A DNA stretch of 64,000 nucleotides from assembly GCA_036172245.1 (NCBI GenBank), contig JAYWIR010000045.1:434001-498000 (forward strand), written 5' to 3'. This DNA is from Raillietiella orientalis. Its lineage: Eukaryota. Numbering within the stretch: the first letter of the stretch is position 1; each line of letters starts with the position of its first letter. The translations under genes were made by a program, and so were the position numbers. This document shows, in pieces, positions 1 to 64,000 of this stretch. The notes beneath the pieces are model-generated. The model saw only the letters and a program-made list of their open reading frames with translations. It was not told where the DNA came from and made no database searches.

Positions 1-1599
1 TCTCCCAAAAGCACACAGTTCCCTCTCAGAATAAAAGAGAAGTAAAGTGTCCTGGTGTTAGGACAATCATATGTCGAAATACCATCTACTCGATGCTAAC
101 AAGTAATGAGCAAGCAGCTACTAGTTTCACAGAGTGCGTCAGCGAAAGAGGTTGCGCTGTGTTTCAGGCCCTCAAAAGTCGCCTTCATACCATTCTATAC
201 AAGGGACAGAAGGAAATTTTCCTTCCTGAATCACATTCATAAGAGAGGATGACTGATTACGAGGCGAACTATAGAAATTATCGTCTTTTTTTGTAAGCAT
301 TTAAGTGAAGATCAGAGGCGCCGTAAGAAGTTGACAAGATACCATGCTTGTTTCTATAGTGAAGAGGTATTTCGAAGTCTGTGATTACATTGATGAATAG
401 CACTGAATGGCTCCAAACGTGAGCGTCAATTTTTTCTGTTGATGTCATTTGAATTCTTCCTATAGAAGCGGCTCTGACAGCAGTTCTGCCAAAAGACTTG
501 GTGTCTGCAATTCTTGTGGTACTTTAGATTAAATCCATTTACTTTTTACTATCAATAGTATCAAACGTGGTCTAAATAAAGGAAACCTGATTTATTTAGG
601 CTGGCATACGAAAATTTTATTAAATTGAAAAAATGCAGAAGTCTATCCATAATTCATACCCTACTGCTGCTTCAATCTCACTAAGGTTCACCAAATCATG
701 ACACATAAGGATGCCCGAAAATCTCTTGCAAGCTTAGACAACTGAAGACAGTAGAATCGTTGATAATTTATCTTTTTTATCATTAAAATTAAGGGAATAA
801 CTGACCTGCAAGTTCAGATTTAGCCCCCTTATCGTTGTGGATGGGCGATTGTTCTGAGAACGTATCATAACCTCCAAATATGTTTCCTTAAACTATTGTA
901 GAAATGAATGCTGCACGGTGATTGCCGTCCCGGGAGCAAACGGAACACAGAATATCTTGTGAGGACCTCGAGAGTGTTTCAAAACTGCAATTAGCCTTCT
1001 CACTATGAAATTCCCTGACGTTAATCCATTACCTCGCACATTTAAAAGTTGATTATTCATCGTAAATAACTTCCAGTCACAAACGGAGGTCTGCCATTGC
1101 TGGATATACAAGACAAGTGTAATCAGCAGGCTTAAATTCGTACACTTGTTCCGTGAAACTTTTTCTTCTCGAGATTTCCAACACGACGTTTCAAATATGT
1201 GTAAACAGTGAAATGTCGGATATTAAACGGAACAAACAGAAACCTGTGCGATGGGCACCTGCAGGTCAATCCTGCTTGGACTGAACAAGTTCTCTTCGAA
1301 GAAGTAAATGAAAACGCTAACTAAATTTGCCATGAATATGTTTCTGCCCCAAAAAATTGAACTTAGAGAGGCATTCTATCACGAGGTATAAGGAGTTGGA
1401 AAATATTGCTCGGGGAGCTCGAAATTAGCAAAGTGTGTCGTTTGGAACGAACTGGCACTGCAGCGGGTGTTTGTAAAAAGATCTCGTAAACGATCTCGCC
1501 CAGCATCCTGTTTGCAAGCCATGCAACCCGTCAGTTGCTAAAAATCTCAAACCACGCTCTGAACGAGACCTTGTCGAAGAACTCCTTGAAGCAACCTCA

Positions 1600-3500
1600 A
1601 ATACTCCGAGCCCAGGCGACGTTTCATCGTTCGAAAACGTTTCTTCGTGCCACAGAATGTAGTTGTGTGAAAACATTGATGAGATGAAGACGAATTTGAT
1701 TCACTCTATCTTGGGAACGTGAGAAATTTTCCCCTTCTCTTGGGCACTTGATGGGACGAGTGTCGCAAATACAGATCAGTTGTGCATTTTTATTGGAGGA
1801 GTAAACAGTCTTGAAGGATCCACTTCAGAGTGCTGCCAGGGGAAAAGGCGTATTCAACAAAGTGAGGATATTGCCAATAAAACGCAAATTGCTATCTGAA
1901 AAGCTTGTCAGCTTAGCTACAGATGAATCCCAGCCAATGGTTTGTAACCCGATTACTCTAGAAGTTTACTGGAAAAACAAAAACACAATTAACATGCAAT
2001 AAGGGAGAAGGCTTGCTCCATTTTAGAAGTGCAGGCAGGGTAATGTCCACGTATGGTCCTACTCAAAAGGAGGTTGAGTAAAAAGGAGGGCACAATTTTG
2101 AAAAGCATGCATGACTGATGGGAGGATTGAAGGGAGGAGGGGAAAGTATCAAAGAGATGCGCAAAATGAAGTCTTCCCACTCCCGAAGCGTTACACTATG
2201 CGGGTGATGTCTTCTCTGTTCTTCACTTGCTCGCTCGGTGCAACAGGCAGTCTCCTGAAGTGTGGTGTCCCTCTCTTCCCAACACTTTGCTGTATGACTA
2301 CAATACCGGAGATGCAGCACAGCATGGACCGCGAAATGCACTACCGCGGTTGTGAAGAGGGGAAGAAACAAACCACTACACAAGGTCCGGGGGGGTCGAT
2401 TGGGTGCGAGAGCATTGCAGTGGCCCTCTCCCATCCCTGAAGGAGGCACCACATTCAAGAAGTGATGGATGAGGTATTATTCTATCTCGCTTCTGGCAGC
2501 TCGGGGAGCAGCTCCCGTAGTTTTACTGACGATGTCGCTAATGAATGGGAATCTTCCCATTCATTAGCAAGTCATCAGTAAAACCGTTAGCGAAAACGGC
2601 TTGTCGTGTGTTGGAGGACGAAACGAAAGAACGGAGCTGTCCACACAGATTTAGGGGATCATCACCTTTTTCTCTGGTGGTCTTAAAAAGATCTCCCAAC
2701 GCGCAATATCCCTCGGTCTCGCGCACACTCGACTCTTACAGGCTGCTGATGAGACAAATGGTCAGCAGGCTGGCCGGTCGAAGAAGATCCACCCAGAAGA
2801 TTGTCTTCCCCGTCTAATTGGGAAGAATACTTCCCACTTCCGCTAACGGTTTGGAAAAAGTAGTGGTTCTTACGGCATTACTAAAATGGATTGAAGTTTA
2901 GATGCCTGAATCCGGAAATCTTATTGAGCACCACTGCATCATACATCAAGACCATCTTTGAGCCTAGCGTCGAAGCATTAATTGTAATGCTTGTGGAAGT
3001 TAAATGTATAAATTTCATAAGAATCGTGGACTGTAATCAATTTAGAGGAGGAAATCTGAACATCTTCTCTCTTATTCTTATGTTAGGAAGTAGAGGTAAC
3101 AAAGTGTTTCTGGGAGTTCAAAGAGATTAAGTCGTTCACGAAAGATAACCCGGTCCTCAAGATGAAAAAAAAAAAAAAGAATTTGTGATCTAGCATTTCC
3201 CTTATGGTATAACGACCCATTTAGAAGAACTGGAAATGAAGCCTCGGGGTCCTGTGAAGATGGGATTTCACTTCTCTACTGAATTCTCGATACAACCAGA
3301 GGTACTCCTTCAAGTTTTCAGCTTGCGCCACAGAAAAACATCCTTTTATGAAACGTCACGCCTTGAGAATGTGTGCTCTGTCACATATGGGAAGGAGCAT
3401 TCTTTCTCGAAAATTATCCCGGCAAAATGGAGCAGTGGACTCGAGAAAATTCCAGCTGAAGTTTGCTCAAGGAAAAACAATGCAGAATCTTATTAAGATT
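1600..3500 (+). mobile_element. Decayed hAT-superfamily (Charlie/SPIN, GTF2IRD2-like) transposase relic, interrupted by an unrelated ~0.8 kb segment (~2010-2830)
   Basis: Frameshifted fragments in hAT order: FENVSS (~1630), ALDGTSVANTDQLCIFIGGVN (~1744-1806; cf. ALDESTD..DTAQL.IFIRGV), KLVSLATD (~1900-1923), HHCIIHQ CxxH motif (~2928-2949), VKCINFIR (~3000-3022), CDLAF..ITTHLEEL (~3184-3232). Stops and frameshifts present; ends approximate, no TIRs found. Confidence 0.75.
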
Positions 3501-6500
3501 GATTTCTAATTATCCATGAAGGTAAACAATCAATTAATGAAATTAGTTGATTCTTAATAAATTGAATGACGACGTGAGTATTATAATGTGAAGGAGATCA
3601 AAACCGTCAACATACAGTAAATTTTAATTGATTTTTCATTGTTTTATTAAATAGTTCACAATATAACTTTTGGATAATGGGTTTTTATTTTATACCTACA
3701 TATAAATAAGAGATTGAGTCCACTTGGGAACAGTGAATTAAAAACGACAAAGTTCATAGATATTTGATTAAATTGAGAAATAAATGATTACTAAGATCAT
3801 AATCTTTAGAGCTCTACTTTTTTGCATTCTCTTCTGCAGTTTTTTCGCTTCATGTTTTATGAATGCTATTGTTCTTTAATAAACGAGACTTGCTTTTATC
3901 TTTTTTATTTATTTTCCTTTAGCCCTTCTCCAGATCCCAGATCCCTAGATAACTAACTAATAACGGTGAAATTAAATGAATGCAAAAAAAAAAAGAGCAA
4001 GAAATAAATTGGCTGGTATAAAACTCAGTTTAAAGAATTGGTATTCGTTGTATCTAAAATTTCAACCTTCAGCTCCCCTGAGAAATGGAGTTGCCAGAAC
4101 GTTGTGACAGAATGTTCCCCACCGCTGTTCTGTTTGCACCCCATGATGCAGGAGGGGGGGGGGTGTTCATTGTAAAACAGTATTTACAAATAAAGAGTCA
4201 TATCAGAGAAAAAAGGTTTACCTTAATAGAAGAACCAAAGAATAAGATGTAAGGAATACTCAGTTTCGAGATTAACTGTGTTTCCCCAGTGTAAGGTCTG
4301 GTTATTGCATCAGGATTATTGGGGTTACTCAGAAATGCGTTACTCAGAAACACAATTCTTAAATGGGCGACTGCGTCTGCATACACTCTTGTATGCAAAA
4401 TTGGCGCAAAATTAGTTCGCAAGTGACTTTGAGGTCCTCCCATTCCAGCCCAATGCAATGAAGAGAGAGATGAAAAGTTCAGTGCAGTGTTGAGGATTTC
4501 GCCGAAATCCTGGAAACAGTGGGATCGCCGATCGCTGAGAGTAGAAGTCTGACAGCTGAAGGACAGCGAGAGAAGTAGAAATAACTGGCATAGAGAGGTA
4601 GAGGCATCCTACTCAGCGGTGGTGGCACCGGCAGCACACAGTAGTGCACTTGTTAGCGTACGAGCCTGCCATCTTTTGAAATCCTCAGTGTGGGCGAACT
4701 CTTGGCGGAAGTAAACCCAAAGGCACAAGCTGTTGCATTCTAAACGAATCAAATTCGGAACAGTGCAATGCGGGACATATATCTCTCATAGTACAAGCAG
4801 AACTTGGATTTTGCAAAAGTGAAGGAGATCGTGCCTTCGGCAAGTGGCTTCGTTTACGCAGATTGCTATGTGCCACGTCGAAAAAATTATCAAGCTGAGT
4901 GAGAAAACAATGAAAAGGACGATTGATCGATCCTTGGCAGCGGTCTTACATTTGTACTCCACCTTCAACTGCAAGGAAAATGTATTAACCTGTAGAAGTG
5001 CAAAAACACATCCTAAATCTATCGTTCAGAAAGAGAACCGAAAGAAGAAACAGATGCTTCGGCATTGCCCGCTGGAAAACTAGGACAAAAAGAAACAATC
5101 TGGCTACATAATAAGTAGCATATAAAATAGAAACACCACGCCATTTCATCTTTACTAAGAAAGATGCTGTATGAGAGAACCACCAGTGATCCAGAAATCG
5201 GTCAAGTCTCAGTCCTAGAGGCAGCAGATATGCGTCTCTTGGGAAAGCAAACTCTGGAACATCATCAGTACGATTAGGAAGGAAACAACAACATGTGAAA
5301 GGAAGGAAACAAAGAAGAGAGCATGTCCCATTCAAGAAACAAATTCATCTTTCAAACCAGTTGAAGTAATTAGTTGCATCGAGCACGCATAGGGTATATT
5401 GTAGAACCATCAAACCATGTAGAATCAAGAGCTAATGCAAATGAGAAAATACAAAGAGTGAAAGGCAAAGTAAAAGAAACTCAAGCAAAGGGAGTCTTGT
5501 GACATCAATATCGGATCAACAAACTTCAGAAAAAAGCTGTACCCTTAGTTAAGAATCAGCAAACAAACTTGAAATGCGATATATAGTTTGTTTTTGCTTT
5601 GTTTTGACTAGCATCGTGTTTGTTTTTACTTTATTTAAATAAGTTACCCCATCGCTAGTCGGAATGAAAGAAACTGGAGTAATATAAGCTGTCGATATAG
5701 AAACCTCTGGAGCTAGTGGCATGATCCTATGAGAATTTTATCTGTTATCCTGGGAAGCCTTGGCTCGATTTATCACTATACCGAGGGTACCCAATGGCCA
5801 CTATGACAAGGAATTAAAAGAATCCGTTAGTCACTAGCAGCTTGCAATGTAAAGGCATCCAAGCACTGAGATCTCAGAGCTGATAATGGGGAAAAGCCAG
5901 ATACTTACAGTTCTGACAGGAAATCATTTTCATGCTCCCTTTGTGCCATCATGTCAACATCACACAAGTCTATCTTATATGTTTACGAGTTTGGAACCAA
6001 TATATTTCTTGAAGATTATGTGTCAACATTGCTTTTCAAGGAATTTATTGAAATTACACAATGCTGGTCATGTAAATCTCACTGATATAGAAAATTTGTA
6101 ATTATTAGCAACGATAACAAACTAAAGTTTTTTTGGCTTAGTAGCATTGCATGCATAGGAGAGATGTTTCGATCACAGAAGACTGAAAGACATAAACATA
6201 TACATCATGGAAGTGATGAAAACTAGTAGGATATGAAAGTATCCCCCAAAGCAATTATAATTATATCACTTTAGAAAAAGTCCTGGTACTAGGTAAACAA
6301 TAAACTTATCTTTTGATAAACAAATAAAGATATTTTGAATTCATTATTGGAAAAAGAATAATGTACTCGAACAATACCACATTTATTGAATATATTTAGA
6401 AAATACTGACCATATTGTGTAAAAGATAAAGGTTCATTATTCATACTAATGAGAGGGTTCGCCTTTGTTAGAAATTTGCAATCAAAGAATTCTGGCATCT

Positions 6501-7004
6501 GCCATCAATGATGTGTAGTTTTACTGCTATGTAGTTTATATTATAGGCTTCAACAATCTCTTTAAAGCAAACTTGTATTAGAGGTACAGTTTCAACCAAA
6601 CAATCTCATGCTAATGAACACCTGAGTTTAGCACTCAGTAGTCTTGTCCAAATGAACAAGCCTCTCATTTCGGTGATTGCGACTGAAATTTAATGTTCGA
6701 GATGTACCTTATGTGAATGCTTATTTTTCCACATAGTTTGTCACAATGAAACCAATAGCAGCAGGTATTAGTAGCTTAGTTGTATAATTTGGAAACTTGA
6801 GTCTCACATTTCATGTAATAATAAAAGTATTTACTTTTAAAAGTTTCAATCGTAAGCTCTAAATAGGTTAAGTAGCTTTTCCATATCGTTTTCAAATTCA
6901 GTTACACTTCATTAATGATTTAGCAATAACGACTTCAGCTATTGGTAACCATTGTAAGATGTAAACAGCTGTTAATCTAGTTCGTAGCATGGGACAAATC
7001 TGAA

Positions 7005-8799
7005 ATGATGGAGAAAACTGATGAAGCATTCTCTAGCTTTTTGGCCAAATTTAAAAGACTGGAAAAGGAATCTATGATCCTTGAATATCAGTTTAATGTT
7101 TTGATGAAAAGGTATGCACTCCAGATTGATGAGACAACGAGGTAATGGACATTCTCTGTGCAAAGACTACCATTATGCGTTACTTCGCTTATCTTCCAGT
7201 GAAGAGTGGCTCAGAGATGACTTAAAAACTATTCAAAGAGAAATTCGAACGCTAAAATCGCGTTTGCAAATTTTGCTAGGTAATAGTAATCTGAATCAAC
7301 CGGTTACATCTTACTTTGAAGTGGCATCCTATGCTGACATCGTAAAAGAACTGCAATATTTCATGGACACAAAAAGAAGAAAATTAGAGAAAAGGTTGGT
7401 TATGATTTCATGGTTACATTTTGTACGTACTGTGATTGAATGTCACTTTTAGCATTTCATTATTAAATCTGCAAGAACAATTGCTTATGGAAAACATAGA
7501 TACATTAAAAACAAAACTGAATTTCAAACACAATCATGGAACTTCTAATAAATCAAGAATTACACATTTTCACGTTCCTAAATGTACTACTCCACATAAC
7601 TTGCCCGAACAAGTATGTTGAAACTTCACATTTCATCTGTAGTGTTATGCTGAATAAAAACTTTCTACTTTTCCTTCAGGTGATTAATTACAATCAATTC
7701 ATTGCATTACATGGTGCAACAGGTGGTTGGACAAATAAAGATCACCAGAGATTCATGCACCTTTATCAAAAACATCACAGTGATACAGACAAAATGTGGA
7801 GAGTTTTTAAAAAATACTTCTATGGTGAGTGGAAATCCACTTTAGAAGTACTGTACTGACTGTTTTCTTTAGGAAAAGAGGCAAATGAACTTTTGGAACA
7901 CTATGAATGGTTGCAGAAATTTGAAAGTCACAAAAATCAATTCATTAATGCAGTAGAAGAATACAAACTGAAAATAAAGCAAGTTATGAAAGTAAGTACT
8001 ACATAATCAAAAAGTTAATTGTTACATAACAGTAGACTTCATTGATATTTGACTAATTCTCGTAAAATAGACCGCTAATGCTGAAGCAATATTTACAAAA
8101 TACACACAGTATTGTAATTAGGACACTCCACTTTCTTAGGTGAATACAAGTCAGCAAAGTGCACCTAAAGTGAAGACTAGACATGAAGTGTGGAAAGAAC
8201 AAAGAATAACAATTCAGGAGTGCATTAATGAATGGAAAAAGAAATGTGAAAAAGAAACTAATGCTGTAAATCATAATCATGAAAGGTTGAAGAAAAGAGT
8301 TCACTTCCAAAGACCATCACATCCAATTCCAGTTGTATGTATATTATGTGTGAATCTCATGTTAAGTTTGGAACCAGAAAGTAAAAGAGAAAGAAAACGT
8401 ATGGCTAGCACTAGAAGAAAAGCATGCAAAATTATTTCAAGAAGCAACTGTTTGGAAACCTAGTCTACAGGAATTAAGGTAAAATTTAAAATGGACCAGA
8501 AAAAAAAATTTAACATATGTACAGATGCAGATTTAACCAATGTCCCAAGATTACTAGCAAGAAAACTTCCAGTAATAACGAAAAACAAAAGGTATGATCT
8601 TAACCATGATAACCTAATCTACTATGTTTCATGATAGAATTCTTCTTCCCAATGTTTCCCAGCTTCTGGCAAGCAAAATTTCCAGAAACCTACTAAAAGT
8701 TCTAGGCTGCATATGCATTCGCCTTCTGATTCTAAAACATTAACTTTGAACATTTTACAGCTGCAACACTTAGCAACACCAACTTGGAGGAAAATATAA
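7005..8799 (+). CDS. CCDC112: Coiled-coil domain-containing protein 112-like, multi-exon with short introns (start codon uncertain, may have an upstream exon)
   Basis: GT-AG spliced exons (e.g. 7005-7111, next from 7200) give a coiled-coil protein with HGATGGWTNKDHQRFMHLYQKH...ELLEHYEWLQKF and a C-terminus ...FQKPTKSS...LQHLATPTWRKI* (TAA 8797-8799). These match recalled CCDC112 motifs (GxWDxxDH..F, KPT, AIPTWR). Confidence 0.75.
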
Positions 8800-8827
8800 A
8801 TCAGTTGTATTAGCAAGCATTGAGTAA

Positions 8828-10100
8828 TTATATCTTTTTCTTTTTCATAATATCTAGGATTTCTTCAACATCTTCCTTAGAGCCCAAGAAAACTGGACAG
8901 CGCTGATGTATGGATTCAGGCTGAACATCTAAAATAGGTATTTCCCCATTGGAAGCCGCTCCTCCAGCCTGTTCAACAATGAATGCCATAGGAATGCATT
9001 CATAAAGAAGACGTAACTAGAATGAAAAATTCTTTTCTTGATTTTTGTAAGTGACTTTTTTACTTTTCCATTAGGAGCATCACTACTAGGAGGATACATG
9101 AAGATGCCGCCATATTTTATTGTTCTGTGCACATCAGCTACCATGGATCCTACATAACGGGCTGAATAAGGTTGAGAACCATCTTTCGGAAATTTTTTAT
9201 TATGGATATATTCTTTGATGGCATCCGACCATTTTGAAGTATTTCCTTCATTTACACTGTAAATTTTGCCTTTCTTTTTTATGGTAATGTTTTTATCTGT
9301 TAAAATAAATTCTCCAATAGACTGCAAAACAAAAGTTCATGCTGACCAAATTAACACATGCTTACCGGATCTAATGTGAATCCATTTACTTCATTTCCAG
9401 TTGAAATAACTATCATGGTAGCACTACCATACAGGGCATAGCCTGCAGCTACCAAATTTCTTCCTTTTTGTAAAACATCATTTGAAGACAGCTGTTTGTC
9501 TGTTTTTCGATATATTGCAAAGATTGAACCAATTGATACCAAACAATCAATATTTGAAGAACCATCTAATGGATCAAAGCAGACTATATACTTCCCTTGA
9601 GATGATGTTTCCACCTGATTTGATAAGTTTTTTTTTTTAGCATTTCAGTATCTTTTTATGCAGACCTCAATTATATGGTCATTTTCTTCTGAAACCAGCA
9701 GACAGGTCATATACGAAGATCGCAACAAATTAACAAACAACTCATTAGCCAAAACATCTAATTTCTTCACTTCTTCCCCCTGAACGTTAATGCTACCAGC
9801 GATCCCATATCTGGCGGCATACGAAAGGCATTTTCAAAACATCAAACCAGTATTAAAAATTCAATGTTGAGATGAATTAGTTAACTACATAAAATTACTT
9901 TCTTTTTAACCAGTTTTGCAAAAGAAGTCTTACAATTTTGCCACTCCGGCTTTTCTCACAGCAGAACTAATAGCCTTAATAGCAGATTGTAGGCTATTTA
10001 ATAAAATTGATAGATCACCTGTTGCACCAGGCACTTTCTTTTGTTCGGCCAAAATAAATCTAGTTAGAGTCATACAATCAGTATCTAAAACACCGGCCAT
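8828..10100 (-). CDS. fbp: Fructose-1,6-bisphosphatase class I, 5 exons, 335 aa
   Basis: Exons 10100-9934, 9810-9666, 9614-9366, 9321-9064, 9016-8828, all GT-AG and in phase (1008 nt). Motifs [72 protein letters not shown]. Confidence 0.98.
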
Positions 10101-10869
10101 ATTATACACTAATTAGATCTGATGTTTATCTTTAATGGACACCGGAATAAGAATGCATAGATTTCGATACGCCACACCTACTTCTGGAATTTCAAAGCAT
10201 CCCTGCATTTTTAATAATTTAAATTGAGAGCAAACATAATGAATAAAATTTTTCCACTTTATTTAAATTTTACTGGTTAGATAACCAAATCTAGATGACG
10301 AGATTCTCCAGAAATAATTTTTGATTATCTATTCTTTTTTCCAGCAAAGTTTCTGAGGTTCGTACATTTTTCTGTTCGTAAAAAATGAGTTAGTATTTGA
10401 ATAAGTGACTATACATTGAGACACGGATAAACAACTGTAGACAGAATACACACATAAATATGTGTATATTTTGTGTCTGCTTTTGTACGTCTTACTCCAT
10501 AGGTAGACAAGTGTAATGTTTACTCCCAAATTTGTCTGTCTATGAACACATACAAGAAACATGTAAAGATTCGTTAGCTGCATTCCTCAGTTTTATAAAG
10601 CAATTTTTGATGATTTCCACAAGAACTAGACTTTCTTCAAATGAAACATTAAAAAAAGGTCTGGAAGAAAGCATATTTTGGATTCATCATGCTCTTGCTT
10701 TCGTACTTTCATGGCTCTCTTTATATATGTTGAAATGTACCCAATGGTGTGATCATTAAAAATGCTGTGAATAATTTCATCCTTTACTAACTGAAACAAT
10801 ATGCTCAGATGATATATTTACGATGAAACAGTTTATTCGCATCAGAATATTTAAATTAGTTGTATATCT

Positions 10870-11246
10870 GTCTAGATGGGCCTTGGGAAACCATCACAGT
10901 ATAGAAGTTTGTCGGCTGCCGAGTGGGCCATCTTCCAGAGAATGTTAGGAGCGAGATCACCGGCATCCATAGCCGGTTGTGAAGGAAAGGAACGGCCCAA
11001 ACCAAAGACCTCTGTCCTCTATCCTCCCCATACCTTTATTTCTATTTTGTATATGTGTATTTGTGGTCCCTTCCTCCCGTTCCGGACTTTCGGTTTACCG
11101 ACCTGCTTGTCGGGGATCCCTCACTTCGTTTTTTCTGTGTCCTTTGTCCGGGAACTCTCTTCCTGGATAGTTTAGCAATAGCTTCCCGGCGCACTCGGGT
11201 GAGAAACGGTATAATAGTTCCGTTCAAAGGGTCTCGTCAGTTATAG
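10870..11246 (+). mobile_element. Dispersed repeat, probably the 3' end of a non-LTR retrotransposon
   Basis: GC-richer island in AT-rich context. Shares AGGAAAGGA.CG and GTTCC.GACTT.CGGTTTAC motifs with 60500-60590, where a LINE-like C-terminus precedes them. Confidence 0.4.
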
Positions 11247-12199
11247 AATACCAAATATAAATAAAAGAAATAATACAATTGAAAATATAAGCTTGCATAG
11301 AGGTTAATGGCGAAAAATTCCGATGTTTGTAAGCGAAAGTTCATGAATGAAATTAAGATAAATTAAAGACTGAAAAATGACTAATCAGGAGATTAGTAGA
11401 ACTTTAGAGCATTATCCTTCAATAATATGAAGAATTTTTTTAAAGACCAGAACATCAAAGGATATCGTTTTCATCATAGAAATGCTGACAAAACTATGAT
11501 GTTGATTCAATGCTTCTGTCATATTTATATTCGAAGCAAATCTGCTTGATCAAGTACGAAATGCTTCCTTATCATGCGGCACATTATTATTATTTAATAT
11601 ACTAATGTTTGCTACTATAAGTTTTTGCAAATCCCTTTCCTATTTGGAAGTTAACAGCACAAGACCTTAACAACTAGATAGTTACACCATGCATAAAAAA
11701 TATCAATAAGAAACTTATACTTAAGGTTCTTGTCATCCTTTTGGAATTCTTTCAGATTTGTTAAAAAAAAAAAAATTGAAATTTCGATTTTTCGTTTTTG
11801 AACTAGCTGTAATAGAAGTCAAAACTCAGCACTGTACATAATTTGAATTTTTCACATGTTAGAATAGGAGTGGATAGGATTTGAACAGTATGTGATGCCT
11901 TATGAATTCAAGATCCGTTTGTGATCTAATGTTTAGATCGTGACTTTAAGGTTAAATTTAAAAAAGTGGACCATGTCATCCTGCAAGTTTTCTGTTTTTT
12001 TTTTCCTGGAGGTTATAATCATGTGCTTATGATCAATGCTCTAAATTTACTGTTCCTTTAATTTGAGCTCCTACATGTTCTTTAATATTTTAAAGGACTC
12101 TTAATTGCTCATGTTTATGAATCTTAATAGCGACTCATTGCTGTTTCTGCATCTTTATTCTCCAGTATTAAGTGTTCAAAAAAAAAACAAATTTTTCAT

Positions 12200-15100
12200 A
12201 TTTATTAAATGTCTCTTAATAATTAACCATTTCTGTCTACAAAGAAGCATATCCAAATTAATGAAATATCGATGCTAGCACTGATTTTCTACAAAGTAGA
12301 CATCTGAGTCAAACTTATGACAGAATCCACCGAAGGCAGAGTACTAGTAAGGAAACTTTGGACATCACCGAGCACCGACATTCTGTGAAGAAATTAAAAA
12401 TTGTCGCCTAGTGCCACTAAATTTGCTTTACTGACAACATGTTTAATTATTGAAGTCTGCAAGTCTGAAGAAATCAGACGCGTATCGCAGTTTTAAAAAA
12501 GCATTTACGGTGATTCTTTTAGTAGTTTAATAAAGGGTTTAGTATCAGTTTGCTATTGGAACTTTAAAGAGCATGATCGAAAGATCGATGTTTTCTTCAT
12601 TGCTTGAATAGTGAAAAACTGTCAATGAGTTCCAGATGCGTTGTCCGTATCATGGACCAATTGAAATAGGTGGCTTTTTGTGCAACAATCTCAGTATTAA
12701 GATCCCGATGTGTACGTAACGTTATCCATGTGACAAAGCAAATGTGAATATGAATAAAGGAGCCAAATGTCAGTTTAATGAAATTTCGAGTTTGTGCTTT
12801 TGAGAATGCCTTTAGTAGAAATCGTGATTATTTTATAGGCAAATTATTGTGTGCCCACTATTTCTTGGGGAATGGAAATATGAGTGTTCTCCATAATCCT
12901 GTTTCAGAATCAGCGTAGGGTGTCTCATCAATGTTTTGTGAACGTGTGTTAAAATTTGGGTGTGTACTGTGTTTCCTTGATCTTTTCTGCCCTTGAAACA
13001 TCAAACACTGTGTGGGATTCAAAGAATTTTTTTCACATTCAAATAAAATTGAATCCACGATACTAGTAGAATTGCAAATTTCTTTATTCCTTCCAAGAAG
13101 ATACAAGTGTGGTCAGGTTTAATAGTGCAGTCGTATGCGTTATGACGGATGTTATGACAAATGTTTCAAATGAGAAGTGGCAAAATAAGGAATGTGCAGA
13201 AGTTCAAAGATAGGTTCAAATCAGTTGATTTCGGAATTCGACATACAAATCGTTTTGAATTATAGCGTGCTTACATTTCTTCTGAGGAAATATTCTTTGG
13301 TTTACAGATGCCAGTCTTCGGTAAATGTTATTATGGTTCCCTTGTTTCACTTGTCAAGTTTTTACAAGACATCGAGTACTTGAGAAAAAGTAAATACAAA
13401 ATGAAAGTGTGAAACTGATGCACTCAGAATCACAAACTCATTGTTTTGAAGAAACACAAAGAAATTCGATAAAAATGTGGAAATTATTGCCTCCTTGAAG
13501 ATTATTATTATTAAATGTCTGAGGTAGTTTGCTATTGACTAATATAATAGACGATGACAATTTAAATTTCATTAAACTTTGTGATGAGTATTGAATTTGC
13601 AGCAATGAATCTTAAAGAAGAAGTAAGTTTAGCTAGTTTTCATGGTAAGACTCAATAATTGCTCACTTATTTGTGTACATAATTTTTCATGGAGAATTTA
13701 TTTATTAAATGAAAGTTGGCTTCATTGACAACTTAGAATTTTATCACAACCTGTTATTATGGGAAGCAACCTATATCTCATGTTTGTATTGCACATGTGT
13801 AATAATTACAAGCATATAAATCATCTGTTGGAATATAATGTGCTAAATGTCCAACATTGATTATTAAGAAATGCCAGTGTTCGCTAATATCAGTTTGAGT
13901 TCTGTAGTCATCGGATTGTCTGTTCATTATTATCCAATTCATGTGTAGCTCTTTTGTATTACTTGAGAGTTTGAAAGTGAAATATTAGTTCTCTTGACCA
14001 AATGGTATAGATATTCATAAGTTGTTTATAAATTGAATAAGTATTAGTTATTTATAAATTGTTTACTTATTGGTATTGTATGGTATATGAGACATTATAA
14101 TAGTTCCATTTTTTATATTTATTAAAGTAGTCGCATCTTTATAAGGAATTTAGCAGGCACTAAGGGATCATATTTCGTATTGTAATATCTGGGATATTGC
14201 TTCAGAAAAAGAATTGTCTCCGGGTGCAAAGAAGCCAAAATACGAGCATATATAAAAGGTATCTAAAAGCAGTTTTCACTAGCTCTAAGCTGTTCAGTCT
14301 TCCATGTGCATCTCATCACAATCATTACTGCTGAAATCATTCTGTCTCTCAGAAACTCAAAGCAAAATAAAAAAAAATGATTTCTTTCAGGTCTATGCAA
14401 AACTATCACATTGCTGTTGGAGATGTTTTTGAGAGATGACACTTTTCTGAAGTACTTTACTATAAAGTAACAAATGTACAAACGTTTTGTCTAGAAATTA
14501 AAATTTGAACTGTAGTTGACAGAGCTGCATGGTATTCCATATGTGAAAGAGATCTCAATATTTGCAAAGTGTAAAGGTTTAATGCAAATAACTTTGAAGT
14601 TAGATACAACTATGTGGAATGCTTTTAAGCTTGATTAAATCACTGTGCAGGAGTACTGTTCCAAGATGCAGTATTGTGTCAGATGCTGTTTTTTGAGCTC
14701 TGTTTGCTTCAAGACTGAATCTTGGACTTTTCTATTAAATCTAGAAGGACTTTGTAGTAACTTAAGTTTCATGCAAGGATTCTATGTGAGGGAATTTTTT
14801 TTCAATGGTTAATAAAGCAGTTTGTTCTCTTAAGCTGTATTATAAATTTGATCAATGTCAGTTTCCATTTTTAATTGTGCTTGTTTCATTGTAAACAATT
14901 GTTTATCATTCAGAGATTCTAAAATCCCATGCTTTATGAGATTTCTTTCTTATTTTGTTTTCACTTAATCATATAACTCTACACTATTTGCCAAAAGGCA
15001 ATTTAAATACAACAAATGCGAAAAGTTGTATCAGAAAACTCAGTAGTAATGCATTGTATGATGTGAAGATCTTGTTTGGTCTCATATTGTTATGACACGA

Positions 15101-18100
15101 AGTTCTGGTTTTTACAACAGAATTCTATGAAACAAAGACAAAAATAGGACCCCTAGTTATAAGTAGTGTGACATGCAATAGTTCAGCCCAATGCAACAAT
15201 TATTGAATCAAGTGTTTGCTTATTGCAGGTTGAGTATCCACATTTTAGATATAAAACATATGGGGACAATTTTTCGAATCTTAAATATAAGGCTTACTCA
15301 GCAGCAATTTCTCAGAGGTTTACGAAACAAGTGTATTCTAAAATAAGATTTAATTAATAGATACATCTAACCATCATCATCATAAAGTTTGTTGAATAAT
15401 GATTCAGTTTGCTCTAAGAATATGCCAAGAATGGGGGTTAAGATAATTAAAGATATTTGAAATAACAACATTGGCATTCTCAGGAGATTTAATTCATGTA
15501 AATAGGTTCTAATTTATGTGAATTAAATTTTAATCGCATTAAATTTTAAATGAAGAATAAAATGTTTTTGTTTTTTAAAAGAAGGAAGTTTATAGGTGTA
15601 AGCTAGTTATACTGTTTAAGTAGTCATAAATGGATATGTTAACAGAGTTGGCAACATGGGATTGCTTATTATATCCATACACATCTGTGCTCTCATGTTT
15701 TTGTTTTTGCTTTGCTATTTTACATTTTGAAAAAGTGATTCCTGATGTAAGGAATTTTGTTGCATATTTGATTGCTTTTAGATATATGGTACTCAGTATT
15801 CATTTGGATTGTGATAGGATCATTTATATTGCATGTGCTTGCAAGTATCTGGGCTTTTGTTACATTGAGAAAGCATCGTTATGGAAGGTAATATGGTTTT
15901 ATTACTACAGATCTTATTGCATATCTATAATGCATGTAATTTGGTTTTTAATATTCTTTATCTTTTAGGTAATTATGTCCTATTGCAATATCAATTTATT
16001 GATGCATGCATGATCTTATTTCAGATTATACTTTCCATTTATTATTCTGTTGGGATTGGTGACTCCTATTTCATTTGGTGCAATATGCAGTACTGCTGTG
16101 GCATTAGTTTCGACATCAGCATCATTAGAATTTAATTCCTTTGAAACTTTGCTAGTTGGTATAGGAATAACAGGAATATATGTGATAGTGATATCAACCA
16201 GACTGCTAGCAACTCTTTAGACATAGTTTTATTGAATTTGGACAAGATTCTTTGTCTTAATTGTAAGTTTCTTTTCCCTCTATTATAATTTTGTTGAAGT
16301 TTAAATGAATGCACATGCAATCCTTTGATCATTGAATAACCGTATTTTTACAGTGTTAGCATACTTTGAAAATCCGAAGTATGTCAGAAAGTGTGATTTG
16401 TGGTGTTCTTATTCTTAGGTTAATGAATAGGTAGTAGACATTTTAAAAAGGAAAATTCATTTTAAAAAGGTTCAGGTTTCTGAAGTACAACAAGCAAACA
16501 AATGTAGAAATGACTTCATGGTTACAGTACTTTAAATATGCTACTAGAAAGAGTGTACAATGTTGATTAAGCATTACATTAATATGATTTAGCAATTCTG
16601 ATTCATATTGCATATGCAATTTAAAGATTGCTCTTAGCTTTAGTATTTGCTTGACAGATCATGATGTAAGTTGTGTTAACTCATCTTGTAACATTTTTTC
16701 TAAAACACTAGTTGCATCTTGTATTTTGAATTATGGTGATTAGACTCCTGTGTTATTTGGTACAATATGTAGTGTGACTGCTGCATTGGCTTCTTGGCAT
16801 CAGTATCATTAGTGTTTCATTGCTTTCAATTTTATAAAGTTAGTGATTTTGCAAACATCAAGTATCTATATTCATTTGTGCCCGTGTTTCGATTTTCGTT
16901 CACTTATTCCACCAGCGCATTTTTCAATGACTGACCAAGTTTATGTCAGCATTTGATTTTCTTTCACCAAATTCTTTGTTTTTCATTCTGTTGTACTGCT
17001 GCTGAAGGTTAGAACTCTCATTTCCTTCATTTGTTTCTGATGTCTGGATGTAGGTGTTTTTGAGCATTAGATGGTTATTTTAGGGTAACTGTGACTTTGA
17101 GGCGTTTTATAATATTTGTTTTTAAAAAAATCTCAAATGCCATTTATGCAATTATTTTGTGTGAAAGGCATCAATCTCGCGAAAACATGAAATATTTTCG
17201 AAAGCAAGATGGATTCTTATGTAAGAAAATTTCATGATTTCAAAGTTTTTCATTTTCGATGATTACCTTAGATTTATTTGATTTTTTGGATCTTTCAAAT
17301 TTAAAAGGATGTATTAAAAAAATTTAACAGCGTAAAATTCCATGATTTTCATCCAGGTTTTACGTTGGTCTTAGAGTTGTATTATGCTTCCATGCCCTTA
17401 ATAAGTTCTATTGGAAACCAAAATTTTATAGTAACAGTAATATTAAATCTAATGTGCATTTACTGTTGCTATATAACTTAGTTTACAAGTATTTCCAATG
17501 GTTTTCTGATACATTATGTGGGTCATCTACTTTTTATCCAAAACTCAAAATGATGTTTCTGATAGTGTAAACACTCATGTGGCAATTATCCAGCTGACCA
17601 TCACCATCATGTACAGTGAATAAACTTGTAATTCTGTTTAGTTCCCAAATTGTGTTCTACTAATCCACTTGCCCTTCCGAGTTTGTTCAGAGCACTCAAA
17701 GATTTCATTGCCTCATTACCCGGATCGATGCCCCGACCACATTAGTTTCGAATGTTTTTTCGGTTCATCAATTTGATGTATTACCTTTGTATTGATACCC
17801 AATTGACCAGGTTGTTACCAGAAGTTCTGTACAGCTGCTATAAAGTTTCTGACTGATTTTTAATTCGGTCGACTTCTAGAAGAGTTTGTTGTCGATGTTT
17901 TCATTTATTCGGTGCAACAAACCATGGTATTTCTTCCTCTTATTTACTACCCATTAGACAGTTTAGATTAGATTGTGACAATCCTTAAAGGGTTGTAAAT
18001 TAGATTGTAAGGATTCATAGGTTACGTTTGTTTCATCGGCTTTGCATTCTTGTGCAAACAATTCTTTTGACAGTAACAAATAAATAAGCAATTGACAATT

Positions 18101-18400
18101 TATGTAATTTATATCCGTAAGTTCTTATATTTCAGCGTTTCAGATTTGCTTGTAGGAATTAAAACGGTCATCACTCCCGTTGCGTGTTTTGTGTGTTTTC
18201 CCTGGTTGGCGTCAACACACGAATTCACTGTAAAAAGCCTGACTCTTAAAATGTCTTTAAAATATTTTTTGAAATTAGTTCTCCATCTTTTAGATCTGCA
18301 TTGAGGACATACTCTCACTTAGCAATAGTGTTGGTCTGCGATTCAGAATCGTTATAACTTCTCCCAATGAAGCTGCTCATTGCAATTAGGAACAAAAATG
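12200..18400 (-). other. Unassigned decayed coding-like block with an internal paralogous duplication
   Basis: Protein-like fragments broken by stops and frameshifts on the minus strand. 16061-16160 and 16743-16845 are clearly homologous and translate to similar peptides. No family recognised; boundaries approximate. Confidence 0.35.
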
Positions 18401-19077
18401 CAAAAGGCCTATTGAAAATTGTAACTCTGGCACGATGGAAAATGAAAGAAAAATTAAATGAGAAACCAGCTTTCTGTAGTAGTTTCAAGCTGTAACGATA
18501 TGTAATGTGGACAAGGACGGAATTCTAATGAAATGGGTCGCTTTCTAGTATGGCGATCAAGGCCTGGGTATAAATTATACCTGCGTGAAAATTTAGAAGA
18601 AAATCTTTTGTTACGGTCCTCTTACAAATCGGTATTCTTAGTCAACTTCAGAGTGAATTTGGATAGGACGGAGAATAAATTTCCGGTAAAGGTCGCCTTG
18701 AAGACGGAAAGCAACAAAAGTGTAGTGCCATAATTAGATTACAACTTTTATTTAAAAAAACTGAGGTTCTATTATCAGTTGGCTAAGTTTCCCTTTTTCA
18801 GGAGGGGAAGAACCGACGAAATTTGTGTGCTCTGTGTACTTTTGATAATTTGTAAATATTTCGTTTTGCAGTAAAAACACACAAACAAACAAACTTCAGG
18901 ACCGTTGTAGTAGAACGTTATAATTTTTAATTAGAATCGTTAAAAATTATTAGAATGTTGAACATTCCTTCGATGTTTTCGATTTTAAGCCAGTACCGAT
19001 TTGGTTGTTCTGATCCTTTCGTAATTCTGGAAAAAAACAGTTGGTAGTTCTGTTTCGATCCCCCAAACTTCGAAGTT

Positions 19078-21570
19078 CACCCATCCCTCCATTTACGCAG
19101 CACTTTTGTGCACGCGGTGTAGGTCTACTCTATCCCATTTCACGCGTCCTCCGACAGCCTTAGCCTTACTTTTTGAAAAGGGGTTGATAACCCAACACGC
19201 AGGGAGTAACCAACTTTTTATCGAGCTGCTTGTATTTATTCTTATTGCAATTCTTATTGCAATTTCATAAATGTTTAACAACACGGAGGAAGAGAAAATC
19301 AACGTCTTTGGATAGGAAAATAGAAATTTTCAATCGACTTGAAAAAGAAGGAAAACCCGCATCGATTGCGAAAGTTGTATGGAACAAACGTGTCCGCTGT
19401 CCGGACACAAAAAAAAATAAGGAAAGTATTGGAAGCAGTGTGCCATCTCGATCTTTAGCAAGCTCTTGTACAGGGCTCTTGTACAAGAAACCCTATAATA
19501 GAAAATGCGGAGGAGGCATCGATGAACCTGGATTGAAGACGATACTCAAAAGAAAACACCTACGAGCAGTTATGCGATAACACAAAAAGCTGTGAACATT
19601 TGTAACGGTTTAAGAAAGCAAGCTTTAGCATCTGATAAAGGGGAATTTGATTTTTCTGGCAGTGAGGGGTGGTTTGAAAAATTTAACCCTTTGCACTCCA
19701 AGCGTTTGTTGACAACCAGCAACTCCCCAGCACACTTTAGCAAAATTTGAAAAGTAATGGCTTTGCTTTGATAAGGGGGGGGGGGGATACAAATGTTCAT
19801 TCTTCAGGTGTTTCCCTGCGATTATTCTTTTTGCAAAGCTGTTGGTTTCTTCTTCGATAGTCCCCATGACAACAAGCTCTTCTGTGAAAAATAACTACAA
19901 ACATTCTATTGGTTCCACAATGTTAGGTGCAATCTGTGGTCCAGTAGCCCTGAGCGATACTGTAAAATGAATTCTTTTTGGAATCCGTTTGCTATCCGCT
20001 ATATCGGCCCATTCATCTTCTTATAAGGAGACAGGCAAGACCTTGAATGCAGGTTATGTGAATTCCCTCCGCCAAAGTTGTGTGTGCTTCGAACATTTAA
20101 AAGAAAAAAAAAAAAAAAGTTTTGCCTAGCACGCAGGTCTGTGGCATTTCTTTTTTGGGTTTTCAGCTGAGATTTGCAAACGAAAGTCTTTTCAGTTTGC
20201 GTCATGCCTCTTTCAGCATGTTGAAATCCACCAAGAATCCTCGGCCGTAATTTTTAAAGAAAAGCAAAAGAGTACAATAGCAGTCTGTTCGCCATTTCAG
20301 TCATTTTAATTATGATCTTTGCGTTCATCAGGTTGGGCTGTCTACAAAGATCCAACATTTTTCTTCTTGTTTTACGAGGCTTTCATGAATGTCAAGATCT
20401 CCCCGGAAGAGTTTTCACTCTCGGTAATTCCGATTCTTCGTCGCCTTTTCGCAATAATTTCGAGAATCACTAGAACGAATTCCAGAATCATCATCACTTG
20501 CACTATCTTCAGATGCAACATCAGTTAAATTGTCATCGACTAGGTGTAAATGAAGTTCTTCTTCACTTTCACTCAATTCAAAATTTTCATAATCCCTTTC
20601 CTCGTTGTCCATGTTTAGCACATTGCTTTGCAACTGACTGATGGCAGTGACAGAGCAGCAAGTCGAAGTCCTGTTCAAAACAAACTTCAAGAAGTCGTGG
20701 TTGTCACTGTACAATGTGTACTGTTTGCAGAACAGTGATCTGTAACAAGAAACTGTGAACGATCACGGCGGCTGCCTGCACGCACTTTGCATGCCGACGA
20801 GCGGGTTGCAGTGTACAAAATGCATAACTCTGGTCCCCCACTCGAATGCCTCAGCAGTGCGTTGGAATGGGGACCGGAGTTGTGCCAGACCGCATGTCCC
20901 CTCAGCGGAGCCAGTGGATCTGGGGGGCAATTCTGAACGTACCCTCGAAAGAGCCAGTGGAGTGCAAAGGGTTTAAAAAGGTGCAAGCGGTGGTCCTTGG
21001 GGAAGAACAGAGAAAAAAAGGAGGGACGCTGCGGATGGAAGAAAGCAACCTTCAATTCAAAGGCGAGGAGGCTGCGTCTGCTGATGGAGCTGCAGCTGAA
21101 GAAATCCATCCTGCCTCCGAAAGTGGCAGTGAACATGAGGAACTGGTTTCGTTCGCTGCACGAAATATTTATAAAGCTCTTCAACTGGTCACAAAATTGG
21201 AAAGTGCTATTCTAGATACTGATCCGAACGTTGGGCGGGCCTTAAAGTTTCAACGAGATTTCAAGGAATGCTGCAGCGGATATCAGGCAATTTATGGCAA
21301 AACTCCGCGAAAGATGAACTGTTGAAAAATTCATCCGGAAACATAAACGTGAATAACGCAAATGAAGAAAAAAAACTGAACCATAGTGCAGATTCCGACA
21401 CCGAATAAAACTTATTCTGGTTGCGGAAACATTATGTTTTTTTGCTAATCCATACGAAATAAATGCTTGCAAAACTTGTATCGGTTTTCCTTGTCAGTGC
21501 TTGTTTTTTTCACCCGCGTGAAAGAAGGTCCATGTGGAGCGGACCACCCGCGTAAACGGAGGGACGGGCG
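19078..21570 (+). mobile_element. Tigger/pogo-like DNA transposon relic with terminal inverted repeats
   Basis: N-terminal CENP-B-type HTH RRKRKSTSLDRKIEIFNRLEKEGKPASIAK (~19285-19375), FSGSEGWFEKF (~19652-19685), and Tigger-like C-terminus LESAILDTDPNVGRALKFQR..YQAIY (~21197-21296). Inverted repeats CACCCATCCCTCCATTTACGC (19078-19098) and GCGTAAACGGAGGGACGGGCG (21550-21570) match at 18/21. Confidence 0.8.
19780..20612 (-). mobile_element. piggyBac-like transposase N-terminal relic nested in the Tigger element
   Basis: Acidic N-terminus MDNEERDYENFELSESEEE...SDDDSG from 20612, then after stops FT...TGP...PIECL*LFFTEELV...IEEETNSFA (~19970-19835), matching the piggyBac (PGBD) F.LFF..E...I..ETN.YA signature. 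Confidence 0.6.
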
Positions 21571-21968
21571 CGCTTCGACCGGGGTGTGGACGCGCGCAGC
21601 CACGGCGTGTCGACCCGCGGTGAGTTTGGTGGACGTTCCGGTTGTACGAAAACGAAAAAGGACACGATGGATGGGTGAGAACTACCGTATGGATTACAAG
21701 CACTTTTCCCTCCCCGAATTAGGATCGGTAGCATTTTCCGAATAACACGCACTTGAGAACTTACTGCCATGTGACTATTGGCAAACAAATAGTCTGACAC
21801 ATTTCAGTGTCACGCCCTGGGGCGTGCAGTTTTTCTTCTAGCGAGGAAGCCGTCGAAACAACTGACGCGCCATTAAATTCGACATCTGAAAAACTTCATT
21901 CTGGGGAAATGGGTTTATATATATGTACATTCAGTCTGACTCTAGGAAAATAAACTCAAGTTTTGAAT

Positions 21969-23264
21969 TTATTTATTAATGTATGATAGATTATTCCTCA
22001 AGACTTCTACAGAGGGCAATATCTTTAGTATTTTGCCAAATGCAATAGTATTGTTATTTTCACGTATAGTGAATTGTTGGCCAACAACCATCACCATTTT
22101 CCTTAATAGTGTCAAATAAACAGTAGCATATTCACCTGGCATTAACAATTCATCACCATCTAAATCTATTCTACATGCCATATTCCAAGTATTACTGAAC
22201 AACTGTTGGATATATTTGCTAGTGATGGGCCTGGTACGCCCACGATCTTCTGGGGAAAGTAAGTATATATAAGCTTGAAAATAATTGCCTGAATGCAAGC
22301 TTTTGTGCTTCACAAGACACATTCCACTGCATATCATTGGAGTCTTGACATTACGCACCAATACACCTATGTTTTCTCCGGCGTACGCTTTTCCCATCGA
22401 CTTCCAGGACACTTGTATGTCTGCTACAGAACATTTGATTTGCTTGTTAAAACCCAAAATAGTAGCTTCATCATTCTTGCATAGTGTACCACGAACTAAA
22501 GTTCCAATTACAACAGTACCTCTTCCAGGAATAGCCATCACACTATCAATTGGCAAAAGGAAAGGAGAACTGGTATCTCTTTCTGGGTTTGGTACGTAAG
22601 TATCAAGAGCATTTATTAATGCAAGAATGGAATTGACTCCTAGTTCACTAGAATCTCCCTTCAAGGCTAGTAAAGGCGAACCTTTTATAATAGGGGCTGT
22701 AAAGTCATATCCGACTTTACTAAAAAGCTCACGCATCTCAATTTCAACAAGTTCAAGCATATGTTCATCGCAGCAATCAGCTTTGCTAATGTATCCTACA
22801 ACCCACTTAATCCCAATTTGTTTAGCTAGCAACAAATGTTCCCTTGTTTGAGGCATTTCACCATCTGTTGCTGCCACCACAAGTATTGCAGCATCCATTT
22901 GTGATGCTCCTGCAATCATGTTTTTAATGTAATCTGCATGACCAGGGCAATCCATATGTGCATAATGCCGCAACTGGGAATTATAAAAGATGCGAGCAAC
23001 ATTGATTGTAATGCCTCGCTTGCGTTCTTCTGCTGCTTTATCAATGTCCTCATAACTAACAAACTTAGCCAACCTATGGTTCTCTAAAACTTTAGTAATT
23101 GCAGAAGTCAGTGTAGTTTTTCCATGATCAACATGGCCTATGGTGCCAACATTTAGATGCACTTTGGTGACATGATCAGCAGATGAACAAAGCCAACGTA
23201 CACAATGACATCTTGCTAATACAAGATGCCACACACGCTGAGCTACCATGGAAAAAACTGACAT
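21969..23264 (-). CDS. mEFTu2: Mitochondrial elongation factor Tu, EF-Tu2 paralog; intronless CDS, 431 aa (true start may be the second Met at 23249)
   Basis: Single ORF with a presequence-like N-terminus, [34 protein letters not shown]. Domain 3 [16 protein letters not shown]...LLMPGE...[16 protein letters not shown] matches recalled arthropod EF-Tu2 (Drosophila mEFTu2 type) rather than EF-Tu1. Confidence 0.9.
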
Positions 23265-23371
23265 TCTTCATAATTATTTAAAATAACCATTTGCAAGCTC
23301 TAACAATGGTGGTTACCTACAATGAGCATTTAACTCTTCCACCACTTGCAATTTCCGAAAGTATAAACACT

Positions 23372-26300
23372 TTATTTTTTCGATGTACGCTTTCTTTTAC
23401 TCTTCTGATGTAATTTCTGACGTGATTTCATCTTACGTCGTTTCATGATTTCGTTTGCTGTTTTTAGTTCCCTTTTGGGGCCCCTTTTATGAGTAACTTG
23501 CTTTCTGGGAATTTTTGCTTGTCCTTTGACTAAAATTTGAAACAATTTTTAGGCATATATGCAGCATTAAAGATCACTAACCGTTTATCACAGAAAAAGA
23601 TCCTTTGTTACTCCAGCTTTTCTCTTGCTCAGATTCAGATGTAATTCTTGGTCCTAACATTCTATTTTTCTTTATCCACTGTTGATAAAGACCCTTCTTA
23701 CAACTAGCTGGTACCCACGCACCTGATTCCGTTTTGATTTTCTTCTGTGTCTGAGTGGTGCCATTCACCCACTGAATTTTACTGCACACAAGAAGTTATC
23801 TTACTGGTTCATTTCCATGCACAAGTTTTTTTCGTTTCTGATCCCATCTTAATTTGGAGTGCTGCTTTCTCATTGTGTCATTTTCATCAGCAAGCAACTC
23901 CAAAGCAACTTCTCTCGCATCTTTGTCAAATTGGTTTAACATCAATCTGAAGTGATTTTGTAACATAACAACAGTTACTATTCTTACTCTTGTTCCGTCT
24001 GTCTATCAGAAGCATGGTAAGGAACCATACAGTTTCTTTTATGGCGAGGTAAGCGAGATTGAAAGGGCTTATTTCCTGCTGGCTTGCTAACAATCAAAGT
24101 ACTAAAAGTACTTTCTATATCTGTACTACTGGACTGTGATAAATTTAATGACTTTCTCTGCTCCAGTGCTGTCATTCCTGTTCTCCAATTTACTTGAGAT
24201 GCATCAGTTTGTAGTTTTTGCTTATGATGCTGAATATAGTTGTCATGAATTTGACGCTTAACTTTCATAACAGAGGCTGACTGCACATTTACAGTTTTGG
24301 TGGCTTCCAAAATAGTCTAAGCTGTCATTATGTGATACCTTCAAACAATATACTGACCAAAGAAGGCTTATAATTCCTAATGTCATCTAACAGTTTACAT
24401 ACAAAGTGGGTATCTTCAGATACATGTAATAAGGGATGAATAGGAAGGGCTGAAAGTGTGATACTTTTGGAACGTTTGACACTCTCAGCTGATGGTGAAG
24501 TACGGGACTTTAAATATTGCTTATAACCATTATCAGCAACATGCATCAGAGATTGCTGAATATTACTTAGAGTGATCGAATATTTTACGAACTTACAAGA
24601 TCATGATTAGTTTTCATCAGGGTTTTGATATCTTCTCCAACATCATCAATAGTCTGCTGGGGAGCTCTACCAATGACTCCAGTCTGCTGATTATTTTCAC
24701 AACTAAAATTCACAGGACGTCCTAAAAATAAATGCAAATCCAACAAGTAGGCCAATTCATCTGGTGCTACTAAAGAATATGCAGTGCCTGCACGACCTGC
24801 TCTTGCTGTTCTACCTAGAGATCAAACTGATGACAGACAGTTATTGTTTGCTGAACATCCTACCAACACGATGAATAAACAGTTTTGATTTAGGTGGAAA
24901 GTTGAAATTGATGACATTGTCAAGAAGGGGGATATCAATGCCTCGTGCAGCTAAATCAGTCACCAATAAAAGCTTTACCTTCTGAAGTCTAAATTTAGCC
25001 ACATTAATATTTCTAGCAGTCTGATCAAGACTAGAAAACACATAAGTATTTGGAAAACCTGCCAGTTCAAGAAGCTGAACAATAAAAATTAATTAAAACT
25101 TGAATAAAGTCCAATTTATAATACCAGATGAAGGTATTCAACATGATGTTTGGTAGCCACAAATACCACTGTCATTTCATTTCTGCTTATTATATTTCTT
25201 AAAAGATGTAATAGTAGCTCAGCTTTTTCTTTCAAACGACATGTGAAAAATTCCAGCCTAAGTTGCTCTGGAATCTTTGTATCAACATCCAGTCTGAAAA
25301 CAGTAATTAGCATGTTGACAAAATTCATATCAAAACACCTTATTAATGTTGGATTCCTGAGTCCAGCTTTGACAAAATCTATGAGGATTTTAGGCAAGGT
25401 TGCTGAGAATAACAATGTCTGGCGACTAGCTGGGAGTCTGTGAAGGATTTCATTCAGCTGCACTGCAAATCCCATTTCAAATAGCCTACAAATGCACTTT
25501 TTTACCAAAATCATTCAAAATAATTAGATTACCTGTCAGCCTCATCAAATACTACATATTCCACTGTCTTTAGTTGCAAGTTCATTTCTACACAGAGATG
25601 CATCAACCTTCCAGGAGTTGCAATTAGAATATCCGGGTTGGCATGCATAGCTTTAAATTGTTCATCCATGCTATCACCTCCTAAAATAAGAGCTGCTTGC
25701 AAATTTGTAAACTTGCCCAATTCTTTGCAAAAACCAAGTGTCTGAAAGTAATTTTTTTTACATTTTAATGCACTCTAACATTACCTGTAGAGCTAATTCT
25801 CTTGTTGGACTCAAGATAAGAGCTCTGGCTCCAGCCTTAGCATTTCTACTTTGTAGTTTTTCAAACAAAGGGATCAGAAAACAAGCTGTTTTCCCACTTC
25901 CTGTACGAGCCATTGCCACAACATCTTTACCTTCCAGAGCAACTGGAATGCACTGAAGACAAACTTCATAGATGGAGCATGTTAAGGTTCAGAAAACATA
26001 CAATGACACAAAAACATCCCTATGATAGGCTTTACTTATTTTCAACTGATATGTAATGTGAAAAAAAAATCTTATGGATCTAAATGAATGGTTAAGATAG
26101 GAAAACATACGCAAAGTTTAAAGTTATGCTCACAGAAAACAATCAGATGAAAAAATCCGTACATAGGTACCCTCAACGACAGCACAAAAAACAATAAGAA
26201 ATTTCGAATTCTGTAATTCAAATCGAGTATTTGAATGACATCAGAATTCCACCGTACCTTTCTTTGAATTGGTGTTGGAACTTTATAACCTTTTTTCATA

Positions 26301-26476
26301 ACTCCTTTAAAAACTGGAAAACTAAGTCCAAATGACTGGAAACCTCCAGATTTTTTCTTCCTTTGTTTTTGACGCACCAGATCACGAAGATTTTTTTCGC
26401 TATCTTCCATTTCCTCAATGTCTTTCATTGGGATCATTGATCTCATACCTTCCTTGGATGCCATAACAAATGACAT
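23372..26476 (-). CDS. DDX54: DEAD-box RNA helicase DDX54/Dbp10, multi-exon
   Basis: Exons 26476-26258, 25952-25785, 25741-25533, from 25485 onward, etc. Motifs [63 protein letters not shown]10CT-like [19 protein letters not shown], and a basic tail ending TAA at 23374-23372. Confidence 0.96.
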
Positions 26477-29322
26477 ATGAGAACTAGTGCAAAATCACAG
26501 TAATATAACGCCAGTATTTTCGAAAAATGTGCGCATAACTTATCATTTCGATTTACTTACATACAATATGATGCTTGCACTGTGACTGGGAAGGTTTATG
26601 GGATACAACTACAGCAATCTCATACAACTTTCCTATTAAGGGCTTCTTTTTCCGTTCCCCGTTATTAAAGTGACAGCACAACATAAGTTGAGCAAACGGA
26701 TCAGCATAATGCATAAAAACAAACCCGCTTTTTCGTATTATGCATGTGTCACCATGAACACACTGTTTCGATTCACTAAGACTGCTGCAACACCTCGTAC
26801 TTCTCAGGAATGAACTACATGCGCCCACATCAGGGGCGTTCCGCATGCATATGCATGGATTCCACATTTTCAAAGTAATCGAGAGTAATTTTCAAGACAT
26901 ACCGAATAAGCTGTCGACTACGTAAAAGCACAGCTATTTCAAATATTTTTCCCTCATCGATTGATTCCATGATATCATATATTTAGAATCAGTCTTGATT
27001 CTTTTTTAGATATTTTCTGGAATAGAATCTAACCATTCGAAAGATTTGAGGTCCAAAAACTGGAATACTTCGTAGTCACCTTTATCTAGTTTGAAAATAG
27101 TAGCATGCAAATCTTCATGATTTATTATCCTTTTGTTGATGTTTCCTCCTAAAAGAAATTCCGATGAGTCTACATATAAAGAAACGCTTGTTGAAGTACA
27201 AATCCAACAAGTGCTTTTTTCTAAATTCACCAAAATGAACTGAACAAATTTAAAATTTAAATGGTTAAGAATGAAAACTGTATAGTAAATTTTGTATTCC
27301 ATTTGTTATCTAAATATTTATTTTAGTCTAAAATAAATATTTTTAGATAATGAATGGGAATATTGAATGTAATCTCATTTACTAAGAAATAGAGCAAACA
27401 TGGATATTAATAGATTAAAATGATTAATATCGAGGGTTGGCTGTTCATTCAGAGACTAATATCATAAAATAGCACCATGAAGAATAGTGAAAGCGAAAGC
27501 AGTAAGACAATTTTCTATACTAATAGCTATTAGTGAACTCGAACTTCGATCACGCATATTATATTTCATAGTCTGAGCTGGACATTAGCATTTTCGTTCA
27601 ACTAAGAGAAGACTTTATGTGGAAAAATAAGGATCTTCGCAACTTTCTCAAGTGCTTTGATGATGACGAGATGTTTTGATGTTTATTGTCTTCTCGGTTT
27701 CTCGGGTAGAGAGTTAGTATTTAGGGTTCATTATGAGTATAATCCTATTTTCTGTATTAAATCAGTGTTTTCAATTTCTGACCATTTATTTTCGATTTCT
27801 TTACACATCTTTCACGCCCTTATTCTTGACATTCTTAATTGTGCTTATGAATAGCTTTGTAGTATCCAGAATACATTTTGAAAAGATTTTCACCCGTGTT
27901 TCCGTGATGGTAACTATAAGCAACAATGCTATTGCAAAGTTTCACTAAATAAGCTGCAATGTCAGATAATAGCCCGAGGATCGATAGTAAGATCAAAAGG
28001 ACGAAGATGAGTAGATCCATGCGAGTAGCAAGTTGGTTGTAGACCCCGTTTTATCCATTTGTGTAGTGTTGATAGATGAACCACCACTGCATGTCAAACT
28101 GGGGAAGAATCAGATAATGATCCGTTTTCCTGTAAACATTAGTTTAAAACTTAAGCTATCTTTACAATAAAGATTACCAGATTATTTTGAGTTAGTAATA
28201 TCCAGCTCAGTCTTATTGCAGTTTGGGCAGTTCTATTTTGAGTCTTGTTTTTTCGCAGACTAATAGAACTAGTTGCAATACGTGCAAGTGTTGGCATAGG
28301 CTACTTAAATTTTAGCCTTTAATTGATTTCATTCAAAACACATACTTTAAATACGTATATCGGAGATGTATCTAAATTATTTTTCCTCAGATTATTAGAA
28401 TTTGGAAAGGCGGCTTCTAAAGGTGTCAACCCCATTTGCATATGAAAGAGGAACAACTACAGAGAGGAAACAGCCAATCCTCACACTACTATTGCTTCTG
28501 TTTCACATGACTCTTCCAGGACGGCAATGCAAGAGACTAGATGAGTTCATCAAGTTTGCAAATCGCCTGCCTAGTATAGGTGGTTTATCCATGTGTGTGT
28601 GCATGTTTTCAAAAGAAAAAAGGCTTGAAAGAAGTTTTATATCAAGCCTTGTTATTTAAAAGAGTTAAAAAGTGAAATAGTTACTTCAAAGCCATACACT
28701 TTGGCTTCATTTTTCAAAGTCTCCAAGAACTGTACAATCACTTTGAAGCATACATTACAGTTTGCTGTACCATGGTGCTGCAGTACTTCTAAAGTTACAA
28801 CATGTAGCAGTCAAGTCATAAAAACTATTGAATTGAACATAAATATGCTACAGTATTTTGGTTTTGAATGTAAAAAGAAACTACTGCCATAAGATCACTG
28901 AAGACTATTTTACCATAAAAGTTCTTCAAATTGCAGCTGTTCATTTATGATGTTGTTCCTGCTACACTACTTTTTCGAGTCTGCAATATGAAACCGGAAA
29001 TGTTTAGTGCATATACACAGTAAACGTTCATTTCAACTCAAAAACGCCTTGGTACAGGTACTGGCCCAAGTTGTTTCAAATTCAGTTTTTCATTATTTTG
29101 TTATACAAACTGATACACTAAACTGTAAGCATGTGTTATGCATTATTCACAAAGACAATGAGACTACCTAAAAAACTGCAGAAATCCATTTTATTTACTC
29201 ATTTCAGTTCATAAATGTTCTACTCCCCTCAGTGAAAATAATAAATGAGACTGCATGAATGATTTTCAAGATCATGACTTCAGATGCTGAGATCACAGAA
29301 AACTCATATTTGATACTCATTT

Positions 29323-31685
29323 TCAATTGGTAACCAGAATTGGTCTGTCTCTCAAACGCTCTATGTATTTTTGGAGGAGCTCTTCACCCGTTGGGTCAGG
29401 AGAATAATAATGTTTGGGAGGTACACCTTCCTCTAATCTTACAAAATAATGACAGTATTTATATTCTACTTTTCCGAATCTCTTCCTTGCATGTCTTCTC
29501 ACTCCTCTGATAACACATCCTTTTCCAACAAATGATTCAGCTGCAAAATTTTTTATTTCATGATAATTTCATAGTCTCAAATTAACAGATAGTTAAAATT
29601 GTAGCTTTATGCAGAACTTACCAACCCACAAATTAGTTTTGAATTCTACATTGTGATCTTGAACTGCTATTTGTTGAGCTTCTAATAATGTGTCCTTAAT
29701 AAATAATGCTCCTTTTCTTTGTACAAATTTCAACTGATGTATTGCTTCTTCAATTGAGAGTCCTCTAATCATACATGCAACAAACCACATCTTTTCAGGA
29801 CTGTACTTTATATGAAATTTGGCATGACATACATACTGAAATGTTAAAAAAAGAAATTACTTGCAAAGATCTAACATAGTGTATGAATAAAATTATGTAG
29901 TATAACTGAAGCTTGGTTCAAGGCTGATTTGGACACAAAACTCATACATCAGCTGATAAAGCAGAAGAAAACAAAATTTTAGCATTTGTACACTCATCTT
30001 GTGAACATTCAATTTATTTTATTATACATTTCTCAAAAATTGAATCAATGTTTTCTATTTCTTATAAATAAATTTTCAAAAATTGTTGTTAGCCAAACCA
30101 TAAAAAGCGTGTGTAGTAATAACAACATGATGAACACATAACTTTTATAACTTCTATAATCTAACTTCTTATCTAGTTTTCCCTAGAACTTCGATTAAAT
30201 TTCTTAAATTAAAGGAATAGATACCAGTAGAAATGACAAAGTTCACCTTTTTACCCTCTTTCTACATTTAAAGATTGATTAATTGGAATTAAATTATGAT
30301 TAATTGGAATTACTGTGGAATTAAAGAAGAATGAAAATAAAGAAAATCATCAAAAAGGATGAATACTATAAAAGTAATTCCATAATTTAAGGCACAACAG
30401 GGTAGAAGGGTATACAGAAAAGAATTAAAAATTTCTGATGCAATCAATGGATTAATAATTTGCAAAATTACTGAAGCACCATAAAAGAGATATGCACCAT
30501 AAAAGCATCAGAAGATGCACTCCCAAGTGTGCTCCCAAGCATACAGTTTTCTTGTTATTCTGGAAAATTGAATTTTACTCCACAAGTTTCTTTTTTCATT
30601 TGCTGATTGTTTTTTCAGACAATTGAATAGAGCATATGACTAACTTAATTGTATTATAAATCTGTACATATAAACTGATAGAGACAGAATGAATGGAACA
30701 AAAATAAGAGTTTATACTACTTACTAAGCTGCCAATGTGAAATTCAGCAAGGCACACTTAATGAAAATGCAAAATCCATTATATTAAAATGAGCAACACC
30801 AACATGAGAAGAAGATGAAAATCTAAATGCAAACAAAACTTAGCTATATGAAAGTGCTGATGCTAATGTTGGCTGACACAGTTAAGAAAACCACTTATAT
30901 TTTCTTTCTAAGAAAGGAATTTCTAAGATATAATTTCTTTGAAATTAAATTCAGAGCTAGTGTAATACCAATATGAAATTTAAAGCACATGCAGTATACC
31001 ATTTAATAACAAAACCGCAATGATTTTGTAATAATGGATTTTTTTCTACACTTTATCAACATTTGATTTGTAAGAATGGATTGTATAGTATTGTACAGTA
31101 CTAAAAACAGCACACCTATCAAGAATTCTAAGGAAATGAATCCAAAAGCTGATAAACTTAGCATCATAACCAAACATTCAGTTATGCCAGTTCTCTGAGT
31201 TAATACATACAATGAAAACTACTGTGATGTGAAATTTATATGAAATGATTTTCATTTCTAGGGTAAAATTATTGTCACTAAAGATACATACTGCTGGCCT
31301 GTGAGGTTCACCAGGCATTTGAGGTGAATACATTTTTTTGTTATAATCTAACCAGTGGGTAGGTTCTCTGGGTTTATCACCATGCCAGTCTACACATAAC
31401 ACTGATGCAGTTGATATGCTAAAAAAAGTTACACTGTAAACTAAGTCTTTTGAAAATGTGCTATCAGATATTAATATGTAATGCAGAGGTGCTAAACTAT
31501 AATAAGAAAAATAAAAACACAGTAACAAAACACATTGCTGATAATACCTGAATATGCATTCATAATCATCAACATATATCCCAATTTCATACTTTATTAA
31601 GCAGTAAAAACCATACTAACTTGCAATACTGGGTGGCGGTTTTGCCAAGGTAACTTAAAGTTCTTTGCAGTGCTTGAAAAGCCAT
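29323..31685 (-). CDS. mRpL22: Mitochondrial ribosomal protein uL22m (39S L22)
   Basis: In-phase GT-AG exons 31685-31621, 31418-31292, 29835-29622, 29540-29323: WLDYNKKMYSPQMPGEPHRPA-YVCH...IKYSPEKMWFVACMIRGLSIEEAI.QL...HNVEFKTNLWVAESFVGKG...RRHARKRFGKVEYKYCHYFVRLEEG. First exon less certain. Confidence 0.93.
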
Positions 31686-33649
31686 GTTATTGGGGCCAAA
31701 GATTAATCCATACGATTCCAGTATAATTTGGAAACTATATGCAGCCCTTAAGTGTTAGTAACTAGCGGGATATTTTTGAATCCTTCATCTGACTTTTCTT
31801 ATTTCAGTTCCGTATTTACTTAAACGAAATCCATGTGGGCTCACATAAATGTATGCAAGCATAGCTATAAAGAAACATTCCCACACGAGGAAATGGAAAT
31901 TAATGGCAAAGTCATTTACTTAAAATCCTGAAAATTTTAAATCTCCACCTATCATAACAACACTGTAATAAATCATCACGCAGGCAACGCAAAAAATACT
32001 TCAACTGAAAACCGGACTACACGATCATGCACCAAAGTACCACAGCTCAATTAAACTATCATATATCGTGGGAACTGTCACTAAAACTGATATTTCCAAT
32101 TGCCTTCGAAGATTTTTCAAAGGCACAGTCATGGGAATGACTACTACAGTTTAATGTTCCTTAATGTTTTCAGTTTTTTATATCAGAAAGACTTGCTAGT
32201 TACATTAGTCCTGATTTTTCAGAATTCCCTATATGATTTACTGATTGCAGTCTATACTTATAAACTAGAAATTCTCTTTCATGTTCATCAATCCTCGAAA
32301 GTTTTTTCAAATTCGTTCTTCACAAATACACACTTCGAAATTTAGAATCAGTTTTATCAGAAATACTAGTTATAAACTACTTTTAGAAGGCTGACAAATA
32401 GAGATTCAAGATGGTATGACTGTTCTTTAAAATAATTATACATGAATTTGAACACTATATATAATTGTATTTTCGTGAATGCAGTGATTTTCTACTCTGC
32501 ATGTATAAGGAAAATTATTTCCAAGGCTTACTTTATTCGTTATATGTAATACTGTTGATATATTGGCACGTATCGCTTTTATGCCTTAATTAAACTTCTA
32601 ATTAATGCATAATGTACTATTTTTATAAACTCAAATTAAAACATTTAAAAAATATATTATATTAAATCCTTGAAATAAGCTTCATTATGCTTCAATTTGC
32701 TTATTGCTGATTCTGAGTGTGAACTGCATCTTCAGGGTTTTTCTTTTTACTGCACCCGAACAAGTACAAACAGAATCGACCCCAAGCGATCTCGTTTACC
32801 ACTATTTTGTTGGCAACAAGGATGCCATTGCATTTGCCTTACTGATTTATGTCCTGGTTTTCACTCTCACTTTGAAAATAAAATATTCACCTTGTTTTGC
32901 CACTGTAACTCTATTCCTGTTCATATCCTTCTCATAAAACATTTGCACACTTCAATTGTTTTATTCGTTATTTCTTAATTTATACTTTCGAGAGTCTGGC
33001 CACAAGTATTCTGAACACATCAAGTTTTTCAAAGTTAGCTCATTAAGCAATCTTACGAAGTTGTGATTTCGTTTTTGACTTAATTATACTTATTATTTAT
33101 CAAGAATCATTTGAGGATCACGGAAAGGTAGGAGGAAGAAGAGCAGATTGCTTCGATTTCTGCTGTGCAAGTTTTTCAAGTGTTTCGGCGCTTCAAATTT
33201 GAGAGTTCTGAGACGCTGAACGAAAGAGCATTAGTACAAGTCGACGGATGAGAAAAATCATCTTTGCCAGCCTAACAAAATGGAATTCTTCGATAAAATC
33301 AAAAACAGTTCTTACTATGCACTTGGAGAGGAAAGCATAAGTTTTTTTTCTTAATTTTTTTTCAAGATCCCTTAGAGTTTCTCAGTAATCGCAGATAGGA
33401 AGGAGCTTCCATCAAGTACTAATGAGTGATGAAGACCAATGAGTGATGGCTCGGCAGATGCTGGATCTCTCCGAAAACCATATTCGTTTCTATAAAAGTG
33501 AGCAAGTATCTCCTTTATTTTGATAGTCGCTCGGGTGATTGTGACTTGAACTTCTTTTAGTGAGGATTCTTTTCACAACGAATTTTTTTGGAGTTCAATT
33601 ACAAGAATACTCAGCACTCTACGAAGGGTGAGTGGGAGGCAGGTAAACA

Positions 33650-33900
33650 TTGAGATGGCCTGTGGAAAACATTTTTCTTTTGATCAGATGAAGCCGTTAC
33701 ACTAATTTAACACACTGTAAATCCTTCTCTGAATAGTTTTCCTGAGGGTGCCACAGGACACCTAGGAGTCCTTTTACTCGTTTACCGAAATCAGACTAGG
33801 ATGGCGCTCCAGAATCACGCGAGGTTCATCCAAGCTCCAACGGCAAAATTGTTTACAAACATGTGTGCCTTGGAAGGAACACTGTAGCTAGAACAATAGT
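33650..33900 (+). mobile_element. Tc1/mariner DDD transposase relic
   Basis: *SDEAV (~33681-33698; cf. WSDEA.F) followed by *DGAPE (~33797-33814; cf. QQDGAP.H); heavily degraded. Confidence 0.35.
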
Positions 33901-34899
33901 TTCCGTCAGAAACCACAATTCTTCGGCTTTCAGTCACATTCACTCTTTCTAAAATTTTCCATTCTTGAAACAATATGGAATTATGTTAGTTGTTTGGTGA
34001 TCTGGAGTTGCTGCAGTTCCAAGCTCTAAGGGGTCAGTATGAAGTACAAAAGTGTTTCAGTTTTATTCGAGGTAAAAACGCTACTCATTCCTTATATATA
34101 CTTGTACTCAACAATAAATAGCTCTCCAGCTTTCTGGTGTCACCCCATTCAGAATAATGTAGATTACCTCACTTTTTCTCTTTATAAAGGCTGCTGTGAA
34201 CTGATCCTGGTTCCGTTTAATTAGACTGAGTTTTTTATGTTTTTTTTTTTTTGAAAAAAAAAAACTGTTCTGCAGAAGTCTCTCTTCGAGCATGTCAGAA
34301 TTGGTATCAGCTACGTGGGACTTGAAGGTGTAAGGATCCATAGTTCAAGCACGAGCGGTATCGGTCGAATTCTTTCTCGGAAATAGCAGGGGGGAATTTT
34401 CGGAAAAGTGGAGGGAAATGCATTCGATGGTTGTATTCCAAAATGCGGTAGAGCCCATTCACGATGCTGCAGACCTTCTCACAAAGAGTCGCTTGAAGAC
34501 TGCTCGTCGCTAATGGCACAGCAGATCGAAAAGAATGAATTCTCATGCTCTTGTAGGAACATGCAATTCTGTAGCAAGCATCTTCAAAGTGCCATGATGT
34601 CACACAGGAACACGTCAGGTATGCTCTTCGCCAAATGGATTTGTCGTGATTTGTCGCAGCAAGATTCTGATGCTAATCCCCTCTCTGAAGGCGAAACCAA
34701 GGTAAACTTACGGCACTTCATGGACCTTGGAATCAATCTGGGGATGATTCAGATGGAATTCCATGATTTCATTGGACCGAGTTATCACAAAAGGATGCAT
34801 TGAGGTACACCAGATTTTCGATTATTAAAATAAGGCAACTCATATTTAAGAATATAGGACTTTTGACGAATGCAGCGGGTGTCTTGGTCGACATTTTTA

Positions 34900-35075
34900 G
34901 TGTGCCTTTCTCTATCAAAGACTGGCTCCTTTCCTTCTTAGATATCTCCTCTTTGTGTGATGAGCTTTCATCCAGAACTATTTCGTTGCTCCTTCGCTCC
35001 GTCGTATGTTATTTGCCTTCGTCCCACCCAACGAGGGGGAAAGGCGAACTCTTGTGAAAGGCACTGCGAGTAACC
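34900..35075 (+). mobile_element. Penelope-like element RT/thumb relic
   Basis: LLSFLDI ... YLPSSHP ... (frameshift) RTLVKG resembles the PLE consensus LPFLD...YL.F.S.HP...K..LV. Confidence 0.35.
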
Positions 35076-35149
35076 GAGAGATCCAGGGTCTGCCACCTCG
35101 AGGATGCAATCCTAACCACCGCCTTCTCCCGCGAAAAGGCAAGAATTGT

Positions 35150-36750
35150 TTTAGCTCAAACAATCGAAGGTTGCTCCTCATAGTGAGGGTGGGGAACACT
35201 TACGATACAGTGTCTTCTGATAGGCAAAATCTCCTTCGCATAAGGGGATTCAAGGGACTTTTTGGGTTGCAAATCTTCAAGAAACAACGAGGCGTCTCCA
35301 CTGACTCCACTGACCGACCTGGAGCAGGTGGCCACTCTACCCAGGAATGTTTCCAGTTCCCCAAGCACCCTCTGGACATGTCGACAGGGGACAGTCAGAA
35401 TCTTGGTTCTGTCCGCCATACGCGAGCCTTTGAGTGCCACGACGACCGCGACTCAACTGGAGAACTCTAACGGAGGTCAGAGACGATGCCAGGATGAGGT
35501 CGCATATCGTCACTAGACCCCTGGAGGCGATGCTCCGCACTCCTAGTGCGAGGAAGAACGGGCAAGAACCAGTCGGGTGGGAAATTTCCTTCCTCATCAC
35601 ATCGGGAAGGGTAAAGTCCCCGCAGGGCCGGTTTGCAGGTTTGCTATCTCACGGAGCACAAACCTAGTCCTCCCCATGAGAATGCAGCAAACGCGACTGT
35701 CTTTCCACATTGAGGGCATACGGTGCAAGTCTGCATCGTATGAATAAGACTGACATCATGTGATCTTTACGAGGTGCAGAACGTGCTAAAACCAGGAATC
35801 AAAACACTCCATCCACTGGAGTGTGCAGCCGTACAATATCGACCCAACAGGATGGCGGAAGAGCTCTGCTTTATTCCAGCGATGGATTACAGCGAACTCC
35901 TGAGGGTCTTCTTCAGACATGTTGCTCCTTTCCCATGTCGCCCGCTGTCCTCTTCGCCGTGTTTCGCCCGGTGCATGGTAGAAGTGCCGTGCTTCCTCGT
36001 CTCCGAGTGCAAAAAACGAAACCGCCCTGACTCAAGGAACCTGCAAACCGCTTTCAGTTCCTCTCAGAGCCAAAGAGGGACGCAGACTGCATTGCACGAT
36101 GCAAAACAGAGAGTACGGCGATCATCTTCCCAATCGCTCCTTCCACACACCTGTTTTACTTTTTTTCCTTTTTTAATCTCTCCCAGAGGATGCAAGATCT
36201 CCCAGACGGCTTCTCTGCATAGCGTTTCTTGCAATTCATCTGCCATGCAGGTGTATTGGTCCTTCATGATTGCTGTGGACATTTTTGAGTGCAGTAAATG
36301 TTCTGGTGCGAAGGTTTGCAAACTCTTGCCACTCACCTTTGGAGAGAGACACATGCAACCGCCAATCCTGACCGGGAAAGTTTTATTCAGGATCGTTTCG
36401 TTTCTGTGAGAAGTATACATCCGTCATCGCCTCAACACTCTGCACTGCTAATAATGAATGGATACTTACTGTTCGGTGTATGGAGCATTCACCTTTTGGT
36501 CTCAGGACTCGAAAGAATATTCTGCGCAGTTTGCGGGGGAAGGGAACCAATATCTGGCGTTGGGGGAAGGCAGCATTTCCAAGACTGGAATCTAGTAAGG
36601 CAAATCATAGATGGTGCTCCAAGGAAGGCGGATTGTTTTTTTTGGAGCATGGTGTGTCTGATCGTTCTGATTGTATGGCGCAACCCTTGCTTACCCATCA
36701 TCTTTTCCGTAGTATCCCCGTCATGATGAAATTCCCTCAATTCTTCGGCA
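35150..36750 (-). mobile_element. Fragmented RTE-like non-LTR retrotransposon relics
   Basis: Fragments KMMGKQGL...HTMLQKK (endonuclease-like), TFPVRIGGCMCLSP (cf. F.V..GVRQGC.LSP), EAVWEIL, and MADRTKIL...VLGELET (cf. KTK..LY...LLYG.ETW). Scrambled and broken. Confidence 0.35.
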
Positions 36751-38329
36751 ACCTCCTTCGTGAATCCGGTCTCTCGCGACTCTGAAGTCTTGTGCCATCT
36801 TCAGCTCATTGTTTCATTAATCCGTACCATGAACAACGCTCTCTACTGCTGAAACTCAAATCAGCATCCGCAGAACTTTCCGGAGACAAAGTCTAAAAAG
36901 TTCCTGGATTTTTTTTCTTCTTTACTCGTTCCAGATGCATCAAGGACATTTCTGATGCTCCCATAGTGAGTATAAGAAGGATGCTTCAATGCTTTCGAAG
37001 GAGCTTTTGGTTTCTGGAACGGAAAGAGCGTTTTTCGAAACGAGATTTCTTTCGACGCAGCTTTGCATCTCCCAATCCCTTAAGAGCAGTCATGGTCTCA
37101 TGCATCAGGTTTACGTTTGCAGCATGGATACGCTGCGAGGCGCCCCTGCCCCGAAACGGATTCCTCGTTATTGGCAAGATGCATTCGCTGTGTATTCGGT
37201 AGCTCGGTGTGTAGAACAGTCTTATTTACCATCGTAACAGCAGATACTGCAACGTCGACTATACTGCATGTGCAACGTGCAACGCTCTTAGCTGACAGCT
37301 TTCCCGAGTTTCGGAATGAAATCTACAAGAAAGTTCCGAAACTCGGGAAAGCTATCAGCCCGAAGGCATCTGAGCTCATCCGGAGGACTACACGGTGACC
37401 CTGATGAGAAAATCGGAAGCACATTCTTCCCCTCTCAACAACCAGCTCCTGACGACGGCAAACGCCTCTATGAGTTGAAGCCAAGGGACGACCAGTTATC
37501 TCCCGTCAGGTTCACAGCTACCACTATTGCTCTGAGAAAAAAAAAAGAGGAGGGAATTCTCAACGAGCGTGTGCATGTGGCTCGCCTCATTTAGCCTCGT
37601 CTGTTCACTGCCAACAGGATCGAGATCTGTGCTAGAAAGCTGGCTGGTTTCCGTTTCCTTGGAACCTTTTCCTGCTGTTCTGTCTCAGCGTGTCCAAGTG
37701 GCTGCTAAGAACTTGAGGAGGGTTCGAAAACTGGAATCACAAGCTATTAGCTACCACCCCCTGGTTACGAGATGCAATCAGTAAACATCATTGAGTGCAC
37801 ACGGCAACAGGGTATCCGGTAACGCACTTTGTGGCAACCGTATGAAGCGAATGGCTTTGAAAGACGCACACTGCTCTTGGCGACTTGGTGGCACACACTC
37901 GGTTAAAAATTAGCTACCTCCCCCACGCCAAACGCGTCCTGAGATTCGGATATCAAGACGCAGGAATATGTCAGGAACACACTGAAATCTGCAGGGGGCA
38001 GTGCTGACCGTCGGAGGTGTGCATCCGGATGGCACGCAGAGCTCCCTGGAAGGAAGGCCGAAAGCCTGAGCAACCGGTCAGGGGGCGAAAGTCACTCATT
38101 TGTCTCGGCAGTTGGTTCCCGCCGTCGCGCCGGGAACCAACCTTCTGGAAGAAGATTCGGGCTCAGAAACAAAACCTCCGACCGGAGATTGCGGGGTGGA
38201 GCGTGAAACGACGTCATCGGTGGAATGAACCGAGGCAACTGGCCGGTTGCTTCCCTATTCTTGGCAGTGCAGGCGCCACCTTTTTTCCAGCATTTCTGAG
38301 AGCCGCCGTCTAGCTGCTTGGGTTTTCCT

Positions 38330-39013
38330 TTCTTTTCTTTTTCTGGTTCGCTAAGTACTCAAGAACCAGGGGCCTCTCCGCATTAGGGGGACATCAAAGA
38401 GGCTCGCCTGCCACATGGTGGCTCACAAAGCTCTTTAAATAGTCGATAGCTACCAGCGTCTGCCCTTAGTTAGGGTGCAGCCCTGAAGGGGCCGCCCTAA
38501 CTAATCCAGGAAGGTTCCACGAAGGCTCTTAGTCTTGAGAGAAAACTCCGCAAGGGAACTGCTCTTGGTTTACTCCTCTAGAAAAATCTCGGAAGGGACG
38601 CTTCCAATTTTCTCCAAGGGGCTTTCCCCGAAGGAAGCAGCACGATTCTGGAGAGGAACTCTTTGAGAGAGGTAAACCAACTTCGTGTAAACGCTGTGGG
38701 AGGATCCCCCGGAGGCGGGAAGTCGTCTTCATTTGCACAACTGGAGGGGAGCTCCGAAGGAAACTGGTGGTGCTCCGTGATTCCTAGGAGGACCCGGGAG
38801 GGTCAACTTATAATCCTGACAAGTAAGCGGGGACATCTGGTTTCTAGTGCCTCACCCAAAGCCCGTGGGCCATCCAGAGCCACCGTCCCAGTGGACTCGA
38901 AACCCGCGACTCATTCCCCGTTCCCGGCCTCGATCCTTACCCGACTGGAGTTGGAACCTGCAGCGCTTGGTGCCACGCGCGGAGACCGCAGCTTCACGAC
39001 CGCCGATACGGGC
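38330..39013 (-). mobile_element. tRNA-headed SINE-like element with internal hairpin array, copy A (~9 units)
   Basis: Collinear with copies B and C. Minus-strand head GCCCGTATCGGCGGTCGTG...GGTTCCAACTCC, A-rich tail at the left end, and a degenerate flanking duplication TGCTTGGGTTTTCCT (38315-38329) / TGCTTGGGGGTTTCCT (39020-39035) consistent with a TSD. Confidence 0.75.
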
Positions 39014-41529
39014 TGTCGTTGCTTGGGGGTTTCCTAGGCGGTGGTCGATCCGGCTTCCGTGCGCACCGGAAAGGCACCTCGTACGACCATTGGAGGTTTC
39101 GCTGCGCGGAACATGCAGAGTGCACAGTTCATCCGCTGGTTCTCTTTCACTCGAGATCTTCCTTCTATCTCCGTGGGAAAAACGTGAGATGCATCCGCAT
39201 CGAGGGACTGCGTTGGACGGCGACGGGAAGAGCTCTCTGTCTTTCGACCTACTCTCGGGGAAATTTTCTGCTGAGAGTCGCCGCAAGAAGCGAAGGTTGC
39301 CTTCGGAAGACCTAACCTTTCCCGTTTCAGCGCATGGCTTCGAGGGGTGGAATGCGAATCTGTTGCAGAAGGATTCTTCGACCTCCTGCGAAACAGAAAG
39401 GCACGCCCACAGGGCTGTGATTTTCCGTTTCGGCGAACTCCGGGGAAGAGCTGCGGGATGCGTCGTCTGCCGAGCGCCCGGGCGACCTAGCCCAACAGGA
39501 ACGCTCGACTCGCAGGACGCAGGAGACGCGCGGACGTGGCCATAGGGCAGGAACCTGAGGCACCCCTCCGACCAGAGTGCTTTTCTCCATTCCTCCCCAG
39601 GCCCTAGTCGGCGCGCATCTTCCTCTCCGGGAAGAGGAAGATGCAGATTTTTCTACGGGATGGGGGGTGCTCCAGGGAACCTGATGTCCGATGACGCTGC
39701 CAGGAGTCCGTCAGGGCGCTCCCGTCTTTGGATTAACTGCACTGACCCGCGTACCGCCATCTTGCTGGCACTCAGGGACCGGTAAAGGGGAGGCAGCTTC
39801 ACCCGCGGAAATGCGCTGCATGATGTTCCCTAGAGCAGGAACCACTAGGGCACAGAGAGCGTGGGAACGTGCCGCGAATCCCTTTTTCCCTTAAGAAGGG
39901 CCATGGGAGATGCTGGAGCCTGCGGTTGGCCTCGCCCCCCTCCCTCGCTACTGCGCGCGGCCCGGCAGTTCCAACCGGCGCAAGACGCGCGAGTGTCCCA
40001 GGTTGAGGAAAACCCCGGTCAAATCCCCTGCAACGGCACGCCTCTTTCTTGTTGTCCGATCGGCCCCCGGGGAGTCTGGAATCGGGCGCGCCACCGCCAC
40101 CGCCCTCGGTGGCGGTGGCGGTGATTTCTGGTTCCTTTTCTCCCCTCCTCCGCTTCGGCTCAAGTTTTGGCCCTCCGTGGGGAGGGGGAACCCTTAAAGA
40201 GGGAAGATGAAAATATTTTCCTTCCTAAACAAAGGGAGTTATTTATTTATTTATTGGGGTGCGTGGTCCAGTACGTCGGAACTGGAAAAGCCCTTCCGCG
40301 TCCAACCACCGGATCCCTCAAGGCACTTACGCGCCGAGTCGTGGTCAGACTGGAAGGAGAGGTGGGAAGGAGCAGGACTCTGCTGCAGCTGGCTCGCCTG
40401 GGACCGGTAGCTAGAACCCTTCCCTCTTCCCCTGTGGCCTTCTTCCCGCTTTTCCCGAGAGCTCAGTTTCCTCGAAAATATGAGCTGCGGCGGCTCCTGG
40501 CGTGAGAGGACGCTCGTGGCTTCCGGTAGGGGCGCGAGGTGGGAAGGGTCAAAGCGCTGATCAGACCTCGGCCCCTCCTCCCCTTCCTCGCGGACGGGCG
40601 AGTTCCCCGAGGCGAAAAATACCCGGACGGGGAGCATTCCCATTCCCCAGCCGCTCTCCTCCTCCTTCCCCACCTCATTCTGGTCCATGAAACTCGCAGA
40701 GAGCGGATCCTTCCCTGTCCGGGGAGCAGCAGGAGCACCGAAGCTTCCGGTTTCTTCGGCGGCGCCCGCTTCGGGGCACGCCGAGTGTCGCGCTCCCGCG
40801 GAGGCGAGCGGAGGCTTTTCTGCTCCCCCCCTCCTCCCTACTTCCCTCCCGTTTCCGGCAGATCCGGAGAGTGGAGGAGCGCCTCCGTTGGAAAAGAAAC
40901 TCTCTCTCCTAGCCAGGGGGCTGCTGCTCAGAAGGGGGAATTTCGGGCAGGTTCAGGAGCAGAGGGAGCTGATGCTGCCTTTCCTCGTCATCTTACCCCC
41001 ACCGCGACCTCCTGCTCTCTTCTTGGAGCCTGCCCGATTCCTTCGGGTCTCATCCTGCCACCTCCCTGCAGCCAGCCGCGCGCGGGCTGAGCTCGTTCCC
41101 CAGTGGGAGCCATGCCGGGAAAAAGGCCGCTGGCATCGGGAGAGATGATCGCGTCCCCATCCCGCCAGGGGGCTTTCCCTCGAAGGGAGCGCCTCCCGGT
41201 GGCCCGGCTCCAGGGTCAACGGGGACGAGAATCCGCACTGTCACTGGAGAAGGAGCACTTGCAGGGGGGTTGTGGAGGGTCTTCAGCCCCTCCGACCGCT
41301 CCTCCCGGTGAGCTCCCGGAGGTGCTCAGCAGCAGCAGCAGCCTCTTTAGGCGCCGCGCCTTCGCAGCATTTATTGGAGGCTTGGCGGCCCGGCACGTCT
41401 CACGCTCTCGTTCCCCCCTTTCCTCACCCCTTCCCTCCTTCCCAAGCGCCATCGTGCCGTCCGTGCGTGCGCACTAGAAATCGGAAAGTAAAGCTGGAAA
41501 AAAAAAAGGAAGCGGGTAAAGGAGATTTT

Positions 41530-41650
41530 TGACGTTTTTTTTTTGGTTTCTGTTTCACCCCGTCCTGTCCTTTGTTGTTGTTGTTGTTGTTCTGCTTTGC
41601 TTTTTTGTTTTGTTTTGTTTTTTGTTTTTGTTTTTTTTTTTTTTTGCTTT
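41530..41650. repeat. T-rich (A-rich on minus) low-complexity tract downstream of the SVWC gene
   Basis: Runs of T interrupted by G, including (GTT)n and (GTTTT)n. Confidence 0.8.
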
Positions 41651-41792
41651 TTCCCCCTTCCGCACGCTCCAGGAGGGTGCGCGGGGGCGTAAACACCTCC
41701 GACGTGCAGCTGGGGTGAAGCCCACGCAGTAGACGCCGGTCCTCCAATCGCGTTTGCGCACGCAGGCGCACCAGGGCGGGCCGAGAGGCGCA

Positions 41793-42639
41793 TCACTCCT
41801 TTTTCGGGTCGCCATCACTACCCTTCTTCTTCTCGTCATCTCCCTCCTCGGCATCCTCGACCTGGGCGAAGATGGGGAACTCCAGCTTGAAACCCTCCTC
41901 GCACTCGTAGATGGGGCAGCAGTCCGGGTAGCGGGCGCTAGTGTTGGTCAGCTCCACAGACAGGTTGCATTTCGGCGTCTCCCCATCCTGCAGCTTGGGG
42001 ACCTGGATGGGCTCGGGTCCGCAGTCGCTGACCTGCACGGAGCGGTGCAAGGGGAGGGGGAATTGAGAGGGAGGAGGGGGGAGGGAAGAAACAGGGGGGG
42101 AGGGAGAGAGAAAAAACACCGTATGAAACCGGTTCGCAGGAACGCTTCCCTCCCTGCCCTCCTGAGACGCAGCCGCTGCTCTCCCCCCTCCCTTCCCGAT
42201 GCTCTCCCGTACCTGCTCGATGAAGCGAGGGGAATCCCCTTCGACGTTAGGCAGACAGGTGGCTATCCCGCAGTACGGGGTCAGGTCCCAGCTCTGGTTT
42301 GGGGAGTACAGCCTGTACTGAGTGGACGCGAAGCACTGGTCAGGGTAGTCTGGAAAGATCGCGCGTCAGCAGGAGGAGCCGCGGGGGGGGGGGTGAGGGT
42401 GAGGGTGAGGACGAGGAAGAGGAGGAGGAGGGGATGACGGACAGGAACAGAAGCAGGATAAAGGAAGATCGGAGAGAAGAACCTTCCGAATCACCTCTTA
42501 AGACGTCGGCAGGGATGATGCGAATGCCCAGAGCAGACGTGAAGATGTTCCTCGTCGAGTTCTTGGCAGCATGTTCCTCTGCCTTCTGGCCCGTGCTGAG
42601 GGACAGAGTCGCCACTAGCAGAGCGATGCACGCAAACAT
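41793..42639 (-). CDS. Secreted single-domain von Willebrand factor type C (SVWC) protein, 3 exons, 173 aa
   Basis: Exons 42639-42495, 42349-42213, 42032-41793 (GT-AG, in phase, 522 nt). Signal peptide MFACIALLVATLSLSTG; 8-Cys domain DQCFASTQY...SWDLTPYCGIATC...EQVSDCGP...PKC...TNTSARYPDCCPIYEC; acidic/basic tail. Confidence 0.9.
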
Positions 42640-44615
42640 TCCGACGAGAGGTCCGGGGGCAGAGTGGGGGAGAGAGGGGGGGGAGAGAGGAGGAGGAGGA
42701 GGAGGAGCAAAAAAAAAAAAAAAAAAAAAACAACGTCCGCACTCGCCGCACGCCAAAAACACGACCGCCCGGCTCCCGAGTGCGAGCGAAACTACGGGAG
42801 AGCGGCCGCCAGCAATTTTTTTTATAGTGACCGGCGCCGCTTAATGACGCACAGCGGATACTTTCTCTCCGGGTGCACCAGACACACAAAGTGGTCTTCG
42901 GCGGAGACTTTCGTTGTCATGCCGACGCCGGGAGTTTTCTCCTGGAAGCCGATGGAACTGTTTTCTTTCCTTTTTCTCTTTCTTTCCTTTTCCTTTCTTG
43001 CCTTCTTCCCTCCCTCCCTCCCTCCCCCTCCTCCTCCCTTCCTCACCCTTATTATCTCAGCTGCCATCTCCGATCCCCCCGCTGTCGTCATTCCGGGCCT
43101 CTTTGTCGTGTCGTCACGTCGTCGTCGCCATCGACCGTCGTTCTGTGGGCGCGCGGACCTGCCCGTGCGGGCGCAGGAGAAATTCGGCAGGCAGGAGGAC
43201 AGTCTCATCATTTACGGAGGGTGGGGGATGCGGGGCGGGAAGAGGACCCTTGGAAACGAGAGGGTGGATTGCATTCGCCCCTCACCGGGGAAGGGATGCC
43301 GTCGGTTTCGCTCCCCTGCCACCTCCTTCCTTTCCCTGGTTCCCGGATCCAGCGTCCAAGCGCGCCAGCAAAGCAGCAACAATGGAGGAACGCGTGCCGT
43401 CTCGACCAGGGTCAGGGTCGACCGCGTCCGCCTCCCGAGCGGCGGCAGAGCCACGCGATCCTCGAGGAGGCGAGTTCGGATCCCGGCTCCGGCAGGAAAA
43501 GCGGCGGTGCTGGATGGAGAGACAATGATGGCTACCCTCCACCCGCCGGGGTGATTGGAGGATACCCTCCGCTGCTCCGGCTCGGAGCCGCCCGCCTATC
43601 CTCTCCGCGGAGGACAGGTCGGGAAGACCGTGAACTCCCGCTCAGTCGCGGAGGAGACGCCTTCCAGGGGAAGGGGACTTTGTCTGCTCCCCATCGATGC
43701 GACCGAGACCTCTTGTTTCGGCCCTCCCCCCCACCCTCCGACTCCTCAGCGTCGGGACCTCTTCCCTCCCTATCCCGGCGGGCAGACTGAGGAGGGTGCA
43801 CCCCGGAGCCAACCACTGTGCTTCGGCTGACGCCGCCCTCCTTGCAAGAAGCAGTCTAAAGAACCTGCCTGCCATCCTGGGAAGCGCCGAGGAGGGAGGG
43901 AAGTGACGGGGGGATCAAAAGGGGATGAATGAACCGGAAGGGCTGCTGTCCACTCTGATACGCGATCGCCACATCGGCCTGCGACCCTGACCTTCCCCCA
44001 CCCGTCCCTTCATGTCACTCCTGCACTCTTCTCCAGGTTGTGCTCCACGAGCACCCTGGCGCGAAGCGTCCCGGTTCCACCCGCCGCCGCTCCGGTCTCC
44101 ACTGGGAGGAGAGACGCCAAGGACGCGGCGGTGGTCCTTGGCGTTCCTCCTCCGAGCTCCAGGAAGAGCACCTTCCGAGCCGTGCGGAAGAGGACGGCAC
44201 GGAAGGTAAACTTCCGGACGTGAATTTCGGGCATTCCCGGGGGGCAGTCATCAGGAAGCGGAGGTGTATGCGGCACGACGGAGCTTCCTGCTCGTCTCTG
44301 CGTCCTTTGCCTGGGAAACTTGAGGGCGAGAGGGAAGACTCATAGCCTGGAAGGCTGGAAGCCCTCAGGACCTCGGGGAGTCAGAGTCATTGCAGGTCTG
44401 CTGGAATCGAAAGCTGCGCTCTTTCTTCTCTCTCCCTTCCCCTCCCCCCTCCTCACAGCACGTTGCTGTGACGAACCCTCTCCTCGTCTCTCTCTCGGCC
44501 TTTCGGTCGCATGCGGAATTCGGATATCCTTCTCACCTCGGTCTGTCGGGGGCAGACCACGAGATGAAGACGAAGAAGAAGGCGAAGGAACAGTGGAGAG
44601 CGAGAGCGAGTGAAC

Positions 44616-44638
44616 GAGAGAGAGAGAGAGAGAGAGAG
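44616..44638. repeat. (GA)n microsatellite
   Basis: Perfect GA dinucleotide run. Confidence 0.85.
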
Positions 44639-47600
44639 GACCAAAAAAAAAGGCAAGAAAGAAAAGAAAAAACTCCTTCTCGTCGTCACTATGGCAAACC
44701 AACTGGAGTGAGTCGTTAAACTTTAATTGGAGCAACAATGGCGCCTTCCTAGAAAGTCTTCATGACTCACAGTCGCTTGCCCTCCGCGTGGAGCGACCTC
44801 TTTGTTCGAGAAGAGCTGAACCCTTTCTTCAGGAGCCGATCGCTGACCACCGATCTTGCCGGGGGAGAGAAAACGCGTGTTGCCATCTCCGAGTGGAGTC
44901 TCGCTTCGCGGATCCGCGGGAAGAGATTGGTGCGCGCTCGCCGGCAGGAGGAGCTCCAGGCGGCAAGCGGGCGTGAGGAGAAACAGAGGGAAAACACGCG
45001 CACGCGCTGCACCAACGCGCAAGGGGGGGGGGGGAAGGGAAGTAAGTAAGCGACCCGGGAGTGAAATGCTTACGAGGAAACGTGTGGAAGAAGTCGTTAT
45101 GGCAGTTTCTTACGGGACCCCTGTCCCCTTCACCAACTTCTTTCCGGTGTCGGCAGGCACGTGGCGCTCGGATCTCTGACTTTCTCCTCTCCCCCTCGAG
45201 TCCGAAACCTCCGAGTCCGTCGGGGATGGGAAATCCACGCAACGGTCAGCAGAGCAGCGGCCGGAGACGGATGGAAAAGCCGGCAGGAAGGTACCGCAGC
45301 CGCGGCCTCAAGAGGGTTCGTCCGACCGCGGAGGCGGCTGACGGGAGAGCAAACGGACGAGAGCGCGCGACGACAAAGCGTCGAAGGCTGGTGGTCCGTG
45401 ACCGCTAGACGCCGCTGCCACGAACGGAGAACCAAACCCCCGCGGCTCCGCTGCTGCTGCCTCGCGGAGGCGTCCGGCAGCCACTCGGAGCCGGGAGGCC
45501 CTCTTTCGTTCCCATGGCGACGGGGACGAGAACAGATGGGCTCGGATGGATGGCGAGCGGCAACGGGCGTCTGTTCTGACGAAAGCGCGACTTACGAAAG
45601 GGGGGGAAAAAAAAAAAAATTCCTTTCTCGGAGTTCCTTCGTGGGTCAGCAGACGCTCGCGAAGTCCGAAGATGGAAGAATTCCAGCCAGTCATCCTCCA
45701 GAGGAGCGTTGCGAAAGAGAGTGGAGGAAGGAGGAGGAACGGACTGGGCGCGCATCCCTCCTCCGCTTATTTTGTGTCCAGTCGCGCTCTGGCAGGTGAA
45801 CAGGCCGTCCGCAACGGAAGAGTTGCGTCCAAGGGAACCTTTGTGTTCCCGAAGGACGTGCCGCTCCCTCGAGAGAGAGAAAAAAAAGGAAAGAAAAAGA
45901 AAAATTCGAGGAGCTGCCGCTGCTTCCTCTCTCCCTGATCGCCGGTTCGCGGCCGTCATCGGATTCTGAGCAACGTTGTCAGAGTCGCGGAAGGGAGAAA
46001 ATTTCCAGAACCAGATGGAGGAGAAAAACAAGACAGGAGGAGGAGAGAGAAAGAGAGAGAGAGATTTGCTGGACCGCTCGCTTTCATTTTTCTTCTTTTC
46101 TTCGGACTCGCGGGACCCACAGCCTCTTTCGAGCCGGAGGGGAGCTGGGAGGGGTAGAGAGGAGGATTGTTTTGCGGGGAGGGAACTGATTTCGGGGGGA
46201 TCGGAGGACCAGAGACCTCCGAAGGGACCGATCCATCCTCAGGGATTATCTCCGGAGATGTAGCTGGCGATAAGCGAAAGACAACAATTCCATTGTTTAC
46301 AACAATAGTGAGGGATATCCTGGTCCTCCTTCCCTCCGCCTGGAAGTGTTTACGTGGTTGCGCGCCCGCGCGCCTAACACGCCGCGCGCGGAGGGAAATC
46401 CCGAGAAAGCGGCTGCCTGCTCCGGAGAGCACCCCCTGACGCGCGTTCCGGAATAAAGTGCGCGCGCGCGCGCAGGCGTGACCATCGCTCAAGAGTCACG
46501 TGCAGGCGTGGACGACGGAGGAGGGAGAGCGGCGCATGCGTGCCGCGCGGCCCAGTCCGTCCATACCCGGAACCCGCAGCGAACCCAGGTGCCGGGACAA
46601 AAAACTCGCAGCGCCACGGTGCCAGCACCCTGGAGCCTTCCCTCTTCCCTCCTCTCCCTGACCCCCCCCCCCTTTTTTTTTTTGAGGTCTTCCCCCGGGA
46701 ACTACCCACCCACGCTGCCAGCAGAGAGAGGGGAAAACGCTCCGCGGATGATGAGAGTGCGGCGCCGCCGCCTCCGGTCAGAGGCTGTCCCGAAGCACTG
46801 CAGCCAGACAAAACACAGAAATGAAGGGGAAAAGGAAGTTGCGGTGAGGATGCAAGGAAGCGGATCTTTCCCACTACAAGGAGGTGAATGTGGGTCAGTG
46901 GAACTGGTGTCTCGGAGGAGAGAGGGGGAAAGGGAGAAGAAAAAGGGAGACGAGGGACCAGAAAAGCGCGTGGCGCAGATAGGAGGTTGCCTCGATTGCA
47001 CGCGCACTCCCAGTTGGGAGGGACGAAGGTCCCTCCCCACCCAACCCACCCCCCAAAAATGGGGTAAATGAAAGAAATGTCTCTAGAATAGTTTTTTTCC
47101 CCTCGTCATCAGGCAGGACGGTTCTCGGAAGCTGGACCGAAGCCACGGCCGTTCCGAAATGTCCCCTTCCAGGGGTGGTGCGCTGGTGCAGCTTCGAAAA
47201 GGAAAAAGAAAAAAAGAAAAAACCACGCGGCTTCGACCTCGGAGTTGATGGCGGCCCAGTTGAGGCGGCAGGCAGCGAGCGTCGCCAAGCGACGAAATGT
47301 CCTGCAGGCCAGCAAGGCAGTCGGCAACTCACGCGCAACCGGGTCTTTCTTTTCTCTTCCCATTTGGTTTCGCTTCATCTTTGGAGGAGGCGAAGCGGAG
47401 AGAGAGATCCGTTGCCAGGAAAGTGGACCGGTGCGGCACCGAGAGAAAATCGGCAGAGGCGAGGCGAGCGGCCGGGAGATTAGATCTCCTGCGGAGATCG
47501 GGAGGGAGAGAGATGGAGGGAAGGGGGGGGAGAGTGGACAGGGAGAAGAGAGATCGGGGAAGAAGAAGAGGAGGAGGAGGAGAAAAGAGAGAGAGAGCTC

Positions 47601-48846
47601 CGAGTGGTGGTGTCTCCCGGGAGTTTCCCGTTCCTGTCAGCGTCCGGAACCCAGCTGCCGCCACCTACTGCTTTCCTTTCGGTTCATCATTGCGGGCAAG
47701 ACAAAGGAGCCACACGCGCTCCGCATTTTTCCGCTGCAACGCGGCGCGGGAGGGTTGCCAGAAAGAACAAAGCGAGACGGCGGCAAGGAAGAAGGAGGGG
47801 GAAGGGGGAGGGGGGGAAATGGACGAAAGGGTTGTTTCAAAATAGGAAGGCGCCGCCGCCTCATCCCGCGGAGAAAAATCTCAGAGGCTGCTGATTCCGC
47901 ATGGAAAGCGAGGCTTCCTTGCCTACCGCGACCGGCCGAGCGAATCACAAAAGGAATATTAATGGCTGGAGGCCACCAGGTTGCGCTCCAGTGGATCAGA
48001 GAGCGGTTCGGTGGGCAGCCAATCGTCGCCGCGCTGTCCTCGGACGGCAGCTGGTGTTTTCCTCCTGGCCGAAGCTCCTTGCAGTCAACCGGAGGTTTTT
48101 TTTTTTTGTTTCGTCTTCGTTGTTGTTGTTGCTTTATTCCATCCCTTCCTTCCCCCCATCTCTCTCTGCCCTTCCGAAGAAACGCAGGCCATGCCGACTT
48201 GCGCGACGCACGAGTCGGGCAGGCTCGGTCGCGCTGGCCCTCGACCCTTCGCCTACCTGGAAGCCCCGCCGCCGCCGGCTCGCGCTCGCTCGTTGGCCGC
48301 CGCCTCCGAGAGACGCAACCAGACCGGCCGAAAAGGCTGCAGTGGTATCCCCGTTTAGAGAGCTACTTCTCGCGGACGGGGCGAGAGGACCGGGGTCGAT
48401 AGCCACGACTTGACCGGCGTCTTCCGAACTCCCTTCTGCAGCCCGCTCGATCATTTTGCAGTCCGCAGCAAGCTGTGCCCTATCCCCTTTATCTCCTCTC
48501 CTCCTTTTTGTTGCTGCCCATATGGAATGGAGGGTGGAGTGGGGTGAAGGGAGACCCAGACGAATGATCGCGATCAAAGGGCGGATGATGCGAGGGAAAG
48601 GGTGGTGGTCCTCCTGCCATAGGCAGGTGGTGAGGAAGGGGTTGGAACGCTCTGCTGAGGGATGAGGATTCAGGGGTATTCGTACCAGGACCCCGACAAA
48701 AGGAAATCCAACAGCCCCAGGAGCAACGCAAGAAGCCTCTGGAGAGCGTCGAGACAAGCTCCTACAGTCGTAAGAAGCGGTCCTCATTCTGGCGGACAGC
48801 AACTCCAGAACTGAAGTCATAGACGACGACGACGACGGAGGCGGCA

Positions 48847-48950
48847 ATGGGACGAACGGAGCAGACTGCACTCAAGAAGAGCACGGGCGGAAAGGGTACG
48901 AGAAAGCAACGAAAGCAGCACGCAAGAGCACTTCAGCCATAGGTGTGGCT
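48847..48950 (+). pseudogene. H3: Histone H3 pseudogene, 5' part
   Basis: MGRTEQTALKKSTGGKGTRKQ then (frameshift) TKAARKSTSAIG, versus [34 protein letters not shown]. Confidence 0.85.
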
Positions 48951-49009
48951 GGATCCAGGGATGATAAAAATCCTTTGTGTTCGTTTGCTGTCGCTGCTTT
49001 CCTTCCAGA

Positions 49010-50289
49010 TTTTTTTTTTTTTTTTGGTTCTCAAGGAGTACTGAAGAACCGTTCGCCTCCAAGAAGCTCTTTAGCGCTCTCCACGCCAACCAAGAGTCTG
49101 TGTAACTCTTCAAGTTATAGGGGGGTATCTCGGGAGGGGAACGTCCTATGAATCCAGGAAGGGTTCCAGAGAGGGGAGTCCGTTCCTCTCACGCCTGGAG
49201 AGGGATCCTCAAAGGGAATCTCCTTCCTTATTCTCTTCAGAGGGACCCCTCGGAGGGGGAAGCTCCATTATTTCCTCTCTGAAGGAACCACGAAAGGATC
49301 TTCTCCTGGAATTTCTCTCTTCGGAAGGAACCGCAAGGGAACCACTCCTTGTTTCCTCCTTCTCTGAAGAGAACCCTGAAGGGATGCTTCCCAATTTTCA
49401 CTGAATGGTCCGCTCCCCGAAGGGAGCAGCCCACTTCTCGACACTCTGGAGAGCTATCGATCCACCAGCTCCGTGGTATGCGATGGAGGGTCCTCTTGGA
49501 GGAAGGAGACGGCTCCATTTGCACAACTGGAGGGGAACCCCGAAGGACTTCTTGGTTCCTGAAGGGACCCTGGAGGGTCGACTTCCAGTCCCAGACGCTC
49601 AACGGGGGCATCCAGTTTCCGGATTCCATTAGTGCTGCGCCTGTCGGCAACGTTTTAAAGGCGTTTTAAAGATCCACTTCCTGAGCGACGCCATCACGCC
49701 GACCGCTTCCCTCGCAGCACTTTGCTGTCTACGCGGAGGGACCGTGGCTGCATGGAGCAACTCCAGAGGAGGCCAGAATGACAGGGACGCCATCTATTTT
49801 GCTGTCCTCTTCATGAGGATAGCGTCAAGATGTCCTCATCTAGCAGTCATGAAACAGGAACTTGTCGGCATCCTTACAAAGTGCAGAGGGCACCTTCCAG
49901 CACACAGTGATCCCTTTCCGAACCCCCCACTTCCCCATTCTTTGACTGCGTTCTTCGTTTTATTTTTTTCTTTTTGTTTGTCTCCCCTTCTTCTGTGCTG
50001 CCGAGGCGAAGCCTGCTGGTTAGCGTGCCAGTTCCCGGCAGATTCCTCCTCGTAGTTATAAGTAACGTGGCAGGATCGAACGTCCTGCCACAGACGTGCG
50101 TCTTTATTTTACAAATAAACTCCCCGGAGTTACCGGGTGTCAACCAGTGCCGCACTCGAAGCCCGTGGCCTAACCAACGTCATCCCGCGACGTGTGTATG
50201 GAGACTCGTGACCCGTCTTGCACCCTCCATTCTCGGCGTCGATCCTTCCGCGGAGACCTCAGCCACACAGCTTAACCGCTATTGCTGGC
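49010..50289 (-). mobile_element. tRNA-headed SINE-like element with hairpin array, copy B (~12 units), split by a ~0.5 kb insertion
   Basis: 49010-49616 aligns to the tail and array of copies A/C. 50134-50289 aligns to their head region, with the B-box segment deleted. Poly-T at 49010-49025 is the A tail on the minus strand. Confidence 0.75.
49617..50133 (+). mobile_element. 5'-truncated non-LTR retrotransposon 3' fragment inserted in SINE copy B
   Basis: AALCCLRGGTVAAWSNSRGGQNDRDAIYFAVLFMRIASRCPHL is homologous to the element at 52000-52750. Flanked by a degenerate duplication CGGGGGCATCCAGT (49603-49616) / CGGGTGTCAACCAGT (50134-50148). Confidence 0.6.
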
Positions 50290-50294
50290 ACGCA

Positions 50295-50548
50295 TATTAA
50301 CAAAATTTTAAATAATTACTAATTCAATTTTCTTAATAATTAAAATTAAATACTACATATTTTATTTTTAAAATTTATATATACCCCATTATTTTAACTA
50401 ATATTAAATCACATGTAAGAATCATTACTAACAGCTTTAAGCATAATTAAATCCTAAATTCAATACATATATTTCTGTCATAGTTTTAATTAAATAAGAA
50501 ATTTTCCTCTTTGATGTAAACAAAATATTCTATTAAACTATTTCTTAC
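50295..50548. other. Extremely AT-rich island, possible NUMT (mitochondrial rRNA-like)
   Basis: Sharp-edged ~250 bp segment, almost all A/T and without CpG, inside GC-rich DNA; not a simple repeat. Mitochondrial origin is inferred from composition only. Confidence 0.35.
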
Positions 50549-50552
50549 TCCA

Positions 50553-50817
50553 ACGCGGGAGACTCTTCGTGCCCAGAGGCACACGGGGATGTTGATCTGG
50601 ACGCTGCCATCCTAACTCCTGGTCGACTGTGGCCCAGGATTTCATCAAGAGCCTACGTCTTCCAAGGTCGACAGTTCCGGGCGCTCTGCAAGAGGACAGA
50701 GAAGTCTATTCGGTCGGTTTGTTTGAAGACACCATTCATTGCGCTGTCCATGGTGAGCACATGACAATCATGCGAGAGGGTCTGAAGCTGACCCCGCGCA
50801 TTCGAGACGAGTTTGGC
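50553..50817 (+). pseudogene. H3: Histone H3 pseudogene, 3' (histone-fold) part
   Basis: RETLRAQRHTGMLIWTLPS*LLV / VAQDFIKSLR...ALQEDREVYSVGLFEDTIHCAVHGEHMTIMREGLKLTPRIRDE, versus [35 protein letters not shown]...[43 protein letters not shown]. Has a stop and a frameshift. Confidence 0.9.
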
Positions 50818-51999
50818 AAACAAGGAAGGCGTCCCAGGACTTCTCAGATCGGAGTGAACAAGCGTAAGCAGCGAGGAAGAAAATTACCTCCTTTTCCTCA
50901 TGGAAACGCATCCGGATGACGACCGGAATGTCCTTCGTGGTATAGCAGCGCGCAATCGGCTCGTTTCCTGTTCAGCCGAAGAAACTCTGGATCCGCTGAT
51001 GTAAACTCGCGTGAGGGAGGCTCAGCTAAGTGCCCGATGCGGACAGTGCCCACTAGGGATGGCTATGACTGCATGAGCAGCCCGGAGGGGCCTGTCAACC
51101 ACATCCTCAATGACTGCACTGGGAACTAAAAAGCAGTTACCGAGGGAGGGGCACGATGAACTGGCTGCTCCGATAGGGGAGGCTCCGCTAGGAGAGGGCG
51201 CTCTGATAGGCCCATTCCTGGAGCGGGGTCAAAACTGCGACCAGATCTGGCATTCCAGAGTAAAGGAGAAGCAACACTAGCAGACGAGATCTCCCTGCGA
51301 GCCTTCCGCTGCAGCACTAGAGGAGGCAAGATGGAGGAAGAAGAAGTACGAATTCAGAGGATTGGCTCGCCACTTCTTCGACGGAGGAGCACCAGATTCC
51401 ATCGGGCGATCTCCGTCAGATCCTTAGGAACACAAGATCAGTCCTAAGGAGACTGAGGGAACCTAAGAGATGGGAAGAGTGCATCAGGAGGCAATGGTGT
51501 GCTGCAACAGCAGATCGCTGCAGGAGGCGCAAACTGAGCCGGGTAAATCCTTGCGAGACCACAGTTTCAAGGAAAGGGAGGAGAAAGTAGAGGAGACAGC
51601 CAGACACCAAATGTAGTCGACAGTCCCCTGTCAACTCTTGCACCCTCCGGCACATCATCTTTTGTTTATGCTGGCAGAAGAAAGAACACCTGCTTCTAGC
51701 AGCGGCCAGCAGCTTTCTCCTTTTCCTCTCTTTTCTTTGAATCAGAAGATTCTGAAGGAGGCGAAGGATGCAATGGTCTTATGATTCTGAAGTCCGGAGT
51801 TCTTTTGCGTTCGTCGCTGTTTCTCCTCGGGGGTGTTCCGACGAAGGGAAAGGCATGCGCTCTTCGAAATGGCACGGCTCCGGTTGGCGCATGAGCCGTC
51901 TGGTGTGCAATGCGCCAAAAGTTTTCACCCAGCTTCTCTGGGGCGTCCATTTAAAGATAAAATAGACATTTGCAGTTTGTGCGCTGGTCCAACCACTTG

Positions 52000-52750
52000 T
52001 ATATACCCTGCCGTTTTACCGGTTCGCAGACGGGTAAGGTCCATCACAACAGCAGAGGGGAGGGGCCAAACAGAAAGAAAAATAAACAAAATGAAAATAA
52101 AACAATTTGGAGGGAAGGGAGGTACGGAAGGGATCACAGTCTGCTGGGAGAGATCCTCTGCATCCTTTGGAAGATGCAAGCGAAGTCTCTTTAGATAGAT
52201 GTCCAGGTGGGGCAATCTGACCGCTATCCGCAGAAAGCCAAGAGCGAAGTGGATAGCGTCCCTGTCGTTGGTTCCTCCGTTGGCATCGCTCCATGTTGCC
52301 ACGATTCCACGAAGGCAGCAAAGCACTGTAAGGATGTGGCTGGCTGCAGGGCGTCCCGCACAAAGAGGAACCGCTTCACGTCTCTGGGGTTTGCGGCCGA
52401 AAGAGCAGGCGCCGAAAGAGGCAGAGAGGGCATCCTGCTGTTGCTTCCGCTTATACGCCAGCGAGCGACGACGGTGGGGGAAGTGCGAGAACTGTTGCCT
52501 GCCGATGGCCTTCCGTGCTCACTGAGGACTCCGAGGAGATTCCTTGATGAACCGTTGCGAGCTCAACTCGCAGGCGTCCTTCCGCTGCACTCACCACCGC
52601 AACTGTGCGTGGTGGAAAGTCCTGCACTAGTCGGAAAAATACCTAAGCTCAGCGTTGTCCCCGGGACTTTTGTTTACTGGGAGGCAAGCGAACTGCCGGG
52701 ACGGGAAGTTGGCTTCCTTCAGAGCCCGATGAGCGAAGTTCTGTGACAAG
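52000..52750 (-). mobile_element. Non-LTR retrotransposon 3' fragment (degenerate CCHC knuckle plus 3' UTR)
   Basis: VPLCAGRPAASHILTVLCCLRGIVATWSDANGGTNDRDAIHFALGFLRIAVRLPHL followed by a T-rich 3' UTR; homologous to 49640-50060. Confidence 0.6.
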
Positions 52751-53849
52751 GAAAAACATTGGATTCTTTAGCGGAAGCACTGAAGGGGGAGGAGGAGGAA
52801 TGAACCAAAATGAATCAATCAATAGCAGACAGAGAGAAAAAGCTCCATTCCCCCTCCATCTCTCTGCTATTTATTGATAAGAAGGTCTGGAACTCCCCTT
52901 TTGTCTTCCGCAAAGTTCCTGAGCGACATCGGCCGTCGTTTTCCCCCACTGCGCCTCTGCCGTTCCTCGCCTCGAAGAAAGGTTAGGTGAATGTCCTCGC
53001 GGTGCTTCTGGTTGCAGTTCTGGAGTCCTCAGTAGTCATCCAGTCACGACGGCATTGATGTGGTACGAGGATGTGGTCAGGCACAGGCGGGGGACCTAAT
53101 CCAAATGCTCTGCTCCCTAGGATGCCCTCTGTGGGGTGTTGTGCAGAGCTCGAGATGGGATTAAAGTCTTCTCCCGAACTCGTAACTAAGGACGGCACCA
53201 TGCTCCAGCAACTGATATGATCAGGGGGAAAAGGGGTTTTCCAGCTGAATCCATTCTGCGAAAAGACCCCGTTTCTCCCTGATCATTACCATTTTCTCAC
53301 CTTAAAGGAGATCTCTCGCCGTGCCGGTTGGCACCCGTTGGCTCTCTCTCTAAGGGCTATAGGCAAGTGCATGGATCCAATCTTCGGATCCAACGACATC
53401 ACCACTGAAGAAGAAAAGGAAGAGGAGAGGGGAAGAGACTTACTGAGCTTCCGAAGAGGACGGAAGGAGTGTTTCCCTTGACTGGCGTCTGTCGCATCGG
53501 CTGTCTCAGGTGTTCTCGACCCGCTTTCCCTGACGTCTCGCGCTAGAGTTGGTAAGGCAGCGGCAGAAGCATTCTATGGGAGCAGGTGATGCAGTGCTTT
53601 GGAGTGGCTCCGTTAAAAAATCAGGGACAGAACTAGCCTGGGATATTGCCCTGTTTTTCGCCTCTCCAGACAGAAGAACGAGCAGAAGTTTGGAGATCCG
53701 ACGGGCATCCGACCTGCTGATCTCCTCGAGGTTTGCTGAAGGAGACCACTTCAGCTCACCAGAGAATGAAAGCCCCCCACTTTTCTCTTTACGCCAACTT
53801 ACGTCCGGAAGCGACTGCTTGATCCTACCCTGATCTTTCCCGCTGAACT

Positions 53850-54720
53850 CCTCGAGTGTATCTTTGATCGGAAGAGGATACCCGCTTTTCCTCTCGCTTT
53901 CTCTCTTGGGACCGGTTCTCTGAAGTAAGACGTTGGACGCACCCCTTCGGAGCAAACTGTCACCCTGCAAGTCCAGCCGGATCGTCTAGGAATAAAGTCA
54001 GCAGGCGCAGTTTGGTCGCTTTCGAGACGATCCAGATAGCGTTCACAGCTGTCTGCACCTGATGCTGCTCGAGAGTCTCCAAACCGAACGAAACGCCAGA
54101 GCAAGGTCTTCCTTCCTGAGGACCATTTGCTAAAAGAGAACACCGTCATCAGCATAAGTGGGAGCTCGTGAACTGTGTATCTCCCTCATCTCCTCCAAAC
54201 TGAGAATTCCTGGCAACAGAGAAAAGGCAGGGTGCGGATACTTCATCCCGCTTGCGAGCGAGAGCTTCGGTGGTATGCGCACCATCTCCGAGGAACGAGA
54301 ACGCTTTTTACACGATGAACGAGACAGCCTCCTTCGCAGACCTTCTAAAACTGACATTAAGAGATGAAGCAGCAGCTTGGCGAACGGAAGCCGAAGGAAA
54401 AGAAAAATTCCGCACCACTGCTGCATGAATCCCTGGTAAGTTGGGTAGTCCTGGGTTGCCCTCAGCAACTATTGTATGGAGTCATTCTGTATCCATCGAG
54501 TATCCGAAGGACTTCCCGGCTGCTCTCGAAGATATCCAGGAAGGAGTTTCATTTAAGCTTTATCATTATTATTCGTTACTATCGAGAGAAGATTCGTTGC
54601 AGCCGCTGCCTCATCTCGATGCTGATGACCCGGTGTGCTATGGCTGAACCTGAAAGGAGGGTGAGTTGCAAACTTTCTCTGAAGGTCTCAAGAGATCTAT
54701 TTTCAAGAGTGGGACTGTCT
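53850..54720 (+). mobile_element. Decayed CR1/L2-like reverse transcriptase relic
   Basis: In the expected order: GYP...SLLGPVL (cf. GVPQGSVLGPLL), RFRDD (cf. LFADD), LLHESLV...IVWSH...ALEDIQ (cf. LYKSLVRP.LEY..VWSP...LE.IQ), YREKI. Confidence 0.45.
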
Positions 54721-57700
54721 CCTGGAGATCTTCCCCTATCACGTGCTACCTCTATCTCTTTGCAGTGGGATGCAACCAAAGTTGAGAAATAAGAGTATCT
54801 GACACGCCGGTCACTTTCCCAGACCGGTCGCTAGAAGCGTGGGCGATGGCCCTCAGAAGCCATGTCTTCGATAACTCCAGCACGAAACAATAAAGGAACT
54901 CACTCCTACTCAGATTTTGTCGACCGCATCCACAGCAAGGAAACGGAGTGGGCAGAAAGGAGAGGGGGAGCGAAGTGCTCCACTGGACAACCACCGTTGT
55001 ATCTTCAGAATTTGCTCTAGCTGGCGGAGAGATTCTTTTTCTTTTTTTTGTCAGTCTGCGAAAATTTCATGTCTCCAAGCTGAGCGGCTTCTTGGGTCCG
55101 ACCAGCGGAAACTTTTTCTGCACCCTCCAATTTTGAGGTCCGGAAGTGCAATCAGAAGAAGGAGTCAGCATCCTTTGATACCTCCGGGGTTTTACTGCGG
55201 GCCATGTGCTCCTTTCTCAGTGTTCAGCTGCTAAGAGAGATCGCGCTCCTGAAATCCCAGCCAGGGAATCGTTGCTTTACTCTTGCCTGAAGCGATCCAC
55301 AACTTTAAATCCTCCTGGTTTTCACTTCCACCCTCCCCCTTGTCTCTCTTTCTCCAGGTACGAAGTCTGGAGGACATTCTCACCGATGGCTTGAAACTGA
55401 CTTTTTCGTCGAAGGAAGAGACGGTTCTACCGTCCTCGCCACCAGCTTCTGTGGTCGCTTGGCCCGAGAACCTCATTCTGGAAGCTGTTCTCGAGTCGTT
55501 CTGCTTTGCATTATTCCAGCTCTTCTTTATCTTTCCTGACTGTCTTCCTTCATCAGCAGGTTGACTTTCTTAAAGGGTGAGTGCGTCATTTCTTCGTTCA
55601 CTCATTCTTCAGTCTCCAGTTCGCATGGCTATCAAGGAGCGCCTTCAGACGCAAGCGGTCCGCAGCGGCTGGCTCTCCCGTGGCCAGTGGCCAGTTGTTT
55701 CTCTAAAATGCTCTTTCTCCAGGCCGACGACATCTCGTATGGGTTGGTAGCAGCTCATGAAAGAATCTTCCGCACTCCCCAGAGGAAATGCATCGACCGA
55801 CTGGGGTGGAGCAAAGCCTTCGCGGAAGATAAAGTATTCCGTCCGCAGTCAAATCTTTGGGCGGGGTGATGCGTCACGCGAGCTTCTGTGTGGTCTTACC
55901 GGGCACGCAAAAAGGGCGGTTCCTTCGTATCCTCAAGCCAGCCTTCCGCGAGTCTTCCGCATTGCGGGTTAAGCCCTATTGCTGCAGGACGGAGGGGGAG
56001 GGGTCTCTAGACGAAGCGGAGGACTCCAATAATACTGCTACCTTCATGACAGACTACCACCAGTGATCTCTCCAGGACCTTCATAAAAACAGGCAGCTTC
56101 AGCAGGGCGCCGAGATCGGCGAGAAGAGCGAATTTCCAAAATGCAAGAGGAAAGGATGAAAGGAAGAAAACGGGGAGGAGGAAAAAAGAACTTGTCGTCT
56201 GCCACAGGCGCGCATCCCGTAGCTTCTCAGAGGCCATTGGGTAGCCGAGTAAGATTGCTGCGAAACGGCATTCTTGATTTGCTGCAGTAACATCCCCACC
56301 AGGAGCCCATGGCAACGGCAGTTCCAGGCGAGCTCGCTGGCAACTTCATCTGATTCTTTTCTCCTCAAAATACGGGAGTTGCCCTTCTCTTTGTTGGAAG
56401 ACGTTCTCCCGAAGTTCCTCAAGGCAGAACCATCCCGGCATAAATAACTCCTGAGAGCCACCCGCCCCCTGGGACGGTTGCTTCGGGCAACAAGTCACAA
56501 CGCTCACTCTTTATCGCGCCCCAGCTTCCCTGGTCGTCATCGTCCCGCTGTGCGCAGTAACCAACACCTCCCATGGCACTCGATGAGCGTCGCACCGGGC
56601 GCCCCGCGACCCAACCCTCAGTTCCGGTTCACCAGTATGGGTTCGCTGGTCACTATCGTGGATCCCCGAGCTTCAGAATGAGAGTTGTGCCAGGCTTGTC
56701 GCCCTTTCAGAGGTCGAAGACAGGTTAAGGTTATTTCAGGAGCTTCGAGGCCTCTTATCATTCGCCTTACCAGATGACACTTTCTTGTTTCCTTCCTCTT
56801 CGACGAGCGTCACCTATCCCGAGGGAGACATGGCCAAGAGGTGGCTCGATTCGTCCTTCTCCCCTTCGTCCTACACCCAGCAAGTGACGACCGATGGGCG
56901 CTCCAAGGTCTCTACAACCCCCTCCAGACTTAGTCCTGAACAGGCAAGATTTGCAATCTCAGTCGGTTTCTAGGACACGGGAAACCTCACCAGTTGGGAA
57001 GGAAGCGCTTCAGAGTACAGCTCAGTCTGGCATAGAGGAAAAATTCAACACGTGTGATGTGAAGTAATGCTGCTTGAGACCCCTCTAAACTTCCCTCAGA
57101 CTTCGTCCTGACCAGATGCAGTTCACTATTTAAACAGATGGCGGCTCCTGGTAGTGGTTTAAACAGATGGAGCAGAAGCTCTGCGAAGTGTGATTTGTGA
57201 TCATTTGTTAGGAGTTTGAAAAAGGAAAATCTGAACGCTAGAGTGGTGGTCCAGACTGCCTCCTCCACCCTCTGGAACGTGGAATTGGGAACCGGAGAGC
57301 TGAAAACGAAAGGAACACAACCTAGCGTCCCCAACTTTGCTTGCTTTCCCAAACCTCCGTTAAGCTCAAAATTGGATTCGTCGTCCTCTAAGCGAGAAGC
57401 CATCGGCGGTCCCCTTTAGGCAATGCACTCATCTGAAGACCTCAGTGCTCCCTTCGCCGAAGCCAGGAACCGGTTATTTGCTAACAGACAATACTATTGT
57501 TCGTCTCTTGACCTTGATTGCCACACTTGATTGCTTGTGGTCCACTTTTTGACTATCAATTCTTGTTGATCGTAAATCTTTTCGACACCCAGCAAACACG
57601 CTCTCTCTGAGCCTTCTAAACATCCGGCTGGCATCAGAAAGGAAGGTTTTTCTCAAGTGCGCCGCTCCTTCGCCGACGACGGCTCCGACCCGGGGGTATC

Positions 57701-58094
57701 CATCAAGCCGACGGGCTCCCACTTTCCCTTTCGTCGGGGATTTCCATTTCCGTGGGTATCGTCCGCAATTCAACTTTCTAGCGCATGTCTGAAGGGTGAT
57801 ATCCGTCTTAATTTATTTTTTCTCTTCTGTGATGGGACTCTCTCAGCAGTGACACGCTCCCTATCTAATCATCCATGCAGTGGCAATCATTATTTCGATC
57901 TTGTTGCTGACTGTCGGCATTCGAACTGCAGCTCGGAAGATTTTCCGATTGAGATTCCCCGAAAAAAAAAAAAAGAAAAAAAAGCCATGGCATTTCTTTT
58001 CTGCCTCGAGAAAGTGGTCGTCATTAGCTTTCCACGTGACCGCCTCGTCGCAAACCGCAAGGCGGCGAGTGGTAGGGTCCAACCTGCCTTCCCT

Positions 58095-58872
58095 ATTTTC
58101 TTTCTTTTTTTTCTCGGGTTTTCTCTTTTCTTGGTTTGTTAAGTGCTGGAGAACCATTCTGCTCCTTAGGGAAGAAAGAAGCTCACAAAGCTCCTCAACA
58201 CTACCCACGCCATCTGAGGTTGCGTACAACTCCTCAGGCTATTAGGGGTAACCCTGGAGGGACTACTCTATGAATCCAGGAAGGCTCCAGAGGAAGAAGT
58301 CCGTTTTCTCTTACGCCTGGGAGGGAACTCTGAAGGGAAACCTCTTCCTCATTCTCTCCGGAGGCACTCCCTGGAGGGGGCCTCTCTTGGAATTTCCTGT
58401 CCAGAAAAAAACCCTCAAGGGAACCGCTCCCTGTTTTCTTCTCCTCTGAAGAGAACCCTGAAGGAACGCTTTCAAATTGCTCTGAATGGTCTGCTTCCTG
58501 AAGGGAAGCAGAGCACTTCTAGACGCTCTGGAGAGGTATCGATCCACCAGCTTCGTGATGCGCGATGGAAGTTCCTCTTGGAGGGAGGAGACGGCTCCAT
58601 TTGCACAACCGCAGGGGAAAGACCCCGAGGGGAACCGGCTCCTTGATTCTTAAAAGCACCTCGGAGGGCTAGCCTTCGATCCCAGCCAGTCAACGAGCTC
58701 ATCCAGTGTCGCACCGCAAGCCTGTGGGCCAACCAGAGTCGTCCTGCGGGAGGAACTCGAAACCTACGGCGCACCCCCGTTCTCGGTGTCAATCCTTCCC
58801 CGGGTGGGATTCGAACTCGCAACGCTTGGCACCAAGCTCTGAGGTCACAGCCACACGACCGCCAATGCGGGC
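58095..58872 (-). mobile_element. tRNA-headed SINE-like element with hairpin array, copy C (~11 units; best-preserved head)
   Basis: Minus-strand head GCCCGCATTGGCGGTCGTGTGG...GCGAGTTCGAATCCCACCCGGGG (58872-58798) with an A-box-like and a canonical B box (GAGTTCGAATCC). Body collinear with A and B; A-rich tail at the left end. Confidence 0.8.
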
Positions 58873-59228
58873 CAAGAAGGAAACCTCGTGCCGAGGGAAA
58901 GATCAAGAAGAAAAAACGAAAAACAACAAAAGAGGCCCTCTTTGCTGCCAATTGGAAGTTCCTGGGCACGCATTAAGGAACCGAGTCCCGCCGACTCTTG
59001 CCTCTTCCCCCTGAAAGAGTCGCAGCCACTCTTGAATGCTACACGCTCTGGCTGTTGCACTACTCACCACCACCACCACCTGTGCTCGAACCCTTTGGCA
59101 CTGAGATGCAGTCCGGTGGAGATCGCTGCTCGGATGACCCAAGTTTAGCCCTGGCATCAGTTGAAGTTTCCTCCTACGTTCGACAGTCACCGATCTGATA
59201 AAGAAGGAAGTCTCTCCAGAAGGAATAA

Positions 59229-59510
59229 ATGCTAACGACGACCAGCAACAGCGTGTTGGACTCTGAGCGTCGAGAGTTTCCAATGCAGCACGAGGATCAC
59301 CTAAATCCGGAAGGTTCTTTCGAAGGGCAGTCGGTGCCGAAGGCAGAGTACCAGGAGTGCCAGGGAGAGCGCGCCGCTCGAGTGGTGCACCCGGATCAGC
59401 TGAAGATGGAAGGGGAGTTTAGCGGCGTGAGCAGCACGAGCGCCGACTTCCGCCCGATGGTGTCTACCCCGCGAGCGAAGCCAAAGCCCACGAAGATCAC
59501 TTGAGGACAG
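59229..59510 (+). pseudogene. Fragment of a repetitive protein with HEDHLxPEGxF repeats (SAXO/MAP6 Mn-motif-like); frameshifted
   Basis: HEDHLNPEGSFEGQSVPKAEY...GERA...HPDQLKMEGEFSGVSSTSADF, then HEDHLR in a shifted frame (~59489-59506). Internal ~35 aa periodicity and strongly coding-like codon use. Confidence 0.45.
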
Positions 59511-60249
59511 GGGTTCGAAGTATTGCGAGGAGTGTGCTACCCGTGTGGTTCCCGGTGACCACCGGAAGCTTGGAAGCGACTTCGTCGGGGTGAGCAGAGC
59601 CTCGGTGGACTTGCGCCAGCGAATCCGCAAGTATCTGAAAATGACCTTTTAGCTGGCCTTCGTTCCATAACCACTGTATAGCTTCCAACTGTAACCCCCC
59701 ATCTTTCTCCTTCCCACTGGGCCTTTCGAAAAGGGGAAGGGGTGGGAGGTCGACACGATGCAGGAAACAAATTCGAGGGTATCCCTAAAGATAACACTCA
59801 GGCTAGGGAGTAGGAGGAGGATCGACTCCTTTCTAACAGCCTTCTGCTGCTGTTTCCTCCCGCGATCCAGGAGCTCTCAGAGGTCTCTGAAGATAGGAAC
59901 GCTAAGCCTGCGGATCTGGTATACCGACTCTTCCTGAGGATAAAGGTGAAAATGATCCGAGGTCGAAGGGCAACAGTGGTCCTCCTTAGCGGAGCATTCG
60001 AGGCACACTGCCTCGGTGTGACAGTGTCCCTCTCCAATGAAGCCGTGCATCCCCTGGCCGAGGAGAGATGTGGGGGGAGACGCAGCGCGCAGCCTGCCGC
60101 GCGCGCCCAAGGGATAACTAGGAGAAACCCGCCGAGAAACGAAACGGGATATATGAATACGGCGGTAACTGAAGAGGGAGTTGACGCAAAAAAGAGTGTG
60201 CTGATAAGAGAGGCAGGGGGTAGGAGAAGGGGCAGGGAGGTCCGATCGA

Positions 60250-60600
60250 CCTGCCGGGACCCCGGAAACCGACATCTCTTCCGTGAAGAGCTCTACCCAG
60301 CACTGCTTGCGAATGCTTTGGAAGAGATGCTGTGGGGAAGAACAAGAACATGCAGAATCCGGAAAAGCACTTGAAGAGATCTGCGAAGCTGAAGAAAATT
60401 TCTTCCTTCCCCTTGCTGCCTCCCCCGGAAGGACGCAGAAGCGCTGCTGGGAGAAAGAGGAGTCCTGAGGTCGAACTAGCAGGGCGGCTGCGCACGTTTC
60501 CAGGAAAGGAGCGCCTCCAGCATCGAGGTTTCTCCTCGTACCATTCGATGGGACGAGTTCCTGACTTCCGGTTTACGCGCCCGCCGTCCGAGCACATTGA
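60250..60600 (+). mobile_element. Decayed LINE ORF2 C-terminus and 3' UTR, related to 10870-11246
   Basis: Cys/His-containing fragments (NRHLFREEL, CCGEE), then nucleotide motifs shared with 10980-11112. Confidence 0.35.
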
Positions 60601-63600
60601 TACCATGACGCAAGCATGAAAAGACGGATGTATGGAACCATCCACCGGTCTCGGAAGCGTATCCCTCCTCCATCTCAATCTTTTTTTTTTTTTTTCCTTT
60701 CAATAAGGAGCAAAAAAATGAAACCAGAAGAGGAAAAAAAAACACTCAGCATTTTGTTGAGCTGCTTTCCTCAGCAAGAGCAGCAGTCCTTCCCTTCCCT
60801 CTTCACAAATTGATTCCGAAATCAAAGGAAGCCCCTGGATGTTTTCTTTTTGGTCTCAGAGGCTATTGCACGAGAGAAAGCGAAAGTGATAGGGTGGCAT
60901 CCCAGCATATTCATCCTCTCCCTCCCTGTCCTCCTCCTCTCCTCGATATGGGCGCGGAGTTCACCCTGGCGTCTTCAGCGCCCTCATAGCCGGGCCAGGC
61001 CAAGAGTGGGCAGCCCGAGAGGTTCCACATCAGATGGGACTCCGTTTCGACCAGCGGGCCACGCCCGCCCTCGTGATTTTCGCTGGAGAGAACTCTTGCT
61101 TTTGCTGCCACGTCCTCTCGGGGAGTTCACCCCCTCCCCCTTCCGCGTTGCCGCGCGTGGAGACAACATGGGATCATGCAGGGTGTTTAGCGCGGGTCCG
61201 GGGGTTTGCACGCCCTCATTTGTCTCCTCGTGATGCGAAAGATTCCTCTCTCAAGAAGAATCGCTTCTCTTGGCTCATCTAGAAATGATCTGTGCCGTCA
61301 GCTTGGATGACATGCACTCCAGAAAAACGGAAGCAGCAGCCAGAGTCCAGGAATCTGTGACACAATGGTGTCCAGCCCGAAGGGAGAGCAAGAAATGCGA
61401 CTTCACAGGACAGATGAAGATCGAGAGCCCCGCCACCATCTGCAGCTCTGCGAGGCTGATTCTCTGCTTCCCCGCGAAGGGATGAGGGGGAAGAATGAGC
61501 GCGCGCGTCCTCATTAGGGTTAGACGAATTTCCCAAACCCCACTCTGACCTTCTTTTTACCTCCTGCCCCCTGACCTTCTTCTGAAATCTTCCGCCTTTC
61601 CTTCACCTCTTCTGAGAACTTTCTCCTCGTCCGGGATGGCTTCGAAAGAGGAGAGAGTCCGCTTCAGTTGCCTGAAGGCAAGATTTCCTTCGAGCGGGGA
61701 AAACCGGAACTTCACAGCGCCGGTGACCCGAAACGGGCGAGGAGCGGCGTCTGGTTCCAGGTATGACCGAATAGCACGCCATCCCTTCCCTGCACGTGAG
61801 AAATGTGTGCCTGCACGCACGGCTCCGGAGGGAGTGGCCGGTGCTCGCATCCCACCCTAACAGCGATGGAGCGTTGGGGAGAAAACCATGCGAAACGAGA
61901 TCTAGAGCGATGCAACCATCACGAACAGGCGCCCGAGTTTGAGGAACAACTGACGGACTTGGACTCCACGGTAGAGAAAGAGGGGGAAATTAGGGAGAGG
62001 CAAAATCACTTTCGCAACAGCCAGCTCCATGTGAGTATTCTCTGCTGTTGCTGTGTTCGTGTTTCCTGCTGCTTTCAACGCGTACGGCAAGTCAGCATCT
62101 GGACCAAGCTCCCGTTCTTGAGCATCATGCATCGCACAATCCCGTCTTTGCTTCCCCCGGAGCTCTCACTTCCACCGGTGGTCTGCAGCGCTATTCGTTC
62201 TCCGGAAGGAAGGGAAGAGAAGGGATGGAGAAGGAAGTGGAGTATCGTAAGACGACCTTCCTTCTTTCCTCTCCCAGGTCCAAACCCCAGAAATAGGTTT
62301 GTTGGAATTTGGGGACCGCCTACAAAGTTGTTAGGAAGCAGCACTGCTTTGGGCATCCGCAAGCACCTGTGGGGTGGACGGGAACGAATAGGGTCTGAAA
62401 AGGCCACGTGGTGAAGGTGCCACGAAACGAGCGGGTTTCCTCTCGAGATCAAGATGCTGCGAAGTTTCAGGTCTTCAGCGAGGAAAACGCGGCAATGCTG
62501 TCCATCACTCTGCCCCCTTGTGAGATCTGTCACACTTTAGAACACTTTGTGTGCACAGCTACAGCTGGCCTGATCGACCACGCATTGCTACCACGGAAAC
62601 CGATTCCTTGCGAGCATCTTCGCTGGCGCTAGAATACAGGACAGTGCATGTGCACAACGTAAAGATGAAACCCGACCGCATTTTCACCTGCAGTGAACCG
62701 GGAACGCATCAAAAGAGGGAAGGGTTCTTCTCAATCTCCCTCATCTTCGTAATTTGCTCAGACCAGTTCGATGGCCCCTTCTCCTCCCGGTTACGGGAGG
62801 CTTCAGTCCGTGCCGCGTGTCCTGTTCTTCTGGATACAAGACTTACGGCCTGGTCACCGTGTAAGAAAGGCACTCCAGGCAACGAGGCCAGAAAAAGCAG
62901 CCCTACTTTTTCTTCGTTCGCTCTTGGATTTTCGACATCTTGTCGGGAGGCGGAGGATCCGTCGCCATTCCCATCACTACTTTGTCGCCCGTTCATCCTC
63001 CCCCTCGGCGCTCTTGCAAGGCGATGGACGAGAAGCATCATCATCCATGCGAGGGGGGTTCCTGCTTCGCGGCCGGCCCGCTTTCCGGAACGGGGGGAGC
63101 CCTGGTCGCGGGAGCACTGCCTCTCCGCACGCTCCGACTCTCTGTCGATACGCGTTCCGCCCGCCGGCACATCATCCCCGAGCCCGTCTCTGAGCACGGC
63201 GTCGTTCTCTGGATCCCCAGGCGGGCGCTGCCGGAACCCCCCAGTCGGTTCGCAGCCATTTCGGTCCGTGCAGATCCGGAAGCGGAATTCTCTTCCGCGT
63301 TCCCAGAGAAGAACCCAAGTCCAGATGCGCCTGATTCCTCCGAGGTGGCTGCTGTCTCTGCTTCCTGAGCAATGGAGCGGACAACCTGCCTCCCCGTTGC
63401 CTGAGGCAAGTCCAGCAACCCACGGTTAGCTTCTCGTGTTCTCTCGTGGGCTGCTCGTCCATCCGTTCAGCTGCCGGTCCCGTGTCGGGTGCAGCTGAAG
63501 ATCGAGGCTTCCGCTGGACCGCGGAAGTACTTTTCTCTTTTCCCGGGTCTTGGTCCAAGCGAGCGATTCTTCTCGTTTCCGCGTGCGTGCTTCACCTCGC

Positions 63601-64000
63601 AGGTGGTGGTCGGGCTGTGTCGTCAGCACCCGGACCTTCTCGATGAAGCGAAGGCTCTTGGAGAGAGCGCGGTTTCGCGCGTTCGGGTGTGCAGGGACGT
63701 CGTTGTTCGTTGACGTCAGAACCGACAACTGAACCTCTATCTGTCTGCTGCATTCTCTTTCTATCCTCCTTAAAAGCCTCCAAACGGAATTCTCGCTAGA
63801 AGTCGCTTTTGAGTGAGCGGATAGCGTCCAGAATGGCAGCTCATCTATCTTTGCTTGCGAGACGAAGTTGTTCTCCAGATCTGGAAATCGGCAAAGGTCA
63901 TGGGCTGGATGCAACCACCAGCTCTCGGTCTCTTCGAATTGCTTTCTGGAGACGTAAGGACAGTTCTCTTGGATCGAAAGAACGAAATGAGATCGAAAGA

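Follow-up and report, generated by a model that had tools for sequence, protein, structure and literature searches.

The window, meaning the whole stretch of 64,000 nucleotides that was analysed, is split in composition: positions 1-34000 are gene-rich with 30-44% GC, while positions 38000-64000 are repeat-rich with 50-62% GC. Three copies of one SINE, all in the GC-rich part, were recovered (starting at 58095, 48961 and 38304), in agreement with the three copies mentioned in the reading from the letters alone. The extent first given for the element, 58095-58872, holds for the copy found there (copy 1, the element under study), but the full element reaches about 90 nt further in the 3' direction. 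Features are listed below by window position and strand.

58095..58872, minus: SINE copy 1; 81% identity to the family consensus, 3'-truncated at an internal A-rich tract
58798..58872, minus: tRNA-derived head of copy 1; best match tRNA-Arg(CCT) among tested tRNAs of its own genome, the 5' end coinciding sharply with tRNA position 1
58808..58816, minus: Pol III B box of copy 1; exact, the upstream A box degenerate
58754..58763, minus: second B-box-like motif of copy 1, lying where the 3' half of the tRNA is partly duplicated
58698..58715, minus: LINE target site of copy 1 (model position ~170), empty and partly deleted here; target of a putative L1/Tx1-type LINE subfamily
58238..58681, minus: 11-unit tandem array of copy 1; units of ~40 nt, each one bulged hairpin in the consensus
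58647-58681, 58608-58644, 58566-58598 and 58526-58560, minus: array units U1, U2, U3 and U4
58482-58519, 58444-58478, 58399-58434 and 58357-58384, minus: array units U5, U6, U7 and U8
58316-58351, 58279-58314 and 58238-58273, minus: array units U9, U10 and U11
58130..58237, minus: pre-tail region of copy 1, with two more predicted stems
58095..58129, minus: internal A-rich tract at which copy 1 stops; ~90 nt more in complete copies
48961..50270, minus: SINE copy 2; 84% identity in the body, one extra unit, split at the LINE target site
49642..50143, plus: 3' end of a putative L1/Tx1-type LINE inside copy 2; 5'-truncated, antisense to the SINE, with a ~13-nt duplication at 49629-49641 and 50144-50156
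38304..39012, minus: SINE copy 3; 77% and 71% identity, internal deletions taking out about two units

Elsewhere in the window, an intronless ORF for a divergent mitochondrial EF-Tu lies at 21969-23267 on the minus strand, the best of its listed matches being from insects and crustaceans at 54-66% identity, by which the host is taken to be an arthropod. The ORF at 41793-42365 (minus strand) gave a weak match to a single von Willebrand factor C domain (22.9 bits, below the cut-off). At 37282-37368 on the plus strand, a near-perfect hairpin of ~26 bp (z -7.75; sub-threshold Rfam mir-81 match, 31.9 vs 54.5 bits) is a candidate microRNA precursor or small inverted-repeat element.

Anatomy, age and interrupted copies of the family

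The full element is ~870 nt long and consists of a tRNA-Arg-like head, a body, a terminal stem-loop, a T-run and poly(A). When the head was compared with tRNAs of its own genome (30 of 62 loci tested), tRNA-Arg(CCT) was the best match, at z 7.5 against 5.9 for the next. The 5' end is sharp, 137 of 267 matches beginning within the first 50 nt. The head first described as Pol III-type does carry an exact B box, at 58808-58816 on the minus strand, and a second B-like box, and the strict A-box pattern was unmatched. ARAGORN made no tRNA call on the decayed head of copy 1, and Rfam gave no match on the element. No T4 run precedes the terminal T5 on the sense strand, while the antisense strand has six. 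The longest sense ORF has 118 codons, so the element is non-coding.

Most of 14 complete copies, picked by eye, end in a constant stem-loop of ~45 nt followed by the T-run and poly(A). The majority of copies stop earlier, either at the internal A tract, as copy 1 does, or near model position 820, where the cluster of ends is partly produced by the tail query used. Target-site duplications (TSDs) were scored at 2 of 74 elements against a null of 0.5%, and in a looser test at 2 of 40 against 4.8%, the age of the copies and their uncertain 3' ends lowering the power of both. Only the copies L030 and L089 have clear duplications (12 nt), and that of L089 overlaps the last bases of the SINE, as in microhomology priming. 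An inverted piece of the element's own head was seen just upstream of a few copies, for example L044 and L135 (2 of 107 under a strict score; 0 of 500 in the null).

Rare TSDs, a 3' stem-loop and an internal array would also suit a non-autonomous DNA element of the Helentron/DINE type, a class marked by central tandem repeats, subterminal inverted repeats, a 3' stem-loop, a T-rich insertion site and no TSD. Such an identity in place of a SINE is barely credible here, as the tRNA head runs from position 1, the poly(A) is variable, the two ends have no inverted match (score 12) and 107 5' flanks show no T bias. The element behaves as a tRNA-derived SINE in the sense of SINEBase and very probably belongs to that class. 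The first description, of a tRNA-headed SINE-type element with an ordered hairpin body, was borne out by the head match (z 7.5), the dispersed high copy number, the poly(A) and the 11-unit array. A 3' tail shared with a partner LINE was sought in one LINE 3' UTR (score 18 vs a shuffled mean of 15.8), six LINE loci and 30 RT loci, a small part of the LINEs of the genome, and none was found among these. The leader of a LINE may have been the source of the SINE body.

The 210-Mb genome was searched with three queries, each of which had 987-5,306 candidates; 40 of these were scored per query, and their identity was 66-85%. A 19-mer of the body, allowing up to 2 mismatches, had 1,621 matches in the genome and the control had 2. 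Since 65 of 114 sampled copies would pass this filter, the calibrated count is ~2,800 copies or more, and the family comprises at least 1,600 and probably ~3,000 copies. The copies sampled throughout were the best-scoring matches and not random ones, and counts were made after removal of 13-17 loci that overlapped or were recent duplicates, of 3 fragments that were nearly identical and of one badly bounded copy. The family is old and dead, because 247 fragments lie at a median of 18.4% from the consensus, none of them closer than 9%, and the tree of copies is star-like. Substitutions in the copies are ordinary transitions with no CpG excess. CpG decay was considered as the cause of the loop variants and ruled out, the C>T rate being 0.104 in CpG and 0.111 outside it.

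A LINE 3' end interrupts copy 2; relatives of this LINE carry APE and RT domains in intact ORFs, and its homologues carry PF13966, the L1-type zinc finger. APE plus RT, a C-terminal CCHC and a fixed target with TSD mark the target-specific L1/Tx1 LINEs, and the insert agrees with them. Judged by domains and target site, it is probably a LINE of the L1 group, perhaps of Tx1 type. Among loci found with LINE queries, its subfamily ends in antisense at model position ~170, upstream of the hairpin array, in 19 of 26 and 7 of 8 cases (26/34 together). The loci with an antisense LINE at this fixed site are 49642-50143 of the window, L053, L062, L086 and L154-L195. The inserts measure about 220 to 2,020 nt owing to varying 5' truncation, and the SINE resumes upstream of the junction, with a short duplication, in 31 of 34. 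A few loci each show other LINE subfamilies in sense orientation at SINE positions ~522-553, ~635 and ~818. Another member of this LINE group, from a subfamily more distantly related, has left a 3' fragment at 51925-52390 (minus strand) of the window, where no overlap with the SINE was scored. Younger, apparently L1/Tx1-type subfamilies with long open frames (L241, L242, L196-L210) have 3' ends repeatedly at shared sites in other LINE copies and may be further target-specific lineages. L244 and L246 also bear an RT but are of another type, and Pfam gave no APE domain in them.

The hairpin array and the origin of its folds

The pattern CYCYNNRGRG has 9 matches in 58252-58632, and its 39 matches in the window compare with 15 +/- 4.6 by chance (0 of 100 shuffles reach 39). 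Eleven palindromes had been picked out in copy 1, and they correspond one-to-one with 11 units of ~40 nt, whose axes lie at 58663, 58627, 58581, 58542, 58500, 58460, 58416, 58373, 58332, 58295 and 58255. All the listed sites map to units, but those at 58284 and 58526 are 3' arms and not apices. The doublets described as paired palindromes were not upheld: each unit is one bulged hairpin of 30-36 nt and the second palindrome is mostly its 3' arm, the beginning of which pairs with the upstream purine linker when consensus units are folded singly. The loops had been read as UUCA, UCCA, UUCG or UUGA. UUCG does stand at consensus apices, whereas UUCA and UCCA at the apices of copy 1 are products of decay. 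In 7 of 11 units the consensus apex is cUUCGg or cUCCGg (UUCG or UCCG closed by C-G), and this capped-loop motif occurs 12 times on the strand of the head, 3 times on the other strand and about once in shuffles. Loops of the UNCG type are unusually stable in RNA.

The array arose by tandem duplication of a ~40-nt unit, since autocorrelation of the consensus peaks at 39-41, 78-83 and 118-125 nt; TRF detects no tandem array in copy 1. The unit itself contains a doubled 12-mer. The units are now ~50% identical to one another, each with a bulged hairpin of 8-14 pairs, often capped cUNCGg. Their outer stems differ from unit to unit and yet are complementary (GGAAG/CTTCC, ATGGAG/CTCCAT, GAAG/CTTC, GGAG/CTCC, AGGAA/TTCCT, TAGGG/CCCTA). 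Units have been lost or gained freely, the array measuring 240 to 610 nt among 87 copies.

The fit of each arm to its partner was compared by permutation of consensus units. Own arms folded at -15.6 and swapped arms at -11.3 kcal/mol (p<1e-5). The difference remained with outer arms alone (p=7e-5), was absent from a linker-centred control (p=0.84) and kept its sign in 90 of 100 single copies. It also persisted without U3, whose consensus is a homopolymer average (p=3e-5), without U3, U4 and U10 (p=0.001) and with a split-half consensus (p=5e-5). As unit axes were picked by eye, joints were also allowed to slide by three bases, whereupon p weakened to 0.01-0.05, or to 0.04-0.27 when only swapped joints slid. 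In 540 simulations of neutral duplication and decay, which lack sub-duplications and slippage, the own-minus-swapped gap never went beyond -2.1 (observed, -4.35), and units simulated at matched divergence kept -7.8 to -10.6 kcal/mol. Because own arms fit better than the arms of other units, and by more than in any of the 540 simulations, the comparison argues that duplication alone is insufficient to explain the hairpins. Substitutions diagnostic of subfamilies also avoid stems (4 of 15, vs 56% of positions paired, p=0.02), a result that rests on S1 and S5 only, as S3 and S4 probably mix paralogous units (copy 2 has an extra unit). There is thus moderate evidence that an active master kept its hairpins.

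The pure by-product explanation, in which one palindromic unit was duplicated and decayed neutrally and pairing comes at no cost from the alternation of C-rich with G-rich runs, accords with the ~40-nt period, with the lack of signal across copies (below), with the smaller arm effect once joints slide and with weak global folding. Folding of copy 1 alone does not surpass that of shuffled sequences (z -1.3 for the sense and -1.7 for the antisense strand), the whole-body consensus has an MFE z of -1.6 (local z -2.8), and the hairpins of U6, U7 and U10 have a probability of 0.03 or less in the full-length ensemble. We consider it unlikely all the same, given the null linker-centred control and the arm specificity and stability that the simulations did not reach.

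Among genomic copies, 254 compensatory double changes were seen over 113 pairs in 244 fragments, where 259 were expected; for inner pairs the numbers were 82 and 93.5. Arm swaps between copies were null, and the top linked pairs of a third covariation test reflect subfamily linkage and not stems. An RNAalifold-type fold of the gappy 14-tail alignment returned nothing. The T-arm of the tRNA, taken as a control, was null as well; the covariation test is therefore blind to selection at the level of the master and reports only neutral decay after insertion. Loops were conserved at 0.818 against 0.845 expected from context, and paired, loop and core positions were no better conserved than linkers. 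In the absence of covariation and loop conservation across copies, it follows that inserted copies decay neutrally. The sequence-only reading had named such an absence, with palindromes as a by-product of unit duplication, as evidence against its proposal: the 244 fragments do lack both signals and the array is of tandem origin, but there is more covariation between units than duplication followed by neutral decay would produce.

These data bear on two roles that had been suggested for the array. The ordered, similar hairpins with UNCG-type caps would suit an RNA that serves the host, from one or a few conserved copies, as a decoy or as a multivalent scaffold for protein. No copy among the 247 fragments is within 9% of the consensus, however, the tree is star-like, loops are not conserved in excess, units come and go (array span 240-610 nt) and paired, loop and core positions fare no better than linkers in the copies, which makes this role very unlikely. 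There is no sign of a host job for the family, and the array would serve the element itself. Still less probable is the idea that retroposition spread an array of sites at which a dimeric protein binds double-stranded DNA: cores of 10 bp are near-palindromic and regularly spaced, and LINE endonucleases do recognise fixed sites in the SINE, but what the units have in common is pairing and not sequence, the cores are not conserved in the copies and the array does not contain the principal LINE target.

The main rival to selection on the master RNA is a mutational one: quasi-palindromes would provoke template switches, in replication or whenever the master is reverse-transcribed, by which the sequence of one arm replaces that of the other. 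Such switching is documented for RNA stems (PMC8794818). Nearly all pairs are Watson-Crick on both strands, and internal U-U mismatches of the commonest unit became full pairs in several units. Bulges and U-U loops nevertheless persist in U2, U7 and U9, subfamily changes avoid stems instead of altering both arms, and no trace of switching was found in 244 genomic fragments that are 18% diverged. Genomic copies show no renewed matching of stems (ratio 0.98), evidence against repair that acts on DNA alone; as template switching is silent in the copies, only its reverse-transcription-step version survives. In that form the mechanism is a serious possibility, if a doubtful one. The two strands fold almost equally well (-172 for sense, -167 for antisense) and G-U pairs are rare (4 of 117 vs 2 of 117), so that hairpins of RNA and of DNA are not told apart; a G-U vs A-C strand test of common variants gave 8 sense-only, 3 antisense-only and 8 breaking changes.

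We hold with moderate confidence that selection maintained the chain of short helices in the master RNA because it made the element itself more stable and better able to retropose. The master would be transcribed by Pol III from the head to the terminal T-run, and its RNA copied through target-primed reverse transcription by an ORF2 protein of L1/Tx1 type. Priming would often take place at internal A tracts, a step proposed to account for the fixed 5' and ragged 3' ends of the copies. Selection would act on the master RNA only and favour short helices, each closed locally and joined to the next by a single-stranded, A-rich linker. Folded in this way, a Pol III transcript that is long and GC-rich would stay compact and stable without long duplex, and its head and tail would be accessible to the LINE machinery. 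More tentatively, and with rather low confidence, the UNCG-capped domain of ~11 hairpins in the master lineage may have bound a host or LINE protein multivalently and so gained access to the retrotransposition machinery. If so, it would be a functional counterpart of the SRP-binding fold of Alu or the VNTR of LAVA, built de novo by tandem duplication, and the same SINE would also be a landing platform for several site-specific LINE subfamilies.

Comparison with known systems

The view that no described family was at hand held in the literature searched, which took in few subscription journals, and in Rfam; no description of the family was found in either. With the tRNA-derived SINEs of SINEBase (PMC3531059, consulted in part) the element shares a head derived from a Pol III RNA, a body of unknown origin, a simple tail, thousands of copies and a non-coding nature. 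In contrast to the entries described there, of 75-662 nt, it measures ~870 nt, carries ~11 ordered and diverged hairpin units and rarely has TSDs, the comparison being by description of the class. The quasi-oligomeric SINE CHRS, compared likewise by description, has a motif of ~20 nt with no structure reported in the portion of PMC3531059 used, whereas here the units are of 40 nt with unit-specific complementary arms.

SVA and LAVA, in the sections of PMC4432496 consulted, resemble the element in being L1-dependent and non-autonomous, with an ordered central array of 39-40-bp units; here too the ~40-bp units are ordered and variable in number, a likeness in working only. In LAVA the array determines mobilisation and a role of RNA structure has been speculated. 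It is to this 39-40-bp VNTR, where such a role is speculated and partly shown, that the reading of selection on the master RNA is likened. SVA and LAVA differ in being hominoid and Alu/CT-headed, with no tRNA head and no per-unit hairpin reported in those sections, and homology is not claimed. Identity with a VNTR composite was rejected, as the element has no CT-hexamer/Alu-like 5' domain, bears a tRNA head and resides in an arthropod. In 2015 the authors of PMC4432496 knew of no non-LTR elements with complex internal tandem repeats other than VNTR composites, beside which a hairpin-array SINE would be an independent arthropod case.

Tx1-clade LINEs target other transposons, Tx1L in Tx1D and Tx1-Mar in Mariner-N4_AMi (PMC4494074, consulted in part). 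The LINE seen here is like them an APE-RT element at a fixed site in another repeat, with independent 5' truncations and TSDs. The targets given in that part of PMC4494074 are DNA transposons, LTR elements, snRNA/rRNA genes and microsatellites, whereas here the target is a SINE in an arthropod; no description of a SINE-targeting Tx1 was found in the literature searched, with its few subscription journals.

The paralogous units record, within one element, how structure persisted while sequence did not, and so give access, as few cases do, to the selection that acts on the master RNA of a SINE. Set beside these systems, the element is a familiar kind of genomic parasite of unusual build, its middle being a chain of ~11 related hairpins.
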